Origin: Candidatus Peribacteria bacterium
Lineage (GTDB): Bacteria; Patescibacteriota; Gracilibacteria; Peribacterales; Peribacteraceae
Assembly: GCA_041691135.1 (NCBI GenBank)
Contig: JBEPVF010000001.1
Location: forward strand, 192,001-256,000
Direction: 5' to 3'
Length of the DNA: 64,000 nucleotides
Notes under the pieces: generated by a model
Database searches by the model: none
Seen by the model: only the letters and a program-made list of their open reading frames with translations
Told to the model about the DNA's origin: nothing
Program-made: the position numbers and the translations under genes
Part shown: in pieces, positions 1 to 64,000 of the stretch
Position numbering within the stretch: position 1 is the first letter of the stretch
Layout: each line of letters starts with the position of its first letter

Positions 1-17
1 TTGTGAATTTTTCAGTG

Positions 18-226
18 GGGCGCTGCCGCTTTCTCCGGAGCAATCGCAAAGAAGCATATTCATCGTGCGCTCTTGCCGTACCCTTCCCCAACCCTCTTCT
101 ATTATGTCCTTCCCCGTACCAGCGTGTGGGAGGACCGGGGAAGGTGCTCCGCAGAGCGGATGGGGTGCATCAGCCCACGATGAATCGGCTTACTGCCACT
201 GCTCCGCGCAGAAAGCGACAGCGCCC
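18..226. ncRNA. ~210-nt rod-like structured element (6S RNA-like, or a palindromic repeat element)
   Basis: Nested stems: 18-34/210-226 (one mismatch), 36-42/200-206, 58-67/176-185, 68-76/151-158, 82-89/137-144. Internal bubble at 43-57/186-199. Confidence 0.4.
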
Positions 227-311
227 AAATCATTAAACTGATACCCGTTTCATTTCTGGTTCCGCACTTCTTGCGTCTTTGAAATTCCCTGAATCTTTCA
301 AGAATATTTTA

Positions 312-339
312 TTGACTCACTCATCATTCCAAGTAAAAT
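312..339 (+). promoter_or_regulatory. sigma70-type promoter of the Met-leader transcript
   Basis: TTGACT (312-317), 16-nt spacer, TAAAAT (334-339). Predicted start ~346-347 coincides with the GTG of leader 1. Confidence 0.7.
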
Positions 340-346
340 CTCACTC

Positions 347-427
347 GTGACTACCTTACACCGCTCCTCCGGCAACACCATGATGCAGATGATGATGCCA
401 CGATTGCGAGGGCGGGTAACTGCATAG
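347..427 (+). CDS. Met-rich leader peptide 1 (MTTLHRSSGNTMMQMMMPRLRGRVTA)
   Basis: GTG start; ATG ATG CAG ATG ATG ATG at 380-397; TAG at 425-427; overlaps the antiterminator 5' arm. Confidence 0.8.
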   Translation: MTTLHRSSGNTMMQMMMPRLRGRVTA

Positions 428-477
428 TCACACTCTATGTTCCCGAAATTCCCCTCGCATCGATCGCGGGGTTTTTT
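405..477 (+). promoter_or_regulatory. attenuator 1 (antiterminator/terminator switch)
   Basis: TGCGAGGG (405-412) pairs with CCCTCGCA (452-459). The latter is also the 5' arm of the terminator 451-471, followed by T6 at 472-477. Confidence 0.8.
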
Positions 478-496
478 GTAGCCAAAAAGAAATCTC

Positions 497-592
497 ATGA
501 ACCTTCCTCAATTCTCTCCTAACGGCAGCATTACAAACATCACCACCATGATGAGTATGTGCATGCGTGTCCCGCGGGCGATGAGAGTATGA
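497..592 (+). CDS. Met-rich leader peptide 2 (MNLPQFSPNGSITNITTMMSMCMRVPRAMRV)
   Basis: ATG 497; MMSMCM cluster at 548-565; TGA at 590-592. Confidence 0.8.
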   Translation: MNLPQFSPNGSITNITTMMSMCMRVPRAMRV

Positions 593-650
593 GAGAAATG
601 GAACTCATAACTCACCCTGCGGGACTGCTGCAGGGGAGTTTTTCTATTTC
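569..650 (+). promoter_or_regulatory. attenuator 2 (antiterminator/terminator switch)
   Basis: GTCCCGCGGG (569-578) pairs with CCTGCGGGAC (616-625, one G-U). It competes with the terminator 609-622/628-640, which has a T-rich tail. Confidence 0.8.
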
Positions 651-666
651 TTTTATATTTTCTCTC

Positions 667-1620
667 ATGACTCATAATTTTCCAACCTATTCACTTCTCC
701 TTTCCGATACGTACGGTTCCTTCAATGACGATCCACTTCAGGCCCCCTTTGATCCTGATGTCACGACTTTGACCGATCTTGCGATCGTCCGCGATGCAAT
801 TGAGCATGGTGATCAGGAATTACCATCGCTTCGCTATAACCAAAAGGTCCCCATTCGCGGAAGAGAAGAGGCACTGGCTCATCATCTTTTACACTTGTTA
901 GTTGACTGGCACGATCAATACGAAGACATCCTGCGGTCTGCAGATATTTATAATGGCGTTTTCATCAATGCAGCTAGCCGGGACCGCATTGGTGGCATAG
1001 AACCATTCTCAGTGGCAGAAACAGACAATAATCTCCGCGTTGTCACGAGCAACTTGTCTTACCTGAGTGGCATAAAAAATAGAGTCAAATCCTTGAAGAC
1101 TATTCCAAATCAAGATAACCATCTGTTTCCCAATGGTACGCAATTTCGCTCAGAAGTGACGCATCTACTACTGCGCCGAAATAATACAAAAGCGAAACTT
1201 GTGGAGAGAAATACATCCGACATACCGCATGATTCGAAGGATAATGATTTGCGCGTGCAATTTGTCGACACCTTTGGCAACCTTATCACTGGTAATGAAC
1301 GTACGACTGAAGAAATTTTGCCGCGCCTGACTCAGGCAGCACACAGCGAACGCCGTCGCATTAAAATTATCATCGGCGAAAATGGGTCACATCAAACACT
1401 GCCTGGCTATGCAAGTACATCACTTGAAGCAGGAGAGACCGGAAAAGTTCTAGCATACGAAAACGGTAGACATGTTGATATCGTACGAAAATGGTTACCC
1501 GGCGAAAGCGCCAAAGTCACTACCGAAAAATCAGCGTACGTCTTGGCAGGCCGTCCCACAGAGAGGCAAGCAAAAGTGAGAATAGCCTTCGAAAGCGAGG
1601 AAGGTTTTGAAAACCTATAG
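667..1620 (+). CDS. SAM hydrolase / SAM-dependent halogenase (DUF62)-like protein
   Basis: Motifs LLSDTYG, FINAASR, GTQFRS and VDTFGNLIT resemble the family's TDFG, QFRSRD/TFHGRD and DxFGNxxT. Start moved to ATG 667, downstream of the attenuator. Confidence 0.6.
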   Translation: MTHNFPTYSLLLSDTYGSFNDDPLQAPFDPDVTTLTDLAIVRDAIEHGDQELPSLRYNQKVPIRGREEALAHHLLHLLVDWHDQYEDILRSADIYNGVFINAASRDRIGGIEPFSVAETDNNLRVVTSNLSYLSGIKNRVKSLKTIPNQDNHLFPNGTQFRSEVTHLLLRRNNTKAKLVERNTSDIPHDSKDNDLRVQFVDTFGNLITGNERTTEEILPRLTQAAHSERRRIKIIIGENGSHQTLPGYASTSLEAGETGKVLAYENGRHVDIVRKWLPGESAKVTTEKSAYVLAGRPTERQAKVRIAFESEEGFENL

Positions 1621-1630
1621 GCACCGCTGT

Positions 1631-1662
1631 AGAGCAATCATTTTTTAAAAGGTGATTGCTCT
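1631..1662 (+). terminator. hairpin terminator
   Basis: AGAGCAATCA ... TGATTGCTCT inverted repeat just after the stop codon. Confidence 0.6.
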
Positions 1663-1746
1663 GCTTTAAAGGCTACGGAATGACAATGGATTGCTTTGTC
1701 AGCTTCTTATATACTGCTACACTAAACCCGTCTTCTCCCGCTTTTT

Positions 1747-2406
1747 ATGGCTGATCAAACCACTGGAACGAATCCACCGCCACGACCCGGCGACCCGGTA
1801 CCGGAGGGTGGGTTAGATCCCACGCAAGTATTTGCCACGCCGCCTTCGATGGCACCGCAGGGCGGAGCTGCAGGTGCGCAGCAAGGAGCTGCTGCCGGGC
1901 AACAAGGAGATCAGGGAGCCGCGCCTCAGCCGGACCAGGGTCCGCCTCCGCCGCCTCCAGGCACGGTCGCGACCAAGGAAATGGGATACGACGACGAAGA
2001 TATTCGCGTTTTGGGCGAAGTGGGCAACTACCGCTTCGGCAGTATCAGCGCCACACTCAACAATGATCATTTGATGATTCCGGCCCATCCGGAAACGGTG
2101 TTCGATGAGCAGTTCTTTCTCGCGCTCTTGCGCGGAAGCATCTCACTCACGCGCGACGAAAAGTGGCGCATCATCCAAGCCATCCCCAAGTTGAGTCAGT
2201 TTCAAATCGATGAACTGCAGAAAATCCTGGACGAGGAGCGTCACAAGTTCAGCGAACTCTCGCCCAAGCACCTGCTCCAGTTGATGAAGCTCGAACAGAA
2301 GCACTCCGAAGACTGGCGCGACCTGCAATCGATCAATATCCAACAGGGAGCCAAGCAGGCCGAACAGTCGCAGGCGGAAGAGATCAGAAAGCAACTCGGC
2401 CTTTGA
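1747..2406 (+). CDS. hypothetical protein with Pro/Gln/Gly-rich N-terminus and helical C-domain
   Basis: 219-aa ORF with host-like codon use and a pyrimidine-rich leader. Confidence 0.8.
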   Translation: MADQTTGTNPPPRPGDPVPEGGLDPTQVFATPPSMAPQGGAAGAQQGAAAGQQGDQGAAPQPDQGPPPPPPGTVATKEMGYDDEDIRVLGEVGNYRFGSISATLNNDHLMIPAHPETVFDEQFFLALLRGSISLTRDEKWRIIQAIPKLSQFQIDELQKILDEERHKFSELSPKHLLQLMKLEQKHSEDWRDLQSINIQQGAKQAEQSQAEEIRKQLGL

Positions 2407-2438
2407 TGTTGTCTTTCCGCTGATTTGTCTGAATCCTT

Positions 2439-2969
2439 TTAAATATTTTGATGAAACAAAAACAACGCCACCAATCCAAGTACCGTCAGTCCCGCTCCGG
2501 TAAGCAAGCCACGTCCGAAAAGGCGGTGTACTGAGGAGAGGAGAAGAAACAAAAAGGCGCCGAAGGTGAAGGAGAGAACAATCGGCGACCAGAACAGATC
2601 ATCAATGTATGGTAACTGAAACGGAAATTTGCGGAGGAATTGGTACGAGCCCAACGCATAGATCAAAAAATACCAAGCCAGTAACCAGCCGGCATACAAT
2701 CGCAATGTATCGATGATCGGATAGTATAATCCGCCCGTACGCTTTGCGGTGCTTGTTTCCAATACAACGGGAGTCGCCGTCGTTTCGTGTTCCGTCACTT
2801 GCCAGGCGACCGGTTCTTCTTTTTTGATCGGATCAACTTCTTCGATTGAATCAATTTGCACATTCATCTGCCGCAGTGCTGCACGCGCCGCCTGTATGTT
2901 GAGCGCATCGATCATTCCTTGTGCGGCCTCGCCTTGTTCGTCGTGAGAGGTATAACGGAATAGGGGCAT
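2439..2969 (-). CDS. membrane protein with a PilC/GspF-like N-terminal segment
   Basis: MPLFRYTSHDEQGEAAQGMIDA resembles PilC N-termini; three TM segments follow. Confidence 0.6.
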   Translation of the reverse strand: MPLFRYTSHDEQGEAAQGMIDALNIQAARAALRQMNVQIDSIEEVDPIKKEEPVAWQVTEHETTATPVVLETSTAKRTGGLYYPIIDTLRLYAGWLLAWYFLIYALGSYQFLRKFPFQLPYIDDLFWSPIVLSFTFGAFLFLLLSSVHRLFGRGLLTGAGLTVLGLVALFLFHQNI

Positions 2970-3150
2970 GGAGGGGATTGTACTATGCCTCTTATAAGGC
3001 GGCCATCATAAGATGACGGGCTGCTGAGGAAACCGACGGACCAAGGCAACCAAGAATATTAAGAGAGTATTGGAGATGATAGTAATTGCGAGAAAAAAAG
3101 AAGCCGAGGATGTCCTCGGCTTCTTCCGTACATTGATTCCGTTGGTTTCC

Positions 3151-4086
3151 TCACGAAGGTGTTGCCGTCGTAACATTCTTCAAAATATATTCGATCTGCG
3201 TCCTGAGGCTTGCTGGTCCGCTGATTTCGAAGTGACGGTTCTCAGTCCATGCACGATAACCGGTAACTGTGTCACCCTGCACCTTGATTTGTCCGTCAGA
3301 GGCGCCTGTCGATTCCACAGAACCAGACATGAGGTTAACCGCAATCGGCCCGTCACCCATGTTCTGAATTTCTTCATTGCTCAATTCTACGTGCCACAGG
3401 AAGGAGGTCGTCGCCCCGTACGATTTGTACCACGAGTTCTTGTGCACCGGAATGCAGAAGCCGATATGGGACGAACAATACTGTTGGCTCCAACTGGCGA
3501 TATCCATGTTGTACTTTGCCATCACATCGATGCGCGCCTGTTTGGCCGCATCGGCATCGATGCTCGATCCTGCACTGGAAAACGTCTGCTCGGCCGAAGA
3601 CGATTGTGCCGCCATTTGACGTGACGATGACTGAAGAGAATGCGCACTGGATGATTCACTGCTCATATTGAACGACTCTTGCGACGAAGAAGATGAGGCG
3701 TCGAAGGCGGTTACCTGCATGACATTCATGATTGTGCCACCGGCTTCTGCCGTCGGTTGTTCGTCACCGAACACCTCCACTTCTTTTCCGACGAAAGAAT
3801 CCAAATCCAGGGTCTGGCTCTTGAGCAAGATGAAACGACCGTCATCGAGTGTGAGCCGATGCGTGCCTTCCTGGTAAAATGAGATCCCGGCTTTGTCGAG
3901 CATACCGCGATAGCGCACATCCGCCGTGACAGTTGCCTCGCTCACCGAGCTGGACGACAAGACCATCTCCATTGATGAACTTGAGGCCGCATCCGGTAAT
4001 GTCGATGAGGGATTTGCTTGCTGGGAAAAACAGGCTCCAAGCCCCAGAGAAAGTAGGGCGATGCCGGCGGGAATGATCTTCTTCAT
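3151..4086 (-). CDS. Ser-rich putative lipoprotein
   Basis: MKK + hydrophobic stretch + LGAC lipobox; poly-Ser linkers. Confidence 0.75.
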   Translation of the reverse strand: MKKIIPAGIALLSLGLGACFSQQANPSSTLPDAASSSSMEMVLSSSSVSEATVTADVRYRGMLDKAGISFYQEGTHRLTLDDGRFILLKSQTLDLDSFVGKEVEVFGDEQPTAEAGGTIMNVMQVTAFDASSSSSQESFNMSSESSSAHSLQSSSRQMAAQSSSAEQTFSSAGSSIDADAAKQARIDVMAKYNMDIASWSQQYCSSHIGFCIPVHKNSWYKSYGATTSFLWHVELSNEEIQNMGDGPIAVNLMSGSVESTGASDGQIKVQGDTVTGYRAWTENRHFEISGPASLRTQIEYILKNVTTATPS

Positions 4087-4277
4087 AAGGTAAAGAATGG
4101 AGGAAATCGTAGGCGATAGTATTCATCAGCTATGACGATAGTACTATACACCTTTCACCAATCTGATTTGACTTTTTTCGTCACCAAACGCTGGCAGTAG
4201 TTAGAACGGCCGAATTGCCGGAATTCCGCTTTCAGAAGACCTTCTGCAGCCGTTCAACTTCTGCTATACTGTAGCAA

Positions 4278-4997
4278 ATGAACAAACACCGCGTTCACAT
4301 CTATCAATCACGGCTACACCTCCTGTGGACGGGTTTCTTCTTGATCCTCCCGTTCGCGTTCCTCTTCATCTACTCGCACTTCGCTAAGATCGCGAGCGCG
4401 ACTCTGTTCTACGATGTCCTGGTATCGAGCATTCGCTTGGCAATTGCCTATTTTGTTGCCGCTGCATTGGCCTGGCTCTCCGCAGTCCTCTTTTCGCATG
4501 GTCGACGTTCCATCATTGCGCTGCCGATTTTTGACGTGCTGCAGAGCTTTCCGACATTCGCCGCTCTTCCGCTTGGCGTGATGTTGTGGGGCGAAACGAA
4601 CTTCACAGTCATCTTCTTCCTGGTCATCACCATCATCTGGCCGATTTTCTTTTCGGTCCTCAGCTCCACCCGCCTGGCCAAGCACGACTGGCAGGAGGCG
4701 GTGTTCATCGCTCGTTTGCAGGGATGGGATTATCTGCGCCTGTATCTATGGCCCGTCACGATTTCGGGGCTCATCACCGGATCGATCATCGGACTCGGCG
4801 AAGGATGGGAAGCGCTCGTGGCTACCGAAATGATCGTGGGCATGAAGAATGGATTGGGTCCGTTTTTCCAGATGTATTCGCAGAATTCCAGCATCACCGC
4901 TTTCGGTATTCTGGGTCTGCTGATTCTCATCTTCGGCATCAACAAGATTATCTGGATTCCCTTACTCGACTGGAGCCATCAGAAAATGGAAGAGTAA
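4278..4997 (+). CDS. ABC transporter permease, NitT/TauT family
   Basis: Multiple TMs; LQSFPTFA, EAA-like loop and WEALVATEM motifs. Confidence 0.85.
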   Translation: MNKHRVHIYQSRLHLLWTGFFLILPFAFLFIYSHFAKIASATLFYDVLVSSIRLAIAYFVAAALAWLSAVLFSHGRRSIIALPIFDVLQSFPTFAALPLGVMLWGETNFTVIFFLVITIIWPIFFSVLSSTRLAKHDWQEAVFIARLQGWDYLRLYLWPVTISGLITGSIIGLGEGWEALVATEMIVGMKNGLGPFFQMYSQNSSITAFGILGLLILIFGINKIIWIPLLDWSHQKMEE

Positions 4998-5012
4998 CCT
5001 CCTCACCACACT

Positions 5013-5759
5013 ATGCAACCTGCCATTCATCTTCAATCGATTACGAAAACGTTCCACGATGCGAGCGGCAAAGAACTAACCGCCTTGGACCGCGTGTCCA
5101 TCGATATTCAAAGCGGTGAGTTTTTCCTGTTTGTCGGTCCTTCCGGCTGCGGAAAATCCACCATCCTGCGCATCATGAGCGGACTCGATAAGGATTATCA
5201 TGGCAAGCTCGTCTACGACAGCTCCATCGATCCGTCCAAGTTCAGTTTTGTGTTCCAGCATTTCGCCCTCCTTCCATGGCTGACCGTGGCACAGAATGTC
5301 GAAACCGGTTTGATCGGCCGTCACATGCCACCTGACGAGCGCAAAAGTACGGTACAAGCGGAATTGAAACTGCTCGGCCTCGACCGGTTCGCCAAAAGCT
5401 ATCCGCACCAGCTGTCGGGAGGTATGCAGCAACGCGTCGGCATTGCACGCGCATTGGCCACAAAGCCGTCAGTCATGTTCATGGACGAACCGTTTTCCGA
5501 ACTGGATTCATTCACAGCCGAGGAACTTCGCAAAGAATTGCTGCAGGTATGGGAGGAACGCAAAATGACGATCATCATGGTCACGCATATCGTGGAAGAA
5601 GCACTGGAACTCGGCGACCGTATCGCCGTGATGACACCGCGCCCCGGCAAAATCGAACAGATCGTCGAAAACCGCCTGCCCCGTCCCAGATCTCTCCGAT
5701 CGAAGGAATTTTTCGAAATGGAAGATACGCTATATGCATTAATCAGAAATCAAAAATAA
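5013..5759 (+). CDS. ABC transporter ATP-binding protein, NitT/TauT family
   Basis: GPSGCGKST, LSGGMQQR, MDEPF and RPR tail. Confidence 0.92.
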   Translation: MQPAIHLQSITKTFHDASGKELTALDRVSIDIQSGEFFLFVGPSGCGKSTILRIMSGLDKDYHGKLVYDSSIDPSKFSFVFQHFALLPWLTVAQNVETGLIGRHMPPDERKSTVQAELKLLGLDRFAKSYPHQLSGGMQQRVGIARALATKPSVMFMDEPFSELDSFTAEELRKELLQVWEERKMTIIMVTHIVEEALELGDRIAVMTPRPGKIEQIVENRLPRPRSLRSKEFFEMEDTLYALIRNQK

Positions 5760-5829
5760 AAGACGTCCGTGACTAGCATGCTGTGATCGAAGTCGCATCG
5801 GTTCCTTCTGGCATCTTGGTCAATTTTCG

Positions 5830-6192
5830 TTATTCCAAATACGCCTGTATGCGCGGCCATAATTCATCCTCATCCATATCGCTCTTCACAATGAAATCGA
5901 GAACACCCAGCTGTTTGCATTTGGCCTGATCCATTTCGTCACTCAAGTTGGAGAGAACGATGACGGGAAAAACGTAGCCGTGATCGCGGATGTGTAACAG
6001 TACGGCGTACCCATCCATTTTCGGCATGAGCAGATCAAGCATCAGCAGATCGGGTTGTTCGGCATTGATACGCGTAATGGCATCCACGCCGTTGGATACG
6101 ACACTTACCTGCAGATCGTGATCCTGAAGTGTCAGCTGAATCGTCTCGCGCAGGAAGGGTTCGTCTTCGGCGAGCAACACTTTTTTAGTCAT
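5830..6192 (-). CDS. single-domain response regulator
   Basis: LAEDE, LDLLMPKMDG and FIVKS receiver motifs. Confidence 0.92.
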   Translation of the reverse strand: MTKKVLLAEDEPFLRETIQLTLQDHDLQVSVVSNGVDAITRINAEQPDLLMLDLLMPKMDGYAVLLHIRDHGYVFPVIVLSNLSDEMDQAKCKQLGVLDFIVKSDMDEDELWPRIQAYLE

Positions 6193-8801
6193 AGGGAGTG
6201 GGGAATATCGTAGGACAAGAACACGGAGAACGTCGTTCCTTTGCCTTCTTCCGATGAAAAGGTAATAGTGCCGCCGAGCAATGCGACGGTAATGAATACC
6301 AGATACAGTCCCAAACCTGTTCCATCCGGTTCTTTGGAAATGGCATTGTCGGCCCGGAAGAATTTCTGAAACACCCTCTCCTGCTGGTGCAAAGGAATTC
6401 CGACACCCGTATCCTGTACATCGATGCGCATCCGGCCGTTATCATCCGTAATCCGCACGTCCACCCGTCCGCGTTCTTCGGTATATTTGAATGCGTTGCG
6501 AAGAAGATTCGAGAGAACTTCTTTGAGCAACAGCCGATCGGAGTGAACATCGTGCTTTTGTAATACTTCGATGGAAAACAGCTGTTCCTTCCAGGAAAAT
6601 TCAGCTTCCGATTCGCGTTGGATGCTTTCGATCATTTCACGCACATCGATGGATTCGTGCTTCACTTTGATCTGTCCGGCTTCGATGCGCGAAATTGTGA
6701 GCATGGCATTGATGGTTTCAGCCATGAGTTGCGTGGCATTTTTGGCTGCCGTCAGCATGCTGCGCTGCGCATCATCCAGATTTTTTTCCGTCTTATTCAA
6801 ACGACCGAGCGCCCATCGCACAGTGGTGAGCGGCGTACGCAGCTGGTGCGACGCCAGCGACATGAACTCGGATTTGGCGGCATCGATCCGCTTCTCGTGC
6901 GTGATGTCGCGGAAAAGGAACAGCAAGCCCCTGTTTACGTCATCGACCATGATACTGAGGAAGTCACTCGATAAAATGCGACCATCGACCAACACAATTT
7001 CCTGACCCAATTGTTCGACATTCTGAAGAATGGCGATCTTCAGCAGCGCCACATATCGCTCCGGCTCGCGTAATTGTTTCTGAAGCATACTGATGACTTC
7101 TTGACCGGACTTGCCGATAAGCGTGTCGGCGGACATATCCAGATTGAACATCCGGCAAAAGCGCTGATTCACGTGCAATATTTTCTGCTGCTCATCGGTG
7201 GCAATAGCAGCCATGGGCAGGTTGTCGATCGCTCCTTTCAACCGCTGCAGATTCGCTTTGTCTTTCACTTCGGCTTCGGTGCGTACGGCGATTTCATTCT
7301 TCAAATCACGGTTGGCCGCTTTCAGTTCACTCGTACGCTCGATCACCCTTTTCTCCAATTCATTGTTGAGCGTACGCACTTCGGACTCCGCCCGTTTGCG
7401 TTCGGTGATCTCCTCCTGCGCTTCCAAATACAGACGGGAATTCTCCACTGCCAATGCCGCTCGTTGTGCCAGATCTTCCGCCAATGCCAAGTCACTCTGC
7501 GTATAGCTCCGATCGGATTCTGCTGACACAAAAACAATGGCGCCCAGAGTTTTGCCGCGGATCAAGAGCGGCACGATCATGACCGATTTCATCCCGATCT
7601 CTTTTACAATGCGTAACTGCTTTTCGTCTTTGATGGACTGACGCAACAGGTCATCGGTAATGAGCGGATAGAGCTCGGACTTTCCCGTTCGCATCACGCG
7701 CGCCACACCTTGTTCTGCATTTGGATCGGACGCATTTTTTTTATTGAGTTCTTTGGCCCACTGAACTTTCTTTCGATCCACATGCTCCACAGCTACGTTA
7801 TGTATGGCTCCGGTCTCATCAACCAGATCCACGCTGCACCAATCGGCGAAACGCGGCACCACCAGCCGGGCGACACTCACCAGTGTCGTCTGATAATCCA
7901 AAGATGAAGCCAGGATATTGCTGGCGTCCGACAGGAATCTGAGCACGTTTTCGTTGCGCTTCTGTTCAGTGATGTCCTGAAAAATATTGAGTGCGTATTC
8001 CACCTCGCCTTTGCGGTCCAGCACGGGCAACGACTTGTACAACGACCAGCGCTCTTCACCGGTTGCCAACACCCTGAAACTCAACATTTTCTCACTTTCT
8101 TCACCAAGCAATGCTTTGCGTCCCGGCATGTCGGTAAGTGCAACCGGATTACCGTCCGCATCTTTCAAATCGAACTTCTGCATGATGTTTGCAACCGAAT
8201 CGGTAAGCAGCGCTTCAACGCTGGGATAACCGATCAGTTCCGCCGCCTTGTCATTGGCATACAAAAGCGAGCCGTCCGGACGCTGCAGGGTAATACCTTC
8301 AGCTACTCCGCGCAAAATAACCGCCAGTTGGTCATATGAGCGTTGTAACTCATTCTCCATCCGTATTCGATCGGTTATATTTCGCGCAATGGAACACGCA
8401 GCGATGACAATCCCGGCGTCATCTTTGATGGGTGATACGGACACCGAAACGTTAATGTACTGCCCATCACGACGCCTGCGAATGGTTTCGAAATGCTCTA
8501 CCGGCCGGCCTTTGCGGATATGACTCATGATCACATCAAACTCATTTTGCCGATCGGCAGGAATGAGGGTGTTGACGTGCTTGCCCAGAATCTGTTTGGC
8601 CGTGTAGCCGTACATCTGTTCGGCGCTCTTGTTCCAGTCGACGATCTTGCCGGACAATGTTTTGATAAAGATCGCATCTTCGGACAATTCGACGACACTC
8701 GCATAGAACTGCCTGGACACTTGTTCCTCTTTCCAAGGCGTTTTCGGCCGCCGCACTCGAGTCATCTGTCGAGCCGTTGCAGAGCGGGGGGAGGGGACCA
8801 T
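6189..8801 (-). CDS. PAS/GAF sensor histidine kinase
   Basis: PAS domains, GAF, H-box ASHQLRTP, N-box NAFKY, G-boxes DTGVG/GTGLGL. Confidence 0.93.
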   Translation of the reverse strand: MVPSPRSATARQMTRVRRPKTPWKEEQVSRQFYASVVELSEDAIFIKTLSGKIVDWNKSAEQMYGYTAKQILGKHVNTLIPADRQNEFDVIMSHIRKGRPVEHFETIRRRRDGQYINVSVSVSPIKDDAGIVIAACSIARNITDRIRMENELQRSYDQLAVILRGVAEGITLQRPDGSLLYANDKAAELIGYPSVEALLTDSVANIMQKFDLKDADGNPVALTDMPGRKALLGEESEKMLSFRVLATGEERWSLYKSLPVLDRKGEVEYALNIFQDITEQKRNENVLRFLSDASNILASSLDYQTTLVSVARLVVPRFADWCSVDLVDETGAIHNVAVEHVDRKKVQWAKELNKKNASDPNAEQGVARVMRTGKSELYPLITDDLLRQSIKDEKQLRIVKEIGMKSVMIVPLLIRGKTLGAIVFVSAESDRSYTQSDLALAEDLAQRAALAVENSRLYLEAQEEITERKRAESEVRTLNNELEKRVIERTSELKAANRDLKNEIAVRTEAEVKDKANLQRLKGAIDNLPMAAIATDEQQKILHVNQRFCRMFNLDMSADTLIGKSGQEVISMLQKQLREPERYVALLKIAILQNVEQLGQEIVLVDGRILSSDFLSIMVDDVNRGLLFLFRDITHEKRIDAAKSEFMSLASHQLRTPLTTVRWALGRLNKTEKNLDDAQRSMLTAAKNATQLMAETINAMLTISRIEAGQIKVKHESIDVREMIESIQRESEAEFSWKEQLFSIEVLQKHDVHSDRLLLKEVLSNLLRNAFKYTEERGRVDVRITDDNGRMRIDVQDTGVGIPLHQQERVFQKFFRADNAISKEPDGTGLGLYLVFITVALLGGTITFSSEEGKGTTFSVFLSYDIPHSL

Positions 8802-8910
8802 GGAGTGGTCATTGTAACAAACTTTTATGCGAAGAAAATTCTCGCTCCAGGTACATAGCTGAGAACCGGGTAGATAGAGTATGATGACGGCATCTCTTCA
8901 CTTTTCTTAC

Positions 8911-10731
8911 ATGTCATCCGCTCTGCTCAAAGAATTTATCGCCGGCCTGCTGACCATTTTGTTGCCCTGTATCCTGCCACTCGTACCCATCGTGCTGGGC
9001 GTGAGCATCGCCGACCGCAACCGTCTGCGCCCGCTCGTCACCATTGGCGGCATGGTAATCAGCTTCGTCGGATCGACTTTTCTGTTGCAGGTAGTCCTGA
9101 GCCAGTTCGTAACCCTGGCCGACATCATCCATATCGCCACCTATCAGATTCTGTTTCTGTTCGGCATCGGCTTCTTGTTTCATACTCAACGTACACAGGT
9201 AATTTTGGCTTTCTTCAGCGGCTTTTTCTTTTGGCGATATGATATATCCGCTGTGATAGTGGCAGGAATGGCTGGCGCCTGTGCCATGACCATCGGAAGT
9301 ATGGTCGCGACCCGTATCCAGCAACTGGGAACGGATATCCAAACAACGGCTCGCACGCGTTTCGGGGCGCAATCACTGCTCACCGCACTCATCGTCGGTC
9401 TCACACTGGGTCTGGTGTGGGTGCCATGCGCCGGACCGCTCCTTAGTTACGCACTGGCTCAAGTACGCGACGAACCGAATATTCGGGCGCTCCTTCTGCT
9501 CAGCGCCTACGGTATCGGCGCCGGACTTCCGCTGCTGCTGATCGGCTACGGTGGCCAGGCCGCCATTCACTCCGTGCGCACCCTCAGCAAGTACAGCGGA
9601 CTGATCAAACAGACTGCGGGCGTACTGCTCATTCTCTCGGCCATCGGCCTCAGTTTTGATATTTCGACCAAGCTTCAGCTGTGGTTCGCCGACCACACCT
9701 CGTTCGGTTCTGTCGGTACGAACATCGAAGAGTCGCTGTTTGGACAGCAAAGTTCAACCCCAACACCGGTTGCGTCCGCCGGCACCTCGGACCAGACGGC
9801 TGTGGAACTAAACAACTATGGACCGGCTCCAGAATTCGCCGGTCTTGGGCCGTGGCATAACAGTCAACCGCTCACGCTTGCGTCGCTGCGGGGTAAAGTC
9901 GTCCTAGTCGACTTCTGGACGTACAGTTGCATCAACTGCATTCGTACGCTTCCGTACATCGAAGGCTACTGGGAAAAGTACAAAGACAAACCGTTCGTCA
10001 TCATCGGCGTGCATACGCCGGAATTCACTTTCGAGAAAGACGAGAAGAATGTGGCGGGTGCCATTCAGGAACACGGATTGAAGTATCCGATCGCACAGGA
10101 TAACGATTACGACACCTGGAACGCCTTCCAAAACAAATACTGGCCGGCCAAGTATCTGATCGATGCACAAGGGAACATCCGCTACGTGCATTTCGGCGAA
10201 GGCAACTACGAACAAACCGACGCGGCTATTGCCGCACTGCTCAAAGAAATGGGCGTGACTGCGCAGGCAGGATTGCCGATGTCATCCGCTTCCGACGACG
10301 TCACCAGCGGGCCGGTGTCTCCCGAAACGTATGTCGGCGCTCGCATGTGGAGCTCGTTCGCCAACGCGACCGGCGGCCCCTCTTCCGATGGGGTTGCCTA
10401 TACCGTTCCCTCAAACATTCCATTGGATCACTACGCGCTTGGCGGCACATGGCAGTTGTCGGATGATACGGAAAGTCAGGTGTTACAAAGTGATACCGGC
10501 ACTATCGCCATGCATTTCCAGGGCGGCGAGATCAATTTAGTATTAGGTCTGGCCGATGGAGCTGAACCCGCACAAATAAAGGTGAGCGTAGATGGCGAAG
10601 CAACCAAATCCCTCACAATCGACAGCCATGATCTCTACAACCTCTACAAAGGAAAGTACGGCGATCACACGATCACCTTACGCGTCCAGGGAAAGGGGGT
10701 AGAGGCGTATGCGTTTACATTTGGAGGCTGA
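8911..10731 (+). CDS. dipZ: DipZ-like protein (CcdA/DsbD membrane domain + thioredoxin + C-terminal domain)
   Basis: PCILP and WVPCAGP motifs; WTYSCINC redox motif; HTPEF; ETYVG. Confidence 0.88.
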   Translation: MSSALLKEFIAGLLTILLPCILPLVPIVLGVSIADRNRLRPLVTIGGMVISFVGSTFLLQVVLSQFVTLADIIHIATYQILFLFGIGFLFHTQRTQVILAFFSGFFFWRYDISAVIVAGMAGACAMTIGSMVATRIQQLGTDIQTTARTRFGAQSLLTALIVGLTLGLVWVPCAGPLLSYALAQVRDEPNIRALLLLSAYGIGAGLPLLLIGYGGQAAIHSVRTLSKYSGLIKQTAGVLLILSAIGLSFDISTKLQLWFADHTSFGSVGTNIEESLFGQQSSTPTPVASAGTSDQTAVELNNYGPAPEFAGLGPWHNSQPLTLASLRGKVVLVDFWTYSCINCIRTLPYIEGYWEKYKDKPFVIIGVHTPEFTFEKDEKNVAGAIQEHGLKYPIAQDNDYDTWNAFQNKYWPAKYLIDAQGNIRYVHFGEGNYEQTDAAIAALLKEMGVTAQAGLPMSSASDDVTSGPVSPETYVGARMWSSFANATGGPSSDGVAYTVPSNIPLDHYALGGTWQLSDDTESQVLQSDTGTIAMHFQGGEINLVLGLADGAEPAQIKVSVDGEATKSLTIDSHDLYNLYKGKYGDHTITLRVQGKGVEAYAFTFGG

Positions 10732-10784
10732 TTCAAGCCGACAGAAAAGGAGTCCACGGCGTTCCTTACTCTCCTGAGTCGACG

Positions 10785-11156
10785 TTATGCTCGGACGCCC
10801 AGATATTTTTCGACAACAACACCGATTTCGTCCCAGTCGATATTGCTCTTCACGATGTACTCTTTGACACCGAGTTCTTTGGCGCGATCGATCTGTACCT
10901 GATCGCTGATATTGGAGAACACAATGACCGGAAAATCATATCCTTTATCACGCATATGCTGCAGCACGCCGAAACCATCCACCTTGGGCATTCGGAGATC
11001 GAGCAAAAGGAGATCCGGTTGTTCCTTTTCTATTTCGTTGATTGCCTCTTCGCCATTCCGGGCTTTTACCGGGTCAATTCCTCTGTCTTTCAATTCAACG
11101 TTAATGATGATGGAAAGAAACGGTTCATCTTCGGCCACAAGAACGCGCTTGGACAT
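10785..11156 (-). CDS. single-domain response regulator
   Basis: VAEDE, LDLRMPKVDG and YIVKS motifs. Confidence 0.9.
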   Translation of the reverse strand: MSKRVLVAEDEPFLSIIINVELKDRGIDPVKARNGEEAINEIEKEQPDLLLLDLRMPKVDGFGVLQHMRDKGYDFPVIVFSNISDQVQIDRAKELGVKEYIVKSNIDWDEIGVVVEKYLGVRA

Positions 11157-11279
11157 AAAGTCAGGGAGTAAAGTGCCCCCTATTATGCAGTGTCTGTCCG
11201 ACAAGAGGAAGTAGATTTCTCATTTTCTCTGCTTTCTTGCAATATTTATGCTTTTAGCAGCCAGTAGTGACAAGAATGT

Positions 11280-11639
11280 ATGACATCGCATCGACATGCA
11301 AAAGCAGATAGAATGGAAAATATGGGAAATCCTGAGGACCGCAATTGGACCCGCATACTTCTGCGCATCGTCGTGGTAGGCGGCGTGTGTTACGTGCTCT
11401 TATTCGTGGGCATCAAAAGTTGCACCGATGCGGCGGCTTACTGCACGCGGACAACGAACAAACAGGCATGTCTCCCCGTCTATTGCCCGGCCGTCTATCA
11501 GGCCAATGTTGCCGTGCAAGTAGTGACTGGCGGTTTTGTCAAAGATGCCACGCTCGGCTATTCCAAAATGGAACACTCATCGAACTTGTGCAATTACTTC
11601 GTCTGCGACGAAGACCAATTGAAGCATATGAAGCAATGA
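11280..11639 (+). CDS. small Cys-rich membrane-anchored hypothetical protein
   Basis: One TM followed by six Cys residues. Confidence 0.6.
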   Translation: MTSHRHAKADRMENMGNPEDRNWTRILLRIVVVGGVCYVLLFVGIKSCTDAAAYCTRTTNKQACLPVYCPAVYQANVAVQVVTGGFVKDATLGYSKMEHSSNLCNYFVCDEDQLKHMKQ

Positions 11640-11753
11640 AGCCGGTTCTTATTGCAGCATCAGCAATCCCAAAAAGAGAAGCGGCGCCAGTATGCGAACC
11701 AGTCCGTTCTTCCGCAAAGGAGAGGTGAAGATGATCATAAAAGAGAAGTGAAA

Positions 11754-11930
11754 TTATCGGGAACCTCCGATCTGTCCGCCACGCGAACGTTCCCGGCGGG
11801 TGAGCTTATGCGCGTTGCCGCTGCGCTGCGCCACGATGCCGCCGATGCGACCGAGTTCACTGATCACCTCGGGATCCAGTCTCGCGAATCCGCGGCGCGA
11901 ACTCTGATTTTTTTTCTTCATCTTTACCAT
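11754..11930 (-). CDS. KGG-repeat stress-induced small protein
   Basis: RGFARLDPEVISELGRIGG ... AHKLT ... RGGQIGG matches the KGG/YciG-type pattern. Confidence 0.7.
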   Translation of the reverse strand: MVKMKKKNQSSRRGFARLDPEVISELGRIGGIVAQRSGNAHKLTRRERSRGGQIGGSR

Positions 11931-12050
11931 GCAAAAAAAGGAAGGAAGTATGAACATACTTCCTGACGCAGCCAGATCATGACCATGACAAAATTGTTGT
12001 AAATCTGCCGCTCTACCTCCCCGCAGCTCCAGCGGATCTTTCATCAAGAA

Positions 12051-12347
12051 TCATGCTTTCCGTTTCTTCTTTTTGATCTTCCCGACAAAATAATCAAAAC
12101 CTCCCTGTCCGTACTGCAAGGCGCGTGAACCGCGGGTGATTTTACTGATGCTCACGTTGAGCTTGGCGGCGATGTCGCGCTGCGGCACACCTTGCATCAG
12201 CAATTGGATCAGTTGCCATCGCTCGGCCAACGAATCGAGCTCCTGCGGCGTGAGGATATCGGCGAGGAGTTTCTGGGCTTCTTTGTCCGTTTCTACAGAA
12301 CCAAACAGTTGATACAGATCACGAAAATAACGTGGGGGCAGCGACAT
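12051..12347 (-). CDS. TrpR/YerC/YecD-family regulator
   Basis: LTPQE ... LAERW ... QRDIA ... SISKITRGS. Confidence 0.88.
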   Translation of the reverse strand: MSLPPRYFRDLYQLFGSVETDKEAQKLLADILTPQELDSLAERWQLIQLLMQGVPQRDIAAKLNVSISKITRGSRALQYGQGGFDYFVGKIKKKKRKA

Positions 12348-12393
12348 ACGGCGAGTGTACCAGATCGGCGGGACGGTCAACATGAAAGGACGT

Positions 12394-14037
12394 TTATTGT
12401 CGTCCGTAATCGGAAAAAGCCTTATCGGATCCGGGAATTGATACCGCCTTCACCCGGACTTTGGCATCGAACGGGCCCTTATAGATGCGTACGACGGGCA
12501 TGCCGTCGACAGCGATGGCATGGATCAGCGGATAACCGGCAAACCGATCGGGCTGATCGTCGGGGCGATAGGTATCCAGAATGTAGTGCGCCGACGACAC
12601 ATCTTTGATCGGAATGAGACGCTTGCTCTGATCGCGGAAGAACATGCCGCCGTTGTTGTAGGCGATATTCTGCGGCGAGTAATACAGCATCACGTCATCG
12701 GGATGTTCCTTCAGCAGATAGGCCAGTGCCTGGCGGTACGACAAACCCCAGTAATCGAGCGGAAAATTGCGCATCGCGACTTGTGACGGAATGCTGAAGT
12801 AGACATTTTCGAACGGATGATTGTGTATCATCCACAATCCCGTCATGCCCGTACAGATGGTGACGATGCAGATGACCGTTGCCCGAAGCGAAATAAAAGA
12901 GAACACCATCACGTCTTGCAAACGTCGGAGCATCCATTGCAAACCAATCAGTGCCATCAGCAGGAAGGCCGGATAGACGAAGAACACATGACGCCATTCC
13001 TGATAAATTTGCGCATGGAAGGCGATCAGCGAAACAAGCGGCACAAAAAACCAGAGCAATACCAGGAGTTCGTCAGTCGAATGCAACACAAACCGCCAAC
13101 GTTCACGCACCAAGCGCAAAAGCAGTACGGCAAAACCACACAGAAACAATGCCGTATAGAGGAGGGGAGTGGTGACGAAGATCGACACAAACACGTAGTG
13201 CCATGGATTGGCGTGGTACATTCGACCTAGGTAGAAAACATCGGCCTGCAATGTACTCATGAACTGGTACGCAGATATAAAATGATTCAGCGGATGCTGC
13301 CATAAGAACGGCCAGCTGATAATGGTCACGACCCACCACACACCCAGGTAGAGCCCGCAGGAAAACAGGAATCCTTTCCAGCGACCATGTGAAAAACCGC
13401 CGGCGCGCAGACATACGATAACGAAAGCAAGCAGTGTGAGCGCAGGCAATAGAATGGCCGTCATGCGGAGTGCCATGGCGAAACTGCACACGACCGCATG
13501 CAGAACAATGGCACGCAATGTTCTGACATCCAACGCATGCATCAGCGTCAGCATCGAGGCGGCGAACAGCGCCAGGTAGGGGATGTCGCGCGAGTTATAG
13601 AAAGCATGTGCGAAAATGCGCGGGCTCAGGACCAAGAACACGCACCCCGCCAGCGCCAGTCGCCAGTCCCGGGTAATACGTTTGGCGAGAATGTAAAAAA
13701 TCCACACACCGACGAAGAAGAACAGAAAGACAACAATGGAACGAACATGCAGCGCCGCAAGCGGAGTAAGTGCGAATGTACGCACGATGATGTTGATCGG
13801 CAGTTCTACAAATGTTCCGTGGTACCGGTGATCCACATTGGTCGCCCACGGCTGATGCAGAAACACGTAGTTGTAAGCGTCATAACCCACCTGATCCATC
13901 GTCGCGGCATCGTAGGGCAGGCCGTAATCGGCAAACACGCGCATCCCTATCAAGAAAAACACACCTAAACATACGCCAACGACACGTCGTTCAAGCGACC
14001 ACCACGAGAGAAATCGCTCACGTAAAAAGGAGAGCAT
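12394..14037 (-). CDS. GT-C fold membrane glycosyltransferase (PMT_2/ArnT-like)
   Basis: Many TMs; HAFYNSRDIP, WRHVFFVYP and LDYWG motifs. Confidence 0.8.
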   Translation of the reverse strand: MLSFLRERFLSWWSLERRVVGVCLGVFFLIGMRVFADYGLPYDAATMDQVGYDAYNYVFLHQPWATNVDHRYHGTFVELPINIIVRTFALTPLAALHVRSIVVFLFFFVGVWIFYILAKRITRDWRLALAGCVFLVLSPRIFAHAFYNSRDIPYLALFAASMLTLMHALDVRTLRAIVLHAVVCSFAMALRMTAILLPALTLLAFVIVCLRAGGFSHGRWKGFLFSCGLYLGVWWVVTIISWPFLWQHPLNHFISAYQFMSTLQADVFYLGRMYHANPWHYVFVSIFVTTPLLYTALFLCGFAVLLLRLVRERWRFVLHSTDELLVLLWFFVPLVSLIAFHAQIYQEWRHVFFVYPAFLLMALIGLQWMLRRLQDVMVFSFISLRATVICIVTICTGMTGLWMIHNHPFENVYFSIPSQVAMRNFPLDYWGLSYRQALAYLLKEHPDDVMLYYSPQNIAYNNGGMFFRDQSKRLIPIKDVSSAHYILDTYRPDDQPDRFAGYPLIHAIAVDGMPVVRIYKGPFDAKVRVKAVSIPGSDKAFSDYGRQ

Positions 14038-14148
14038 AGATGGAGTATAGGACAAGGCAGACCGCATCCCTAGAGCCATTCGACAACCCTATCGAGCCCA
14101 AAACGTATATTCCATAAAACGACAATTTATGGTATAATAATCAGATTT

Positions 14149-14907
14149 ATGAAGAACTCACTTCAGAAGAAACAGTGGCTCATCCGTGTCTTCATTCTCC
14201 TCGCTATCGTGAGTGCGGTTGCCGGCCCGATCATGCTGGCATACCTGTCGCCGCAAGATGTATTCGACGCGCAGTTTCCAGGCAATGGAAGCGGATCTTC
14301 TTCGCCGTGCAGCAGCTCGTCGTCTTCGTCGAGTTCCAGCCTGCTCCCCATGCCGTGGGACGAAACAGGTCAGTCATCCAGTTTCAGCATCCCGCCGATG
14401 CCGTGGGATGCGAGTTCGAGTTCATCGTCCAGCGTTGATCCCTGTCAGAATTCTTCCTTCAGCATCCCGCCTATGCCGTGGGATGCCAGCAGCTCATCGA
14501 TCAGCTCCAGCAAATCCAGCTCGGCAGCATCGTCGTCGTCACCTTCATCTTCGTCATCTTCTTCTCAGAGCGTTAACCAAGATAACGGCAGCGGAGGCGG
14601 TGGCAATCATCAGTCACCTGTCGACAGTGTGATTCACATAAAATCAACCACCAAGCCGACACTCGATCCGTATCCGCCGACCTACGCCGCCGCTCCAGTC
14701 AGTTCGGCGCCTGCCATCGAGCAGAATCCCTACACTGTCCCTGTCGTCACCACTGCACCGACAACGACGGACGAACCGACGCTCCATTCCGGTGCACCGG
14801 AAATCGCGCACTCAGGTCCGGGAACGGTCCTCGCACTCGTTCTGATGCTGATCGCCGCCATCGTCGTCGTCATTCGCGTACCACAGAATAATCATTACAC
14901 AGAGTAA
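14149..14907 (+). CDS. Ser-rich surface protein with three PMPWD repeats and a C-terminal membrane anchor
   Basis: N-terminal TM; (FSI)PPMPWD repeats in poly-Ser; HSGP followed by a TM. Confidence 0.75.
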   Translation: MKNSLQKKQWLIRVFILLAIVSAVAGPIMLAYLSPQDVFDAQFPGNGSGSSSPCSSSSSSSSSSLLPMPWDETGQSSSFSIPPMPWDASSSSSSSVDPCQNSSFSIPPMPWDASSSSISSSKSSSAASSSSPSSSSSSSQSVNQDNGSGGGGNHQSPVDSVIHIKSTTKPTLDPYPPTYAAAPVSSAPAIEQNPYTVPVVTTAPTTTDEPTLHSGAPEIAHSGPGTVLALVLMLIAAIVVVIRVPQNNHYTE

Positions 14908-15016
14908 AGCTGTCTCATTCATCTTTGGAGTTCAGCTGTACTATGATCGTTCGTAAGAGTGCTTGATGGTGTATCCAGGGTGCTCTTCCTCCCTCTATAT
15001 TTTCCCCATTCCCTCT

Positions 15017-16420
15017 GTGAAAAGTTCTGGCTCCAAGCTCGCCGTGCTTGCCGCATTCGTAGCGATTATTGTGTTCGTGGCACTTGCACTCAAAGCGACA
15101 AATTTGCGCCCAACGACTCCCGACACGAGTACTGTTCACAGCGCTGCGCCGCGGAGATTCCCTCTTCCTTTCGCACCGGATGCGCAGGTGGATCTTGATA
15201 AAGGAGTAGTCGAAGGAATGGATAACGGCAACCTGAAAGGAACCGTGACGCCGCTCGGCGTAAACAGCAAGGGCATCACCGTTTATCTCGTCCGCCAGCC
15301 GCACGAGAATGCCAGAGGCGACACGCAGAAACAGAACATTATCTACATTTGGGATGTGCAAAGCACAGTCCAGAATGTCCCGATCAATTCCGTTCTTAAC
15401 AACGCTCTCGGCAAAGACGGCAAAGATATTTCGGCATTTATGTATAAATACAGCCCAGACGCGGTGCAGGAGATTGCCGGTGTCGGCCATCCATTCGGCG
15501 AGCAATGGATTCTCACTAACTTCGCATGGACGCCCAAGTACGCCAACGAGGACGTCGTGCAAGGCCAGAACTGGGGCCATAATTTCGCAACGGCCCACGG
15601 CCTGACCTGGAACAGCACCGATGGGGCATCGACCCTGCACTTCAGCGGACCCAGCTTGTGGGTGGCAGTCGTGAATGAAACGGACGTCTCCGACACGCGC
15701 GTGAATTTTGATCCCGGCGCCAAATGCGGCAATGCCTGGATGGAAACTGGCGAAACATGCGATGACGGGAACATTGCTCCCGGTGACGGCTGCTCGGCGT
15801 CCTGTACACCGGAAACAGGTTGGACCTGCACGAATAACCCCAGCGTCTGCACATCAAACGGACCGGTGATCTCCGACGTTTCCGCCACGCCATCCGATAC
15901 CTCTGCGGTCATCACATGGACAACCGATCTGGGAGCAAGTTCACAAGTGGAATATGGCACAACGACCAGCTACGGCTCCACCACGACCAACGATACGAAT
16001 CCGGTCACGTCGCACTCAGTGACAATCGCATCCGGTCTGGCGGCAATGACGACCTATCACTACCGCGTCAAGAGTACGGCCAGCGGCACTACCACCACAT
16101 CGCCTGATGCGACGTTTACGACTGCGACCATCATTCCGCCGCCGATGATCACCAACGTTACCTGCACTCCAAGCGATACCACCGCGCTTATCACCTGGGA
16201 CACTGATAAAATGTCCGACTCGCAGGTGGAATATGGACCGACAGCAGCATACGGCTCCACCACGACAGTGGATCCCGCAACCGTCGCCTCACACTCCGTT
16301 ACCGTGAGCGGCCTCAGTGCATCAACCACGTATCACTACCGAGCCAAGAGCACCGCTGACGGCAAAACAGGCACATCATCTGATGCCACATGTGCCACGT
16401 TGCCGCCGATTCCGTTCTAG
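15017..16420 (+). CDS. surface protein with a DUF4215 Cys-rich repeat and two Fn3-like domains
   Basis: CGN...ETCDDGN...GDGCSASC; two SQVEYG...YHYR domains; probable GTG start. Confidence 0.8.
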   Translation: MKSSGSKLAVLAAFVAIIVFVALALKATNLRPTTPDTSTVHSAAPRRFPLPFAPDAQVDLDKGVVEGMDNGNLKGTVTPLGVNSKGITVYLVRQPHENARGDTQKQNIIYIWDVQSTVQNVPINSVLNNALGKDGKDISAFMYKYSPDAVQEIAGVGHPFGEQWILTNFAWTPKYANEDVVQGQNWGHNFATAHGLTWNSTDGASTLHFSGPSLWVAVVNETDVSDTRVNFDPGAKCGNAWMETGETCDDGNIAPGDGCSASCTPETGWTCTNNPSVCTSNGPVISDVSATPSDTSAVITWTTDLGASSQVEYGTTTSYGSTTTNDTNPVTSHSVTIASGLAAMTTYHYRVKSTASGTTTTSPDATFTTATIIPPPMITNVTCTPSDTTALITWDTDKMSDSQVEYGPTAAYGSTTTVDPATVASHSVTVSGLSASTTYHYRAKSTADGKTGTSSDATCATLPPIPF

Positions 16421-16431
16421 ACCCGCTCACA

Positions 16432-16812
16432 ATGCTTCATGACCGCCGTGATCCGAAAGGAGAACGGCGGTTTTTTTATAACGATGGCTCCGCGGCAGTC
16501 CGTCCCAATATCGTTCTGGACGGATTGCCTCCTAACCTGGAGGACGTGATCGCCGAGATCGCTGTAGGTAGCTCATCCGGCAAAAGTCTTCTGTTCGGCG
16601 ATCTATGCGTGCGTTGCCCAGTGACACAGGTGCTCCAAGACACCGGCAAAAAACGGGATGGCGAGCCACTCACATGGCTCAGCAAAAATCGACCGTCCCG
16701 GCCTCCAGAAAATAAGGGCGCCACCTTCGCAGTCAACGGTGTCTTCGGGCCTCACAGCTTTAACCATGTCATTCACCCCGGTGAAGACTTCACTATCCTG
16801 AGGGAAAAGTGA
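16432..16812 (+). CDS. hypothetical protein
   Basis: ATG 11 nt after the upstream stop; followed by a hairpin at ~16842-16869. Confidence 0.5.
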   Translation: MLHDRRDPKGERRFFYNDGSAAVRPNIVLDGLPPNLEDVIAEIAVGSSSGKSLLFGDLCVRCPVTQVLQDTGKKRDGEPLTWLSKNRPSRPPENKGATFAVNGVFGPHSFNHVIHPGEDFTILREK

Positions 16813-16901
16813 AAGGCGAGAAAAATGAGAAACAGCACGGGGACGTCAGTGGGGAAACCCATTGGCGTCTTCGTCATGGCTGTCTAATTTGACTAATTTT
16901 A

Positions 16902-16976
16902 TGGTGGCCCAGGCCAGAATCGAACTGGCTACGCCTGCCTCTTCAGGGCAGCGCTCTACCAATGAGCTACCGGGCC
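16902..16976 (-). tRNA. tRNA-Phe(GAA)
   Basis: Cloverleaf; anticodon arm CTGCC-CTGAAGA-GGCAG; encoded CCA. Confidence 0.96.
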
Positions 16977-17108
16977 ACAGTGGACACAAAATATAGCAAT
17001 AAGGGAAAGGGAAAGAAAGAGACGTTGTCCCCGATATCTTTCTAGATTCCGGATTCTTCTTCGGTTAGAGTGAAACTGACATCCTTGTGAGGAAGGATTT
17101 GTCTTACT

Positions 17109-17200
17109 GGGCCGTAGCTCAGCTGCCTAGCTCCACGAAGTGGAGCGTAAAGAAATAAGGCGCTGCGCGTTGCCTGAGGCACTCGAAATTTTCACACCAT
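17109..17200 (+). repeat. duplicated tRNA-Ala 5' end plus CCTAGC-hairpin mini-element
   Basis: GGGCCGTAGCTCAGCTG (17109-17125) matches 17202-17218 at 16/17, then CCTAGCTCCAC-GAA-GTGGAGC. Confidence 0.75.
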
Positions 17201-17276
17201 GGGGCTGTAGCTCAGCTGATAGAGCGCTGCATTCGCATTGCAGAGGTCGAGGGTTTGAGTCCCTTCAGCTCCACCA
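17201..17276 (+). tRNA. tRNA-Ala(CGC)
   Basis: GGGGCTG acceptor with G3-U70; anticodon arm CTGCA-TTCGCAT-TGCAG; CCA. Confidence 0.95.
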
Positions 17277-17311
17277 TGACAACTATGCACACTTTGATCT
17301 AGTCTGATCAG

Positions 17312-17334
17312 AAAGCGCCACTTGGCGCTTTTTT
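17312..17334 (+). terminator. Rho-independent terminator after tRNA-Ala
   Basis: AAAGCGCCA-CT-TGGCGCTTT followed by a T-run. Confidence 0.75.
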
Positions 17335-17453
17335 GTTGCACTTAGGTTGAGTCTGCACACTTTGTGCGACTTTGCACACAATCGTTTCAAGTCCGCTGAC
17401 CCAATACAGTCTCTGTAATAGACCCAAGTGCCCATTCAAGCTAAAATCACCAT

Positions 17454-18095
17454 ATGGAAAATGTAATACCATTTCGGACTGATAGGTTTACCTGCCCGCT
17501 GTGCCATACATTCGCAGACCAATCATGGTTTCATGGTCAAGTTCGGTTCAATGATCATGAAAGGAACCAATATGAGGCCGCTGGTGATATCAGTCTTTGC
17601 TATTGCCGCTCGTGTAGGAATTATTCAATTTGGAAAGGACAAGAAATGGTTTACCCCGATACATTGCCAGTTGAAATTCCGAATCAAGATCTTTCGGCAG
17701 AAATTGTTAACGATTATAACGAAGCAGCTTCTATACTTAACAAATCGCCACGAGGCGCAGCTGCTCTACTCAGATTGGCTATTCAAAAGTTATGCCATGA
17801 GTTGGGTTGTGATCCGAAGAAAAAAATAGATGACAATATAGCGGAGCTTGTTAAAAAGGGACTATTACCCAAAGTGCAGAAGGCTCTAGATATAGTTCGT
17901 GTTACAGGCAACGAAGCAGTTCATCCAGGACAAATCGATTTATCTGATGATATCGAGACAGCGAAGAAGTTATTCGGACTTGTAAACATTATTGCTCGAC
18001 AAATGATCACCGAAGAAAAGGAGGTAAATTCACTTTATGATTCTCTTCCAGAAGAAAAAAGGTCTGCTATTGAAAAAAGAAATCAAAAGTCTTGA
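17454..18095 (+). CDS. DUF4145 (HEPN-like) protein with an N-terminal Zn ribbon
   Basis: CPLC...CRSC; SPRGAAALLRLAIQKL; RVTGNEAVH. Confidence 0.85.
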   Translation: MENVIPFRTDRFTCPLCHTFADQSWFHGQVRFNDHERNQYEAAGDISLCYCRSCRNYSIWKGQEMVYPDTLPVEIPNQDLSAEIVNDYNEAASILNKSPRGAAALLRLAIQKLCHELGCDPKKKIDDNIAELVKKGLLPKVQKALDIVRVTGNEAVHPGQIDLSDDIETAKKLFGLVNIIARQMITEEKEVNSLYDSLPEEKRSAIEKRNQKS

Positions 18096-18364
18096 TACGA
18101 TTATCTTCAATCAATCTAGTAATCAATCTTTCTTTGAAACAAGTCCAGGTACTCCGGTTGCTTTGATGCAAACAACGATCAAATGTGAGTCCACTATGGC
18201 AGACTTCAGAGATCAACTTCCTGAGAAATGGAGAAACTACGACTTCACGAATGCTATTGGGCTACTGTTATTGATGAAACAGATTCAGGAAGATCCTCCA
18301 AAGGACGACCCTAATATTTTGAAGATCGATGAGGACGGAACGCGGCTTTATTAAAGTCTCAGTA

Positions 18365-19270
18365 TTACTTCGAGCCTAATACTTGTGACAATTCTCCACG
18401 CGGACTAGTGCCGACGATCTGCTGAGCAGCCTCGTCCCCGCTATCTACAAATCGTATCCAGGAGCAATTTCCACCATCAAGTTCCTGCAGAAGATTATTC
18501 ATATCAGGATCTGCCTGGTTTTGTTCAAGATACTGTCTTACCGCAGGTTCTAAGATTGTTCTGTCCGACGCCCCTCCAACATTATTCACTGCGAGGATCC
18601 GATATTGCTTGCCTGCCTTTCTTGCAAGAATGACATTGTGGACGTAATCAGGGATCTGCTTCTTCACAAAATCGCCGCCACTCACAAGCAGCACAGCGTC
18701 CACTCCCAATTCGTGAGAGAGAATATTGTATTTGTGATCCTTATTCACTTCTGCCCCCCAAGGGACGCCACTCGATGCTGATGCGCTTGGTGCTGGGTAG
18801 ACGAGGGTCATTGCACTACTGTTCTTCACGCATTCACAATTACTGCCTGGTTCCGTTCCCTTCGGCAAACCATAGAATACCGTTCTTCCACTAGCATCCT
18901 GTTGCCCAGCAATCGCCTGCTGAATTCCTGCCGTGTTTCCAGCGGCAATCGGACAATGTTCATTGGCAGGGTCTAATTCAGAAAGTCTTGCATTAAAGCT
19001 ATTCACAAATTGTTCGAATCTATGGAAGGTTTCCTCATCGGGAAAGGCAGCCAACGCCTTTTGCTCTTGATCTGGTTTTACAGTCTGACCACTCAGCATT
19101 TGCTTTCTCCATTGATAGGCCATGGAAATTCCATCAACAGTAAATACTTTTCGCGAAAGAACAGGAGCGAGTTGCTCTCGTAAAACTGCTTCATCAGGAT
19201 TACCCATATCAACAATTCTTGCCTGAGGATTCTCTGCTACTTCAGAAAGGGAGGTGATCTTGTCAGTCAT
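18365..19270 (-). CDS. putative SLOG-superfamily protein
   Basis: AAGNTAGI, DAVLLVSGG and ILAVNNVGGASD resemble SLOG Gly-rich motifs. Confidence 0.5.
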   Translation of the reverse strand: MTDKITSLSEVAENPQARIVDMGNPDEAVLREQLAPVLSRKVFTVDGISMAYQWRKQMLSGQTVKPDQEQKALAAFPDEETFHRFEQFVNSFNARLSELDPANEHCPIAAGNTAGIQQAIAGQQDASGRTVFYGLPKGTEPGSNCECVKNSSAMTLVYPAPSASASSGVPWGAEVNKDHKYNILSHELGVDAVLLVSGGDFVKKQIPDYVHNVILARKAGKQYRILAVNNVGGASDRTILEPAVRQYLEQNQADPDMNNLLQELDGGNCSWIRFVDSGDEAAQQIVGTSPRGELSQVLGSK

Positions 19271-19744
19271 AAGTATAATTTACTCTTAATATAGATTTTG
19301 TCAATTTTGAACTCTTGGCAGAAGAGCCTGTCAAATACCCAGGAAATTGGATTCGTATGAACAACCAAAAAAGTTCCCAATCGTTCCCCACAGCTCATTG
19401 ACGACATAGACGTTTTCATAGCGTAAGAGCACATTCTGACTCAATAGGATTCTTGAGAATATTTTTCACGAAATCCAGAGAATTCCTCAGCCCGATGAGC
19501 TTTTCTGACCTAGTAAGTGGATCCAATTTTCGAGGGCTTTCGAGTTCCCAATCGTTCCCTACAGCTCCACCATCAAGGACTTACTTCAAACTTTTAGGAC
19601 AGAATTTGCCTATAAATACAGAATTCTTGTCTTTAAAGCGAATTTGAAAAAGTTTGAAAATAGATTTACGGATTTTCTCGAAAATCGGAGCCACTTCGAA
19701 AGATGTGGCTTTGCTTTGCGGTTTTTATTGAGTTTGAAAATTGA

Positions 19745-20482
19745 TTATGGCCAATTCTTGAACACTCGTGGGAACTTCTGCGCCAAAAATTTCTTGGTTT
19801 TGAAAATAGGTTTGGAATACCACGCAATACCCTTTTCCCAAGCATAGGCATCTGCGTTGTAGAAGAGTCCTGAAGTCAGACTTGGATGAGGATCATCGTA
19901 GTGCATAACAGTAACTGTGATTGCAGTTCTTTCATCAATCGAACTCACCAAGCAATGACTTTCGCCATCCAGATGCTCAATGAACGCATGCGCTTCGTCG
20001 GGAGTCTTTCTGTATGAGAGAAAAAATTCGAGAACGCACGGAGTTTTCACTCTCTCTATCACTACGTCCTCCTCTCTCGCTGCTTTTGAAATCTCAGTGT
20101 GACCTTCGAACTTATCTAGCGTATAGCAGCAAATCAATACTGGGCGATGTACATCCTGCAGCCTGGGGAAATCACGATGTCGAGACAGATACTGACCATC
20201 TACAGTTTTCAGGTGTTTTACCCCAGCAAGATAGTGATAGGTCAGCGATTCCACTTTGCATTTCACTGGAGGTTTCGAGTCTCTTAGTTTTACTGTTTTG
20301 CCGTCGATCTCACGCATTCCAATCCCTTGAGTCAGAGTCGCTCCTTTCTGAAATTCAACGAACATGATTTTGAAATACGGCTCGTTGTGTTTGTCATTAT
20401 CATCAGAGATTCGTAGGAGTTTATGTAGATTGCCAGCTTCGTCCTTGAGAAGAAGTCGAGTGGATCGGAGTTTCTTTCCCAT
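19745..20482 (-). CDS. hypothetical protein, probably co-transcribed with the kinase
   Basis: Long ORF; ATG 20482 lies 7 nt after the kinase stop. Confidence 0.7.
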   Translation of the reverse strand: MGKKLRSTRLLLKDEAGNLHKLLRISDDNDKHNEPYFKIMFVEFQKGATLTQGIGMREIDGKTVKLRDSKPPVKCKVESLTYHYLAGVKHLKTVDGQYLSRHRDFPRLQDVHRPVLICCYTLDKFEGHTEISKAAREEDVVIERVKTPCVLEFFLSYRKTPDEAHAFIEHLDGESHCLVSSIDERTAITVTVMHYDDPHPSLTSGLFYNADAYAWEKGIAWYSKPIFKTKKFLAQKFPRVFKNWP

Positions 20483-20489
20483 GTGCAAA

Positions 20490-22034
20490 TCAGTAGGTAT
20501 CAGAAAATCTGCCACGGCCTCGTAGGTCTTCATTGAAAGCTCTTGATTGACGCTCCGCCTCCTCTCGTGTTTCCAGTTTTACAAGAGTTGGAATGAGATG
20601 CTCAACCACTCGCTGCACATCATCGCGGCTGAGTGCGTGCTCTCGAATGTTGTAGATGTCCATCGCACGCCTGTTGGAGTACGCCTTCGTAAACTCGTCT
20701 CCGGGGAGTGGTGCGGTCTTGTTGCGAAAAGATTTTCCTGAGAAGCCCCTCATAGAAACCTCAACAAACCTCCATTCTCCATACTGACTCTCAGGTGGGC
20801 GAGTCAGTACGAGATTCCAGCCGACCAACATTTCACCATGTTGGTCGATCATGATGTGTCCGCCATGAACAATATGCTGTTCTCTGAGACTTTTTGCATA
20901 CCCCGGGTACTGCCGATCCTCGACGGGAAAATGGGGATAAAAACCAATCTGGAGGCGACGATTTGCAAAGCTGTACGTCATCTCTCCGCTATGCATCCCT
21001 TCTGTTCGTATCTGCACTTCGGGGGAAGCGACGTTGAGTTCCTCGACGACCTCTTGGAACATATCGAGCACTTGCTGTTCCATGTACTTATTGCGGGCAG
21101 CCGTGTCGTTCTGTACTTGAGCAGTCTGAGCTTGTGAGAGACGCATTTTTTCTTCAGCGTCGTGGTGCTTCCGCATAGCCTCAACTGCGGGGCTTACTGT
21201 AGGTTTCGCCGCTGCGCCTACACGCAACGCCTGACGCACTTCATCGGCTGTCTGGAAACGTCGGCTGGGTTCCTTGTCGAGCAGCTTCTTTATAACGCCA
21301 TCAACTGTGAAAGGAACTTCGGCACGCACAGTTCTCGCGCGCGGCGCAGGCTCATAGATATGGAGCCTTTGGAGATCACGAGCATCGTCAGCTATGAACG
21401 GTGGTTGTCCGGTCAATGCCTCGAACAGCATCACGCCAATGGCGTATAGATCAGCAGGGATGCCGATGGCCTTCCGTTCCCAAACCTCAGGAGCCATGTA
21501 AAGAGGAGTCCCTGATCCTTTGAAGGTTAGGCTCTGGGTCGCATCATCCACGAACTTCGTGAGTCCGAAGTCACCGATCTTCAGCACTTTTCTGTCCACC
21601 ATTATGTTCTCGGGCTTCAAGTCTCTGTGAACGAGGCGAGCATGGAGTGCCGACAAACCAGCAAGGATTTGATCGAAGTCGGCCAAAATCGTCTCTACTG
21701 GAGCTCCCCTGAAGGTATCCAAGCGAGCGCGGTAGTTCCCATCAGCACAGTAGGGATACACAACGAAAAGCCCCTTTTTACGCCGTGATTCGCACTCTCC
21801 GTGGTCAATCGGGATCAACAAGTTCTCATGACTCAGTCCTTCGGCTGCATTGAGCTCCTTCTGGAAAGAAAGCTCCGCTTGCGCGTTAGTCACGGGCATG
21901 ATGACCTTCACAGCATACTGTTCCTTCTTGCCCTTCGTTCCGAGGTACACCGTTCCGAATCCGCCTGCACCGATCTCTTCGCCGATCTTCAGCTTCAGCC
22001 CCTTTTCGCCGATCAATTCGTCACCTGTCTTCAT
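20490..22034 (-). CDS. Hanks-type Ser/Thr protein kinase with an unknown C-terminal domain
   Basis: GAGGFGTVY, AVK, HRDLKPEN, DFG and APE motifs; no TM. Confidence 0.93.
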   Translation of the reverse strand: MKTGDELIGEKGLKLKIGEEIGAGGFGTVYLGTKGKKEQYAVKVIMPVTNAQAELSFQKELNAAEGLSHENLLIPIDHGECESRRKKGLFVVYPYCADGNYRARLDTFRGAPVETILADFDQILAGLSALHARLVHRDLKPENIMVDRKVLKIGDFGLTKFVDDATQSLTFKGSGTPLYMAPEVWERKAIGIPADLYAIGVMLFEALTGQPPFIADDARDLQRLHIYEPAPRARTVRAEVPFTVDGVIKKLLDKEPSRRFQTADEVRQALRVGAAAKPTVSPAVEAMRKHHDAEEKMRLSQAQTAQVQNDTAARNKYMEQQVLDMFQEVVEELNVASPEVQIRTEGMHSGEMTYSFANRRLQIGFYPHFPVEDRQYPGYAKSLREQHIVHGGHIMIDQHGEMLVGWNLVLTRPPESQYGEWRFVEVSMRGFSGKSFRNKTAPLPGDEFTKAYSNRRAMDIYNIREHALSRDDVQRVVEHLIPTLVKLETREEAERQSRAFNEDLRGRGRFSDTY

Positions 22035-22376
22035 AGCTCAGTGTAAAATGTCATAGTGATTCCTACGCCAAAAACGTCGGAAAGTCCACAAACGCTCAAT
22101 TGCTGACTGTAGCTTGAAAACTCCCGGCAGCTCGGTTGACTCAATTCCATTACAGGATGAGATCATCCCTTGGCGCTGGCCGTCTATTCAGGATCTGAAT
22201 TATCGGCTTAAGCGAATATCCTAGCCCATCTAGCGCTTCTACTAGATCTAGCACATCTCTGTTGTACACGTCTTGGAGTTTGAAGCTCGTTTCTAATGCT
22301 CCACCATGGCAACTTTGCTTGGATTTCTTGTACACTTTAATTAACACTGTTAACATCAGCAACCTTTCACTTTCGT

Positions 22377-23144
22377 ATGAAGTACATAAAAAGTGGTCGA
22401 AACCTTATTGAAGCAGCTGAACTCTGTCGAAATGATCTCTCTGCGCATTTTAACTTCACATCAACATCGCGCGTAGGGGTTTTAGATATGTCGAACGAGA
22501 CAGACCAAGTCCGATACAAAGCTCTTGCGGCACTTAGTGAGATAGACCCAGACGAGGCAATGTCCGCATTGGAAAATTTTTCGGCAGCATGCATTTATGA
22601 TGGTTCTGAAAAAGATTATTATCTTATTTTTAAAAATCCCACTGATCCAACTCTCGGGCATGAGGTAACACATGGCGAACATGAAAAATTGCATTTTCCG
22701 CGTCTAGGATCAAACGATGAATACCACAAAGCTTTTTCATTTGGTGAAGTGCGAGAATTAATTGCCTATCTTGGAGAACGCTTCGTGCGTCAAAAAATAT
22801 TTCGTAGCGAGAAATCGAGGAAACTAGAGCGACATAGGCCGTCCATAACTCCTCCCGGATGGGGTTGGTTGGGAGTGGAACCGGATCCTAACTTTCCATA
22901 TGTCTTGGGAAGCGGAATCGCACAATCCGTATCTTCGCATGAACGATACAGTCCTCAGGCTATTTTCCATGCGGAAGATGACAGTGCTATGTTGAAAGAA
23001 GTAAACAGAGTTTGCATTCCAATTATTACTGTCGAACTGCCAAAAGATTGGGATATTGATGGTCTTGTTCAGAAGTACCACGAGCGCTTAGAAGCCATTG
23101 GCCTGAAGGCTAAAATTAAAACGAAGTTTGTAGAGAATTTTTGA
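22377..23144 (+). CDS. hypothetical protein with an HExxH zincin motif
   Basis: LGHEVTHG followed by a downstream Glu helix (EVRELIAY). Confidence 0.6.
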   Translation: MKYIKSGRNLIEAAELCRNDLSAHFNFTSTSRVGVLDMSNETDQVRYKALAALSEIDPDEAMSALENFSAACIYDGSEKDYYLIFKNPTDPTLGHEVTHGEHEKLHFPRLGSNDEYHKAFSFGEVRELIAYLGERFVRQKIFRSEKSRKLERHRPSITPPGWGWLGVEPDPNFPYVLGSGIAQSVSSHERYSPQAIFHAEDDSAMLKEVNRVCIPIITVELPKDWDIDGLVQKYHERLEAIGLKAKIKTKFVENF

Positions 23145-23318
23145 GATTAATGAAAAAATTCCAAATCTTTCCCTTCAGCTCCACCATTATATAAAACCAA
23201 AATCACTCTTTTGTTACCTGAAGAACAAAAGTCGGTTTGAAACAGCAATGTCTACAGCTTCGTCAGTGAGCGACAACTTATTTTTCGGTGATACAGATGG
23301 AAAAATTATTCAAGTACA

Positions 23319-23916
23319 TCAAGTAGTTTGTCCTGCAGGCGAGCCATTTTGCAAAGACGGATTTTCCACTACTCGGACATATTTGCGACGCTGGAAGGAG
23401 GCAACCACATCGGCGATCTTTTCGGCTACCTCCTGCGCATGCGGGATATATTTCATCACTGTTTCGCGTTCGCCTTCTTTCAAATGAAAACGCAGCATTC
23501 CAAACGGAAAGATATTCCAAAACTGAGTCTCCGCTACGACACTGGCAAAATTTTCCAGACTCATCTGAGTGATATCCCGACGAAAGAGAAATGATTGATC
23601 GACGAGGATGATTTTTCCAGACGTGATCTGGATAAAACTGAAACGCCAATGAATATACTTTTTAAACAGAGGTAACAGGACAAATAGGATAAATATTATT
23701 ACCGCGGATCCGAAGATCCAAAAAGCTGATCCTTGCGAGTACACGAAGAGCAGCACACTGAGTATCACCACAACAAGTGCAACGGCCGCTTGTTGAAATA
23801 TGGACAGCAAAAAACATGTAGCGCGAATAATGGATCGTCATCAGGAGCTCCTCACCTTCGGAGGCGAAACTGTTTTTTATTTTTTCCACATTGGTTTCCA
23901 GGGCCAGAATACGCAT
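23319..23916 (-). pseudogene. frameshifted membrane protein with a bacterial PH-like domain
   Basis: MRILALETN...RYMF (start 23916) joins LLSIFQQ... if the A6 run at 23809-23814 were A5. Confidence 0.65.
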
Positions 23917-24052
23917 AAGAAAGGCAGTATAAACCTTTTTACCTGAACCAGCGAACAACTCCCCATAAAACCAGTTTTTACCCTAGCCGCCTATTCAAGC
24001 CCCTAAAATCATCCTATAATCCCGCGCTTCTTACTTTTCTCTTCTCATTTTC

Positions 24053-25510
24053 ATGGACCAGGGCGATGTCATCTTGCGGTTCCAGGACGTTCGATTCCAT
24101 TTCGATCAGAACAAGCCCATTTTGGATGAGGCGAGTTTTTCGGTGCGCGAGAATGCCAAGCTGACGGTAATGGGACAGAACGGTGCGGGCAAGAGCACGA
24201 TCTTCAAACTGATCATGCGTGAATTAAAACCTCAGGAGGGAGAGATTCATATGAAGCGGGGCACGACTGTGGGCATCGCCAAGCAAGTGATCGCGCATGA
24301 GGATTTAAACAAAACAGTATTGGAATTTTTCGAAGGCGCGTTTAACGAAAAGAAATACGACATCGAGCGCCACATTGCGCGTGTATTGGACGCCGTTCAT
24401 TTGAAGGCAGCGCACGACAAGAAGTTAAAAGACTTTTCGGGCGGACAAAAGGCTCGTTTGCTTTTGGCATTCGCGCTGATTCAAGAACCTGACTTGCTGC
24501 TATTGGATGAGCCGACGAACAACTTAGACGCAGCCGGCATCGATCATCTGACGCAATTTCTGATCGACTACGACAAGACATGCATCGTCATCTCCCACGA
24601 TGCGGCATTCCTCAATTGCTTCACACAAGGTGTGCTCCATTTGGATGCGCATTCACACAAGGTGGAACAGTTCGTGGGCGACTACTACGACGTGGTTGAG
24701 CGGATTCAGGAACAAATCGAACGCGAGCAACGCCAGAATGCACGGATGGAGAAGGCGATTATCGATCAGAAGGAGAAGATTAACTTCTTCTCGCACAAAG
24801 GCGGAAAAATGCGCAAACTGGCCAGTAAAATGCGCGACGCGGTGGAAGAAGCGGAAGAAAACAAAGTCGATGTGCGTCGCGAAGATAAAACGATTGCACC
24901 GTTCACCATCGATGCCGAACCGTTCACTAAGCCACTCGTTCACATCACCTCGGTGACGGTGATGAAGGATCACAAGCCAGTGAAGAGGAAGTTAAAAACG
25001 GAAGTGACTGTGCGTCGCCGACATCGAGTACTCATCACCGGTCCCAACGGCATCGGCAAAAGTTCGCTGCTGGAGGCGATGGCCAATGGAACAGAACTGG
25101 GCAGCACCATCACACAGGGCGTGAAGATCGGCTACTACCGCCAGGATTTTTCCGGTCTGCCGCACGATAAAACGGTGTACCAGATTTTGGGAGAAGAAAT
25201 GCAGATGGAAAACCGTCAGGAAATTTTCGCGACTGCCGCACGTTTCCTGCTGCCCGGCGACAAAGTGCAAACGAAAGTCTCGGCACTCTCCGAAGGGCAA
25301 AAAGGCCTGCTCTGCTTCGCGCGATTCATGATCCAAAAACCGACGCTGTTGATCCTCGACGAGCCGACGAATCATATTAACTTCCGTCATATTCCCGTGA
25401 TCGCCGAGGCCTTGAATGAATACGAAGGCGGCCTGATTCTGGTCAGCCACGATCAGGAATTCGTGAATCAGGTGCAGATGGACGAGGAATTGGATTTGGG
25501 GGCGTTGTGA
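24053..25510 (+). CDS. ABC-F family ATPase
   Basis: Two ABC cassettes (GQNGAGKS and GPNGIGKS; LDEPTN twice); no TM. Confidence 0.92.
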   Translation: MDQGDVILRFQDVRFHFDQNKPILDEASFSVRENAKLTVMGQNGAGKSTIFKLIMRELKPQEGEIHMKRGTTVGIAKQVIAHEDLNKTVLEFFEGAFNEKKYDIERHIARVLDAVHLKAAHDKKLKDFSGGQKARLLLAFALIQEPDLLLLDEPTNNLDAAGIDHLTQFLIDYDKTCIVISHDAAFLNCFTQGVLHLDAHSHKVEQFVGDYYDVVERIQEQIEREQRQNARMEKAIIDQKEKINFFSHKGGKMRKLASKMRDAVEEAEENKVDVRREDKTIAPFTIDAEPFTKPLVHITSVTVMKDHKPVKRKLKTEVTVRRRHRVLITGPNGIGKSSLLEAMANGTELGSTITQGVKIGYYRQDFSGLPHDKTVYQILGEEMQMENRQEIFATAARFLLPGDKVQTKVSALSEGQKGLLCFARFMIQKPTLLILDEPTNHINFRHIPVIAEALNEYEGGLILVSHDQEFVNQVQMDEELDLGAL

Positions 25511-25633
25511 CGAAGATTTCAATAGATACTGAGGCAATCTGCGGCCTCCACATCACATCAAAGATGCATGAGAAACGTATCGACGACTGAAAGGAAATAA
25601 ATCGACACCCAATAAGGCAGATTACATATTCAC

Positions 25634-26995
25634 TCACAAATACGATTCCACCTGCATTCCGCCGATCCATACGATTGTTTCTTCCGGCAACTGTAATTTT
25701 TTGATAGCCTTGCGCAGTCCGACCCGATCCAAAACATCATGGAACCGATTCACGGCTCCTGTATTGGAAAAATCAGTCATGCGCGTGAACTGCTCCAAAC
25801 GCTTGCCATGGACGGCAACCGAACCGTCTTTTAATTTCTCGATACGATAGGCACCCATCGTATCGCCCCCGCCCAAGTGCGGACGCAACACCGGAACTTC
25901 TTTTTTGTGTTCGTCAGCCATATCTTCTTCGTGCTGATGACGCTTCTCGCGCTCTTCGAGTACCAAGGGCAGTAATTTCTTCTTGAGCTCATCGGTTCCC
26001 AGCGTCGTGGCCGCCGAAATACATGCAAAGATGCGCAAGCCGCCTTTTTCGAGCGAGTGCTGCAAACTTTTCACATCATCGGGAATCAAATCGATTTTAT
26101 TGAGGATCACCAGTTCGCGCTTGAGCGCCAGAGTAGGGGAGTAGGCCTCGAGTTCGCGGCGGATCGCCATGTAATCCTCCAGGAGTAATTCCGGTTGCAA
26201 TGCGGAATCCGGTGACGCACTCGAATCGAACGCACGCGAGACATCGAGCACATGCAAGAGCACGCCGACACGTTCGAGGTGCTTAAGAAATGTGTGACCC
26301 AATCCTTTGCCTTCGCTGGCGCCTTCGATGAGTCCCGGTACGTCGCACACGATGTACGAACGCGTGTCGACATCCACCACACCCAAGTTCGGCACGAGCG
26401 TTGTAAACGGATAATCGGCAATCTTCGGCTTGGCCGCGCTGATCACCGAGATAAGCGTCGATTTGCCCACGCTCGGATAGCCGATAATACCGACATCGGC
26501 GACCAGCTTCAGTTCCAAATGCAATTTTCGCTTCTCTCCGGGTTCGCCGAGTTCGGCGAAATCCGGCCGCTGACGTGTGGAACTTTTAAAGTGTGCATTG
26601 CCGTACCCGCCGCGTCCGCCATGCGACACTACAATTTCGTCACCATGCGTCGTCAGATCGCCAATGAGCAGTTCTTGCACTTTTCCCTTCTCATCTTCGG
26701 CAAACTCATGAATCAGCGTGCCCGGCGGAACAAGTAGAACCCGATCCTCACCGTCTTTGCCAGCCCGCTGGCTGCCGGATCCGAATTCGCCTTTTTCGGC
26801 TTCAAATTTTTTGCGCGACGCGAAATTGCTCAACGTATCAGTATTATCATCAGCTCGAATAATCACATCGCCACCTACACCGCCGTTACCACCGCTGGGT
26901 CCTCCCATAGGGACATATTTCTCACGTCGCCAGGCAACACAACCAGCACCGCCTTTTCCGCCGATGACTTCAATAATGGCTTCATCTAAGAACAT
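25634..26995 (-). CDS. obgE: GTPase ObgE/CgtA
   Basis: MFLDEA, Gly-rich Obg fold, GYPSVGKS, DVPGLIEGA, NKID. Confidence 0.97.
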   Translation of the reverse strand: MFLDEAIIEVIGGKGGAGCVAWRREKYVPMGGPSGGNGGVGGDVIIRADDNTDTLSNFASRKKFEAEKGEFGSGSQRAGKDGEDRVLLVPPGTLIHEFAEDEKGKVQELLIGDLTTHGDEIVVSHGGRGGYGNAHFKSSTRQRPDFAELGEPGEKRKLHLELKLVADVGIIGYPSVGKSTLISVISAAKPKIADYPFTTLVPNLGVVDVDTRSYIVCDVPGLIEGASEGKGLGHTFLKHLERVGVLLHVLDVSRAFDSSASPDSALQPELLLEDYMAIRRELEAYSPTLALKRELVILNKIDLIPDDVKSLQHSLEKGGLRIFACISAATTLGTDELKKKLLPLVLEEREKRHQHEEDMADEHKKEVPVLRPHLGGGDTMGAYRIEKLKDGSVAVHGKRLEQFTRMTDFSNTGAVNRFHDVLDRVGLRKAIKKLQLPEETIVWIGGMQVESYL

Positions 26996-27001
26996 TGTCT
27001 G

Positions 27002-27038
27002 AAATGTAAAATGTAGAATGGACAATGTACAATGAATT
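27002..27038. repeat. heptamer (AATGTAN) tandem array, left arm
   Basis: AAATGTAAAATGTAGAATGGACAATGTACAATGAATT; inverted partner at 27489-27518. Confidence 0.85.
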
Positions 27039-27041
27039 GCT

Positions 27042-27431
27042 TTAGGAAGACAGCCCTTGTCTTGTAGTTTTCAAGATTGCGGTTAGAAGAGCAATTAGCT
27101 CTTCTATATCAGATAATAATGAAGTTATTTGATCACTTCGATCGACATCAGCATCACGAATAAGCATGAGCCAATACCGACTTTCGTAAGCTTCTTTTAA
27201 AGCGATTGAGAGCTTATTAGCAAAATCCTTTTTACTTGGAGCATTCACGGCTTCTTCAATATTCGCTCCCACACTTGTCCCACTTTTAAGTAATTGAGTG
27301 CAAACAACAAATTCCTTTTTCTTTGTTAAGAAGCGACAGTATTTGACGATTTTTACTGCGAATGCGTAGGACTTTTGCCGAACAGTATTAGGTTTTTCTT
27401 GCATTTTGTAATCGTACATCCTCCATTTCAT
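27042..27431 (-). CDS. four-helix bundle protein (23S rRNA IVS protein / Avd-like family)
   Basis: QLLKSGTSVGANIEEA ... DFANKLSIALKEAYESRYWL. Confidence 0.9.
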   Translation of the reverse strand: MKWRMYDYKMQEKPNTVRQKSYAFAVKIVKYCRFLTKKKEFVVCTQLLKSGTSVGANIEEAVNAPSKKDFANKLSIALKEAYESRYWLMLIRDADVDRSDQITSLLSDIEELIALLTAILKTTRQGLSS

Positions 27432-27449
27432 ATTTAATATTCTGAACTA

Positions 27450-27490
27450 TTGACCCTGCTAAATTATCACTCTAAAATGATGAGTGATAA
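27450..27490 (+). promoter_or_regulatory. dnaK sigma70 promoter overlapped by a CIRCE-like operator
   Basis: TTGACC-17 nt-TAAAAT; TTATCACTC-N9-GAGTGATAA at 27464-27490. Confidence 0.8.
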
Positions 27491-27518
27491 TTCATTGTAC
27501 ATTTTACATTTTACATTT
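27489..27518. repeat. heptamer tandem array, right arm, in the dnaK 5' UTR
   Basis: AATTCATTGTACATTTTACATTTTACATTT. Confidence 0.85.
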
Positions 27519-27525
27519 CTCGCCT

Positions 27526-29457
27526 ATGTCTAAAATTATCGGTATCGACCTCGGCACCACCAACTCCTGCGTCGCAGTGATCGAAGGAGGGGAGCCGACT
27601 GTCATCCCCAATGCAGAAGGAGCACGCACGACTCCATCAGTCGTCGCTTTCAAAGACAGTGAAGTACTCGTCGGTGTGGCCGCCAAGCGCCAAGCCGTCA
27701 CCAATCCGAAGAACACGATCTTCTCGGCCAAACGTTTTATCGGACATCGCTACAACGAAGTGGAAAAAGAGGCGAAGGCCATGCCGTTCGAAGTAAAAGA
27801 AGGAAAAGAGGGGAGAGCCGCGATCGTCGTGAATGGTAAAGAAATGCTCCCGCAGGAAGTGAGCGCCAAAGTATTGCAAAAACTCAAGCGTGACGCCGAG
27901 GCGTTTCTTGGCACGACGGTCACAAAGGCTGTAATCACCGTGCCGGCATACTTCGACGATTCGCAACGCCAAGCCACAAAAGACGCCGGACAAATTGCCG
28001 GTCTGGAAGTGGTCCGCATCATCAACGAACCGACTGCGGCAGCACTTGCTTACGGTCTGGACAAAAGTCAGGCACAGAAGATTGTCGTCTATGACCTCGG
28101 AGGCGGAACGTTCGACGTGTCGGTTCTGGAACTGGGCGACGGCGTGTTCGAAGTAGTTGCCACGAACGGCGACACACACCTCGGCGGTGACGACTTCGAC
28201 CAGGTAATCATTCAATGGATTTTGGACGAGTTCAAAAAGGAGCAGGGGATTGATCTGTCGCAGGACAAGATCGCACTGCAGCGTTTGAAGGAGGGCGCCG
28301 AGAAGGCGAAGATCGAACTCAGCTCGGCCAACGAAACGGATATTAATCTGCCGTTCATCACCGCTGATGCGACCGGCCCGAAACATCTGAACTTGAAACT
28401 GAGCCGTGCCAAACTCGAAGCGCTCGTGCAGCCTTTGATCGACAAAACGGTCGGACCCTGCGAAGCGGCGCTCAAAGATGCCAATATCAAGAAGGAGGAA
28501 ATCAGCGAAGTAGTGCTCGTGGGAGGTATGACGCGCATGCCCGCCGTGATCGCGAAGGTGAAGGAACTCTTCGGCAAGGAACCGCACAAAGGCGTAAATC
28601 CGGACGAAGTGGTAGCCATCGGCGCCGCAATCCAGGCCGGCATTCTCGGCGGTGACATCAATAAGGACATCGTCCTGGTCGACGTGACGCCGCTGTCGCT
28701 TGGCATCGAAACACTCGGCGGCGTGGCGACGAAACTAATCGAGCGAAATTCGAAGATCCCCACCAGCAAAGCGCAGGTCTTCTCGACGGCAGCCGACAAT
28801 CAAACATCGGTGGAAATACATGTGGTGCAAGGTGGACGCGAAATGGCTGCCGATAATAAATCACTTGGTCGCTTTATCCTCGATGGCATTCTGTCGGCTC
28901 CGCGCGGCATGCCGCAGATCGAAGTGGCATTCGATCTCGATACCAACGGTATTCTGAGTGTGAAAGCCAAGGACAAGGGAACCGGCAAGGAGCAACACAT
29001 CACCATTCAGGGTTCGACGGGCCTTAGCAAAGAAGAAGTCGAGAAGATGCAGAAGGATGCGGAACTCCATGCCGAGGAAGACAAGAAGAAGCGCGAAATG
29101 ATCGATACTCGCAACAGCGCCGATGCGCTCGTGTTCAGCATCGAAAAACAGATGCGCGAGTACGATGCAAAAATTCCAGACGAGACCAAGAAGAAGGTGA
29201 ATGAGAAAATCAATGCGCTCAAGGACCTGTTGAAGAAAGAAGATACGGACCTGGACACGCTCAAGAAAGCGACGGAGGCACTGGGTACCGAGGCACAGGA
29301 AATCGGCAAGATCGTCTACGAGCAGGCACAGAAGGATCAAGCCGCTGCGGGCGGGGCAAAAGACGGCGAGAAGAAAGATGCTTCATCCGAGCCTGTTGAC
29401 GCAGAAGTCGTAGACGATAAGAAAGAGGGCGATGGCCCAGAAGTGCATAAAGCGTAA
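27526..29457 (+). CDS. dnaK: chaperone DnaK
   Basis: [31 protein letters not shown]. Confidence 0.99.
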
Positions 29458-29480
29458 TTTTAAACGATTATAGGAACAGC

Positions 29481-29518
29481 ATAACCGCGGCAAGGATCAC
29501 AATCCCTGCCGCGGTTAT
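29481..29518 (+). terminator. dnaK terminator hairpin
   Basis: ATAACCGCGGCA ... TGCCGCGGTTAT. Confidence 0.75.
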
Positions 29519-29536
29519 TGATGGTAGAATTGCGCC

Positions 29537-30013
29537 ATGACCAGCCAGGGCCCCATCACCACCGACATCGATGTTCTGCGCGAGATGGTGCGTCTGGCAG
29601 AACGTTTGCGCGACGAAGAATTCCTCTCCATGGAGCGCACCAATCGCTACAACTCCGGACTCATCGCGTTCTCCACCGGCTTTCTATCATTCATGATCAA
29701 TGCGCAATTTCCAAAAGCGACGGTACAAATAGCGGGGATTTTTCTGATCGGCTCGATCATCACTTCACTTATTGCACTCAGCCCGCGCAAATTACACGGA
29801 GCCGCCGTGCGGATTGACGAAGACATCAAAGCCATCTGGAGCGGAGCTCAACTCGACCTGCCGGCCTATCTGCTCGAAACAGCCGACGTCACCGACAAGG
29901 CTGCCATGGCGATTGCCAAACGCGGATCGCAGAAGAAATACCTCACCGTCATATCGGCGCTGTGCCTTGCTTTTGCGCTAGGTACAACGTATTATTTGTA
30001 TACATATGCCTAG
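29537..30013 (+). CDS. hypothetical membrane protein (3 TM)
   Basis: 158-aa ORF with hydrophobic segments. Confidence 0.7.
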   Translation: MTSQGPITTDIDVLREMVRLAERLRDEEFLSMERTNRYNSGLIAFSTGFLSFMINAQFPKATVQIAGIFLIGSIITSLIALSPRKLHGAAVRIDEDIKAIWSGAQLDLPAYLLETADVTDKAAMAIAKRGSQKKYLTVISALCLAFALGTTYYLYTYA

Positions 30014-30094
30014 ACCAGGAACCATTGTCGAAGGGATCTGACCGCCTCTACCAAAATCAGTAGGGCCGCGAGAATTTGCTACGCACATCACACA

Positions 30095-30790
30095 TTACAT
30101 TTCTACGGAAACCTGATCGGGTGAAAGAATATATTTTTTGAGCGATCCGCCGCAAAACTGCTGGACCAAGTTTTCGAGTTCCTGAAGCGATTTTTCCAAT
30201 GATCCATCATCGATCAGGCTCTCAACTACTAACACTGCGTTTTCCGTCTGATTCGTCAGTTTTGTTCGGTCTCCTTCACGCCAGTTAAACTTACGACAGA
30301 TGACACCCTGATCATCGCGGTAGATTACTTCGCCGAGGAGCGGGGGATCAGCGGTCACACTGCCTATTTCAAAAAATTCCTCTGAGGCGGCCGACAGAGT
30401 GAGGCGAATATCGCCGATCGTTCGATCAAGGTCCTCACCGCCGGCAGTCAACAAATGTGTGATCGAGATGATATTGTAGAGATCGACGAGTGAATTGATG
30501 CTCGGCAATTCACCGCCTTTCACGACTCGCTTCACCAATGCTTGCACCGACGGCTGATCGCGATTCGGATTGTTGCCGAATTTTTTGTGTGCTTCCTGCC
30601 ATGCCGCGATATGCGGATGTTCTTTAAACGTCTCGGCCTGTAGCGACGAACGCACTTGTGCTTCGGCTGCGCGGAGAAGGGGAATAATCTCCGAATGGAC
30701 AATCGCATTGTCAGCTCCGCGCACGACAATCAACCCCACGCGAAGCGCGGGATGACGTTCAAAAATTTGAGGATCGATAGAAAAAGTCAT
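30095..30790 (-). CDS. B3/B4 domain protein (PheRS editing-like)
   Basis: PSINSLVDLYN, GGEDLD, CRKFNWRE. Confidence 0.88.
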   Translation of the reverse strand: MTFSIDPQIFERHPALRVGLIVVRGADNAIVHSEIIPLLRAAEAQVRSSLQAETFKEHPHIAAWQEAHKKFGNNPNRDQPSVQALVKRVVKGGELPSINSLVDLYNIISITHLLTAGGEDLDRTIGDIRLTLSAASEEFFEIGSVTADPPLLGEVIYRDDQGVICRKFNWREGDRTKLTNQTENAVLVVESLIDDGSLEKSLQELENLVQQFCGGSLKKYILSPDQVSVEM

Positions 30791-30819
30791 AGTGAAGTAA
30801 GAATATGGTTCAGCTTTCC

Positions 30820-31824
30820 TTACAGCTTTGACCCCACGTATCGAGCCAGCTCGACCAAACGATTGGAGTAGCCCCATTCGTTGTCGTACCAACCGAACGC
30901 TTTCACCATCGTACCGCCAATGACTTCGGTGAGATCACTGTCGATGATGCAGCTATGCGGATTGCCGACGAAGTCTTTGAGTACGAGCGGGCGATCTTCC
31001 ACTTGAAGAATATTTTTCATCGCACCGGACTCGGCTTTTTTGAATGCTGCATTCACTTCTTCCTTCGTCGTCGCCTTGCTGACCGTGACCGTCAAATCGG
31101 TAATGCTGCCAGTGGGAGTTGGGACGCGAATAGAAACTCCGCTCAATTTCCCTTTGAGCTCAGGAACAACCAGACCGATCGCCTTCGCGGCGCCAGTCGA
31201 TGTCGGTACAAGGTTCACGGCGGCAGCGCGAGCACGGCGCAAATCCTTGTGCGGCAAGTCCAGCAGATTCTGATCATTGGTATAACTGTGGATCGTCGTC
31301 ATCAAGCCGTGCTCAATACTGAACGTGTCATGAAGCACTTTCGCCATCGGCGCCAAGCAGTTCGTGGTGCACGACGCGTTTGAAATGATGTCCATTTTTT
31401 TTGCATCATACGATTCATGATTCACACCAATACAGAACGTTCCATCGATTTCGTCCTTTGCTGGAGCCGAAATAATGACCTTCTTGGCACCGGCCTTCAA
31501 GTGCTGTGATGCGCCTTCGCGACTCGTGAAAAACCCGGTGCACTCAAGTACCACATCTACCTTGAGTTCTTTATGAGGCAATTGCGACGGGTCTTTCTGT
31601 GCCGTCAAACGGATCGTGTCGTTGCCGGTGATCAGATTTCCATCCTTGAGGGTGACGCCGCCATTGAAGTGACCGTACGTGGAATCGAACTCAAACAGAT
31701 GTGCGAGCGTGGCAGGATCCGTCAGATCGTTGATAAGTACAACGTTCACATCGGGATACTGAGTCTGAATGATGCGCAGTGCTTGGCGTCCGATCCGGCC
31801 GAAGCCGTTGATAGCGAGATTCAT
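30820..31824 (-). CDS. gap: glyceraldehyde-3-phosphate dehydrogenase, type I
   Basis: INGFGRIGR, NASCTTNC, WYDNEWGY. Confidence 0.98.
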   Translation of the reverse strand: MNLAINGFGRIGRQALRIIQTQYPDVNVVLINDLTDPATLAHLFEFDSTYGHFNGGVTLKDGNLITGNDTIRLTAQKDPSQLPHKELKVDVVLECTGFFTSREGASQHLKAGAKKVIISAPAKDEIDGTFCIGVNHESYDAKKMDIISNASCTTNCLAPMAKVLHDTFSIEHGLMTTIHSYTNDQNLLDLPHKDLRRARAAAVNLVPTSTGAAKAIGLVVPELKGKLSGVSIRVPTPTGSITDLTVTVSKATTKEEVNAAFKKAESGAMKNILQVEDRPLVLKDFVGNPHSCIIDSDLTEVIGGTMVKAFGWYDNEWGYSNRLVELARYVGSKL

Positions 31825-31945
31825 AGAAAAGAAGAGGGGAATCCCCCTCACTTTAACATGAATTAAAACGCAGTCTGAAGGCATAATTATGAACTCAAAG
31901 GAAGAATTATTTACATAAACAATTTATGTTATAGAATTCTATATT

Positions 31946-32416
31946 ATGAATAATGCCAAAATTTTTCGAGAAGACGACTACAGAGAACAGGTTATTCCGA
32001 ATGGCTACGGCATAGTACGATTTGAAAAAGTAGACCCACTCACTCGAGAGTTCGTTGCCTATAGACAGTCGGGTGTTGTCGAAAGTGATATTCATACTGG
32101 CGATGCAATAGAAATAGAGGGAGTCGGCAGGCTACCGACAGTCAAAGAGATTATAAGTGACAGGCGGGAATGCTTTTTTATTTTGTTTGAAAATGACCAC
32201 ATGTATAGAGTTGCTTGGATAAGCAAAGCGTACCCAGATTCAAGGGCAAGAAGTATCACGGGCAATCGTATAAAGGAGAAAGCTGCTTCCGAACCTCCTC
32301 TGATACAAATTATTATTAATGGTCCTGTAGACCCAAACGAAATAGCTGCAAAAATAGCAGAAGCTTTAGTGAAACAAAAGAATCCAGAGCCACCAGAGCT
32401 GTCTCACAAACCCTGA
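31946..32416 (+). CDS. hypothetical protein (AT-rich)
   Basis: 156-aa ORF; no recognisable motif. Confidence 0.55.
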   Translation: MNNAKIFREDDYREQVIPNGYGIVRFEKVDPLTREFVAYRQSGVVESDIHTGDAIEIEGVGRLPTVKEIISDRRECFFILFENDHMYRVAWISKAYPDSRARSITGNRIKEKAASEPPLIQIIINGPVDPNEIAAKIAEALVKQKNPEPPELSHKP

Positions 32417-33228
32417 TACGTTTTCTGCATCAGCAAGGTGTCTTCTTCCAGAAGAGGGGACTCGCACACCACCGTCCCACCAATCTTTCGATTTTTGAGG
32501 ACTTTGATGAAATCCTTCCATTTGGCATCACTCTCCTGCAACGGTAAATGACGTCTTTCACCAGCAGCGGTGTATTCGATGCCCGAGAAATGCATGTGAA
32601 CATTGGAGAGCGATTTCTTACCCAAATATTTTTCGTACAAGTCGAACATCTCGTTCCATTCTTTTGTGGAGTTAATCAGACCGTTGGTGCGCGCGTGCAT
32701 GTGTGCCGGATCGACCACCGGATACAGATCGTATTCCTTGCTGATGCGCAGCACTTCTTCGAGCGTGCCGAACTGCGACGATTTTCCCATCGTTTCGAGT
32801 CCCAGATTCACATGCGGAAATAATTTCTTCTTATGCGCCATAATGCGATCGACGCATTCCCGCACATTTTCGTAGACCGCATCCGGTTCCATTTTTCGAT
32901 TGAACGCGGCATGCACGCATACCGATCGAACACCGGCGAGCTCACTCATGCTCAACGCATCCAAAATACGCTTAACAGATGCCTCAATTGTCTCGGGCTT
33001 GTCGGAATTCAGATTGATGTAGTACGGCGCATGCACGGTGAGCGTCATCTTCAGCCTTTCGGCATATTCACGAATCTCGGCCATGCGTTCGGGATTCCTG
33101 GGAACGCTCTGCACCCATTCCAACTCCATAGCCGTAATACCGATTGAATGAGCGTATTCAAGCCCTTTGCAAGTTCCACCCGGTTTGGGAGTTTTGAGCG
33201 GAACGCCGGCGACTGCGAATTGAAGCAT
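32404..33228 (-). CDS. nfo: endonuclease IV (AP endonuclease 2 family)
   Basis: HAPYYINL, LETMGK, DPAHMHAR, HMHFSG, CESP. Confidence 0.9.
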   Translation of the reverse strand: MLQFAVAGVPLKTPKPGGTCKGLEYAHSIGITAMELEWVQSVPRNPERMAEIREYAERLKMTLTVHAPYYINLNSDKPETIEASVKRILDALSMSELAGVRSVCVHAAFNRKMEPDAVYENVRECVDRIMAHKKKLFPHVNLGLETMGKSSQFGTLEEVLRISKEYDLYPVVDPAHMHARTNGLINSTKEWNEMFDLYEKYLGKKSLSNVHMHFSGIEYTAAGERRHLPLQESDAKWKDFIKVLKNRKIGGTVVCESPLLEEDTLLMQKTYQGL

Positions 33229-33233
33229 AAAGA

Positions 33234-33311
33234 GAATGTAGAATGTACAATTGAAAATGTACAATGAATGTTTAGCTGCATTGTACATTGTAAATTTTTC
33301 ATTTTACATTT
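33234..33311. repeat. inverted pair of heptamer arrays filling the nfo/cca divergent intergenic region
   Basis: GAATGTAGAATGTACAATTGAAAATGTACAATG ... CATTGTACATTGTAAATTTTTCATTTTACATTT. Confidence 0.85.
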
Positions 33312-33316
33312 CATCC

Positions 33317-34666
33317 GTGCCCATTAATCCCACGATCATCGATCAAACCTTGGCGACTCCTTATGGCGAACGCGCATATAAGACTGTCGAGACATTGAGC
33401 GATGCCGGATACGATACGTGGTGGGTTGGCGGGGGAGTGCGCGATCTGCTGCTTGGAAAAATCCCGAAGGACATCGACATTGCGACCGAAGCGTTGCCGG
33501 AACAAATCGACAAACTATTCCCGCGCGTCGATATGTCACCGGCGTCACTTGGAAGCGTACGTATTCCAATGGGATCTGATCTATTTGAAGTCACTACGTT
33601 TCGCGAAGAAGACGAAGCATCCGATGGTCGACATCCCGAATCGGTCATGTTCGGCAAACGTGAGCAGGATGCCAAGCGCCGCGACCTCACGATCAATGCG
33701 CTCTACTATCATCCTATTTCTCGTGAGCTATACGACCCTTTCAACGGTGAAGCGGACGTGAAGGAAAAACTTATCCGATTCATCGGTGATCCGGCTATTC
33801 GCATCAAACATGATGCGTTGCGCATTCTGCGTGCCGTCCGTTTTCGCGCACTGCTGGATGGGCAGTATCATCCGGGAACCTATGCCGCATTGCACGAGCA
33901 GGGATCGCTCGTCGAAATCCTCTCCGGGCAGCGCAAACTGGAAGAGCTCGCCAAATTACTCAAAGGTCCGCGTCCGCAAAGGGGATTGGAGGATCTGTGG
34001 GAACTCGGCGTGCTGCCGTACTTTCTGCCCGAACTGTACAAATGCAAAGGCATGCCACAACCGATTGAATTTCATCAGGAAGGCGATGTGTGGAATCACT
34101 TGATGCAATGCCTCGCATCATTCCGTGAAGATGACGGCATTGATGTGCGATTGGCCGCGCTCTTTCACGACATCGGAAAAGCCGACACCTTCGCTCTCAA
34201 AGAACGCATTCGCTTCGATCATCATGCGACAGTGTCCGCCGATCTGACCGATGCGATTCTGACGCGCCTGCAATGTCCCACTAAACGTCGCGACAAAATT
34301 ACGTGGCTGATCAAGCATCACATGATGATGGGCACCTTCTTCGAGATCGACGACGAGCGCAAGGCACACTGGTATTTTCACCCATGGTTCCAGGAACTTC
34401 TGGCCGTCTTCTGGCTCGATATCGCCGGCACCACGCCATCGAACTTCAAAATGTACGACGATATCGTCACCGACTACAACCACTTCCTCGACGCCCACCC
34501 GCGTCCGCAGAAACCACTCCTCACCGGTGAAGAAGTGATGGAGATCTTGAACATTCAACCCGGCGCTAAAGTGGGAGAATTGCTCAAAAATCTTCACGAC
34601 GCACAGATAAAAGGTAAGGTGACGTCAAAGAACGAGGCGCGAGATTTCCTCTTACAGATGCAGTAA
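33317..34666 (+). CDS. cca: CCA tRNA nucleotidyltransferase with HD domain
   Basis: VGGGVRD, DIDIAT, RRDLTINA, LRILRAVRF, FHDIGK; GTG start. Confidence 0.92.
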   Translation: MPINPTIIDQTLATPYGERAYKTVETLSDAGYDTWWVGGGVRDLLLGKIPKDIDIATEALPEQIDKLFPRVDMSPASLGSVRIPMGSDLFEVTTFREEDEASDGRHPESVMFGKREQDAKRRDLTINALYYHPISRELYDPFNGEADVKEKLIRFIGDPAIRIKHDALRILRAVRFRALLDGQYHPGTYAALHEQGSLVEILSGQRKLEELAKLLKGPRPQRGLEDLWELGVLPYFLPELYKCKGMPQPIEFHQEGDVWNHLMQCLASFREDDGIDVRLAALFHDIGKADTFALKERIRFDHHATVSADLTDAILTRLQCPTKRRDKITWLIKHHMMMGTFFEIDDERKAHWYFHPWFQELLAVFWLDIAGTTPSNFKMYDDIVTDYNHFLDAHPRPQKPLLTGEEVMEILNIQPGAKVGELLKNLHDAQIKGKVTSKNEARDFLLQMQ

Positions 34667-34765
34667 GTTACTTAGTACAGAGGATCAATTTGACCTAAAA
34701 ATTTCTTGGAGGAAGCTAAGTGTATGTGATGGATCTCGTCAATTTTGATAAGCCGGGAGGGTCGT

Positions 34766-35017
34766 ATGCGAGTTCCGAGTCTTGCAAATCGTCACTATCC
34801 GCCGGTGATGCGGAAAGGCGACGACTGGGGGCTGCCAAAGCCCTCTTCAACGCCCAACCAAAGGGTAAAGATCGTCACGACCGTTGCGGTGTGGCTAATC
34901 GCGACGGTTGGCGTGGCCTACGGGCTACGTCAGAGCGCCGACCTTGTTCCAGTACCGGACCTCATTGGTCTGGGCACAGGCACACTGATCGCTGCACTCA
35001 AGCACCGCTTCTGGTAA
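34766..35017 (+). CDS. small hypothetical membrane protein
   Basis: Two hydrophobic stretches; followed by a hairpin at ~35032-35060. Confidence 0.45.
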   Translation: MRVPSLANRHYPPVMRKGDDWGLPKPSSTPNQRVKIVTTVAVWLIATVGVAYGLRQSADLVPVPDLIGLGTGTLIAALKHRFW

Positions 35018-35316
35018 TGCCAGTCGCGGCAGACGGCCCTCCCACTCGGGACGGGCCGTCGGTTTTATTGACGATTCTCCCAATCAGCTTTGATCGCTCG
35101 ATCCACATTCGCTTCCGAATCTTCGGTTTGAAATTCTCCCTCCGTTCCCCGGAATGAATTCTTGTTGTACTGCGGACCCATAGTGTCCGTGAGCTTATCG
35201 ACGTATTATTGATGCTTCATGTAGTTACTGACGACTTGAAGGTGTAGTAGTTACAAATTATTGACTGTTCACTGATCCACATTGTCCTCACTACCTGTTC
35301 TGGTATCCTTCCAATC

Positions 35317-35856
35317 ATGATTTTCGCACCGCTTCCCGGTAAACCATTGGTCACGCAGGGCTTCGGACAAAACCCCGACATCTACAAAGCATTTGGATTC
35401 GCCGGACACGAAGGAATCGACTTTGGTGTACCGGTCGGAACTGCGATCTACGCACCGCACGATGGGGTTGCGACGGTGAAAGACGATGGCACGAACGATT
35501 ACGGGCTTCACATTTCTATCGATGACGGCAAGCGCCGGAGCATACTGGCACATCTGTCGGAATCTGCAGTCACGACCGGTCAGACAATTTACCAAGGCAT
35601 GCCACTTGGAAAGAGCGGCCAAAGCGGCAATGCAGAAGGGCCGCATCTACACTGGACGTACAAACAGATCAAGAATGGTACGGTGCTCAATAAAGATAAT
35701 GGCTACAACGGTGCGATCGACATCACCGAATTTACGCGTTTATGGTTGGATCAGGATTTACATCATGATGCTCAATATTCAGATGATGCCAAACCGTACT
35801 TGGCTATGACATTTGCAGATAATCAGTATCTGAAGAATCCGGATCGGATAGCGTAA
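35317..35856 (+). CDS. M23 family metallopeptidase
   Basis: HEGIDF, LAHL and GPHLHW motifs. Confidence 0.9.
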   Translation: MIFAPLPGKPLVTQGFGQNPDIYKAFGFAGHEGIDFGVPVGTAIYAPHDGVATVKDDGTNDYGLHISIDDGKRRSILAHLSESAVTTGQTIYQGMPLGKSGQSGNAEGPHLHWTYKQIKNGTVLNKDNGYNGAIDITEFTRLWLDQDLHHDAQYSDDAKPYLAMTFADNQYLKNPDRIA

Positions 35857-35861
35857 TTTTT

Positions 35862-35894
35862 ACAAAACCCCGCTTCTTATTAGCGGGGTTTTGT
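35862..35894. terminator. bidirectional terminator
   Basis: ACAAAACCCCGCT ... AGCGGGGTTTTGT between convergent genes. Confidence 0.8.
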
Positions 35895-35903
35895 ACTGAC
35901 TTG

Positions 35904-36818
35904 CTAGTAACTACTGAGAGTCCGCATACTCGATTGTCCGCTCAACGTTCCCGTCCCACGCAGATCAAATGATCCGCCGCTGGAAGGAGCCGTAAGCGAT
36001 GTGCCGAAGTTTCCGCCGCCGTCCGCTGTCACGGTTGCCATCTTCGTCCCGCCTACATATAAATCAACCGGCTCATTGGGCGCATAACCCGTTCCACTGA
36101 CTCCGAAAGATTGTCCTCGACCCAAGTAGTACGTGGAAGGATTGATATTAGGATAGAAGTTCCCGACGACAACCGAAAACGACACATTGAAACCTGTCGT
36201 CTGTCCTACTAGTCGGAATGTTTGACTACTGGCAGCCATCGAGAAGGGGACGGTGTAGACATTCGAGACGGCAAAATTCCCACCGCCATCGGCAGTTGCA
36301 GTTGTAAGGAGTTGGTTCGACGGACCGAAGATCTTTACCGATTCATTGGTCGCAAAGTTATGGCCGAAGAAACCGATCTGCTGATTTGGCATGATGTAGT
36401 ACGCCGAAGGACCGCCAGTCGGATAGTAGCCGTGAACATAGTACGAGGCCGTCTGCGTTCGACCGGACGTCAAACCTCTGACGGTGACTGAATAGGGTCC
36501 GGCGGGCAGATAGGGCACTCCGAAAGTCGGCGTGGCGAAGTTACCGGCGCTGTCGGCATTAGCACCGACAGTCAATCCGGCAAATGTGGCTTGCACTTGT
36601 TCATTGGCGCCGAAACCATAACCATTGACTGTGAACCTGCTGCCAGGACTGCCGGCATACATACTGAGGATGACATAATTGCCGCTATCGGCATTGGCAG
36701 TGGGTGCGGTATGCGCGAAGGGGACAGGAAGAACGGTAATTGCCATAAGCGTTCCAGCAATGGCAACCGATGCGAGTACGCGGCCTTGGTCTTTGAGGAA
36801 TTTTTGGAGCGATTGCAT
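35904..36818 (-). CDS. secreted protein with three Ig-like repeats
   Basis: Signal peptide; repeated GxGFxxNExV ... ADxxGNF units. Confidence 0.8.
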   Translation of the reverse strand: MQSLQKFLKDQGRVLASVAIAGTLMAITVLPVPFAHTAPTANADSGNYVILSMYAGSPGSRFTVNGYGFGANEQVQATFAGLTVGANADSAGNFATPTFGVPYLPAGPYSVTVRGLTSGRTQTASYYVHGYYPTGGPSAYYIMPNQQIGFFGHNFATNESVKIFGPSNQLLTTATADGGGNFAVSNVYTVPFSMAASSQTFRLVGQTTGFNVSFSVVVGNFYPNINPSTYYLGRGQSFGVSGTGYAPNEPVDLYVGGTKMATVTADGGGNFGTSLTAPSSGGSFDLRGTGTLSGQSSMRTLSSY

Positions 36819-36978
36819 GGGAGAAAGGAGAAGATAGTAAATCAATGCACCAACCGGTGGACCTCTTTTTGACGCCTATCGAAAAGCAGCCTTACGATTT
36901 TTCTCTGTTTCTTGGCTTTCTCATGCCATCAGACTCTTGCTCTGCAGAGAAAACGTAGTGTGTTAGTATGAGTCACAA

Positions 36979-37063
36979 GGGCCAGTAGCTCAGTTGGCCT
37001 AGCTGCCGGAACGGCAGTGTGATAGACAAGTTGCACTTTTCTGAGCAGTTCATTTCTTACATC
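36979..37063 (+). repeat. duplicated tRNA-Ile 5' end plus CCTAGC-hairpin mini-element
   Basis: GGGCCAGTAGCTCAGTTGG identical at 36979-36997 and 37064-37082, then CCTAGCTGCCG-GAA-CGGCAGT. Confidence 0.8.
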
Positions 37064-37140
37064 GGGCCAGTAGCTCAGTTGGTTAGAGCACAGGACTTAT
37101 AAACCTGTGGTCGGTGGTTCAAGTCCACCCTGGCCCACCA
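37064..37140 (+). tRNA. tRNA-Ile(UAU)
   Basis: Cloverleaf; loop CT-TAT-AA (37096-37102); A73 and CCA; A31-A39 mismatch. Confidence 0.9.
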
Positions 37141-37206
37141 TCAATACCAACAGGTCGTTTATCGATACCCATTTCCAGCCACATGCGATTCTGTGCCATA
37201 ACCGTT

Positions 37207-40200
37207 TTATCGAGAAAGTGAGTGCGGTAGGGAAACTGTAAAGGTACTGCCACTGTCTTTTCCCTCCTCCGAGACAAAAGAGATCTTCCCGCCCAGCAAA
37301 TTGGTAAGAAGAGAGACCAGGTAGAGACCTAGCCCCGTGCCGTTTGTGTCCTTGTCTACAATATTATCTCCCCGAAAAAACTTCTTGAAGATCTTTTTCT
37401 TCTGGTGGGCGGGAATGCCATAGCCGAAGTCCTGGACTGTTATCTTCAGCCGTTCCTTCTGTTTCTTCACACGTACGATAATCTTGGCCTTTTCAGGACT
37501 GTACTTAGAGGCATTGCTCAACAGGTTTTTGATGATTTCCTTGAGAAATGCAGGATCGGTATGAATGGAGATTCTAGGCGGACAAACCAAGGACACGGAT
37601 TGCTCTTTGATGCCAGATTCCTTTTCCTCCGTGAACACTTTTTTGAGGAATGAACGCAAAGCGATTTTTGATAGTCTCATTTTCATCTCGCCTGACTCGA
37701 TACGCGCGATGTGGAGCATCGTATCGATTATTGCGGACATGCGCATTGCCGCATCCTTGCCCTCTTCCGCAAGCTTCCTACTCTCCGCATCATTTCCCTT
37801 TGCGGCAATATTTTTACTGAGCCGACCCATTCCCCAGCGCATGGCAGTGAGCGGTGTGCGCAATTGATGACTGGCGAGCGACATGAATTCTGATTTTGCT
37901 ATATCAATGCGCCGCTCACGAGCGATATCCCTGTACAGGAGCAAATGTCCCGCGTGTGCTCCGGCATGAAAAACAGGAGCATAGTCACAGAGCAGAACGC
38001 GACCGTCTTTCAGCAATACTTCCTGTCCCAGAAGCGGGGTCGTCATATGCCATATTTCTTCAAGTTTCTTTTTATAGGCTTTCGGATCGATCACCTGTTT
38101 CAAGAGCACTTCGATAATGTCCGGCAACCGAAGTTCTTTATCTGTGTAGTGTGAGTGATCTAGATTGAAAAGCAGGCAGAGCTGTTCATTGACGTGTAAC
38201 GTGCCCTGTTTGGCGGAGACAGCGAGTCCAGCTATGGGGATATTCGACAGCATGTCTTTCATGATTTGCAGATGCGTTCGTTCCTCCTTTTCTTCTTTCT
38301 CGGTGACATCTTCGAAGGCCAGTAAAATGAGCCGTTCGCTGCTCTTATCAAGCGGATCAATGGTACATGCGTTAAGGAGCATCGATTTCTGGCCAATAGA
38401 GGGAAATGTATGCTCCACCCGGAAATCATCGAATTGCGTATTCTGGGGAATAATATGCTCAAGAAGCTGCCGGAGTTCGGGGATATTCCACTGACCGTTG
38501 CCCAGATCGTAGATGAGCCGTCCGATTGTCTTTTCTTCGTTCGTTTTAAAGGCGCGATAAAACGTTCTATTGGCAGTCTGCACTCTCAATTCACTATCAA
38601 GAACGATCAGCGACTCGCGCACCGTTTTAAAAATCGCTTCTTTATAATCTTTGGAAAATGTCAGTGCGCGGTTGAGCTCCGTCATTTCGATATTGCGGTT
38701 CTGCAGTTCGTCATTGACGGTGCTTAATTCCTCGTTGGTGGATTGCAGTTCTTCTTTTGAGGTTTCCAATTCTTCATTCGTGCTCTGGAATTCCTCATTG
38801 CTGGAGAGTGCTTCCTCATTTGCCGCCTGGAGTTCGTCGGTTGCCATCTCGTGATCATGAATGACCGTTTGCACGTACTCACGCGCGAGTGCGAGTTCTT
38901 GCTCCAGTTGAACGACAAGCGTGTCGCCAGCCGAAAGTTTTTCCTTGTTCTTGCCCTCCCGGGTGCCTTTTACAGAAGGGATAAGTCCGCTATGGAACAG
39001 GAGAAGAAAGCAGCGGTTTTCGGAGGACGTATCGAGAGGCAATATTTCAAAAGAAACATGCTCATCATCACCGATGCGAATGCTTTCACTGCGTAGCGGC
39101 TCATTATTTTTAAGGACAGTCTTTATGGCCGAATGGAGTTCTACCAATAAACTCTCTCGTACCATCTTCAGCAGATTCAAACTGGCTTTCCCCACGGCCG
39201 GTTTCAGATACGAACTCGTATCGCCTCGGAATTCCAAAATTTCCATGTCCTCATTGATGATCACTCCGGCGAGTGCGAAGCGGGCAAGCGTGGCCCTGTC
39301 CGCCTTTTCAGCAAAAGACAGAGCGGACGAAACACCTTCCTGATCGAGTTGCCGTATCGCCAGACGTGATGGAATTTTGCCATCGGGCTGAGGAGTCGAA
39401 AACTTTCGGTGTACCCGGCTCGGTGCGACTTTTCGGGAATAGATCTTCGCTTTTTTCTCTATCAAACCCAGAAGATCGGCGCACGATCCGACGCTTTCGG
39501 ATTTACCAAGCATGAGGTATCCCTTTGGCTTCAGTGCATAGTGAAATGTGGAGAGCACCTTTTTCTGCAGTTCCGGAGTAAAGTAAATGAGCAAATTACG
39601 GCAGGTGATGAAATCCAATTGGGAGAACGGCGGATCTTGGGCGACATTTTGCTTGGCGAACACACAGAGGTCGCGGATTTCTTTGTTGATCTGGTATGTG
39701 TCACCCACTTTGGTAAAGAACTTTTTCAGACGCACGGGTGAAACATCGAGAGCGATATTTTCGACGTAGATTCCTGCCCTCGCTTTTTCCAGAACCGGCT
39801 CGCTGATATCCGATGCAAATATTTGTATAGGGAATCCGGCGGCACGTTTTCCCATGTATTCTTTTAGACAAATGGCCAGAGAATAGGCTTCCTGCCCCGT
39901 GGAACAGCCGGGTACCCAGATACGCAGAGGGGCAGTTGCAGGGCGATTTTTGAGGAGAAGCGGGAATACTTCTTTTTTCAGAGTTTCAAAGGCCTCCGCA
40001 TCGCGGAAGAAACTCGTCACCGGGATCAGGAACTCCTGAGATAAGGCTTTCACTTCTTCCGGTTTTTTTCGCAGGTACGTGACATACTCGCTCATTTTTT
40101 CCATGCCATGCAGTGCCAACCGTCGCTCAATGCGCCGCTGCAATGTCGAGTGCTTATACTGACTGAAATCAATGCCGGTACCGGTGCGCACCAAGCGGAA

Positions 40201-40851
40201 AACCTCTTCCAACCCCAGATCTTTTTCAAGGAGTATTGCGGCCTTTGGCTGCACTATGGGTACCGCAAGCAAACGAGGTGCAAGGAGCGAAAGCTCGCGA
40301 GCGATCTTCTCGGGGGAAAGCACGAAATCCACATGGTCGGTTGCAACGGCATTACGCGGCATGTCACTGAATTTGGCTGAGTGTTCGTCTTGAGCGAAGG
40401 TAATGCCGCCTTCACTCTTGATCTCTTCCATCGCAAGAGTGCCATCCGATCCCGTACCGGAAAGAATCACGCCAATGGCCATATTTTTCCGTTCACTCGC
40501 AAGGGAACGAAGAAAATAATCGATGGGCATATGTAATCCCTTCGTCGCTGAACGTGGCATCAACTTCAATTGCCCCCGCCTTGTCGCCATATTGGTATTG
40601 GGAGGGATCACATACACGCGATTCGCCTTGATATGCGTACCGTTTTTCACAGTCTCTACTGTCATGGAAGTTGCTTTCGACAGAATTTCCGTGAGCATGC
40701 TCTGATGCGTCGGATCAAGATGCTGCACTAAGACAAACGCCATACCCGTATCAACGGGCAGATGCTTGAGTAGGCGTGTAAACGCGTCTAGTCCTCCCGC
40801 CGAAGCGCCGATGCCTACGATGGGGATTTGCCGTGAGACCTTCTGAGAAAT
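37207..40851 (-). CDS. CheB-CheR-PAS-histidine kinase fusion (start uncertain)
   Basis: In-frame IVGIGASAGG upstream of ATG 40743; QHL, GSDG; CheR VPGCSTGQEAYS; ASHQLRTP; GTGLGL. Confidence 0.88.
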   Translation of the reverse strand: MSQKVSRQIPIVGIGASAGGLDAFTRLLKHLPVDTGMAFVLVQHLDPTHQSMLTEILSKATSMTVETVKNGTHIKANRVYVIPPNTNMATRRGQLKLMPRSATKGLHMPIDYFLRSLASERKNMAIGVILSGTGSDGTLAMEEIKSEGGITFAQDEHSAKFSDMPRNAVATDHVDFVLSPEKIARELSLLAPRLLAVPIVQPKAAILLEKDLGLEEVFRLVRTGTGIDFSQYKHSTLQRRIERRLALHGMEKMSEYVTYLRKKPEEVKALSQEFLIPVTSFFRDAEAFETLKKEVFPLLLKNRPATAPLRIWVPGCSTGQEAYSLAICLKEYMGKRAAGFPIQIFASDISEPVLEKARAGIYVENIALDVSPVRLKKFFTKVGDTYQINKEIRDLCVFAKQNVAQDPPFSQLDFITCRNLLIYFTPELQKKVLSTFHYALKPKGYLMLGKSESVGSCADLLGLIEKKAKIYSRKVAPSRVHRKFSTPQPDGKIPSRLAIRQLDQEGVSSALSFAEKADRATLARFALAGVIINEDMEILEFRGDTSSYLKPAVGKASLNLLKMVRESLLVELHSAIKTVLKNNEPLRSESIRIGDDEHVSFEILPLDTSSENRCFLLLFHSGLIPSVKGTREGKNKEKLSAGDTLVVQLEQELALAREYVQTVIHDHEMATDELQAANEEALSSNEEFQSTNEELETSKEELQSTNEELSTVNDELQNRNIEMTELNRALTFSKDYKEAIFKTVRESLIVLDSELRVQTANRTFYRAFKTNEEKTIGRLIYDLGNGQWNIPELRQLLEHIIPQNTQFDDFRVEHTFPSIGQKSMLLNACTIDPLDKSSERLILLAFEDVTEKEEKEERTHLQIMKDMLSNIPIAGLAVSAKQGTLHVNEQLCLLFNLDHSHYTDKELRLPDIIEVLLKQVIDPKAYKKKLEEIWHMTTPLLGQEVLLKDGRVLLCDYAPVFHAGAHAGHLLLYRDIARERRIDIAKSEFMSLASHQLRTPLTAMRWGMGRLSKNIAAKGNDAESRKLAEEGKDAAMRMSAIIDTMLHIARIESGEMKMRLSKIALRSFLKKVFTEEKESGIKEQSVSLVCPPRISIHTDPAFLKEIIKNLLSNASKYSPEKAKIIVRVKKQKERLKITVQDFGYGIPAHQKKKIFKKFFRGDNIVDKDTNGTGLGLYLVSLLTNLLGGKISFVSEEGKDSGSTFTVSLPHSLSR

Positions 40852-41356
40852 GCTCTGAGCAGGCTGACTCTGTGCATGGGAAACCCGAACTTTGGCTAAG
40901 TTCTTTTGAAATCGAACTCCGGCTGCATGTTCTGGTGAAGCCTTCTGGATCGTCTCTGCCGCTCACTGTGCACCATCTCACGAATTTTTAAAGAGAGGAC
41001 GGATTCTGCGCTCCCGCTTTTCTGACCGGCAACTCGCCGATGTTCCTTTTGTATAGGCTTCATGTGACTTGCAATCCTACACCTAATATTGCTATTTGCA
41101 TAATAGTTGAGGCTTTATACTGCAATCTTGAAAAAGGAAGAGGCAGGGTATGCCTGACGGCCTGTATGAAACGCTTTTCGGCAAGGACAAGTGGTAAGCT
41201 TTGTTGCCTCTCAAGCGTCATGACTACTGGCTTCACTCTTAATCTTCGACCTCCACCCCCTTTCGCTCCTCTTTGGGGCATTGAGGAACGGGGCGGATCA
41301 GTGACTTGCGACTGAGAGGGAATTCCACTTTTTTACTTTCATTCCTCCTATTTTTT

Positions 41357-41482
41357 ATGACACCGCTACCACAAGACTTGCCGAAGAATACTGCTCAGAC
41401 CCACGGGCAAGACCAGAACGCTGCCCAGGAATCCAAGGATGCGCCAGCAACGGGGAAGCCCATGGATACTCCGAAGAAGTAA
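41357..41482 (+). CDS. 41-aa small protein (MTPLPQDLPKNTAQTHGQDQNAAQESKDAPATGKPMDTPKK)
   Basis: U-rich leader like other genes here; followed by the hairpin 41497-41521. Confidence 0.5.
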   Translation: MTPLPQDLPKNTAQTHGQDQNAAQESKDAPATGKPMDTPKK

Positions 41483-41859
41483 GTTGGCCTTGATGACTCT
41501 GCCGTCTTCGGGACGGCAGAGGGCAGAAGCGTGGATTGGTATGCTACGTAACTTTTTTCTTATAAGTGGATGAATTTCGCAGTATCGGTATTTTACAAAA
41601 TTTATTCAGCTTTCTTGCGAGGTTGAATTTTTCTGGGATAGGGAGGATGCGAACAGACAAGCTTCATAATTTTTGCATCGATCATGCTTAGAAAAGAAAT
41701 GAGGCGCATTTCTCCGAATGTGCTATTTATGCACAAGGGATGCGAATATTCTTGATTGCTCTGTAGATAGTAGGCAGTTCAGTAAACAACCACGATGCAC
41801 CACCATACTCACCATTTTCAGACTTTGGCTTTAGAAGCTGGTCGGTTTACACTGGGGAC

Positions 41860-42297
41860 ATGGCAATCCGAAAAATCGATCACGTGGGCATAATCGTTCA
41901 GAATCTGGCTGCAGCGAAAGAATTTTTTCTTGACCTTGGACTCGTGCTCCAGGGCGAAGCAACTGTGAAAGGCGAGTGGGCGGAGAAGGTGATAGCCCTA
42001 AAAAACGTAAAGGCAGACATCGCAATGCTGCAGACGCCGGATGGTCAAATGAGTGTGGAGCTGAGCCAGTTTCATACGCCTCCAAGCGCGAAAGAGGAAC
42101 ACTATCCTTTGTCGAATACATTGGGCATTCGGCATATAGCATTCATCGTGGACGACATCGACGCCATCGTCGCCCGCTTGAAAAGCAAAGGCACGGAAAC
42201 GTTCAGCGACGTGCAAAACTATCAGGATGTATACAAATTATGCTACATCCGCGGCCCCGAAGGCATAATCCTGGAATTGGCCGAGGAGCTTCGATAG
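41860..42297 (+). CDS. VOC/glyoxalase family protein
   Basis: IDHVGI, VELSQF, HIAFIVDD, GPEGIILELAE. Confidence 0.9.
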   Translation: MAIRKIDHVGIIVQNLAAAKEFFLDLGLVLQGEATVKGEWAEKVIALKNVKADIAMLQTPDGQMSVELSQFHTPPSAKEEHYPLSNTLGIRHIAFIVDDIDAIVARLKSKGTETFSDVQNYQDVYKLCYIRGPEGIILELAEELR

Positions 42298-42315
42298 CGC
42301 CCATATACTGAGCCA

Positions 42316-44079
42316 TCAACTCTGCCGCTTCCCATGCAGCAGCATTTCGAGTGCGTGATCGAATGAGCCGGCACGGATCACGTCTCCCGCATTCACGAAG
42401 TATATTTCATCCGCATTCTCGATAGTATTGAGGCGGTGCGCGATGATCACTCGCGTCGTTTCTTTGGAAAGCTTTTCTAATATTTCCTCCAAGAGCTGTT
42501 CCGTGACGGTATCGATGTTCGCCGTCGCTTCGTCGAGAATCAGAATATCCGGATTCCTCAGTACCACCCGCATGAAGGCAATGAGTTGCCGTTGACCCAA
42601 GCTGATGGCTTCGCCGCCGCTCGTGACCTTTGTTTGCAGCCCCTGTTCGAAGCGCGCAAGCAGCTGATCGAGATTCGCTTTCTCGAGATGTTCGATCACC
42701 TCACTGTCCGACAAATTCTTGTACTGATCATTGCCGTACAGGATATTTTCCCGCACGGTTCCGGTGAACAGAAAAGGCTCCTGTAGGATGAATCCGATTT
42801 TTTGCGTACGTTCACTGGGTTCATAGGAACGAATATCTTTCCCCTCAAGAAGCACCTTCCCTTCCGTGGGATCGTACAAGCGCGCCATGAGTGAGGCTGT
42901 CGTCGTCTTACCGCCTCCGGTCGGTCCGACCAGCGCATAGGTTTTCCCTCGCTCGAGAGTAAGACTGATGCCATGAAGGACTTCTTTACCGTCGGGATAG
43001 CTGAAATGCACGTCCTGGAATTCCAAGAACGGTGCAGGGAGCTGTGCCTTTTCTGCCGGCACGACTGTCATATCCGATTCAAGCGCGAGAATGGCCGCAA
43101 TGCGATCCCAGCCGGCCATTCCAGCTTGAAAGGAAGCCCACACCGACGCCAACTGTCGCAGTGGATCGTAGAAGCGCGTCACGTAGGCCAGGAAGCTGAT
43201 GAGGAGTCCGATTGTGAACGCGCCGGTCGTGATCAACTCGATGCCGTAGGCGAGCACGATGAGCTGCGCCAAGTTGCTGCAAAAGCCATAGATGGGAGTG
43301 AAGATGTTGTTGGCGATGCCCGCTTTGACGGACATCGAGAAGTTCTCCTCGTTAGCGGCACCAAAGCGCGTGCGGAAGTAATCACGACGGTTGAATGCAA
43401 CGACGACTTTGAAGTTATGGAGACTCTCCTGAATCTCGGCACTCAATCCACCGATCGCCTGCAGGCTGAGCGTGTTCTTGCGCCTGATCCATGCCGAGAG
43501 AATTTGTGTGATGATAAGGAGTCCGAGAGCCGGAAGGAGCGCGGCCCCGCCCAGCCGAATATTGAGGGACAGGAGAAAAATTCCCGCTCCGACGATCATG
43601 AACAGGTTCCCGATGAACTGCATCAGGGCCTGCGAGAAGAATTGATTCAGTTTGTCCGTATCGTTATTGATGCGCGAAATAAGGTCACCGGCTTTATTCT
43701 GATTGAAGAAGGCTACCGGAAGCGCCTGTAATTTGGTGAATACGGCGTTACGAAGATTAAAGAGCAAGCGCTGCCCGATGCCGCCCATGAGCGTCGTCTG
43801 GAAATAGTTGGCGACGAGTGCCGTGGCATAGATGACCAGGAGAATCGCCGAGAAGAGCAGGACTCCTTGATACTGTCCGGTCACGACATAGGCATCGATG
43901 GTATGGCCGATGAGCAATGGCGCAAGGAGGTTCAATCCGGCATTCAGGACAATCGCAACGATTGCCAGCACGAGCGTCCACTTTTCATCTTTGAGGAGCG
44001 GCCACAACTTCAGGAGCGCTGAGAAAGCACTCGAGGGCTTTGGTGCGGGGCCGGTGGAGTGAGAGAGTGCGTACTTCAT
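42316..44079 (-). CDS. ABC exporter subunit (TMD+NBD, consensus site)
   Basis: TMD; GPTGGGKTT; SLGQRQ; LDEAT; AHRL. Confidence 0.93.
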   Translation of the reverse strand: MKYALSHSTGPAPKPSSAFSALLKLWPLLKDEKWTLVLAIVAIVLNAGLNLLAPLLIGHTIDAYVVTGQYQGVLLFSAILLVIYATALVANYFQTTLMGGIGQRLLFNLRNAVFTKLQALPVAFFNQNKAGDLISRINNDTDKLNQFFSQALMQFIGNLFMIVGAGIFLLSLNIRLGGAALLPALGLLIITQILSAWIRRKNTLSLQAIGGLSAEIQESLHNFKVVVAFNRRDYFRTRFGAANEENFSMSVKAGIANNIFTPIYGFCSNLAQLIVLAYGIELITTGAFTIGLLISFLAYVTRFYDPLRQLASVWASFQAGMAGWDRIAAILALESDMTVVPAEKAQLPAPFLEFQDVHFSYPDGKEVLHGISLTLERGKTYALVGPTGGGKTTTASLMARLYDPTEGKVLLEGKDIRSYEPSERTQKIGFILQEPFLFTGTVRENILYGNDQYKNLSDSEVIEHLEKANLDQLLARFEQGLQTKVTSGGEAISLGQRQLIAFMRVVLRNPDILILDEATANIDTVTEQLLEEILEKLSKETTRVIIAHRLNTIENADEIYFVNAGDVIRAGSFDHALEMLLHGKRQS

Positions 44080-45818
44080 AATTGACTGGTGCTGCGTTGT
44101 GATTGATAAATTTGGACATACTCGGGCGATGTCTTCATGAGTTCCTCGTGCGTGCCCTGCGCCAATAATTCACCCTCCATAAGCAGAATGACCTGATCGA
44201 ACGTCTGCGCCGATGCGATCTTCTGTGTGACGGAAACCAGGGTGATACCGGAATAATTGCGGAGGACATTCGCAAGAATTTTTTGTTCGGTATTCGTGTC
44301 TACACGCGCAGTGAAATCATCGAGGAGAAGTACTCTCGGATTCAAAGCCAATGCACGTGCCAGCATGATGCGCTGCTTCTGACCGCCGGAGAGGTTAGTT
44401 CCGCGCTCGGAGACGATCGTGTCGAACTTCTCCGGAAGTTCATTGATAAAATCCTGCAATTCTGCGGTTTCGATTGCCTTCTGCATGTCTTCATCCCGCA
44501 CGCTGTCGCCGAAAGCGATATTCTCGCGCACGGACATGTTGAAAATGATGCTGTCTTGGAACACGAGTCCGATCTGTCGATGAAATGCGGTTTTCTCGTA
44601 TGCTTCCAACGGCTTCCCATCGTACTCAATCGACCCGGATGTGGGTTGGATCAATCCCGTGAGCAAGGCAAGCAGCTGCGTCTTCCCGGCTCCGGTCGGA
44701 CCGATGATGGCAGTTCTTGTTCCCGCCTTCACCGAAAAGGAAACCTGTTTGAGCGCGGCTTTTTCTCCGAACATAAGGGAGACGTCTTTGAGCGCGATAT
44801 CACCGCGCAGAAGAGACGTGTCGGTTCCGACAGCTTCCTCTTCTTTACTGACGAGTACCTCGACAATTCTTTGATACGAAGCCGTCGCTCGCGCGATGAC
44901 CGTGCTCATAAATCCGAGGATGATGATCGGAAAAATAAGAATCGACAGATAACTGTTGAAGGCGGCGAATTGCCCAAGCGTCATGGTGCCCGCGATGACG
45001 AAATGTCCGCCGAGAGCGAGAATAACGAGTGCCGCAACGTTCGCAACGAACGTGATGACTGGAATCAAGGACGCAAAGAGACGCAGGATTTGCATCCCCA
45101 AATCTTTTGCATTCGCATTGGCAGCCACGAACTTGTCATATTCGTATTGCTGCGAGTTGAGCACCCGGATCAACGCGGACCCAAGAATGCTTTCGTTGAT
45201 GACTTTGTTCAGCCAGTCGATGACTTCCTGCGTCTTGCGGAAAAGTGAGCTCACTTTTCTGAAGACGAAGAAAAATGCGCCTCCGATGATGGGGATGATG
45301 GCAAGCACCGCGAGCGCAAGTTTCCAGTTAAGAAAGAGAAGCAATGCGCTGGCCCCGATAATGAGAACGATGGAAGAGACGATGGACACAACTGCTTGCG
45401 AGACGAACATCTTCACCGAATCGACATCGGATGTCAGATTCGTCAGCAGCTTGCCAGGTGTCACATTCTGCACGAAAGCGGCGCTCTGCCTGGAAATTTT
45501 TGCAGATGTCTGCTGGCGCAGATCGCGGGCAACGCGTTCGGAGGCATATGTCTGAATGATGCTCTGCAGGTAAGCGAAAATGAAAACGGCAAGAGCTGCG
45601 AGTGAGAACTCCAGCACGACCGTCTGCACGGCAAAGTGTCCTTGGGTGTAGGCGTCGATCCCACGTGAAACAATCAGCGGAATTATGAGGTTAAGGCTAT
45701 TACTAAGGAGCGCGAAGACAATGAGCAAGACGATCCAACCGGTATACGGCTTGAGAAGCCCGATCAGATTCGTCGCAGGGACCGTCGGGGCCGGCGATGT
45801 GTTCTGCTTGTCAGACAT
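44076..45818 (-). CDS. ABC exporter subunit (TMD+NBD, degenerate site)
   Basis: TMD; GPTGAGKT; LSGGQKQR; LDDFT; TQK instead of H-loop. Confidence 0.93.
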   Translation of the reverse strand: MSDKQNTSPAPTVPATNLIGLLKPYTGWIVLLIVFALLSNSLNLIIPLIVSRGIDAYTQGHFAVQTVVLEFSLAALAVFIFAYLQSIIQTYASERVARDLRQQTSAKISRQSAAFVQNVTPGKLLTNLTSDVDSVKMFVSQAVVSIVSSIVLIIGASALLLFLNWKLALAVLAIIPIIGGAFFFVFRKVSSLFRKTQEVIDWLNKVINESILGSALIRVLNSQQYEYDKFVAANANAKDLGMQILRLFASLIPVITFVANVAALVILALGGHFVIAGTMTLGQFAAFNSYLSILIFPIIILGFMSTVIARATASYQRIVEVLVSKEEEAVGTDTSLLRGDIALKDVSLMFGEKAALKQVSFSVKAGTRTAIIGPTGAGKTQLLALLTGLIQPTSGSIEYDGKPLEAYEKTAFHRQIGLVFQDSIIFNMSVRENIAFGDSVRDEDMQKAIETAELQDFINELPEKFDTIVSERGTNLSGGQKQRIMLARALALNPRVLLLDDFTARVDTNTEQKILANVLRNYSGITLVSVTQKIASAQTFDQVILLMEGELLAQGTHEELMKTSPEYVQIYQSQRSTSQL

Positions 45819-45821
45819 AGG

Positions 45822-46250
45822 TTACCGCTGCGTACGGGAGAGTTTTTGCTGGAGTACTGCCAATTGTTTCAGTTCGTTATCCGTCAGTGGCGAAAGAATC
45901 TGAGTGAGTGCCTTCAGACGCTGCTCGCGTGCTTCCTTCAGTAATTTCTCTCCTTTCTTCGTGAGGATCAGACGGATCTTCCTCCGATCGTCCGCATCTT
46001 CGGTGCGCGATATCAATGCCAACTGCACCAGGGAATCGACCAACTGTGTGGCCGCACTGGAGGTCATACAGAGTTGCTCTGCAAGCTCCTTAATGCTGAG
46101 CGCCTTCCCCTGGGCAACCACGAACAGGATACCCAATTGAGCACGTGTGGGTGCGTTGGGACTTGCATTGACCGGCTTTGGCGGCATGAATGCATGGCGC
46201 ATATAGCGATAGCTATCAAATACATCAATGATGAGCTGTGCTCGATCCAT
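45822..46250 (-). CDS. MarR family regulator
   Basis: wHTH; DRRKIRLILTKKG. Confidence 0.92.
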   Translation of the reverse strand: MDRAQLIIDVFDSYRYMRHAFMPPKPVNASPNAPTRAQLGILFVVAQGKALSIKELAEQLCMTSSAATQLVDSLVQLALISRTEDADDRRKIRLILTKKGEKLLKEAREQRLKALTQILSPLTDNELKQLAVLQQKLSRTQR

Positions 46251-46262
46251 GGAATTGGATGA

Positions 46263-46289
46263 TAAGAAACTTAATAAGTAAGTTTCTTA
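46263..46289. promoter_or_regulatory. probable MarR operator
   Basis: Perfect inverted repeat TAAGAAACTTA-N5-TAAGTTTCTTA, just downstream of a minus-strand TTGACT/TATTGT promoter (46290-46317). Confidence 0.8.
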
Positions 46290-46450
46290 ACAATATAGGA
46301 ATACCATTTGAAGTCAAATACAATAACTAGTTCGTGTCGTTTGATTCTCGTCCCCCTAGATTTCTAATGACACGAGAATAATTCTGCGTCTTTCCAATTT
46401 TAGAAATAGTGCACATTGAAATGCGGCGGGTGTTACCCGCCGCTGTGCCG

Positions 46451-46711
46451 TCAGCTCTTAAGCTGAAGGCTCTTCCGCCTGCGTGTGTCTCTGCGCCGTT
46501 TTTTCCGTTGACTACGGCGCGGCAGACGCCACGAGGTCTCCCACCCCGGGGGAACCAAGGAGAAAACGATCCCCACGATGAGGCTGAAGACCAACACTAC
46601 AAACATCGCAGCAATCGGACCGTTCTGATTCCCTGCTGCCATTCCTGGCAGAAACACAATCAGAAAGACACCCATCAAAGACACAACGTCTTTGAATTTC
46701 TGACCAACCAT
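46451..46711 (-). CDS. small 2-TM protein with an Arg-rich tail
   Basis: GAGGAG SD-like motif before ATG; hairpin at 46423-46443 downstream. Confidence 0.6.
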   Translation of the reverse strand: MVGQKFKDVVSLMGVFLIVFLPGMAAGNQNGPIAAMFVVLVFSLIVGIVFSLVPPGWETSWRLPRRSQRKKRRRDTRRRKSLQLKS

Positions 46712-47091
46712 TGTGGATCTCCTCATGACGTAGGCCGTAAGTCTGTGGAAGCCACAAACCCTGGCCTATTCCTAGAAATATAGCAGGCGGAACTGCAGCA
46801 CTCGGTGAGTGCGGCAGAGAACCTGCTATGTATGCAATGTTGTAAAAGATCAAGACACGTCGAAATCGGCCCGCGCGAGACCGATCGGGCTAAATAACAC
46901 AGTATAATCAAAAAAACAAGGGTCGGCTTTTTTAAAAAAGCTTAAATTGCTTGTTAAAACAACATTTCAATTTTGGCTTTAAAAACTATCACGCAATTGC
47001 CTGCGACTTGGGTTTGAATCTGAATTTTCCTGCGAAGAGAGGATATCGGTTTCATTGACTAATTTAATAATAGTTTTATATTTTTATCATA

Positions 47092-48054
47092 ATGAATAAA
47101 GGTATTTTCTTAGTGGGGCGACAGCAAGCCAATGAGACTTTGGATAGGGAGGGCAAGTTTCGCAATACCTTGCGACGAAACCTGTTTAACGATCACAACA
47201 CTATCGTTGCGCTGGGTAACATTGGAACAAACGACATCCCTTACTTTAGGAAAAAAATACGAGAAGTTTGTACAAAGATGCCCTATGTTGAAGTAGGAAC
47301 CGAGACAGCCATAGCGCAAGGAACTATGTTGCCTATGCATTTAACAGCAAAGAACTTTTTTGACGAGATGAAGTTTCGGGAAATCATCTGCGATTTTTGC
47401 CAACATTTAGCTGATCGACCATTAATGCATTTTTTATCGCTATTCAGCGAGGAAGATTGGGCACAGCATTTAAAGGAATGTTCGTATGCTCTGGAGAAAT
47501 TAAAACAGGACAAAGAGGTATCCGGCGAAAAGATGACTTGCTTCGAGAGACAAAGCCGGCTCAACGGACAAGCAGCGGAATTTGTTCTGGCAACTGTCTT
47601 GAAGCGTATGCTTTCGCAATTCAAATCTGATTGGGTTTTGCATGACAAAAGCGGCGGCGATATTCCTTTGGGGAAAGGTTATTCAATTATTTTTGATCAC
47701 CATAAATACAGCGGATCGTTAGTTCCTCAAAATGGCAAAGGCAATACCATCGAAGAATATGACTCAGTAATGGTAAACGGCAATCAGATACTTACCTTCG
47801 ATATAACGACCTCGTACCATGCAGTGCTTGATAAGTTTCACAAAGTTAATAATTCATGGTTTCTATCCGAGATGGTGTCAACGCCTGAACATCCCATTAA
47901 AATGAAAACTTTATTTTTTAAATCAGGAAAAAATAGTAAGCCTCATGAAGCTGTAATAAGAGGGCATGGAACGTATTTTTATTCAGAGCTACCTTTTAAA
48001 TCATTCGTTGCGTATATCTCAAAAAAGTCTGATCAAATATTTGAAAATTACTAA
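47092..48054 (+). CDS. AT-rich hypothetical protein, possible PD-(D/E)xK nuclease fold
   Basis: GQAAEF ... EYDSV ... TFDITT pattern. Confidence 0.5.
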   Translation: MNKGIFLVGRQQANETLDREGKFRNTLRRNLFNDHNTIVALGNIGTNDIPYFRKKIREVCTKMPYVEVGTETAIAQGTMLPMHLTAKNFFDEMKFREIICDFCQHLADRPLMHFLSLFSEEDWAQHLKECSYALEKLKQDKEVSGEKMTCFERQSRLNGQAAEFVLATVLKRMLSQFKSDWVLHDKSGGDIPLGKGYSIIFDHHKYSGSLVPQNGKGNTIEEYDSVMVNGNQILTFDITTSYHAVLDKFHKVNNSWFLSEMVSTPEHPIKMKTLFFKSGKNSKPHEAVIRGHGTYFYSELPFKSFVAYISKKSDQIFENY

Positions 48055-48062
48055 AGTCGCAT

Positions 48063-48509
48063 TTATTTCTCCGCCGTCACCTCCATCGGCACTGTCTGCT
48101 GCGCATTGCCGACTTGCACTTGAATGGTGAACTTACCGACAGCCTTGATAGGCTGTTCGATGACCACTGCGTCGGAAGCAATATCGAGATCGTGCTGAAC
48201 TTTGAAGGCTTCCCTGATCTGTTCCTCAGAAATAGCGGCGTAGAGCTTGCCTGTCTTGGATGCCTTGCGTGCGAGTTGAAGTGACTTGCCAGCCAGCGCA
48301 GATGCGGCCTGAACCTGTCGTGAGCGATCGCTTTCCTTTTCCTCGGCGCGCTTGCGGATCTGATCTGCGTAGCGTTTGCGCACGGTAGGCGTGGCCACGA
48401 GTGCTTTTCGGGTAGGGAGAAGGCAGTTCAGTGCAAAACCATCACCAACAACGAGGAGATCATTTTTCTTGCCGATGCCGTTTACGTCTTCCAAGAGGAG
48501 AACTTCCAT
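48063..48509 (-). CDS. rplI: 50S ribosomal protein L9
   Basis: MEVLLLEDV..G..N..VGDGFALNCLLP; GKLYAAI; PIKAVG. Confidence 0.95.
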   Translation of the reverse strand: MEVLLLEDVNGIGKKNDLLVVGDGFALNCLLPTRKALVATPTVRKRYADQIRKRAEEKESDRSRQVQAASALAGKSLQLARKASKTGKLYAAISEEQIREAFKVQHDLDIASDAVVIEQPIKAVGKFTIQVQVGNAQQTVPMEVTAEK

Positions 48510-48741
48510 AAGAGTGAGAGTGTATTGATGGGTCCGAGACCCGTCGTTCATGCAATAAAAGAGCCAATGCAGCTTACGCCAGTCAGTAGTTTTCGTCAAT
48601 GGACAAAGAGGAGCGGGGGTGTGGGGTGATAGAAAGAAAAGTGGCATTCGCGAGATTCAAGCTATTCAGACGTGAAGGAGTGAGTGCCGAACAAAAAAAA
48701 TGAACAATCATTGTAGTCGTGAGTGATTACTTGGATCTCTA

Positions 48742-50970
48742 TTACAGGAGACTGGGTAGCCACCCAAAAAATGACCACCAGCTCTTGCCGTCCTTGAATA
48801 TTCGTTGTTCTTTGACATACCAATTGTGCAACGTGAGGAAGCGATCGGAGTGGAGTGACAAGGTTCCAAGCTGCACACCCAACAGATGCTGATGATGCGT
48901 GTACGTGTAGAGAGGGGAATAGAGGAAAACGGCTGGCACGTCATTCTTCAGCACTTCCTCCAGATCTTTGAGCGCCTTCTGCCGCTCCTGTTCATTGGAT
49001 GTGCGTCGAACTGTTTCGAGCAAAGTGTCGGCTTTGAAAGAAGAATATTGCGACAGGTTGTAGGCGTCGCGGCGCAGATCCTTGGCATCGCCACTCAGCT
49101 TCTGCTTGCCGCTGGAATGCCAGTACGGATAGCTGTCCAGATTGTCGAGCAATGACTGGCCGAACAGCAGCACATCGTAATCTCGGCGCTGCATTTTATC
49201 CTGGAAGGCATCCATTGTTTCCGGCACATCCACTATCACCTGCACGCCCAACTGCAGCCATTGCTCTTTGATCTTATTGGCAATCTGCGCGTACGTCGGC
49301 GGCGCATTGCTCGTCAGCAGATGCAGCGTGAGCAATTGGCCTTTCTCGTTGCGCCGGATGCTCACCGGATCGGCGGGCTTACGACGGCGAATGAAACCTT
49401 TATCCAGATACATCTGCTGCGTCGTCAGTTTCTCGGATGCCGGTGTGTTCGCATCTTTCGACTGCAGAAAGATGTTCACCATCTGTTGCTCTTCCAACGC
49501 ACGTGCATACGTACCCGGATCAGCGGCGCGAAAGACGTAGATCGAATCGATTGTCTTGCCGCTCGGCAATGTGAGCCGCAACAGATTCTCGCCCACCCGC
49601 AGCGAGCCTGTGCCGTGTACGGTCGGGAGCGCCACCATCCATGCACCGGAGTTGGTCGGATTGCGCTGCAAGGGCAAACCATTGAGCAAGGCCGACCGGT
49701 CGATGCCATTTGCATACGTTCCCGACAGCGTAAGAACGGCACCCGTAGAAAGGTAGACGATAGGCGGCACCTTAAGGACGCCAACATCATTGGCTTCTTT
49801 TACTTCCAACAAATGTTGGAGCCGCAGACGTTCCGGTACGAACCAGCGCGAGGAGTACAACGCGCCCTGCGCGGCATCGGCATCAAAATGATAGCGCCAG
49901 TCGGTCTGGTTGATCTCGAGTAGGGGAGTATCGACGATATTCTTCTCGTGAATCGTATCGACGATGGCCTGCTTGTTGGTCCCGAGTTGCAGACCCAAAC
50001 GCAGCTTCTGATCCGTCAGCGTCGGATGATCCATATTGAAGAATAACGCGACGTACTGGGGTAGCGTGTAGCTTATGCCCTCGAAATGTTTGGGCACCGC
50101 CGGTTCACCTTTGTCGTTATGCGGCACAAAGCGAATTCCATCCAGGTTGTGAAGATCCGAGAGGAGCGACTGGTAATCCGGGAAAATACGGAACACGATC
50201 CGGTCCAGCTGATAAGGAGGCGGGATGGTGCGCTGGAATCTTTCCAATGTCACTTCAGTCGACAGGTCCGTCTCGACCACCGTTTTTATCTTGTACGGCC
50301 CGGCCCCGACGGGAGAGGTGCTGAGTCCGATGATCTGATCCAGATTATCCGGGTTGATGCCCTGGAAGGATCGTTCTGACAGCAACCCCAGCGTGAGATT
50401 GCTCGGGAAAAAACTGTACGGCTCAGCCAACTTAAAACGTACCGTCCGGTCATCGATTTTCTCGATCGTCACGCCGCGGAAGTTCTGTTGCAGAATGAGA
50501 TTCGGAAAGTTCGGTTCCTGTGTCGTGCGGTACGTGAACACCACATCATCGGCCGTCACCGGATGCGGATCTTTGTCGGTCGAATCCTGCCAGAACAAAT
50601 TATCCTTCAGCGTGAGTGTGTACGTTTTTGCATCCGACGAAACCTCCATGGTCGCCAGATCGTCTTCGATGCGTTTGGTTTCGGGGTTGTATCGCAGCAG
50701 ACCGGCGAACACGAGCGACACGATGTCGCGGTTCACATCATTCTGCACCGTGAGCCACGGATTCAACGGACCGGGAACGCCGACCGAGCCTTCGATGTAC
50801 GTTCCGCCACGCTTGGGAGTGAAGACGGTATTCTGCACGTAAAAAAGTCTGAGCAGCCCGGCGAAACTCAACACGAAGAGTGCGAGCAGGCTCAGGAGCG
50901 TGTACCGTTCCCAACGCGACATTGCCCCAAAAATTTTTAAGGCGCGGGTCCTCAAATTCATCCCAGGCAT
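48742..50970 (-). CDS. family 5 (peptide) ABC substrate-binding protein with a large insertion
   Basis: GGTYIEG, VTADDVVFT, PVGAGPY, YPYWHSS. Confidence 0.88.
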   Translation of the reverse strand: MPGMNLRTRALKIFGAMSRWERYTLLSLLALFVLSFAGLLRLFYVQNTVFTPKRGGTYIEGSVGVPGPLNPWLTVQNDVNRDIVSLVFAGLLRYNPETKRIEDDLATMEVSSDAKTYTLTLKDNLFWQDSTDKDPHPVTADDVVFTYRTTQEPNFPNLILQQNFRGVTIEKIDDRTVRFKLAEPYSFFPSNLTLGLLSERSFQGINPDNLDQIIGLSTSPVGAGPYKIKTVVETDLSTEVTLERFQRTIPPPYQLDRIVFRIFPDYQSLLSDLHNLDGIRFVPHNDKGEPAVPKHFEGISYTLPQYVALFFNMDHPTLTDQKLRLGLQLGTNKQAIVDTIHEKNIVDTPLLEINQTDWRYHFDADAAQGALYSSRWFVPERLRLQHLLEVKEANDVGVLKVPPIVYLSTGAVLTLSGTYANGIDRSALLNGLPLQRNPTNSGAWMVALPTVHGTGSLRVGENLLRLTLPSGKTIDSIYVFRAADPGTYARALEEQQMVNIFLQSKDANTPASEKLTTQQMYLDKGFIRRRKPADPVSIRRNEKGQLLTLHLLTSNAPPTYAQIANKIKEQWLQLGVQVIVDVPETMDAFQDKMQRRDYDVLLFGQSLLDNLDSYPYWHSSGKQKLSGDAKDLRRDAYNLSQYSSFKADTLLETVRRTSNEQERQKALKDLEEVLKNDVPAVFLYSPLYTYTHHQHLLGVQLGTLSLHSDRFLTLHNWYVKEQRIFKDGKSWWSFFGWLPSLL

Positions 50971-51070
50971 GATACCAGAAAAAAGAAGAGCGCGAACGGA
51001 GAAGTCTGCGACTTTGCACGAATGAGTTCATGCAAAAAACTTCATTCACCGCACATCTCACTCAGGGCTT

Positions 51071-51283
51071 TTAGAAGAACCACTCTGCGATCGTGAGGCC
51101 GAAGAAAATAACGCTCAGCCAGATCGTGAATCGAAAGATGACCTTCTCGGCACCACGACGCTGCACGAATGTGGCACCCGAACCGCCGAACGTTGCCGAC
51201 AAGCCCGACATACGGTGCTGAATCAGAATGCACAGCGACAGGAGAATAGAAACGACGACTTGTATCCAGAGGATGAAATTCAT
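51071..51283 (-). CDS. secG: preprotein translocase SecG
   Basis: ILIQ..GLSATFGG..RRGAEK with two TMs. Confidence 0.92.
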   Translation of the reverse strand: MNFILWIQVVVSILLSLCILIQHRMSGLSATFGGSGATFVQRRGAEKVIFRFTIWLSVIFFGLTIAEWFF

Positions 51284-51604
51284 GGTCGAATAGTAGGGGA
51301 AGAACTACCTTTTTTCAATGTCAGGAAAATGCAAGTAAAGATTTGACGCAATTTGAGCAATAGCCGTCTCTAGTTGGCCAGGATTACAGGAATGTGCTCC
51401 TGGCAAAATCCACTAAGATGTTATGAATTCCTTCCAATGGCACGCTCGTATGGTCATCAAAGTGTCGTTTTTTATGCAAGCAAAAGATCCACAGGGAGGG
51501 GTTGGGAGGTCCTCCTCCCAATCAAACAACTCCACCATTCGGCTCTTTACTTTATCAAAAACAGGAACCTAATCCTGGCAATGGATTATCCTCCTAAAGC
51601 CGAA

Positions 51605-51681
51605 TGGTGGGCGCCAAGGGATTCGAACCCCTGACCTACTCGGTGTAAGCGAGTCGCTCTAACCAGCTGAGCTAGGCGCCC
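51605..51681 (-). tRNA. tRNA-Val(UAC)
   Basis: Anticodon arm ACTCG-CTTACAC-CGAGT; CCA. Confidence 0.96.
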
Positions 51682-51776
51682 AAACTTCCTCTTTTATGAG
51701 TATAGAGAAACATGATCACGGCGTCGACACCACGAAAGACGTTCTTGGCATCCAAATTGCAGCCCCAGGCAGGCAA

Positions 51777-52097
51777 TTATCCTCGCAATGCTGAAAAGAT
51801 ATCCTGCATCAGCTGGACGATGGTCGAGAAGTTCAGATCGAAAGGAATATCGAGCAGACGAGCGATGATATTGACGGCAAAGAATGCGAAGAAGGTGACG
51901 AACAAACCGATAATGGCGTAGCGGATTGTGTGGACCGCCTTCTTGATTTTCTCTTCGTTTCCAGCCGACAAGATGAAGGTGATGCCGCCAAAGATGATGT
52001 AGACGAGACACAGTACCGACGCCACGATGAGGGCCAGGGCAATACCGGTGGCAACGATCTTGAGTATGTCGCCGCTTTGGAGAAGATCAGTGATCAT
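51777..52097 (-). CDS. CPR pilin-like (TrbC/VirB2-like) membrane protein
   Basis: IIFGGITFILSAGNEEKIKKA..I.YAIIGL. Confidence 0.8.
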   Translation of the reverse strand: MITDLLQSGDILKIVATGIALALIVASVLCLVYIIFGGITFILSAGNEEKIKKAVHTIRYAIIGLFVTFFAFFAVNIIARLLDIPFDLNFSTIVQLMQDIFSALRG

Positions 52098-52113
52098 GAG
52101 GAAGGGGGGTTAT

Positions 52114-52392
52114 TTAAGCCGCAACGACGGGTTCGAGAATTTTCATATTGATACGCTGTGAATGATTGCCGCCGATAATGCGAAGGAGGGTGCGAAGAGC
52201 CTGTACCGTCTGACCGTTCTTGCCGATCAATTTGCCCATGTCGCGTTCACTCACGCGGACAGTGAGCAGAATTCCCAAATCATCCTGCGTGGCCTCGATG
52301 GCCAATTGGTCATGATCTTCGACCAGAGAGTCGAGGACATAACGCAAAAAAGACAAGCCTGGCAATTCAGTGGATGTTGCGGACGTATCCAT
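52114..52392 (-). CDS. khpA: KH-domain RNA-binding protein KhpA
   Basis: DMGKLIGKNGQTVQALR; located after rpsP. Confidence 0.9.
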   Translation of the reverse strand: MDTSATSTELPGLSFLRYVLDSLVEDHDQLAIEATQDDLGILLTVRVSERDMGKLIGKNGQTVQALRTLLRIIGGNHSQRINMKILEPVVAA

Positions 52393-52408
52393 GACCAGCA
52401 GCGTAGCG

Positions 52409-52786
52409 TCAGGCTGCAGGTTTGTCACCTGATTCTGCGACGGAAGCCTCAGCAGCAGGGGCTGCAGGAGCGGCGGGAGCGGCGACTTCCTCGACGGGTG
52501 CCTTCTTGTTGCGTCGCTTGGCGTATCGCTGAATGTATTTGTCCATATTCTTGGCACCATTCTTCTTGAGCAGACGAGCTACCGTATTGCTGGGGATGGC
52601 TCCTTTGTCGATCCAGAAATTGATGCGTTCATCCTTATGCTCAAAAATCACCGGATCGCGGGCCGGCAGATAGTGTCCGACGATTTCCAGAAATTTGCCT
52701 TTAACCGGCTTCTGATGTTGCGCAACTACCATACGGTAAGTAGGCGTATTTTCGCGGCCGGTGCGCTGAAGGCGGATTACAAGCAT
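52409..52786 (-). CDS. rpsP: 30S ribosomal protein S16
   Basis: MLVIRLQRTG..P.YRMVVA..GKFLEIVGHY.P. Confidence 0.96.
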   Translation of the reverse strand: MLVIRLQRTGRENTPTYRMVVAQHQKPVKGKFLEIVGHYLPARDPVIFEHKDERINFWIDKGAIPSNTVARLLKKNGAKNMDKYIQRYAKRRNKKAPVEEVAAPAAPAAPAAEASVAESGDKPAA

Positions 52787-53017
52787 CTCAAAAGCTGGGA
52801 GAGTGTAGACAAGCCAAAACGTCAAAGCAAGATGAAATGGCTGTATTGACGGATATTTATGATGGCAAGCACAAGGACAACGGCGAACACGGTGAATTTT
52901 CGTACTCCGTAATTCGAATTCCCGCCCTGGGAGGGGATAGAATGATTTGTAAGAGTGAACGAAAGCAGCCTCCGGAATCGGTGCGGTTATTTGTCTACAG
53001 TCCATTGAACAGGCCCG

Positions 53018-53308
53018 TCAGCTTCGAGTGATCTGAATGCCTTCCAATGTCACATGTTTGCAATCGCGCTGCAGATATTCTTTGAGGAGTGACAGTACCT
53101 GATGGCATTCCTGCGCAGCAATGCTGTTGGCAGCACTGATTTGCAGTACGCTATCCTTTACGTGGAGAACGACCAGATCCCTCGCGAATTGCGGAAGGGC
53201 ATTGCGCAGCCATTCTTGCGCTTGGTGCACCATCAGCGATGCAGTGGCTTGTTGATGCAAACCACGGCGCTGGAGAATCTTGGGCAGAAGGGTATCGAGA
53301 CGATCCAT
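53018..53308 (-). CDS. DciA/DUF721 family protein
   Basis: 96 aa; VKDSVLQISAANSIAAQE pattern. Confidence 0.65.
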   Translation of the reverse strand: MDRLDTLLPKILQRRGLHQQATASLMVHQAQEWLRNALPQFARDLVVLHVKDSVLQISAANSIAAQECHQVLSLLKEYLQRDCKHVTLEGIQITRS

Positions 53309-53324
53309 GGCTTTATATTAGAGC

Positions 53325-53401
53325 AAATTCGAAACTCGAAGCACGAAATACGAAGAAAACGCACCTTATTTTTCGTATGTCGAATTTTGTACATCGTGCT
53401 T
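53325..53401. repeat. second heptamer family (AANNNCG), inverted arrays
   Basis: AAATTCG AAACTCG AAGCACG AAATACG, with an inverted partner at 53372-53401 overlapping the GT gene end. Confidence 0.65.
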
Positions 53402-54442
53402 TTTACCAGAAATAAGCAATATTTCCGCCGTCTTCTCGGCCGCTTTTTCCCAAGACCACAAGCGGGGAGCGGAAGATGGAAACTCGAAGCGAGACATCGC
53501 AGCGGCAAATGTCTGAACTGTGGGCTCGATCAACAGTGCGTTCTTCGGGGCAATTTCCGGAATCGAACCGCGGGCGGCGGCGATGACAGGGCAGCCGCAC
53601 TGCTCGGCTTCGGCGATCGGCAAACCGAATCCTTCGTAGAGCGATGCCGTAACGAGAGCCAGGGCGGCAGAATAAAGAGCGGGAAGATCGGCGTCATCAA
53701 CCGTCTCGATGAATCGCACGCCGGAAGACAACTTCAAAGTCGAGCACTCTTTGCCTCCGCAGATAAGCACGAGCTCGCGATCATCACGACGGAGGGATGC
53801 GAATGCATCGATCAGCATCTGCACATTTTTGTGTTGCTTGGCATTACCGACGTAGACGAAGAACGGTTTGTGGAGTTGGTAGAGCTCCCGAATCCGCTGC
53901 TGTTCAGATTCAGACCGGCGGGTAAAATCGGAAGACACACCTTCGTACACAGTTGTTGTCTTGGTCAGGATCGAACGACCGTAAAAATGTGCCAATTCCT
54001 GTCGCGTAAAATCGCTGACCGTGATGATGTGCCGCGCCTTGCGTACGGCGCGTGACAGCAGGATACGATAGGCAGTTTGCTTGAGCGGCGATGCGTTGTT
54101 GGGGAATCGGTGCAGAATCAGATCATGCAATGTGAATACTGCTGGAACGGTACAGAAGAACGGCACATTGAAGTGGAGCGCAAAAAAAAGATCGAGCTTC
54201 GCGCGACGGATCAAAGATGGCAGGAGAATTTGTTCGCGTAGGGTATAGTGGGAAGCTGAAACAGGTATCACCTCGACGGATTTCGGCAAGTGCCAGATCC
54301 ATTCTTCCGTTTCCGAACGAACGAACAGAACATACTCAGCGGGATCCTGCCGCCGGAGCAAGTGTGTGACAAGTTCGCGAGAATAACGGCCAAGTCCCGT
54401 GCTCGTCCCGGCAAACCGGCAGTCGATACCAATGCGCTTCAC
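53366..54442 (-). CDS. glycosyltransferase family 4
   Basis: IGIDCR, HDLI, HKNV and EGFGLPIAEA motifs. Confidence 0.92.
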   Translation of the reverse strand: MKRIGIDCRFAGTSTGLGRYSRELVTHLLRRQDPAEYVLFVRSETEEWIWHLPKSVEVIPVSASHYTLREQILLPSLIRRAKLDLFFALHFNVPFFCTVPAVFTLHDLILHRFPNNASPLKQTAYRILLSRAVRKARHIITVSDFTRQELAHFYGRSILTKTTTVYEGVSSDFTRRSESEQQRIRELYQLHKPFFVYVGNAKQHKNVQMLIDAFASLRRDDRELVLICGGKECSTLKLSSGVRFIETVDDADLPALYSAALALVTASLYEGFGLPIAEAEQCGCPVIAAARGSIPEIAPKNALLIEPTVQTFAAAMSRFEFPSSAPRLWSWEKAAEKTAEILLISGKKHDVQNSTYEK

Positions 54443-54459
54443 CTTCCCATCATAACCTC

Positions 54460-55254
54460 ATGACGATCGAAAAGGCACTCCGGCTGTCGGCTCTCGAACA
54501 TATCGATGCCGAAGTGCTGATGGCATCCATATTTGGTAAAGACCGCGCATGGATCGTGTCGCATAGAGAACACACACTCACTACGGCTCAAGAACAGCAA
54601 TGGCAAGAGATGGAGCAGCGTCGCACGGCAGGGGAACCGGTGGCATACATCGTAGGCGAGAAAGAGTTTTACGGTCGCCCGTTTGCCGTCAATCCACATG
54701 TGCTGATCCCGCGACCGGCTACCGAATCGCTGATTGATCTGGCACTTGAGTTCATCGAACTGCCGCACGAAGACGTCCGGCCTCTCGATCACAAGATTGT
54801 AGGCGTGGCGAAACCCCTCATGGAAGCGCCCATCACGACCATCGTGGATGTGGGAACCGGAAGCGGCTGCATCGCCATCACCCTGGCGATAGAACTACCA
54901 TCGATCCGCATTGTTGCGACAGATATCAGCGAGGACGCACTCGCAGTAGCCAAAAAAAATGCAGAGCGCTATGGCGTCTCGGACCGCATCACTTTTTTGC
55001 ATGGCAACGGTCTGGAACCACTGATGTCGTTTGGTGAGCCATTCCTGCTCGTCTCCAATCCGCCTTACATTCCAGCACAAACGCATCTGATGAAGGACGT
55101 GACGGATTACGAACCACACACGGCGCTGTTCGCCGGCGAAGACGGAACGGATGTGTTGCGTCAGCTGATCCGCCAGGCTGCCGATCATCCATCGTGTACC
55201 GGTTTTGTCGTGGAGTGCAGAGAAGAACAGGCGACGGTGATCCAAGATTTTTGA
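54460..55254 (+). CDS. prmC: release factor Gln methyltransferase PrmC/HemK
   Basis: GEPVAYI, LIPRPATE, DVGTGSG, SNPPY. Confidence 0.95.
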   Translation: MTIEKALRLSALEHIDAEVLMASIFGKDRAWIVSHREHTLTTAQEQQWQEMEQRRTAGEPVAYIVGEKEFYGRPFAVNPHVLIPRPATESLIDLALEFIELPHEDVRPLDHKIVGVAKPLMEAPITTIVDVGTGSGCIAITLAIELPSIRIVATDISEDALAVAKKNAERYGVSDRITFLHGNGLEPLMSFGEPFLLVSNPPYIPAQTHLMKDVTDYEPHTALFAGEDGTDVLRQLIRQAADHPSCTGFVVECREEQATVIQDF

Positions 55255-55286
55255 CGCCAGACTGTTGTGACGTATGGTAGTGCGCT

Positions 55287-56939
55287 ATGCGGGAAAATCC
55301 TGTTCGATCAGATGCGCCTGAAGAAATTAAAGGCAAAGAACAAGCGGCGATTTCGAGCACGAAGCGTCGTATTGCATTGGCCATTGCTCTAGTTGCAGGC
55401 ATCGCAACCGAAGCCGCAGGACAAAAATCTGAAACTGCAAAGACATCGGCCGCCAATGCAGTACCGGCAACGGCTAAAGAATTGCATACAAATGCCCCCT
55501 GCAAACCGCCCGATCCGGCCGAATGGTTAGCGCAGGAACAAACGTTCACTATTGAATGCAACACGGATGGAGCGAAAATGTTCTACTCGGGCGGAACGCA
55601 GGAGTACCAAAAATGTCTGTATGCGCTCGGTAAATACAGTGGGACGAATGATTCTGTCGTCAATAATCAACGTACTCCCACGTACCTGAATGTTTTGAAA
55701 GCGGTTGCAGCCCTATGCGCAACGACAGAGCAAGAGAAAAAAGAAAAGCAAAACGCTCTCGACAACTACGTCTTAGGGAATCAAAGGGCAAAAGATGCCT
55801 ATGCCTATGCGCATGCATTAGAGGCGATTGCAGCATTGGGCGCCGCAGGTAAAGAAGAATATGAAAGCATACAACAGAGCATTGACGAACATATTCGAAA
55901 ATCCCTGGATAACCGTACCAATCCACTGCTTGCCTTAGCAGCGGCAAACGCCACCATTGTCCGCGGAGGAACCAACTCACCGGCACTCATAGAAGCGGTT
56001 CACTTTGCGCTCAAAGAACTTGTCGCAGATTATACAAAGCATGTTGACGATCCCGCGGTTGCTCCAGATCAACAAGCTGCGCGCAGACATTGGATGACAG
56101 AGGCACTGTCCGAAGTATCGCGCATGGGACAGCCCGCTGCAGCCACTCGCCCATATCTGGAGGAAGCACTGCGTTACCCGGAACTGGCAGATGCAGCCAT
56201 TGATGCATTGGGGCAAATCGGACCGGACGGCGTGGCTGTCCTTATCAAGTCACTAGAAAAAGATATATCGCCCGCTCTCTGCAAGGCTCTCCTCCAGCAA
56301 TTGCGCGCATCTGAGTATCTGGAAGAAGAATCGGCGAGAAAATTCATCGGTGTGTTCCTCAACCCGCCCAAAGAAAACGATCCTGTGGCCAGAGAAAATC
56401 AATTACGAGCTGCCGCCGGCATTCTCGAAAAAAATGGTCGCAAATTCCACAGAAATAAGACTGACTCCACGTACGCCACAAAGCATCCTCACCAGGAAAA
56501 AATGGCAAAAGATGCCGCCCGTTTCATTCTTGAAGCACTGAGTAGTCGCGATAGAGCATCATCGGCATGGGCACAGGAATACTGTTCGAATCATCTGGGC
56601 CCCTGGGCTGAAGTGGCAATCGATGAATTCATCGCCGCTCTGCAAAAAAAAGGACCGGCGCCAGACAAGGAAACAACTGAACCGTTCGTGCGAGGAATGG
56701 CAGCCCGGGCACTAGGAAGTATTCAGTCAGAAAAAGCTATTTCTCCACTCTTAGGAGCATTGGAAGATCACAAAGCAGGGCCACGCCGGGACTCCGGCCT
56801 GGCGCTTCGGAAGATTGGCCTCGAGCACTTAAATCCTGATCAGGCGATACGATATGCTGGCTTCCGGCAGTGGGAAGCAAAGTATAACGAAAAGGAGAGA
56901 CAGCGAGAGTTGGAGGAAACCCGGCTGCAGAGCTACTGA
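55287..56939 (+). CDS. exported HEAT-repeat-containing protein
   Basis: N-terminal hydrophobic segment; AIDALGQIG and AARALGSI repeats. Confidence 0.7.
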   Translation: MRENPVRSDAPEEIKGKEQAAISSTKRRIALAIALVAGIATEAAGQKSETAKTSAANAVPATAKELHTNAPCKPPDPAEWLAQEQTFTIECNTDGAKMFYSGGTQEYQKCLYALGKYSGTNDSVVNNQRTPTYLNVLKAVAALCATTEQEKKEKQNALDNYVLGNQRAKDAYAYAHALEAIAALGAAGKEEYESIQQSIDEHIRKSLDNRTNPLLALAAANATIVRGGTNSPALIEAVHFALKELVADYTKHVDDPAVAPDQQAARRHWMTEALSEVSRMGQPAAATRPYLEEALRYPELADAAIDALGQIGPDGVAVLIKSLEKDISPALCKALLQQLRASEYLEEESARKFIGVFLNPPKENDPVARENQLRAAAGILEKNGRKFHRNKTDSTYATKHPHQEKMAKDAARFILEALSSRDRASSAWAQEYCSNHLGPWAEVAIDEFIAALQKKGPAPDKETTEPFVRGMAARALGSIQSEKAISPLLGALEDHKAGPRRDSGLALRKIGLEHLNPDQAIRYAGFRQWEAKYNEKERQRELEETRLQSY

Positions 56940-56971
56940 AACGATTTTGGCAGCGAAGACGCTTATGGTAG

Positions 56972-58213
<1,242 letters not shown>

Positions 58214-58217
58214 TTCT

Positions 58218-58745
58218 ATGGATAATCTATCACTGCGACCGGAACTTTTAGTAAAACCTGATCGTTTATCGTCTTCTGAAATAGTTAAACTTCGCGTGGA
58301 GGCAATAACAGAAGTTTTTAATGCGCATGCGAGGTCTGTCGGTATTTATCTGGAAGCATGGAAGGTGATGCTTTTGCGTCAAATTCCTACCAGCGAAAGT
58401 TCGACTGGGCATGCGCCTCTGCCTGATTTGGGTTCAGATTTCAGTGTGTGTCTATACCCTAATTTTGATGAAATTGACGGAACTGTAGGCCAAGCAATTA
58501 TAAACAATCGTGCTTCTCATATCTTCGTCATTGCTGATGGAAAACGTGCCTCAAAACCACAAGGTCTTACTGTGTTGCCGAATCACTTGAGCGGAAAAGA
58601 GAATGCAAATAACTATCCTGTTCTTAGCCGATCCATAGCAACGTACTCATTCCATGGAACAAGACGAATCATGAGCGATCGACAAGTTCCTGATATGCTG
58701 CAGGCGATTAGTTTTGAAAAGTTGCTGAAGCGCGAAACAGAGTAA
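58218..58745 (+). CDS. hypothetical protein
   Basis: 175-aa ORF starting 4 nt after the purA stop. Confidence 0.55.
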   Translation: MDNLSLRPELLVKPDRLSSSEIVKLRVEAITEVFNAHARSVGIYLEAWKVMLLRQIPTSESSTGHAPLPDLGSDFSVCLYPNFDEIDGTVGQAIINNRASHIFVIADGKRASKPQGLTVLPNHLSGKENANNYPVLSRSIATYSFHGTRRIMSDRQVPDMLQAISFEKLLKRETE

Positions 58746-58758
58746 TTACTGTCATTTT

Positions 58759-59643
58759 TCATTCCACTCGTTCCCCCCACTTCAGCTTCGTCCGCAACGT
58801 CCCATAAAATGTATCCGGACTGCGGCGGAGGAATTTGACCGTGCGGTCGCACATTTTGGCATTGATGGTGTCTCCGCGTTGGAGCGTAATGTAGATCTGA
58901 CCATCGAGCGTCAGACTCACTTCGATGTCTTTGAATTTATTTTCGCGCGTGCAGACCTCCACATCAATCGTATGGTTGCCCGGAATGACGATCGGTTTCT
59001 GACTGAAACTGTGCGGATTGATGGGCGTCAGAATAGTTGCCGGAATCTGCGGATGGACAATAGGTCCCCCAGCCGCGAGGGAATAGGCAGTAGAACCAGT
59101 CGGCGTCGACAGAATGAGGCCGTCAGCTCTGAACACCGTCAGTTCTTCGCCATTGATACAGGTACGCAAATCGACCAGACGTGCGATCGTTCCCTGCGAG
59201 AGTACCGCTTCGTTGAGCACCGAACCGCGGTATAAGTTTTCCGTCCCGCGATCGGCGGATACATCGAGCATCGAGCGTTCCTCGATAAAACCTTCACCGT
59301 CCAGGAAACGCGGCAGCATCGATTCGACTTCCTGAAACGTCATCTCCGACAAAAATCCGACCGTGCCGAGATTGATAGTCAGCAAAGGAATGGTGAGAGG
59401 ATGAAATTCACGAACCACTCGTAAAATAGTGCCGTCTCCGCCGACGACGATGAGCAGATCGAGTTCATCCACCGTTTTGTAAAATTTATGTTTGGTCGCA
59501 AACGGCAAGTGACCGCATCGCTTGGCATCGAGCAGAAGATTCACACCGTGCGCGGCCAACATGTCCACGATCGAATGCAACGCTTCTTCGCGATGCGCGA
59601 GTTCTGTTTTAGCCGTGATGCCGATGGTACGATAGGCAGCCAT
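58759..59643 (-). CDS. nadK: NAD+ kinase
   Basis: GGDGTIL, LNE, DGLILSTPTGSTAYSLAAGG. Confidence 0.95.
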   Translation of the reverse strand: MAAYRTIGITAKTELAHREEALHSIVDMLAAHGVNLLLDAKRCGHLPFATKHKFYKTVDELDLLIVVGGDGTILRVVREFHPLTIPLLTINLGTVGFLSEMTFQEVESMLPRFLDGEGFIEERSMLDVSADRGTENLYRGSVLNEAVLSQGTIARLVDLRTCINGEELTVFRADGLILSTPTGSTAYSLAAGGPIVHPQIPATILTPINPHSFSQKPIVIPGNHTIDVEVCTRENKFKDIEVSLTLDGQIYITLQRGDTINAKMCDRTVKFLRRSPDTFYGTLRTKLKWGERVE

Positions 59644-59691
59644 GAACAAGATGCTAGCAGCCGGGAACAGGACTGCAAGGACCGACTGGGT

Positions 59692-60774
59692 TTACGCCCT
59701 CAATCCAGTAATGCCCGTCACTGTTTCGACAGCTGATAACACCAGATCGCCCGTACGTTGCCACGAGTAGCGTGCCGCCTGGTGGGGACCCTCGTCGCGC
59801 AGCTGCTGACACAAGGACCTATCGGTCAAAAGCCGTTCCAGACCTTCGGCAATGGATTCGATGCGTTCCGGATCGACAAGCAATGCGCCTGTCCCCACGA
59901 CCTCGGGCAGACTGCCGCGATCCGATGTAAGAGTCGGGATTCCCCGCTGGAGTGCATCAAGAATCTGCATTCCGAATCCTTCGTACAGGGACGGAAGAGC
60001 AAAGACGGTGCATGTCGCTAGCAAACGCAGATATTCTTCATCGGCAATGTACTGCCGCCATTCCACCCCCGGTGTCTGTTCGACGAGTTGCAGAATTTGC
60101 TGATCGTTCCAGCCGCGGGATCCGGCCAACACCAAACGATACTGAGCACGGAGCGGTGGCGATAGAAGACCATATGCGCGAATCAATCTGGCCTGATTTT
60201 TGCGCGGGCATAAGGTACCGACGCACAGAATGGTTTGATGATCGGGCCGGTTGGTTTCGACCGTCGCCTGCATCGGACCTGCATACACCGGCGTGATCTT
60301 GTCGGCACTCAGCGACTTGTATCGCCCCAGAAGATCCTGTTTGGTCGCATCACTGACCGTAAGAATATGCGCTGCATTCTCCACCGTACGCTGCAGCGTG
60401 AAGTGCTCAACAAAACGCGCCTTGCGATTGTGGGGTTCGGGACGAAATGCGATCAGGTCATGCACCATCGGAACGTAGGGAAATCGCTTTCCCAACAAAT
60501 AGGGAACCAGGTAACTGGTGGGACTCAGGTAAAGATCGATATCCGCCGCACTCTGCAGCAACGATGCCACGCGCACATGCCATTTGATGCCGCGCAGGGG
60601 GATCAAGACTTCCGTCGCTCCCATATCCTGCCATGCCAACGGCAGCGGATCTTGGGTGTAGCAAAGCAGTGGAAACTCCCTCGAAAGCAATTCTTGCACC
60701 AATGCGTAGGTCCATTGACCCTTGCCAGTACGCTCCGGCCGGCAGGCTTCCCGTACGTCTATTGCAATGCGCAT
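59692..60774 (-). CDS. glycosyltransferase family 4
   Basis: IAIDVR, HDLI, PRKN and EGFGMQILDA motifs. Confidence 0.92.
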   Translation of the reverse strand: MRIAIDVREACRPERTGKGQWTYALVQELLSREFPLLCYTQDPLPLAWQDMGATEVLIPLRGIKWHVRVASLLQSAADIDLYLSPTSYLVPYLLGKRFPYVPMVHDLIAFRPEPHNRKARFVEHFTLQRTVENAAHILTVSDATKQDLLGRYKSLSADKITPVYAGPMQATVETNRPDHQTILCVGTLCPRKNQARLIRAYGLLSPPLRAQYRLVLAGSRGWNDQQILQLVEQTPGVEWRQYIADEEYLRLLATCTVFALPSLYEGFGMQILDALQRGIPTLTSDRGSLPEVVGTGALLVDPERIESIAEGLERLLTDRSLCQQLRDEGPHQAARYSWQRTGDLVLSAVETVTGITGLRA

Positions 60775-60869
60775 AGCAAGAATTTGAGTAGCCTTCACTC
60801 TAGCAAAAAGACCCCTCCGATGCTACTCTTCCATCGATGCCTTCTCGTATTATACGCGGACTTACGGCA

Positions 60870-61418
60870 ATGGATCTGGAGGAACAGATCATCAATGGCG
60901 GTGCCCTTCTGGCCCTCGTTTCGATTTTTTTTCCGTGGCTGAGCGGTGAATGGCTGGGCGGTGAAATCGTGTCGTTCTCCGGTTTCGGTTTCTATACGTC
61001 GCTCGTGGGCATCGTCGTCTTCCTGCTAGAACTTTGCATTTTGCTGATTACATTCGTGCCGCTGCTCGGCGGCCCGATTGTCGTCAAAAGACGGTATCGC
61101 GAATGGGTGCGTGTGGGTCTCGCCGCACAGGCAACGATTCTGATTCTCGTCATCCTGAGCATCCTCACTCGTGTCACGTTTGAATTCTCCCGCATGGAAG
61201 TCCGCTTCGGCGTCTACCTCGCCCTCATTGGCAGCTTCGTCACGCTGGTCGAGTCGGTCATCCGCCTCCATATGCATCGCCGAAATGCAACGCAAGAAGT
61301 GTTCCATCATCCAGAGGAACACACGATCAGCGAGCGCCGCGAGACAACGACACCCCCGCCCCCTCCGCCACCGCCACCTCCTCCTCCCGAGCCCGAAGAC
61401 CACCGCATGTATACATGA
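60870..61418 (+). CDS. 4-TM membrane protein with a poly-Pro tail
   Basis: FPW motif; hydrophobic segments; long poly-Pro run. Confidence 0.75.
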   Translation: MDLEEQIINGGALLALVSIFFPWLSGEWLGGEIVSFSGFGFYTSLVGIVVFLLELCILLITFVPLLGGPIVVKRRYREWVRVGLAAQATILILVILSILTRVTFEFSRMEVRFGVYLALIGSFVTLVESVIRLHMHRRNATQEVFHHPEEHTISERRETTTPPPPPPPPPPPPEPEDHRMYT

Positions 61419-61804
61419 GTGACGATAAGCCACCAGAGGCCACCGTGAATATCGAGTCCAAACTCGAACAGCTCGCCTATGCCGATGAAGATTTGGTGTA
61501 TGTGGATCCCGATAAACGCATCGTCGTCGGCCGGGTGCAGTGGGGGAAAAATGGCAACCCAAAGCCAATGCTCATGGATGGCAGCGTCGAACCACTCGAA
61601 GAGAAAAAGGAAAGAAGTCCCAAAGATGCAAAAGGCGACAAGCCCGATCGTAAGAGTCGGGTTCTCCGTAAGCGCTATTACCCATGGGGCACGTACCGCT
61701 CGATGAAGCGCGTTTACAAAATTGACGGCAAGCCACCCAAGGTAGAGCCGATCGATACGCTGGATCAGGTAATGGAGAAAGCATTGGAGCAACCGTTTTG
61801 GTAA
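61415..61804 (+). CDS. hypothetical protein
   Basis: ATGA overlap with the upstream gene. Confidence 0.75.
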   Translation: MSDDKPPEATVNIESKLEQLAYADEDLVYVDPDKRIVVGRVQWGKNGNPKPMLMDGSVEPLEEKKERSPKDAKGDKPDRKSRVLRKRYYPWGTYRSMKRVYKIDGKPPKVEPIDTLDQVMEKALEQPFW

Positions 61805-61848
61805 GAGGACGGAGGAAACCGAGGACTCCGACCCCCTTCACTACTCCT

Positions 61849-62068
61849 AGGCGGCCCTAAGCCGCCCAACCTCTTCGCACGTTCGCAATTCCAAGCAAAC
61901 ACCCCTCCGACTATGTGGTGGGGATGAGTGGTTACGAGCCCTGCTGTCGCCAGCCCACAGGCGCGACAGCAGGGCGAGGTGGGTCATAGGCGGTGCGCTT
62001 CTTTTTGGTTCTTTTTCTTGTCGCGGGGAGACAAGAAAAAGAACACCAGTGGTGACTGGGAAGGTTGG
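61849..62068. other. multi-hairpin intergenic element
   Basis: 13-bp stem 61938-61950/61963-61975; 15-bp stem 62008-62022/62030-62044; possible enclosing CCAACCT/AGGTTGG pair. Confidence 0.6.
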
Positions 62069-62200
62069 TGCTGGGGAATCATGAACATCCGCAGGTAGCA
62101 AACCCGCTCCCAATTTTGTCAGTAATCTACTAATTAAAAGACAATCAATACCTCAGAACCCGCAGCCGGGGACGGCTGCTGCTACAGAAAAATGTATCAA

Positions 62201-63133
62201 TTAGGCTTTCAATGCCTCGCAGACTTTCTCCACCGCCCCTTTCGATCCCATCACAATCGGCGTCCGTTGATCCAGACTGGTGATTTTCGTATCCAGCAAC
62301 GACTGTGTGCCATCGCTCACGATACCACCGGCTTGATCAATCAGATACGCAAACGGCCCGCATTCGAAGATCATTCGCAGTTTGCCATCCGGGAATTTTC
62401 CGCCGCCGACGTTGAAGAATACACCTTGGCCCTTACTGAGGACGTGATGTGCATCAGCCACCATGCAACCGGCATAGCGCAGAGTCATGGTTTTCGACCA
62501 TTCCTGTACCAATGTCTTGAGCGCCGGGTGATCTTGGACGGCCGCCAAATTTCCGGGACTGAATGTTTTTGCCGTATCGCCAACGCCAAGGAATTCACGC
62601 AGAAGTATGAACTCACCAACCTCATTCAAAATAAATTCGTGCACGCCGTTACCAGCGGCGTAGACAAGCAACGTGCGGGGCCCATAAAGAACATACAGCG
62701 CGGCGACTTGATCACGAGGCGTGCGACCGATGATGTCGGATCCCGGATAGATACCAAAGATTGACCCAATCGCGAAATTCACATCGACCAGTGACGAGCC
62801 ATCAAGCGGATCGTAGACAACGCTGTACGGCGCATCGGCATTAAGTTCAATAACGTCATCCGATTCTTCCGAGAAATGCGTTGCAACCAATCGGCTCTCG
62901 GCCAGATTCTGGCGAATAATATCTTCGCTGAGCACATCGAGCTTCACCTGTTTTTCGCCGAACTGATTCTCGGTTCCCGCCAAACCGGCCTCCGTCGTGC
63001 GGATCGCATGATGAATGTACTTCGCCGCCGTCGCGATATGGAGAATCAGATGTCGCAAGTCATCAGGCGCTTTGGCGTGCGCAAACAGGTGTTCGTTGAG
63101 TGATGAACGTCCTGGCGAGAGAGAATCGGGCAT
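62201..63133 (-). CDS. fbp: fructose-1,6-bisphosphatase class 1
   Basis: NQFGE.QVKLD, SEE, DPLDGSS, GKLRMIFEC.P. Confidence 0.95.
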   Translation of the reverse strand: MPDSLSPGRSSLNEHLFAHAKAPDDLRHLILHIATAAKYIHHAIRTTEAGLAGTENQFGEKQVKLDVLSEDIIRQNLAESRLVATHFSEESDDVIELNADAPYSVVYDPLDGSSLVDVNFAIGSIFGIYPGSDIIGRTPRDQVAALYVLYGPRTLLVYAAGNGVHEFILNEVGEFILLREFLGVGDTAKTFSPGNLAAVQDHPALKTLVQEWSKTMTLRYAGCMVADAHHVLSKGQGVFFNVGGGKFPDGKLRMIFECGPFAYLIDQAGGIVSDGTQSLLDTKITSLDQRTPIVMGSKGAVEKVCEALKA

Positions 63134-63222
63134 AGTTCGTGAGAGGAGGTGTATGCAGAATAGCGAAGTATGGCAAAGAAATCAGCAGATTGTGCCCGCC
63201 TTCCCGCGAATCCCTTAAACCC

Positions 63223-64000
63223 TCAGATCAATGCCCCCATTTTCATTGCCATCTCGGTTACGCGCATGGCGTAGCCCCATTCATTGTCGTACCAACTGAG
63301 AATCTGTAACGCAGTGCCATCCACGATTTTGGTCGATGGAGCATCCACGATCGACGAGTGTGGATCGGTTTGGAAATCAATCGAAACACATTGGTCATGT
63401 GATACCGACAGGATTTCCGTCAGAGCCGGCGTCCTGGCAGCCGACTCCAGCGCCTGATGCACCTCTTCGACCGTCGTGGCCTTCTTGACCGCAAATGCCA
63501 TGTATGCGCAACTGACGGTCGGCACGGGTACGCGGAATGCCATGCCGTCGAGTTTGCCTTTCAGATGAGGAAAGATTTTGGCGCACGCTTTGACGGCTCC
63601 GGTCTTGGTGGGAATTATCGACAACGTAGCCGCACGTGCCCGGCGCATTTCGCCTTCTTCCTGGGGACGATTATCGAGCAGATTCTGCGACGATGTAAAC
63701 GCATGCACCGAACTCACCAGCAGATGCTGCACACCGAATATTTCATCGATGACTTTGATGACCGGGGCGATACAATTGGTCGTACACGAGGCATTCGAAA
63801 TGATCAGCATATCTTTGGTCAGCTGATCATCATTTACGCCCTTCACGAAAGTCGGCGTATCGTCTTTCATAGGAGCCGTGACAATCACGCGTTTGGCACC
63901 AGCAGCCAGATGCCCCTTGGCCTGTTCGGCCGTTTCGAAGTGACCCGTCGATTCGACCACCACATCCACCTTCAATTCCTTCCACGGGCACTTGGCCGGA
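63223..64000 (-). CDS. gap: second GAPDH-family gene (5' end outside the window)
   Basis: VVESTG, NASCTTNC, RVPVP, WYDNEWGY. Confidence 0.93.
   Translation of the reverse strand, partial: PAKCPWKELKVDVVVESTGHFETAEQAKGHLAAGAKRVIVTAPMKDDTPTFVKGVNDDQLTKDMLIISNASCTTNCIAPVIKVIDEIFGVQHLLVSSVHAFTSSQNLLDNRPQEEGEMRRARAATLSIIPTKTGAVKACAKIFPHLKGKLDGMAFRVPVPTVSCAYMAFAVKKATTVEEVHQALESAARTPALTEILSVSHDQCVSIDFQTDPHSSIVDAPSTKIVDGTALQILSWYDNEWGYAMRVTEMAMKMGALI

Follow-up and report, generated by a model that had tools for sequence, protein, structure and literature searches.

The window, a 64,000-nt stretch of Candidatus Peribacteria DNA, carries near its left end a sigma-70-like promoter, two units that each combine a short methionine-rich open reading frame (ORF) with a pair of alternative RNA hairpins, and a gene for a 317-aa protein (Table 1). 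Both short ORFs are translatable and lie between the promoter and the gene. ORF 1 begins with a GTG 7 nt downstream of the -10 box, and judging from this spacing leader 1 is probably leaderless. Its translation reads MTTLHRSSGNTMMQMMMPRLRGRVTA, with methionine at five of the six codons in 380-397 and a peptide end ..TMMQMMMPRLRGRVTA; in ORF 2, methionine occupies four of six codons within 548-565. By comparison, methionine accounts for 2.3% of the codons in long ORFs of the host genome (G000). These Met clusters, the promoter, both leader ORFs with their stops and both antiterminator/terminator pairs lie where the initial annotation had placed them.

Table 1. Features of the tandem leader and of the gene behind it.
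Feature	Position	Strand	Details
Sigma-70-like promoter	312-339	+	-35 TTGACT 312-317, 16-nt spacer, -10 TAAAAT 334-339; 10/12 matches
Leader ORF 1	347-427	+	26 codons, GTG start, stop TAG 425-427
Possible segment 1 (anti-antiterminator)	361-373	+	pairs with 406-420 in MFE fold of untranslated leader
Met codon run, unit 1	380-397	+	ATG ATG CAG ATG ATG ATG
Antiterminator hairpin 1 (predicted)	401-462	+	-26.4 kcal/mol, z -4.25
Intrinsic terminator 1 (predicted)	453-477	+	stem 453-458/466-471, then T6 472-477
Leader ORF 2	497-592	+	31 codons, ends ..TTMMSMCMRVPRAMRV, stop TGA 590-592
Antiterminator hairpin 2 (predicted)	565-628	+	core 569-578/616-625; -33.2 kcal/mol, z -4.6
Intrinsic terminator 2 (predicted)	612-643	+	stem 615-622/628-635, T5 639-643; -16.4 kcal/mol, z -3.6
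Putatively regulated gene	667-1620	+	encodes 317 aa; divergent within the DUF62 / SAM_HAT fold

Alternative hairpins in the two leader units

Each unit contains an intrinsic terminator and an antiterminator that are mutually exclusive and have the 5' arm in common. In unit 1, 405-412 (TGCGAGGG) is exactly complementary to 452-459 (CCCTCGCA); the antiterminator pairs 401-416 with 442-445 and 452-462 and is topped by an apical stem (422-427/435-440) in which the ORF 1 stop codon sits. In unit 2, 569-578 pairs with 616-625 through nine Watson-Crick pairs and one G-U pair, and the ORF 2 stop falls inside the antiterminator, in the apical stem at 588-593. Both complementarities, and the location of each stop codon within an antiterminator hairpin, had been proposed beforehand and were confirmed from the sequence. 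By location, the stops are placed for a terminating ribosome to disrupt the antiterminator, and we infer that the ribosome footprint at the stop does so.

On its own, terminator 1 is modest (-9.2 kcal/mol, z -1.3). The minimum free energy (MFE) fold of the untranslated leader 347-480 (-43.6 kcal/mol) includes pairing between segment 1 and segment 2, and the corresponding fold of unit 2 retains the antiterminator. The segment 1:2 duplex is weak across the family, averaging -15.2 kcal/mol in leaders versus -12.5 kcal/mol in controls. Only 4 of 43 leaders surpass 95% of controls, and 9.5% of controls do as well as the window; a conserved pause hairpin is therefore not claimed.

Locally, a consensus scan returned seven promoter-like sites where 2.1 +/- 1.4 were expected, and four terminator-like sites where shuffles gave 2.8 +/- 1.9. 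At least four ATG per seven in-frame codons occur at about 65 places in G000; on visual inspection, the window's two alone look leader-like. An Rfam cmscan of positions 1-2000 at E<=10 returned nothing beyond chance-level eukaryotic matches (miRNA, snoRNA), and neither a SAM riboswitch nor a T-box matched. The local promoter and terminator scans are indecisive by themselves, and the decisive evidence is conservation across other genomes.

Conservation of the leader across genomes

A covariance model (R1) matches 80 of the 151 genomes of the window's family, with one to four copies in each, and the matches span 52 of 84 genera, including tandem pairs in at least seven genomes. The model gives one match in G000. 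Unit 1, itself a training member of R1, scores 69.1 bits; unit 2 scores a weak 13.2 bits (E 0.034), yet across the 64 kb window it ranks second, and the two-unit arrangement recurs in a same-genus genome (L013). The leader collection was curated by dropping L085 (leader-like by rule but lacking the arm) as well as two duplicates, L016 and L031, and by adding by eye seven loci without a script-detected terminator (L013, L029, L039, L041, L054, L071 and L098). The alignment (A3) omits L013, which contains N, and L036, L041 and L054, which are cut by contig ends.

The exact pattern ATGATGNNNATGATGATG was found in 101 of 200 family genomes versus 11 genomes for a reversed control, and the pattern together with the arm motif in 21 of 64 family genomes versus 2 of 336 genomes drawn from 39 further families in the same class. 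A pattern scan of genome contigs, which samples occurrences and is not a census, returned at least 120 stretches, with 80 loci listed. Among the matches listed, the named records that bear the leader have Ca. Peribacteria, Peregrinibacteria or Peribacteraceae in their titles, in agreement with an earlier guess of a CPR host; the listed matches outside Peribacteria/Gracilibacteria include some short frames and none with the leader form plus arm. A strong terminator was seen at each of L145 and L176, also among the matches listed. In relatives we observed a second conserved uORF, M-K/R-L-F/Y-I-L-Y-L-R-T-D-C-M-L-M-R.

Among 13 homolog loci (61 relatives), six have both leader and terminator upstream, some of them with homologs at 35-39% protein identity; the leader is absent at the other seven, five of which lie directly behind a gatA-like gene. 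Met runs and stems are thus kept upstream of homologs and in 80/151 genomes, the very feature whose loss had been named beforehand as grounds for giving up the attenuator.

In the alignment of related leaders, 77.4% of the antiterminator cells are paired versus 34-54% when the pairing is slid, and each core pair is present in 36-42 of 43 leaders. Changes on both sides of the antiterminator do not exceed shuffles (76 of 500 reach the observed value); the arms hardly vary, which leaves little room for covariation. For the terminator, 92% of cells are paired versus 38-66% when slid, and its eight double-change cells were reached by none of 500 shuffles.

The coding features are preserved as well. 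In 42 of 43 leaders a GTG or ATG lies 5-9 nt past the -10 box, in frame with the Met run, and this holds for all 37 leaders that also carry a -35 box. Such an in-frame start close behind the -10 box points to a leaderless short ORF (sORF). The start-to-run distance ranges from 18 to 78 nt and is a multiple of three in all leaders except L105, and in most leaders the stop comes 15 codons beyond the start of the run. What is kept is a cluster of codons for a single amino acid rather than an exact peptide: Met patterns vary (MQMMM, MMMSMPM, MFMMMHMM and others), and Met richness is retained at three to eight Met codons.

The 317-aa protein and other genes behind the leader

The initial annotation had called the product SAM-hydrolase-like, a description that stood as to fold and failed at the Pfam cut-offs. 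The AF2 model (pLDDT 89.6, pTM 0.88) has its best Foldseek match in the PDB at 2zbv_C (E 1.9e-9); there were 30 matches at E<=1e-3, and the rows listed are all DUF62, SalL chlorinase or fluorinase (TM 0.41-0.59), as the proposed DUF62 fold would predict. In Pfam, PF01887 (SAM_HAT_N) gave no match at E<=1, and SAM_HAT_C (PF20257) scored 18 bits, below the 25.5 cut-off, with relatives reaching 23.8 bits. Profile comparison by hhalign with canonical DUF62 gave a probability of 90.8%, with the alignment confined to the C-terminal part, and the PDB sequence profile yielded nothing stronger than a weak match in the C domain (2zbu, E 0.0068). A direct homolog search found only three proteins and was replaced by a profile search of representatives, which returned 229 at E<=1e-3 among 1.84 billion; distant profile matches carry SAM_HAT_C, 7 of 10 above the cut-off.

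Like DUF62/SAM hydroxide adenosyltransferase (PDB 2zbv, 2f4n, 22uy), SalL and fluorinase, the protein has a two-domain fold and is a predicted homotrimer. Its motifs are SDTYG (13-17), N101..R105, Q159-F-R-S162 and D201-x-F-G-N205, of which N101, R105, Q159, R161, S162 and D201 are invariant in its family. The N-terminal S-D-T-x-G motif corresponds to the canonical T-D-F-G, and the C-domain D-x-F-G-N is common to both. In contrast to canonical DUF62, with which it shares 11-14% identity, the protein is about 50 residues longer, has N-A-A-S-R in place of D-P-G-V-G-T-x-R and has lost F-H-G-R-D, while Q-F-R-S is invariant in its own family. The DUF62 catalytic triad is Asp-Arg-His. Set against it, R105 is invariant, N101 stands where Asp is expected, and FPNGT lies opposite FHGRD in the hhalign alignment, so that the catalytic His appears not to be kept. 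Given the failed Pfam cut-offs and the unconserved FHGRD His motif, SAM hydrolysis by this protein is put forward here as a candidate activity.

The homotrimer model scored 0.93, versus 0.00 for the best of three controls. Of solved one-chain pairs, 20 of 30 attain that mark, as does 1 of 23 single chains. Since DUF62 trimers have already been solved, the trimer result may reflect no more than likeness. Contact agreement between trimer runs was at least 87% and partner pLDDT at least 87, and the model puts the conserved motifs at the subunit interface.

The window's protein family is the chief target of the leader, and DUF62-like genes stand behind 20 of 53 and 9 of 27 leaders. Other targets are homocysteine S-methyltransferase (PF02574) and, at L072 and L259, bona fide SAM_HAT_N plus SAM_HAT_C proteins (PF01887 + PF20257). 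Within the family, the strongly canonical DUF62 genes have no leader, which occurs at only 2 of 11 DUF62 loci. Elsewhere in the class, in two further families, the leader precedes metA (HTS, PF04204; locus followed up to the contig end) and a Cys/Met PLP enzyme (Cys_Met_Meta_PP, PF01053). These four kinds of target (PF02574, PF01887+PF20257, PF04204 and PF01053) belong to the metabolism of the amino acid that would be sensed. The targets also include class-I methyltransferases and proteins without a Pfam match, neither of which would obviously yield methionine. From gene content, the leader family in the window's family, most likely Ca. Peribacteraceae of the CPR, is a small putative Met regulon.

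In G000 (92% completeness), MetK and AdoHcyase are present, and HTS, PF01053 (Cys_Met_Meta_PP), MetE, PF02574 and PF01887 were not found. The Met auxotrophy suspected at the outset fits this enzyme set.

A proposed methionine attenuator, its alternatives and known systems

We assign a probability of about 0.78 to the reading that positions 312-666 are tandem Met-codon leader-peptide attenuators in front of a DUF62-fold gene whose product would release methionine. More specifically, transcription would start at or beside GTG 347 and leader 1 would be translated as a leaderless sORF. With Met-tRNA(Met) plentiful, the ribosome would reach the stop within the antiterminator and melt the hairpin, the terminator at 453-477 would form and transcription would end. 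With Met-tRNA(Met) scarce, the ribosome would stall within the AUG run at 380-397, leaving 401-416 free to pair with 442-462, so that the terminator is blocked and RNA polymerase continues. Unit 2 (497-643) would repeat the same test ahead of the gene, the signal in both being charged elongator tRNA-Met read at the ribosome. The 317-aa protein, trimeric in the model, would then release L-Met from S-adenosylmethionine (SAM) or a close analogue, an emergency Met source for a Met auxotroph. One point counts against any attenuator of this kind: Met shortage should restrict the leader's own initiation too.

The alternative that survives best accepts the leader as described and denies that the protein releases Met. 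It would have another substrate, use another nucleophile or bind SAM or adenosine non-catalytically, and the circuit would serve SAM or methyl-group homeostasis in place of Met salvage. The sub-threshold Pfam scores, the loss of FHGRD alongside the protein's own set of invariant residues, the absence of leader control at the strongly canonical DUF62 genes and the class-I methyltransferases among the targets all favor it. Against this, to our knowledge all characterised DUF62-fold enzymes displace L-Met from SAM; the leader also precedes true SAM_HAT and homocysteine methyltransferase genes, and homocysteine methyltransferase plus the AdoHcyase present in G000 would give the same net conversion of SAM to Met + adenosine. 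We judge it unlikely, though a serious contender.

Far less probable is a ligand-dependent arrest peptide of the TnaC/SpeFL type, in which the Met-rich nascent chain senses free Met or SAM and stalling, hence induction, occurs when the ligand is abundant. It would make sense for excess SAM to induce a SAM-destroying enzyme, and the peptides do share a conserved core, ..M-run-x-x-x-R-G. This RG is fixed as nucleotides, however: it is always encoded CGA-GG, with Arg as CGA in 37 of 37 leaders versus 11.8% genomic CGA use, which places the constraint on the RNA, and it makes up the antiterminator arm. Leaders differ freely in how many Met residues they carry and in how these are spaced, and the biosynthetic genes behind the leader (HTS, Cys_Met_Meta_PP and homocysteine methyltransferase) fit induction by shortage.

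Slightly more improbable still, the AUG repeats could be untranslated and form part of a riboswitch or of an RNA-binding-protein site controlling the same terminator. Sequence conservation is strong at AUGAUGNNNAUGAUGAUG and in the arm, and because Met has a single codon, synonymous variation is unusable as a translation test. This reading sits poorly with in-frame starts at variable multiple-of-three distances (42/43, and 37/37 with a -35 box), with run insertions that are whole ATG codons (L012, L067, L125), with an in-frame stop at a fixed distance and with the Rfam result, limited at E<=10 to chance-level eukaryotic matches. Chance likeness, a Met-rich short ORF merely adjoining two terminators, gains something from the near-background local terminator count, but conservation at homolog loci with related downstream genes and preserved pairing, the 80/151 family genomes and the 21/64 versus 2/336 arm-motif pattern leave it a negligible probability.

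Beyond this locus, the attenuator reading can be extended, tentatively and at rather less than even odds, to a Met ribulon in the window's family, in which leaderless Met-codon sORFs sense Met-tRNA charging and switch on SAM-to-Met enzymes. If so, SAM, own or host-derived, would be converted back to Met by the DUF62-derived family with its N/R/Q-R-S active site, by true DUF62 or by homocysteine methyltransferase + AdoHcyase; it would be the first Met-sensing leader peptide and, for CPR, the first cis-regulatory RNA regulon to be described, and the second conserved uORF would supply a separate control layer. The leader's recurrence within this small-genome bacterial family suggests a previously undescribed way to sense Met shortage. 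A Met attenuator is conceptually awkward because Met shortage limits initiation too, and a natural, widely conserved one makes this question testable. The leader offers a way into gene regulation in an uncultured CPR lineage, the small orphan branch of the DUF62 fold represented by the 317-aa protein gains a testable function, and the data suggest that auxotrophs in the window's family use SAM as a Met reserve.

Met genes are usually controlled by SAM riboswitches, Met T-boxes and protein repressors (MetJ/MetR). These act on the same kinds of gene (metA, metY/metB, homocysteine methyltransferase); SAM riboswitches and T-boxes read SAM and uncharged tRNA, respectively, whereas the Peribacteria leader would read charged elongator tRNA-Met. 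A literature search of main texts found no Met leader attenuator, in line with the earlier statement that none was known to be characterised; supplements of attenuator surveys could hold some. In Actinobacteria, methionine operons are reported to show no upstream RNA element (PMC1262725).

With the classical attenuators (trp, his, leu, thr, pheA and ilv of Proteobacteria, trp of Actinobacteria), the Peribacteria leader shares a run of sensed codons in a short ORF, an antiterminator overlapping the terminator 5' arm, a stop position that decides the hairpin and targets in the metabolism of the sensed amino acid (PMC1262725, PMC2965389). It differs from them in its Met codons, its probably leaderless start, its CPR host and its often tandem arrangement; its targets are mainly SAM-cleaving or SAM-using enzymes in contrast to biosynthetic operons, and the 1:2 pause hairpin is not clearly conserved.

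A further parallel is the mycobacterial 'Cys ribulon', where polycysteine leaderless sORFs are reported to lie upstream of several Cys-metabolism loci and common ribosome pausing to unite these loci as a regulon (bioRxiv 10.1101/834739). The two systems share leaderless sORFs with single-amino-acid codon runs ahead of several loci; they differ in amino acid and phylum, and the Peribacteria leader, unlike its mycobacterial counterpart, would control a canonical intrinsic terminator.

Tandem Met-codon leaders and their predicted switch

We found the promoter, both Met-rich leader ORFs, the complementary arms, the terminators and the stop placements where the initial annotation had put them (table below). 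Taken together, the sequences argue that the window holds a real, conserved Met-codon leader-peptide attenuator, in tandem, ahead of a divergent DUF62-fold gene. Local signals alone do not settle the matter: the consensus scan gave 4 terminator-like sites where 2.8 ± 1.9 were expected. It is conservation in other genomes that places the element beyond chance.

Features of the window; unit 1 and unit 2 denote each leader ORF with its antiterminator and terminator
Feature	Position	Strand	Basis or remark
Sigma-70-like promoter, TTGACT, 16 nt, TAAAAT	312-339	+	consensus scan, 10/12 matches
Leader ORF1, 26 codons, GTG start, MTTLHRSSGNTMMQMMMPRLRGRVTA	347-427	+	ORF reading; start 7 nt past -10 box
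Terminator 1, stem 453-458/466-471 then six T	453-477	+	-9.2 kcal/mol folded alone
Leader ORF2, ..TTMMSMCMRVPRAMRV	497-592	+	ORF reading; stop TGA 590-592
Antiterminator 2, enclosing stop TGA 590-592	565-628	+	fold -33.2 kcal/mol, z -4.6
Terminator 2, then five T	615-635 + T5	+	fold -16.4 kcal/mol, z -3.6
Regulated gene start	667	+	follows unit 2
tRNA-Ile, anticodon TAT	37064-37140	+	ARAGORN

In unit 1, 452-459 is the exact complement of 405-412. Folded alone, 400-465 gives a three-part hairpin (antiterminator 1; -26.4 kcal/mol, z -4.25) whose apical stem contains the ORF1 stop TAG (425-427). The minimum free energy (MFE) fold of the untranslated unit (347-480, -43.6 kcal/mol) comprises the terminator and a 5' hairpin that pairs 347-353 with 424-430 and about 361-373 with 406-420; it is the predicted "off" state of unit 1. 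A ribosome stalled at the first Met codons (from 380) would leave 401-416 free and allow the antiterminator to form, while a ribosome at 425-427 would cover the antiterminator and let the terminator form. We infer this mechanism from the leader geometry, using ribosome footprint sizes that are general knowledge.

Helix pairing was counted on an alignment of 43 leaders, with the 3' partner slid and 500 shuffles as controls. The antiterminator helix was paired in 77.4% of cells (34-54% when slid), its six core pairs being present in 36-42 of the 43 leaders, and the terminator helix in 92.0% (38-66% when slid). Double-change cells numbered 22 in the antiterminator, matched by 2/500 shuffles, and 8 in the terminator, matched by none of 500; the count of antiterminator pairs with double changes was not above shuffles (76/500 reach it). 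Since one segment has to pair with two partners, the helices have little room to vary. As kinship alone can beat shuffles without structure, the support consists of the potential to pair and a few compensatory cases, loci L004 and L037 among them. Pairing of segments 1 and 2, seen in the window MFE fold, is weak across the family (mean -15.2 vs -12.5 kcal/mol; 4/43 leaders beat 95% of control windows).

Directly past the stop of the regulated gene, a strong hairpin is followed by a T/A-rich stretch (1628-1670), and a promoter-like site (TTGTCA, 16 nt, TACACT; 1696-1723) lies ahead of ORF 1747-2406; on this arrangement the ORF is probably transcribed apart from the DUF62-like gene. Elsewhere in the window, the tRNA-Ile with anticodon TAT represents an uncommon bacterial way to read AUA.

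Conservation of the leader and evidence for its translation

Homologs of the gene are present in 13/61 related genomes, every one in a single family, and we inspected the 450 bases upstream of these 13 loci. The Met runs and stems anticipated there were kept at six (L001, L002, L003, L004, L012, L013), as a short ORF with a Met run, then a GC hairpin and T tail, including before proteins with only 35-39% identity to the window protein. No Met leader was found in the 450 bases ahead of the other seven homologs, five of which lie directly 3' of a gatA-like gene.

The bare pattern ATGATGNNNATGATGATG occurred in 101/200 family genomes vs 11 for the reversed control. Part of these matches is coding (poly-Asp frames or Met-rich proteins), and of 97 places, 50 passed a simple filter for leader-like form that asked for a stop within 22 codons and a terminator. 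One source of coding matches is a conserved Met-/Gly-rich protein segment (..GNAGMMMPMMGMMMGNGMMGG..) in L017, L045, L060, L068 and L091. Combined with the arm motif, the conserved antiterminator strand just after the run, the pattern was found in 21/64 family genomes vs 2/336 genomes drawn from 39 further families within the class. R1, a covariance model built from the 43 leaders over 107 positions, matches 80/151 family genomes and 52/84 genera, with 1-4 copies each; the genome holding the window is 1.74 Mb and its relatives 0.6-3.0 Mb, mostly 0.8-1.9 Mb. Seven genomes (G004, G018, G031, G066, G082, G083, G117) carry R1 matches paired close together on one contig, which makes the tandem arrangement a recurring one. 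Within the window, unit 1, itself a training member, scores 69.1 bits; unit 2 is a weak match (13.2 bits, E 0.034), still the second best in 64 kb.

Among the matches listed in named genomes, leaders with arm and terminator appear only under Candidatus Peribacteria, Peregrinibacteria and Peribacteraceae titles and one Candidatus Gracilibacteria, which fits the CPR host guessed at first. Two records outside CPR, L145 (Pseudobdellovibrionaceae) and L176 (titled Bordetella), have short frames with long Met runs and then a strong terminator; these could be out-of-frame acidic gene tails or unrelated Met-rich leaders.

For evidence of translation, start candidates were picked regardless of frame as a GTG or ATG 5-9 nt after a -10-like hexamer. 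Such a candidate was found in 43 leaders and was in frame with the Met run in 42 (41 of those frames being open), where chance predicts one in three; in leaders that also have a -35 box the figure is 37/37. Start-to-run distances are 18, 21, 27, 30, 33, 45, 51, 57, 69 and 78 nt, the sole exception being L105 at 49 nt. The spacing, which puts the start codon at or adjoining the transcription start, points to a leaderless sORF. Most leaders have an in-frame stop 15 codons past the run start, and extra bases within the run come as complete ATG codons (L012, L067, L125). R1 matches lacking the exact pattern read MQMMM, MAMAMMM, MMMSMPM, MMSRMMM, MFMMMHMM, MGMMMLM and others, showing that the kept feature is Met richness and not a given peptide. 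Arg-Gly after the run is written CGA-GG in all 37 leaders that have it (6/43 do not) although CGA accounts for 11.8% of the Arg codons that long ORFs in the window's genome use, so this conservation belongs to the RNA arm.

The regulated protein and the genes behind the leaders

The DUF62 fold (SAM hydroxide adenosyltransferase) proposed for the 317-aa product of 667-1620 was supported by structure comparison and fell short in HMM search, where Pfam gave no match to the N-domain SAM_HAT_N (PF01887) and SAM_HAT_C (PF20257) alone at 18 bits, below its cut-off of 25.5. An AlphaFold2 model from a 20-row alignment (pLDDT 89.6, pTM 0.88) had 30 Foldseek matches in the PDB at E<=1e-3, and all those among the rows listed were DUF62 proteins (2zbv, 2f4n, 22uy, 2cw5), SalL/ClA chlorinases or fluorinase (best E 1.9e-9, TM 0.41-0.59, identity 11-14%); the next unrelated match had E 0.016. 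The family profile aligned with nine canonical or intermediate DUF62 proteins over residues 150-282 only (probability 90.8%, E 1.2e-6), with FPNGT aligned to the canonical FHGRD. Invariant in the family are N101, R105, F114, Q159, R161, S162, D201, L253 and Y264. Among 1.84 billion, the family counts 229 representatives (E<=1e-3), falling to 129 at 1e-10 and 88 at 1e-30; since its most distant matches (about 270 aa) carry SAM_HAT_C in 9 of 10 tested, 7 above cut-off, it forms a divergent branch within the DUF62 superfamily. A model of the homotrimer, with SAM included, scored 0.93 (runs 0.93, 0.92, 0.93) vs 0.00 for the best of three controls, on a mark reached by 20/30 solved one-chain pairs and 1/23 single chains, a pass that may reflect likeness only, because DUF62 trimers are already solved. 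The runs shared at least 87% of contacts with partner pLDDT of at least 87, and set 13-19, 103-107 and 157-159 of one copy against 202-203, 252-254 and 276-283 of the next.

Among a first set of 53 leaders with a downstream ORF, this protein family follows 20 (profile E 8e-41 or better), homocysteine S-methyltransferase 8 (PF02574 E 6.9e-15 to 6.1e-20 for three tested), a small ORF of 64-73 aa without Pfam match 11, proteins with weak or no Pfam match 13, and a bona fide DUF62 one (L072; SAM_HAT_N 71.5 and SAM_HAT_C 33.1 bits, both above cut-off). A second set of 27 loci from further R1 matches comprised 9 DUF62-like proteins, 2 homocysteine methyltransferases, 2 class-I methyltransferases (L298 1.9e-13, L299 1.3e-7), 3 in two unnamed families seen before, 3 of the small-ORF type and 8 of no assigned type. 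Outside the family, one match gave HTS/MetA (PF04204 E 1.5e-16; fragment of 51 aa at the end of a contig) and another a Cys/Met PLP enzyme (PF01053 E 4.6e-138). Canonical DUF62 genes occur in 12/200 family genomes, with a leader at only 2/11 loci (L259, L072/L261), the more divergent ones. Strongly canonical DUF62 genes lie directly 3' of tRNA-like sequences, with no Met leader, in 5/10 loci inspected (L251, L252, L254, L256, L257).

Several further arrangements were observed at these loci. Class-I SAM-dependent methyltransferase genes behind Met leaders (L298:641-1693, L299:358-1701, L036:402-1265) could encode unconventional thiol or homocysteine methyltransferases. The small protein begins MVN(L/F)(L/I)P (L019:1332-1523, L025:1630-1821, L096:661-876, L127:1191-1409) and holds the position of the window's DUF62-like gene; next comes the histidyl-tRNA synthetase gene hisS (6 first-set cases) or a homolog of ORF 1747-2406 (MADQ..PRPGDPVP.GGLDPTQVF; 5 cases). 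MMHMMMH leaders, with His codons within and just past the Met run, precede histidyl-tRNA synthetase genes by 385-508 nt (L079, L080, L088, L090, L093, L095; genus g103 and neighbours). In relatives of the window's genome, but not in the window, a second conserved mini-ORF (M-K/R-L-F/Y-I-L-Y-L-R-T-D-C/S-M/N-L-M-R...) sits 3' of the first Met-leader terminator and 5' of the regulated gene (L002:1413, L004:1360, L028, L032, L033, L055, L056, L084, L129), 9 of its 10 distinct copies lying no more than 260 nt 3' of a Met leader. The copies show synonymous codon changes, suggesting that the peptide is under selection; no clear terminator was found 3' of the mini-ORF in these loci, and as a uORF it may serve in arrest or coupling.

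Proposed methionine recovery and comparison with known systems

MetK and AdoHcyase are encoded in the window's genome, and HTS, Cys_Met_Meta_PP, MetE (PF01717), homocysteine methyltransferase and canonical DUF62 were not found in it, although at 92% completeness their absence is not proven. SAM cleavage has been reported for DUF62 enzymes, and a 2025 preprint describes them as selective for the inactive (R)-sulfonium epimer (10.1101/2025.08.29.672840). Acting together, homocysteine methyltransferase and AdoHcyase would convert SAM to Met and adenosine, on balance just as a SAM hydrolase does; we therefore infer that the regulon's common thread is Met recovery from SAM, accompanied by de novo steps in the two families outside the window's own. 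Class-I methyltransferases and unnamed targets are a less than neat fit to this reading. Starvation sensing by the Met leader and Met release by the 317-aa protein, both put forward in the initial annotation, are well-motivated hypotheses.

Full-text literature searches, covering few subscription journals and no supplements, returned no Met-codon leader attenuator, which does not amount to "never described". Passages of PMC2965389, PMC11550727 and PMC1262725 mention none either; the last of these reports no conserved RNA element ahead of the methionine operons of Actinobacteria. The Met leader shares the architecture of classical attenuators and is a Met-codon version of this known control. 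With mycobacterial polycysteine sORFs (10.1101/834739), it also shares the idea of a leaderless sORF through which the ribosome governs a regulon, but those sORFs act on a ribosome-binding site, whereas the Met leader would act on a terminator.

Follow-up and report, generated by a model that had tools for sequence, protein, structure and literature searches.

Type A, a short geneless insert with a conserved hairpin that lies between an intact tRNA gene and an upstream copy of that gene's own 5′ end, is probably a lineage-specific, non-autonomous insertion element that has spread among the tRNA genes of one Peribacteria-like family. It was recognized at tRNA-Ala and tRNA-Ile in the window (the whole 64,000-nt stretch of DNA that was analysed), where the original prediction had proposed, as one option, a very small non-autonomous element with the D-loop as its target, which rebuilds the 5′ end of the tRNA. 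Recurrence in the family, clean empty alleles, tandem arrays and the likeness of inserts within a genome all speak for that proposal. Mobile DNA in tRNA genes normally preserves them with a copy of the 3′ end. In contrast, type A is an element of ~75 nt without a gene, and the 5′ end of whichever tRNA is hit becomes duplicated. The setting is one of ~1.2 Mb genomes in which most tRNA genes are single-copy, and up to ~40% of the tRNA genes are occupied in one genome.

Two tRNA loci in the window

ARAGORN and Rfam located four tRNA genes in the window, two of which are preceded by the fragment and hairpin layout. The features of both loci are given below together with the scores of two covariance models. 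R1, built from 22 sequences, comprises the D-arm part, the hairpin and the A-rich tract, and R2 contains no tRNA sequence.

17109-17125, + strand: 17-nt 5′ fragment ("decoy") that matches nt 1-18 of tRNA-Ala(CGC) in decayed form
17126-17200, + strand: type A insert of the Ala locus, 75 nt, between both repeat copies (R1, 58.8 bits; R2, 43.3 bits)
17126-17129, + strand: CCTA of the Ala locus, directly 5′ of the hairpin
17130-17146, + strand: hairpin of the Ala locus, GCTCCAC/GAA/GTGGAGC, 7 bp with a GAA loop, between CCTA (5′) and GT (3′)
17147-17148, + strand: GT of the Ala locus, directly 3′ of the hairpin
17149-17169, + strand: A-rich tract (17149-17159) and then GCGCTGCGCG, from the alignment of 64 units
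17165-17169, + strand: conserved GC(T/G)C-G motif within GCGCTGCGCG, from the same alignment
17201-17276, + strand: intact tRNA-Ala(CGC) (ARAGORN; Rfam RF00005, 64.9 bits)
36979-36997, + strand: 19-nt 5′ fragment, identical to nt 1-19 of tRNA-Ile(UAU)
36998-37063, + strand: type A insert of the Ile locus, 66 nt (R1, 51.4 bits; R2, 26.7 bits)
36998-37001, + strand: CCTA of the Ile locus, directly 5′ of the hairpin
37002-37018, + strand: hairpin of the Ile locus, GCTGCCG/GAA/CGGCAGT, 7 bp, closing (first) pair G-T
37019-37020, + strand: GT of the Ile locus, followed by 43 more bases to the tRNA
37064-37140, + strand: intact tRNA-Ile(UAU) (ARAGORN; Rfam, 73 bits)

The original prediction described the Ala locus as a 17-nt tRNA fragment followed by CCTAGC, a 7-bp hairpin with a GAA loop, and GT. 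This layout is present, but the fragment is decayed and not an exact copy: nt 8-18 are identical to the gene itself and the mismatches are located in the acceptor part. The insert extends for 31 further bases after GCGCTGCGCG until the tRNA begins, and the distance from the start of the decoy to that of the tRNA is 92 nt, within a base of the 93 nt predicted. The same layout had been noted in front of tRNA-Ile, and it was confirmed at 36979-37063 with an exact 19-nt fragment. The pattern TAGCTCAG-N(2-6)-CCTAGC matches twice in the window, compared with 0.00 matches expected from 100 shuffles. The layout also appears, with no alternative joint, in the contig of another assembler from the probable source run, which does not represent independent DNA. 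Among the sequencing runs, only the probable source DNA run contains the stretch, and the other 23 (one of them RNA) hold at most 0.07 of its words.

A scan with the sigma-70 consensus returned no site at the Ala locus and one site at the Ile locus, 80 nt upstream of the fragment. The latter is a promoter-like TTGACG-18-TACGAT at window positions 36869-36898, and both of its hexamer regions are conserved in the empty Ile loci of two relatives (G001 and G004). As a candidate -10 box the A-rich tract was unconvincing because the final T is missing in many copies. A tRNA-Ile with the anticodon UAU, as at 37064-37140, was also found in the relatives G001-G004, G011 and G145. The presence of such a bacterial tRNA-Ile(UAU) suggests that AUA is read without the usual lysidine tRNA.

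Copies in the host genome and anatomy of the unit

The genome of the window (G000, hereafter the host genome), whose DnaK is most similar to records labelled Candidatus Peregrinibacteria / Peribacteria, is a 1.74-Mb assembly of 35 contigs with 50 tRNA genes. The pattern precedes five of them, namely Ala-CGC, Ile-UAU, Ala-GGC, elongator Met and Asp, and at each locus the fragment corresponds to the first 17-19 nt of its own tRNA. A sixth insert, which is the second (tandem) unit at Asp, is cut by the end of contig C10. Five further tRNA genes of this genome (Gln-CUG, Thr-UGU, Leu-UAG, Leu-CAG, and Val-CAC) have shorter copies of their start (6-13 nt) followed by other hairpins, and the direct repeats at these sites reach 9-15 nt when leader bases are counted. 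Outside the window, ARAGORN also predicted a tmRNA at 121,023-121,434 of contig C2, whose tag peptide would be long (29 residues).

The unit was dissected in a biased sample of 151 tRNA loci, which yielded 76 units at 22 anticodon species. Each fragment corresponds to the tRNA that follows it. In 64 units the duplicated stretch runs to tRNA nt 17-20, and in nine to nt 12-14; in 68 of the 76 it also takes in 0-5 nt of the leader. The length is 90-99 nt in 60 of the 76 units. The type A insert itself measures ~66-80 nt and the flanking repeats 17-23 nt. Among the 67 type A units, 49 fragments are exact and 18 contain one mismatch. The junction is always located immediately 5′ of NTAGAGC in the D-arm. 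The alignment of 64 distinct units showed a fixed order: CC(T/C)AG, a GC-rich hairpin of 6-7 bp with a loop of 3-4 nt, CGT, ~11 A-rich bases, GC(T/G)C-G, a variable stretch, and a TTCTTTC-like pyrimidine-rich motif, after which the tRNA follows. The elements of the left end, from CCYAG to GC(T/G)CG, keep their order and spacing over the 64 units, which represent at least 20 tRNA species. The insert has no terminal inverted repeats, and the right end is unconserved and lacks an inverted copy of the left end. Tandem arrays of two to three units are common. In practice, direct-repeat units of ~95 nt break assemblies, with many copies sitting at contig ends, and the fragments can mislead tRNA annotation.

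The hairpin is supported by covariation among 43 homologues. Specifically, pairing is intact in 96.2% of the cells, and double-sided changes occur in 44 cells, spread over six of the seven pairs; none of 500 shuffles scored as high, and slid controls paired in 24-58% of cells. The wobble pairs are biased towards the sense strand (8 G-U vs 2 A-C), which is weak evidence for a hairpin structure at the RNA level. The variant of the GC(T/G)C motif tracks tRNA nt 26, with GCGC accompanying G26 in 18 of 20 instances (Fisher p 2e-5, without correction for relatedness), and the motif extends complementarity to tRNA nt 26-27 in 19 of the 64 units versus 10.6% of cross pairs. This complementarity is a hint of a possible contact with the 3′ strand of the D-stem. 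At tRNA-Ile(GAU) of G015 (locus L004), ~50 extra bases are present inside the hairpin loop of a type A insert with the stem intact, and therefore the loop tolerates insertions. In G003 (locus L109), the tRNA-Phe next to the orthologue of window positions 16902-16976 has its own fragment and hairpin insert with another junction (CCAGG...).

Distribution among related genomes

The original prediction had proposed a scan of tRNA upstream regions in this and related genomes. In addition to the five of 50 host tRNAs, the exact pattern was found in 13 of the 61 related genomes, all belonging to one family, while the reversed-pattern control gave two hits in the 61. The 28 distinct exact-pattern sites that were read have a complete tRNA within 230 nt in 21 cases; the other seven are cut by contig ends or a masked stretch. 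R1 matched 106 of the 151 family genomes and 60 of the 84 genera (~355 matches), with a maximum per genome of 20 in G079, and 12 in G145. In a class-wide sample, 12 of the 15 family genomes matched, and no match was obtained in 135 genomes from 33 other families of the class. In the genomes surveyed, type A is restricted to one Peribacteria-like family. The hits of R2 in five genomes are all located at R1 sites except one (G079:C13:10697).

A profile of the hairpin alone recovered 48 distinct inserts across the sequence searched. A tRNA starts after 43 of them, at a distance of 30-89 nt in 38 and of 160-179 nt in five (arrays), and the remaining five are cut by locus ends (four) or masked (one). 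All 43 assessable type A inserts thus precede a tRNA, in one orientation, and no tRNA-less type A insert was present among the 48. Longer copies carrying a nuclease or recombinase, which the original prediction had envisaged, did not appear among these inserts, nor did any other gene-extended or longer autonomous copy, and the insert of 66-80 nt contains no ORF. Only tRNA reached the gathering score in Rfam; the best hits in the two inserts of the window (E 0.45 and 0.93) are far below the cut-off. No description of such an element was found in full-text searches of the literature, and passages of PMC4736985 report 46 tRNA genes and no such repeats.

Empty alleles and relationships among inserts

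The tRNA genes of two congeners, G145 and G105, were fully surveyed. A fragment precedes 18 of the 44 tRNAs in G145 and 7 of the 40 in G105, and at least 12 loci differ. Empty orthologous sites, which had been suggested as a check, were cleanly observed in G105 for elongator tRNA-Met and tRNA-Thr(GGU): what lies upstream of the tRNA in the empty allele can be aligned with the sequence 5′ of the fragment in G145, and at tRNA-Met the flank common to both alleles includes the TGCATAAT -10 box. The filled allele exceeds the empty allele by the insert plus one repeat only (20 nt in Met and 17 nt in Thr), and the insertion point is G18/G19 of the D-loop. Since this is the only difference, the insert lies inside the gene at the D-loop with the old promoter upstream of the fragment. 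At these two loci, the right end of the insert has only 0-2 nt in common with the native leader. Presence and absence in the congeners could alternatively reflect precise deletion between the repeats. The -10-like motif TANNNT at positions -24 to -12 was found upstream of the outermost fragment at 18 of 32 loci, compared with 9 of 32 upstream of the real tRNA. Thus, where a motif limited to two loci, an absence of empty sites and an absence of stem covariation would have spoken against the original prediction, the opposite was found on each count.

The two loci of the window also vary among relatives. tRNA-Ile(UAU) is filled in the host and empty in G001 and G004, in an alignment that is ambiguous at ~65% flank identity. 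The orthologue of the Ala-CGC locus is occupied in G001 and G004 by a second element, type B, in place of type A, and therefore element types turn over at one site. The most similar inserts belong to different tRNAs of one genome (Pro-UGG and Ile-GAU, 81%; Lys-UUU and Lys-CUU, 82%), whereas the best orthologous pair between genomes shows 74% identity, an argument that copies passed from one tRNA gene to another after the divergence of the genera. Between orthologous inserts of G000 and G002, the hairpin is kept despite complete replacement of the stem. This points to selection in place and is compatible with a host function and a selfish element alike.

The possibility that the insert is a copy of the local upstream region was rejected, with insert and upstream flank no more alike than shuffled flanks in 21 of 23 tests; the two tests that beat all shuffles both concern tandem arrays. 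Duplications reaching beyond the tRNA start were observed at Ala-CGC in G005 (35 nt), at locus L127 (at least 12 nt), and at Thr-UGU in G079 and Arg-UCG in G145 (~30-40 nt). These leader/promoter duplications (12 to ~40 nt) and the arrays fit later unequal exchange between the repeats.

Type B element and its duplications

Type B, which follows the shorter tRNA fragments, has an inner stem and an outer stem of 6 bp separated by a TTCG/CTAC internal loop, and covariation supports this structure. It is dispersed and is present in 136 of the 151 family genomes with more than 2,000 matches. Examples in the host genome are as follows.

C4:49,964-50,007, -: type B copy
C2:82,517-82,560, -: type B copy
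C12:18,510-18,553, -: type B copy
C1, ~323,458-323,560, -: type B in the start of an exonuclease gene (L249:3020-3160), outside the window

A direct repeat of at least 10 nt abuts the 5′ edge in 10 of 42 type B copies and in 0 of 42 shifted controls. Nine of the ten repeat-flanked copies are at tRNA genes with the junction after nt 13. The tenth is at the start of a 5′-3′ exonuclease gene (Pfam 5_3_exonuc_N from residue 1), where type B is located between two copies of the first 26 nt of the ORF, counted from the ATG. The upstream copy has three synonymous third-position differences, and the short frame that it opens is closed by a TGA overlapping the true ATG. On the other hand, 29 of the 42 type B copies have no flanking repeat, and the long duplication may therefore not be an automatic product of the insertion chemistry. 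The 5′-restoring duplication extends beyond one element and beyond tRNAs, yet it is unseen at most type B sites.

Predicted folding of fragment, insert and tRNA

Nearest-neighbour folding of fragment, insert and tRNA favoured an acceptor stem closed by the fragment at 45 of 48 loci (median -3.7 kcal/mol). With shuffled inserts, the decoy preference was -4.7 kcal/mol compared with -3.8 kcal/mol for the natural inserts, which were higher than their own shuffles at 31 of 43 loci (p 0.014; loci not independent). Because the preference is equal or stronger with shuffled inserts, the competition stems from the duplication and provides no evidence of an evolved switch; if anything, the natural insert is predicted to soften the decoy competition. 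As a second option, the original prediction had considered a regulatory leader whose decoy 5′ strand competes for the acceptor stem. The capture of the 3′ strand is indeed predicted at 45 of the 48 loci, but shuffled inserts do likewise; a regulatory role of the decoy is conceivable and draws no support from the folding. Tertiary contacts and the order of folding during transcription, which lie outside the folding model, both favour the native cloverleaf. A closed mini-tRNA was also rejected: the insert holds no partner for the acceptor strand of the fragment (longest helix, own 3.9 vs cross 3.8 nt).

Decayed fragments were found at Ala-CGC in the host genome and at Thr-UGU and Phe in G145. 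Many tRNAs are empty in the sister genome, and therefore the feature is dispensable. RNase P RNA was detected in all five genomes tested, so that the long leader is removable in the ordinary way.

Proposed mechanism and alternative explanations

Type A lies at one fixed point, right after G18/G19 of the D-loop and just 5′ of NTAGAGC, and is flanked on both sides by nt 1 to 17-19 of the tRNA, in many cases together with 0-5 nt of the leader. The downstream copy completes an intact tRNA gene, and the upstream copy is a dead 5′ fragment behind the original promoter (promoter positions were assigned solely from motifs). In the proposed mechanism, the old promoter would transcribe fragment, insert and tRNA as one precursor, from which RNase P would remove a leader of ~95 nt. 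The duplication may be made at insertion, by staggered cuts about two helical turns apart followed by gap filling, or alternatively by a template switch that re-enters at the tRNA start. Recombination between the repeats could subsequently keep or homogenise the insert and would also make the tandem arrays.

Among the alternatives to an insertion element, a functional pre-tRNA leader is doubtful, though the likeliest of them. Here, the 5′ copy and the hairpin would be kept to regulate or assist tRNA maturation, either as a folding switch or RNase P decoy acting through the 3′ acceptor strand, or as a common promoter/leader module that co-regulates many tRNAs. The covarying hairpin that is kept at orthologous loci (G000 vs G002), the wobble pairs favouring the sense strand (8 G-U vs 2 A-C), and the 49 exact fragments among 67, which persist although the inserts have diverged to ~65% identity, all speak for such a leader. 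The decoy-closed fold predicted to be more stable at 45 of 48 loci, the tracking of nt 26 by GC(T/G)C with its complementarity to nt 26-27 (uncorrected for relatedness), and the resemblance of the insert's 3′ half to native tRNA leaders (TTCTTTC motif) are also in line with it. However, the same tRNA is filled in one congener and empty in the other at a minimum of 12 loci, some loci have decayed fragments, the decoy preference is stronger still with shuffled inserts, the insert offers no partner to the fragment's acceptor part, and no known RNA family in Rfam matches.

A purely local origin without movement is less probable still. In this scenario, slippage at an upstream hairpin that was already in place would have duplicated the promoter and 5′ tRNA region of each locus on the spot, and the likeness between loci would come from shared promoter/leader constraints and gene conversion. 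This could account for the loci that duplicate far more than the tRNA start (12 to ~40 nt), for the pyrimidine motif that native leaders have too, and for tandem arrays as the product of unequal exchange. It is at odds with the two clean loci, where only the insert and a repeat differ and the right end is like the native leader over just 0-2 nt. It also fits poorly with upstream flanks that are no more insert-like than shuffles (21/23), with a left end conserved in order and spacing over 64 units and 20 or more tRNA species, and with a junction that is always at the same tRNA position. The repeats might instead be read as the attL/attR cores of a tRNA-targeting island remnant, i.e. as the scar of a site-specific integrase, given that integration into tRNA genes is a classic pattern and att cores are typically direct repeats of ~20 nt. 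This reading is highly improbable, since the duplicated 5′ end is specific to each of at least 22 tRNA species, which an att site borne by the element cannot supply, and the ~95-nt units contain no gene, form arrays, and include no integrase island among the 48 inserts.

The insertion element may, more tentatively, belong to a new class of "self-healing" elements. Such an element would be an enzyme-less, hairpin-ended module moved by a Y1/HUH-type or other enzyme recognising single-strand hairpins that mistakes the tRNA's NTAG and anticodon-arm hairpin for an element end. Duplication from about the first nucleotide would save essential single-copy genes, type B would act likewise at tRNA nt 13 and at a protein start codon, and the inserts would be portable leader/promoter modules that rewire tRNA expression. 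This extension is possible but far from the favoured expectation. If long-stagger or hairpin-guided integration is true, a parasite would have a novel means of being harmless by design, and portable leader/promoter modules could arise by this route.

Candidate enzymes and comparison with known systems

Cas1, reverse transcriptase, DDE_Tnp_1 and Y1_Tnp were searched for in five genomes with completeness of 92-100%, and none of these enzymes could be tied to the element. With tRNA-targeting islands and prophages that use tyrosine integrases, type A shares insertion in a tRNA gene that is kept functional by part-duplication. Those islands carry the 3′ part of one tRNA together with an integrase, whereas type A duplicates the 5′ part of whichever tRNA is hit and carries no gene. 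It resembles MITEs and long-duplication IS elements as a small non-autonomous insert with direct target repeats. The IS1634/IS1549 group makes unusually long target duplications and provides a precedent for those of 17 bp or more. Unlike MITEs, type A has no terminal inverted repeats, only one conserved end, and repeats of 17-23 nt in place of a short fixed duplication. A link to the long-duplication IS group is disfavoured by DDE_Tnp_1, which was detected in two of the five genomes but not in G145 with its many inserts.

CRISPR spacer integration and casposons offer a similar arrangement of promoter/leader, repeat, inserted DNA and repeat, with a staggered attack at both ends of a long target that becomes duplicated. 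Casposons use tRNA genes as targets and give 14-15 bp duplications. Type A differs from these systems in that Cas1 (PF01867) is found in none of the five genomes, the inserts are one conserved family and not variable spacers, and terminal inverted repeats are lacking. A target-primed retroelement would need a reverse transcriptase; RVT_1 (PF00078) was detected in one of the five genomes, the host, and is absent from G079 and G145 despite their many copies (20 and 12).

REP/REPIN sequences, which RAYT enzymes mobilise, offer several parallels. Like them, type A is non-coding, multi-copy and lineage-specific, and has a short, GC-rich, covarying hairpin flanked by short unpaired tags that are conserved. 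The tags of REP hairpins are GTAG or CGTC (PMC3733652), and those of the type A hairpin, CC(T/C)AG (5′) and CGT(C) (3′), are similar but not identical. Genes for Y1_Tnp (IS200/RAYT-type) were detected in all five genomes, two of which have no type A inserts. None of the four Y1_Tnp loci of the host genome shows similarity to type A or B elements within ±700 nt (best local scores 19-24), so unlike in REP/RAYT systems, no Y1 gene of the host is flanked by type A. REPs are mostly extragenic and often form head-to-head pairs, whereas type A occurs only inside tRNA genes, in one orientation, and comprises ~75 nt with a conserved non-hairpin tail and flanking repeats of 17-23 nt; long target duplications are not reported for REPs in the consulted part of PMC3733652. 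The same part mentions Rickettsia palindromic elements and intragenic REPs, in which, as in type A, palindromic repeats are tolerated inside genes. Those elements stay in frame within the product, while type A is kept out of it by rebuilding the 5′ end of the gene. The tRNA gene itself reads NTAG directly 3′ of the insertion point, followed by the anticodon-arm hairpin. On the basis of this sequence and of the resemblance between the tags, an enzyme that recognises hairpins in single strands was ranked first as the mover, as a leading guess of low confidence. Type A also offers a concrete, testable substrate for the many orphan Y1 transposases of candidate-phyla-radiation bacteria.
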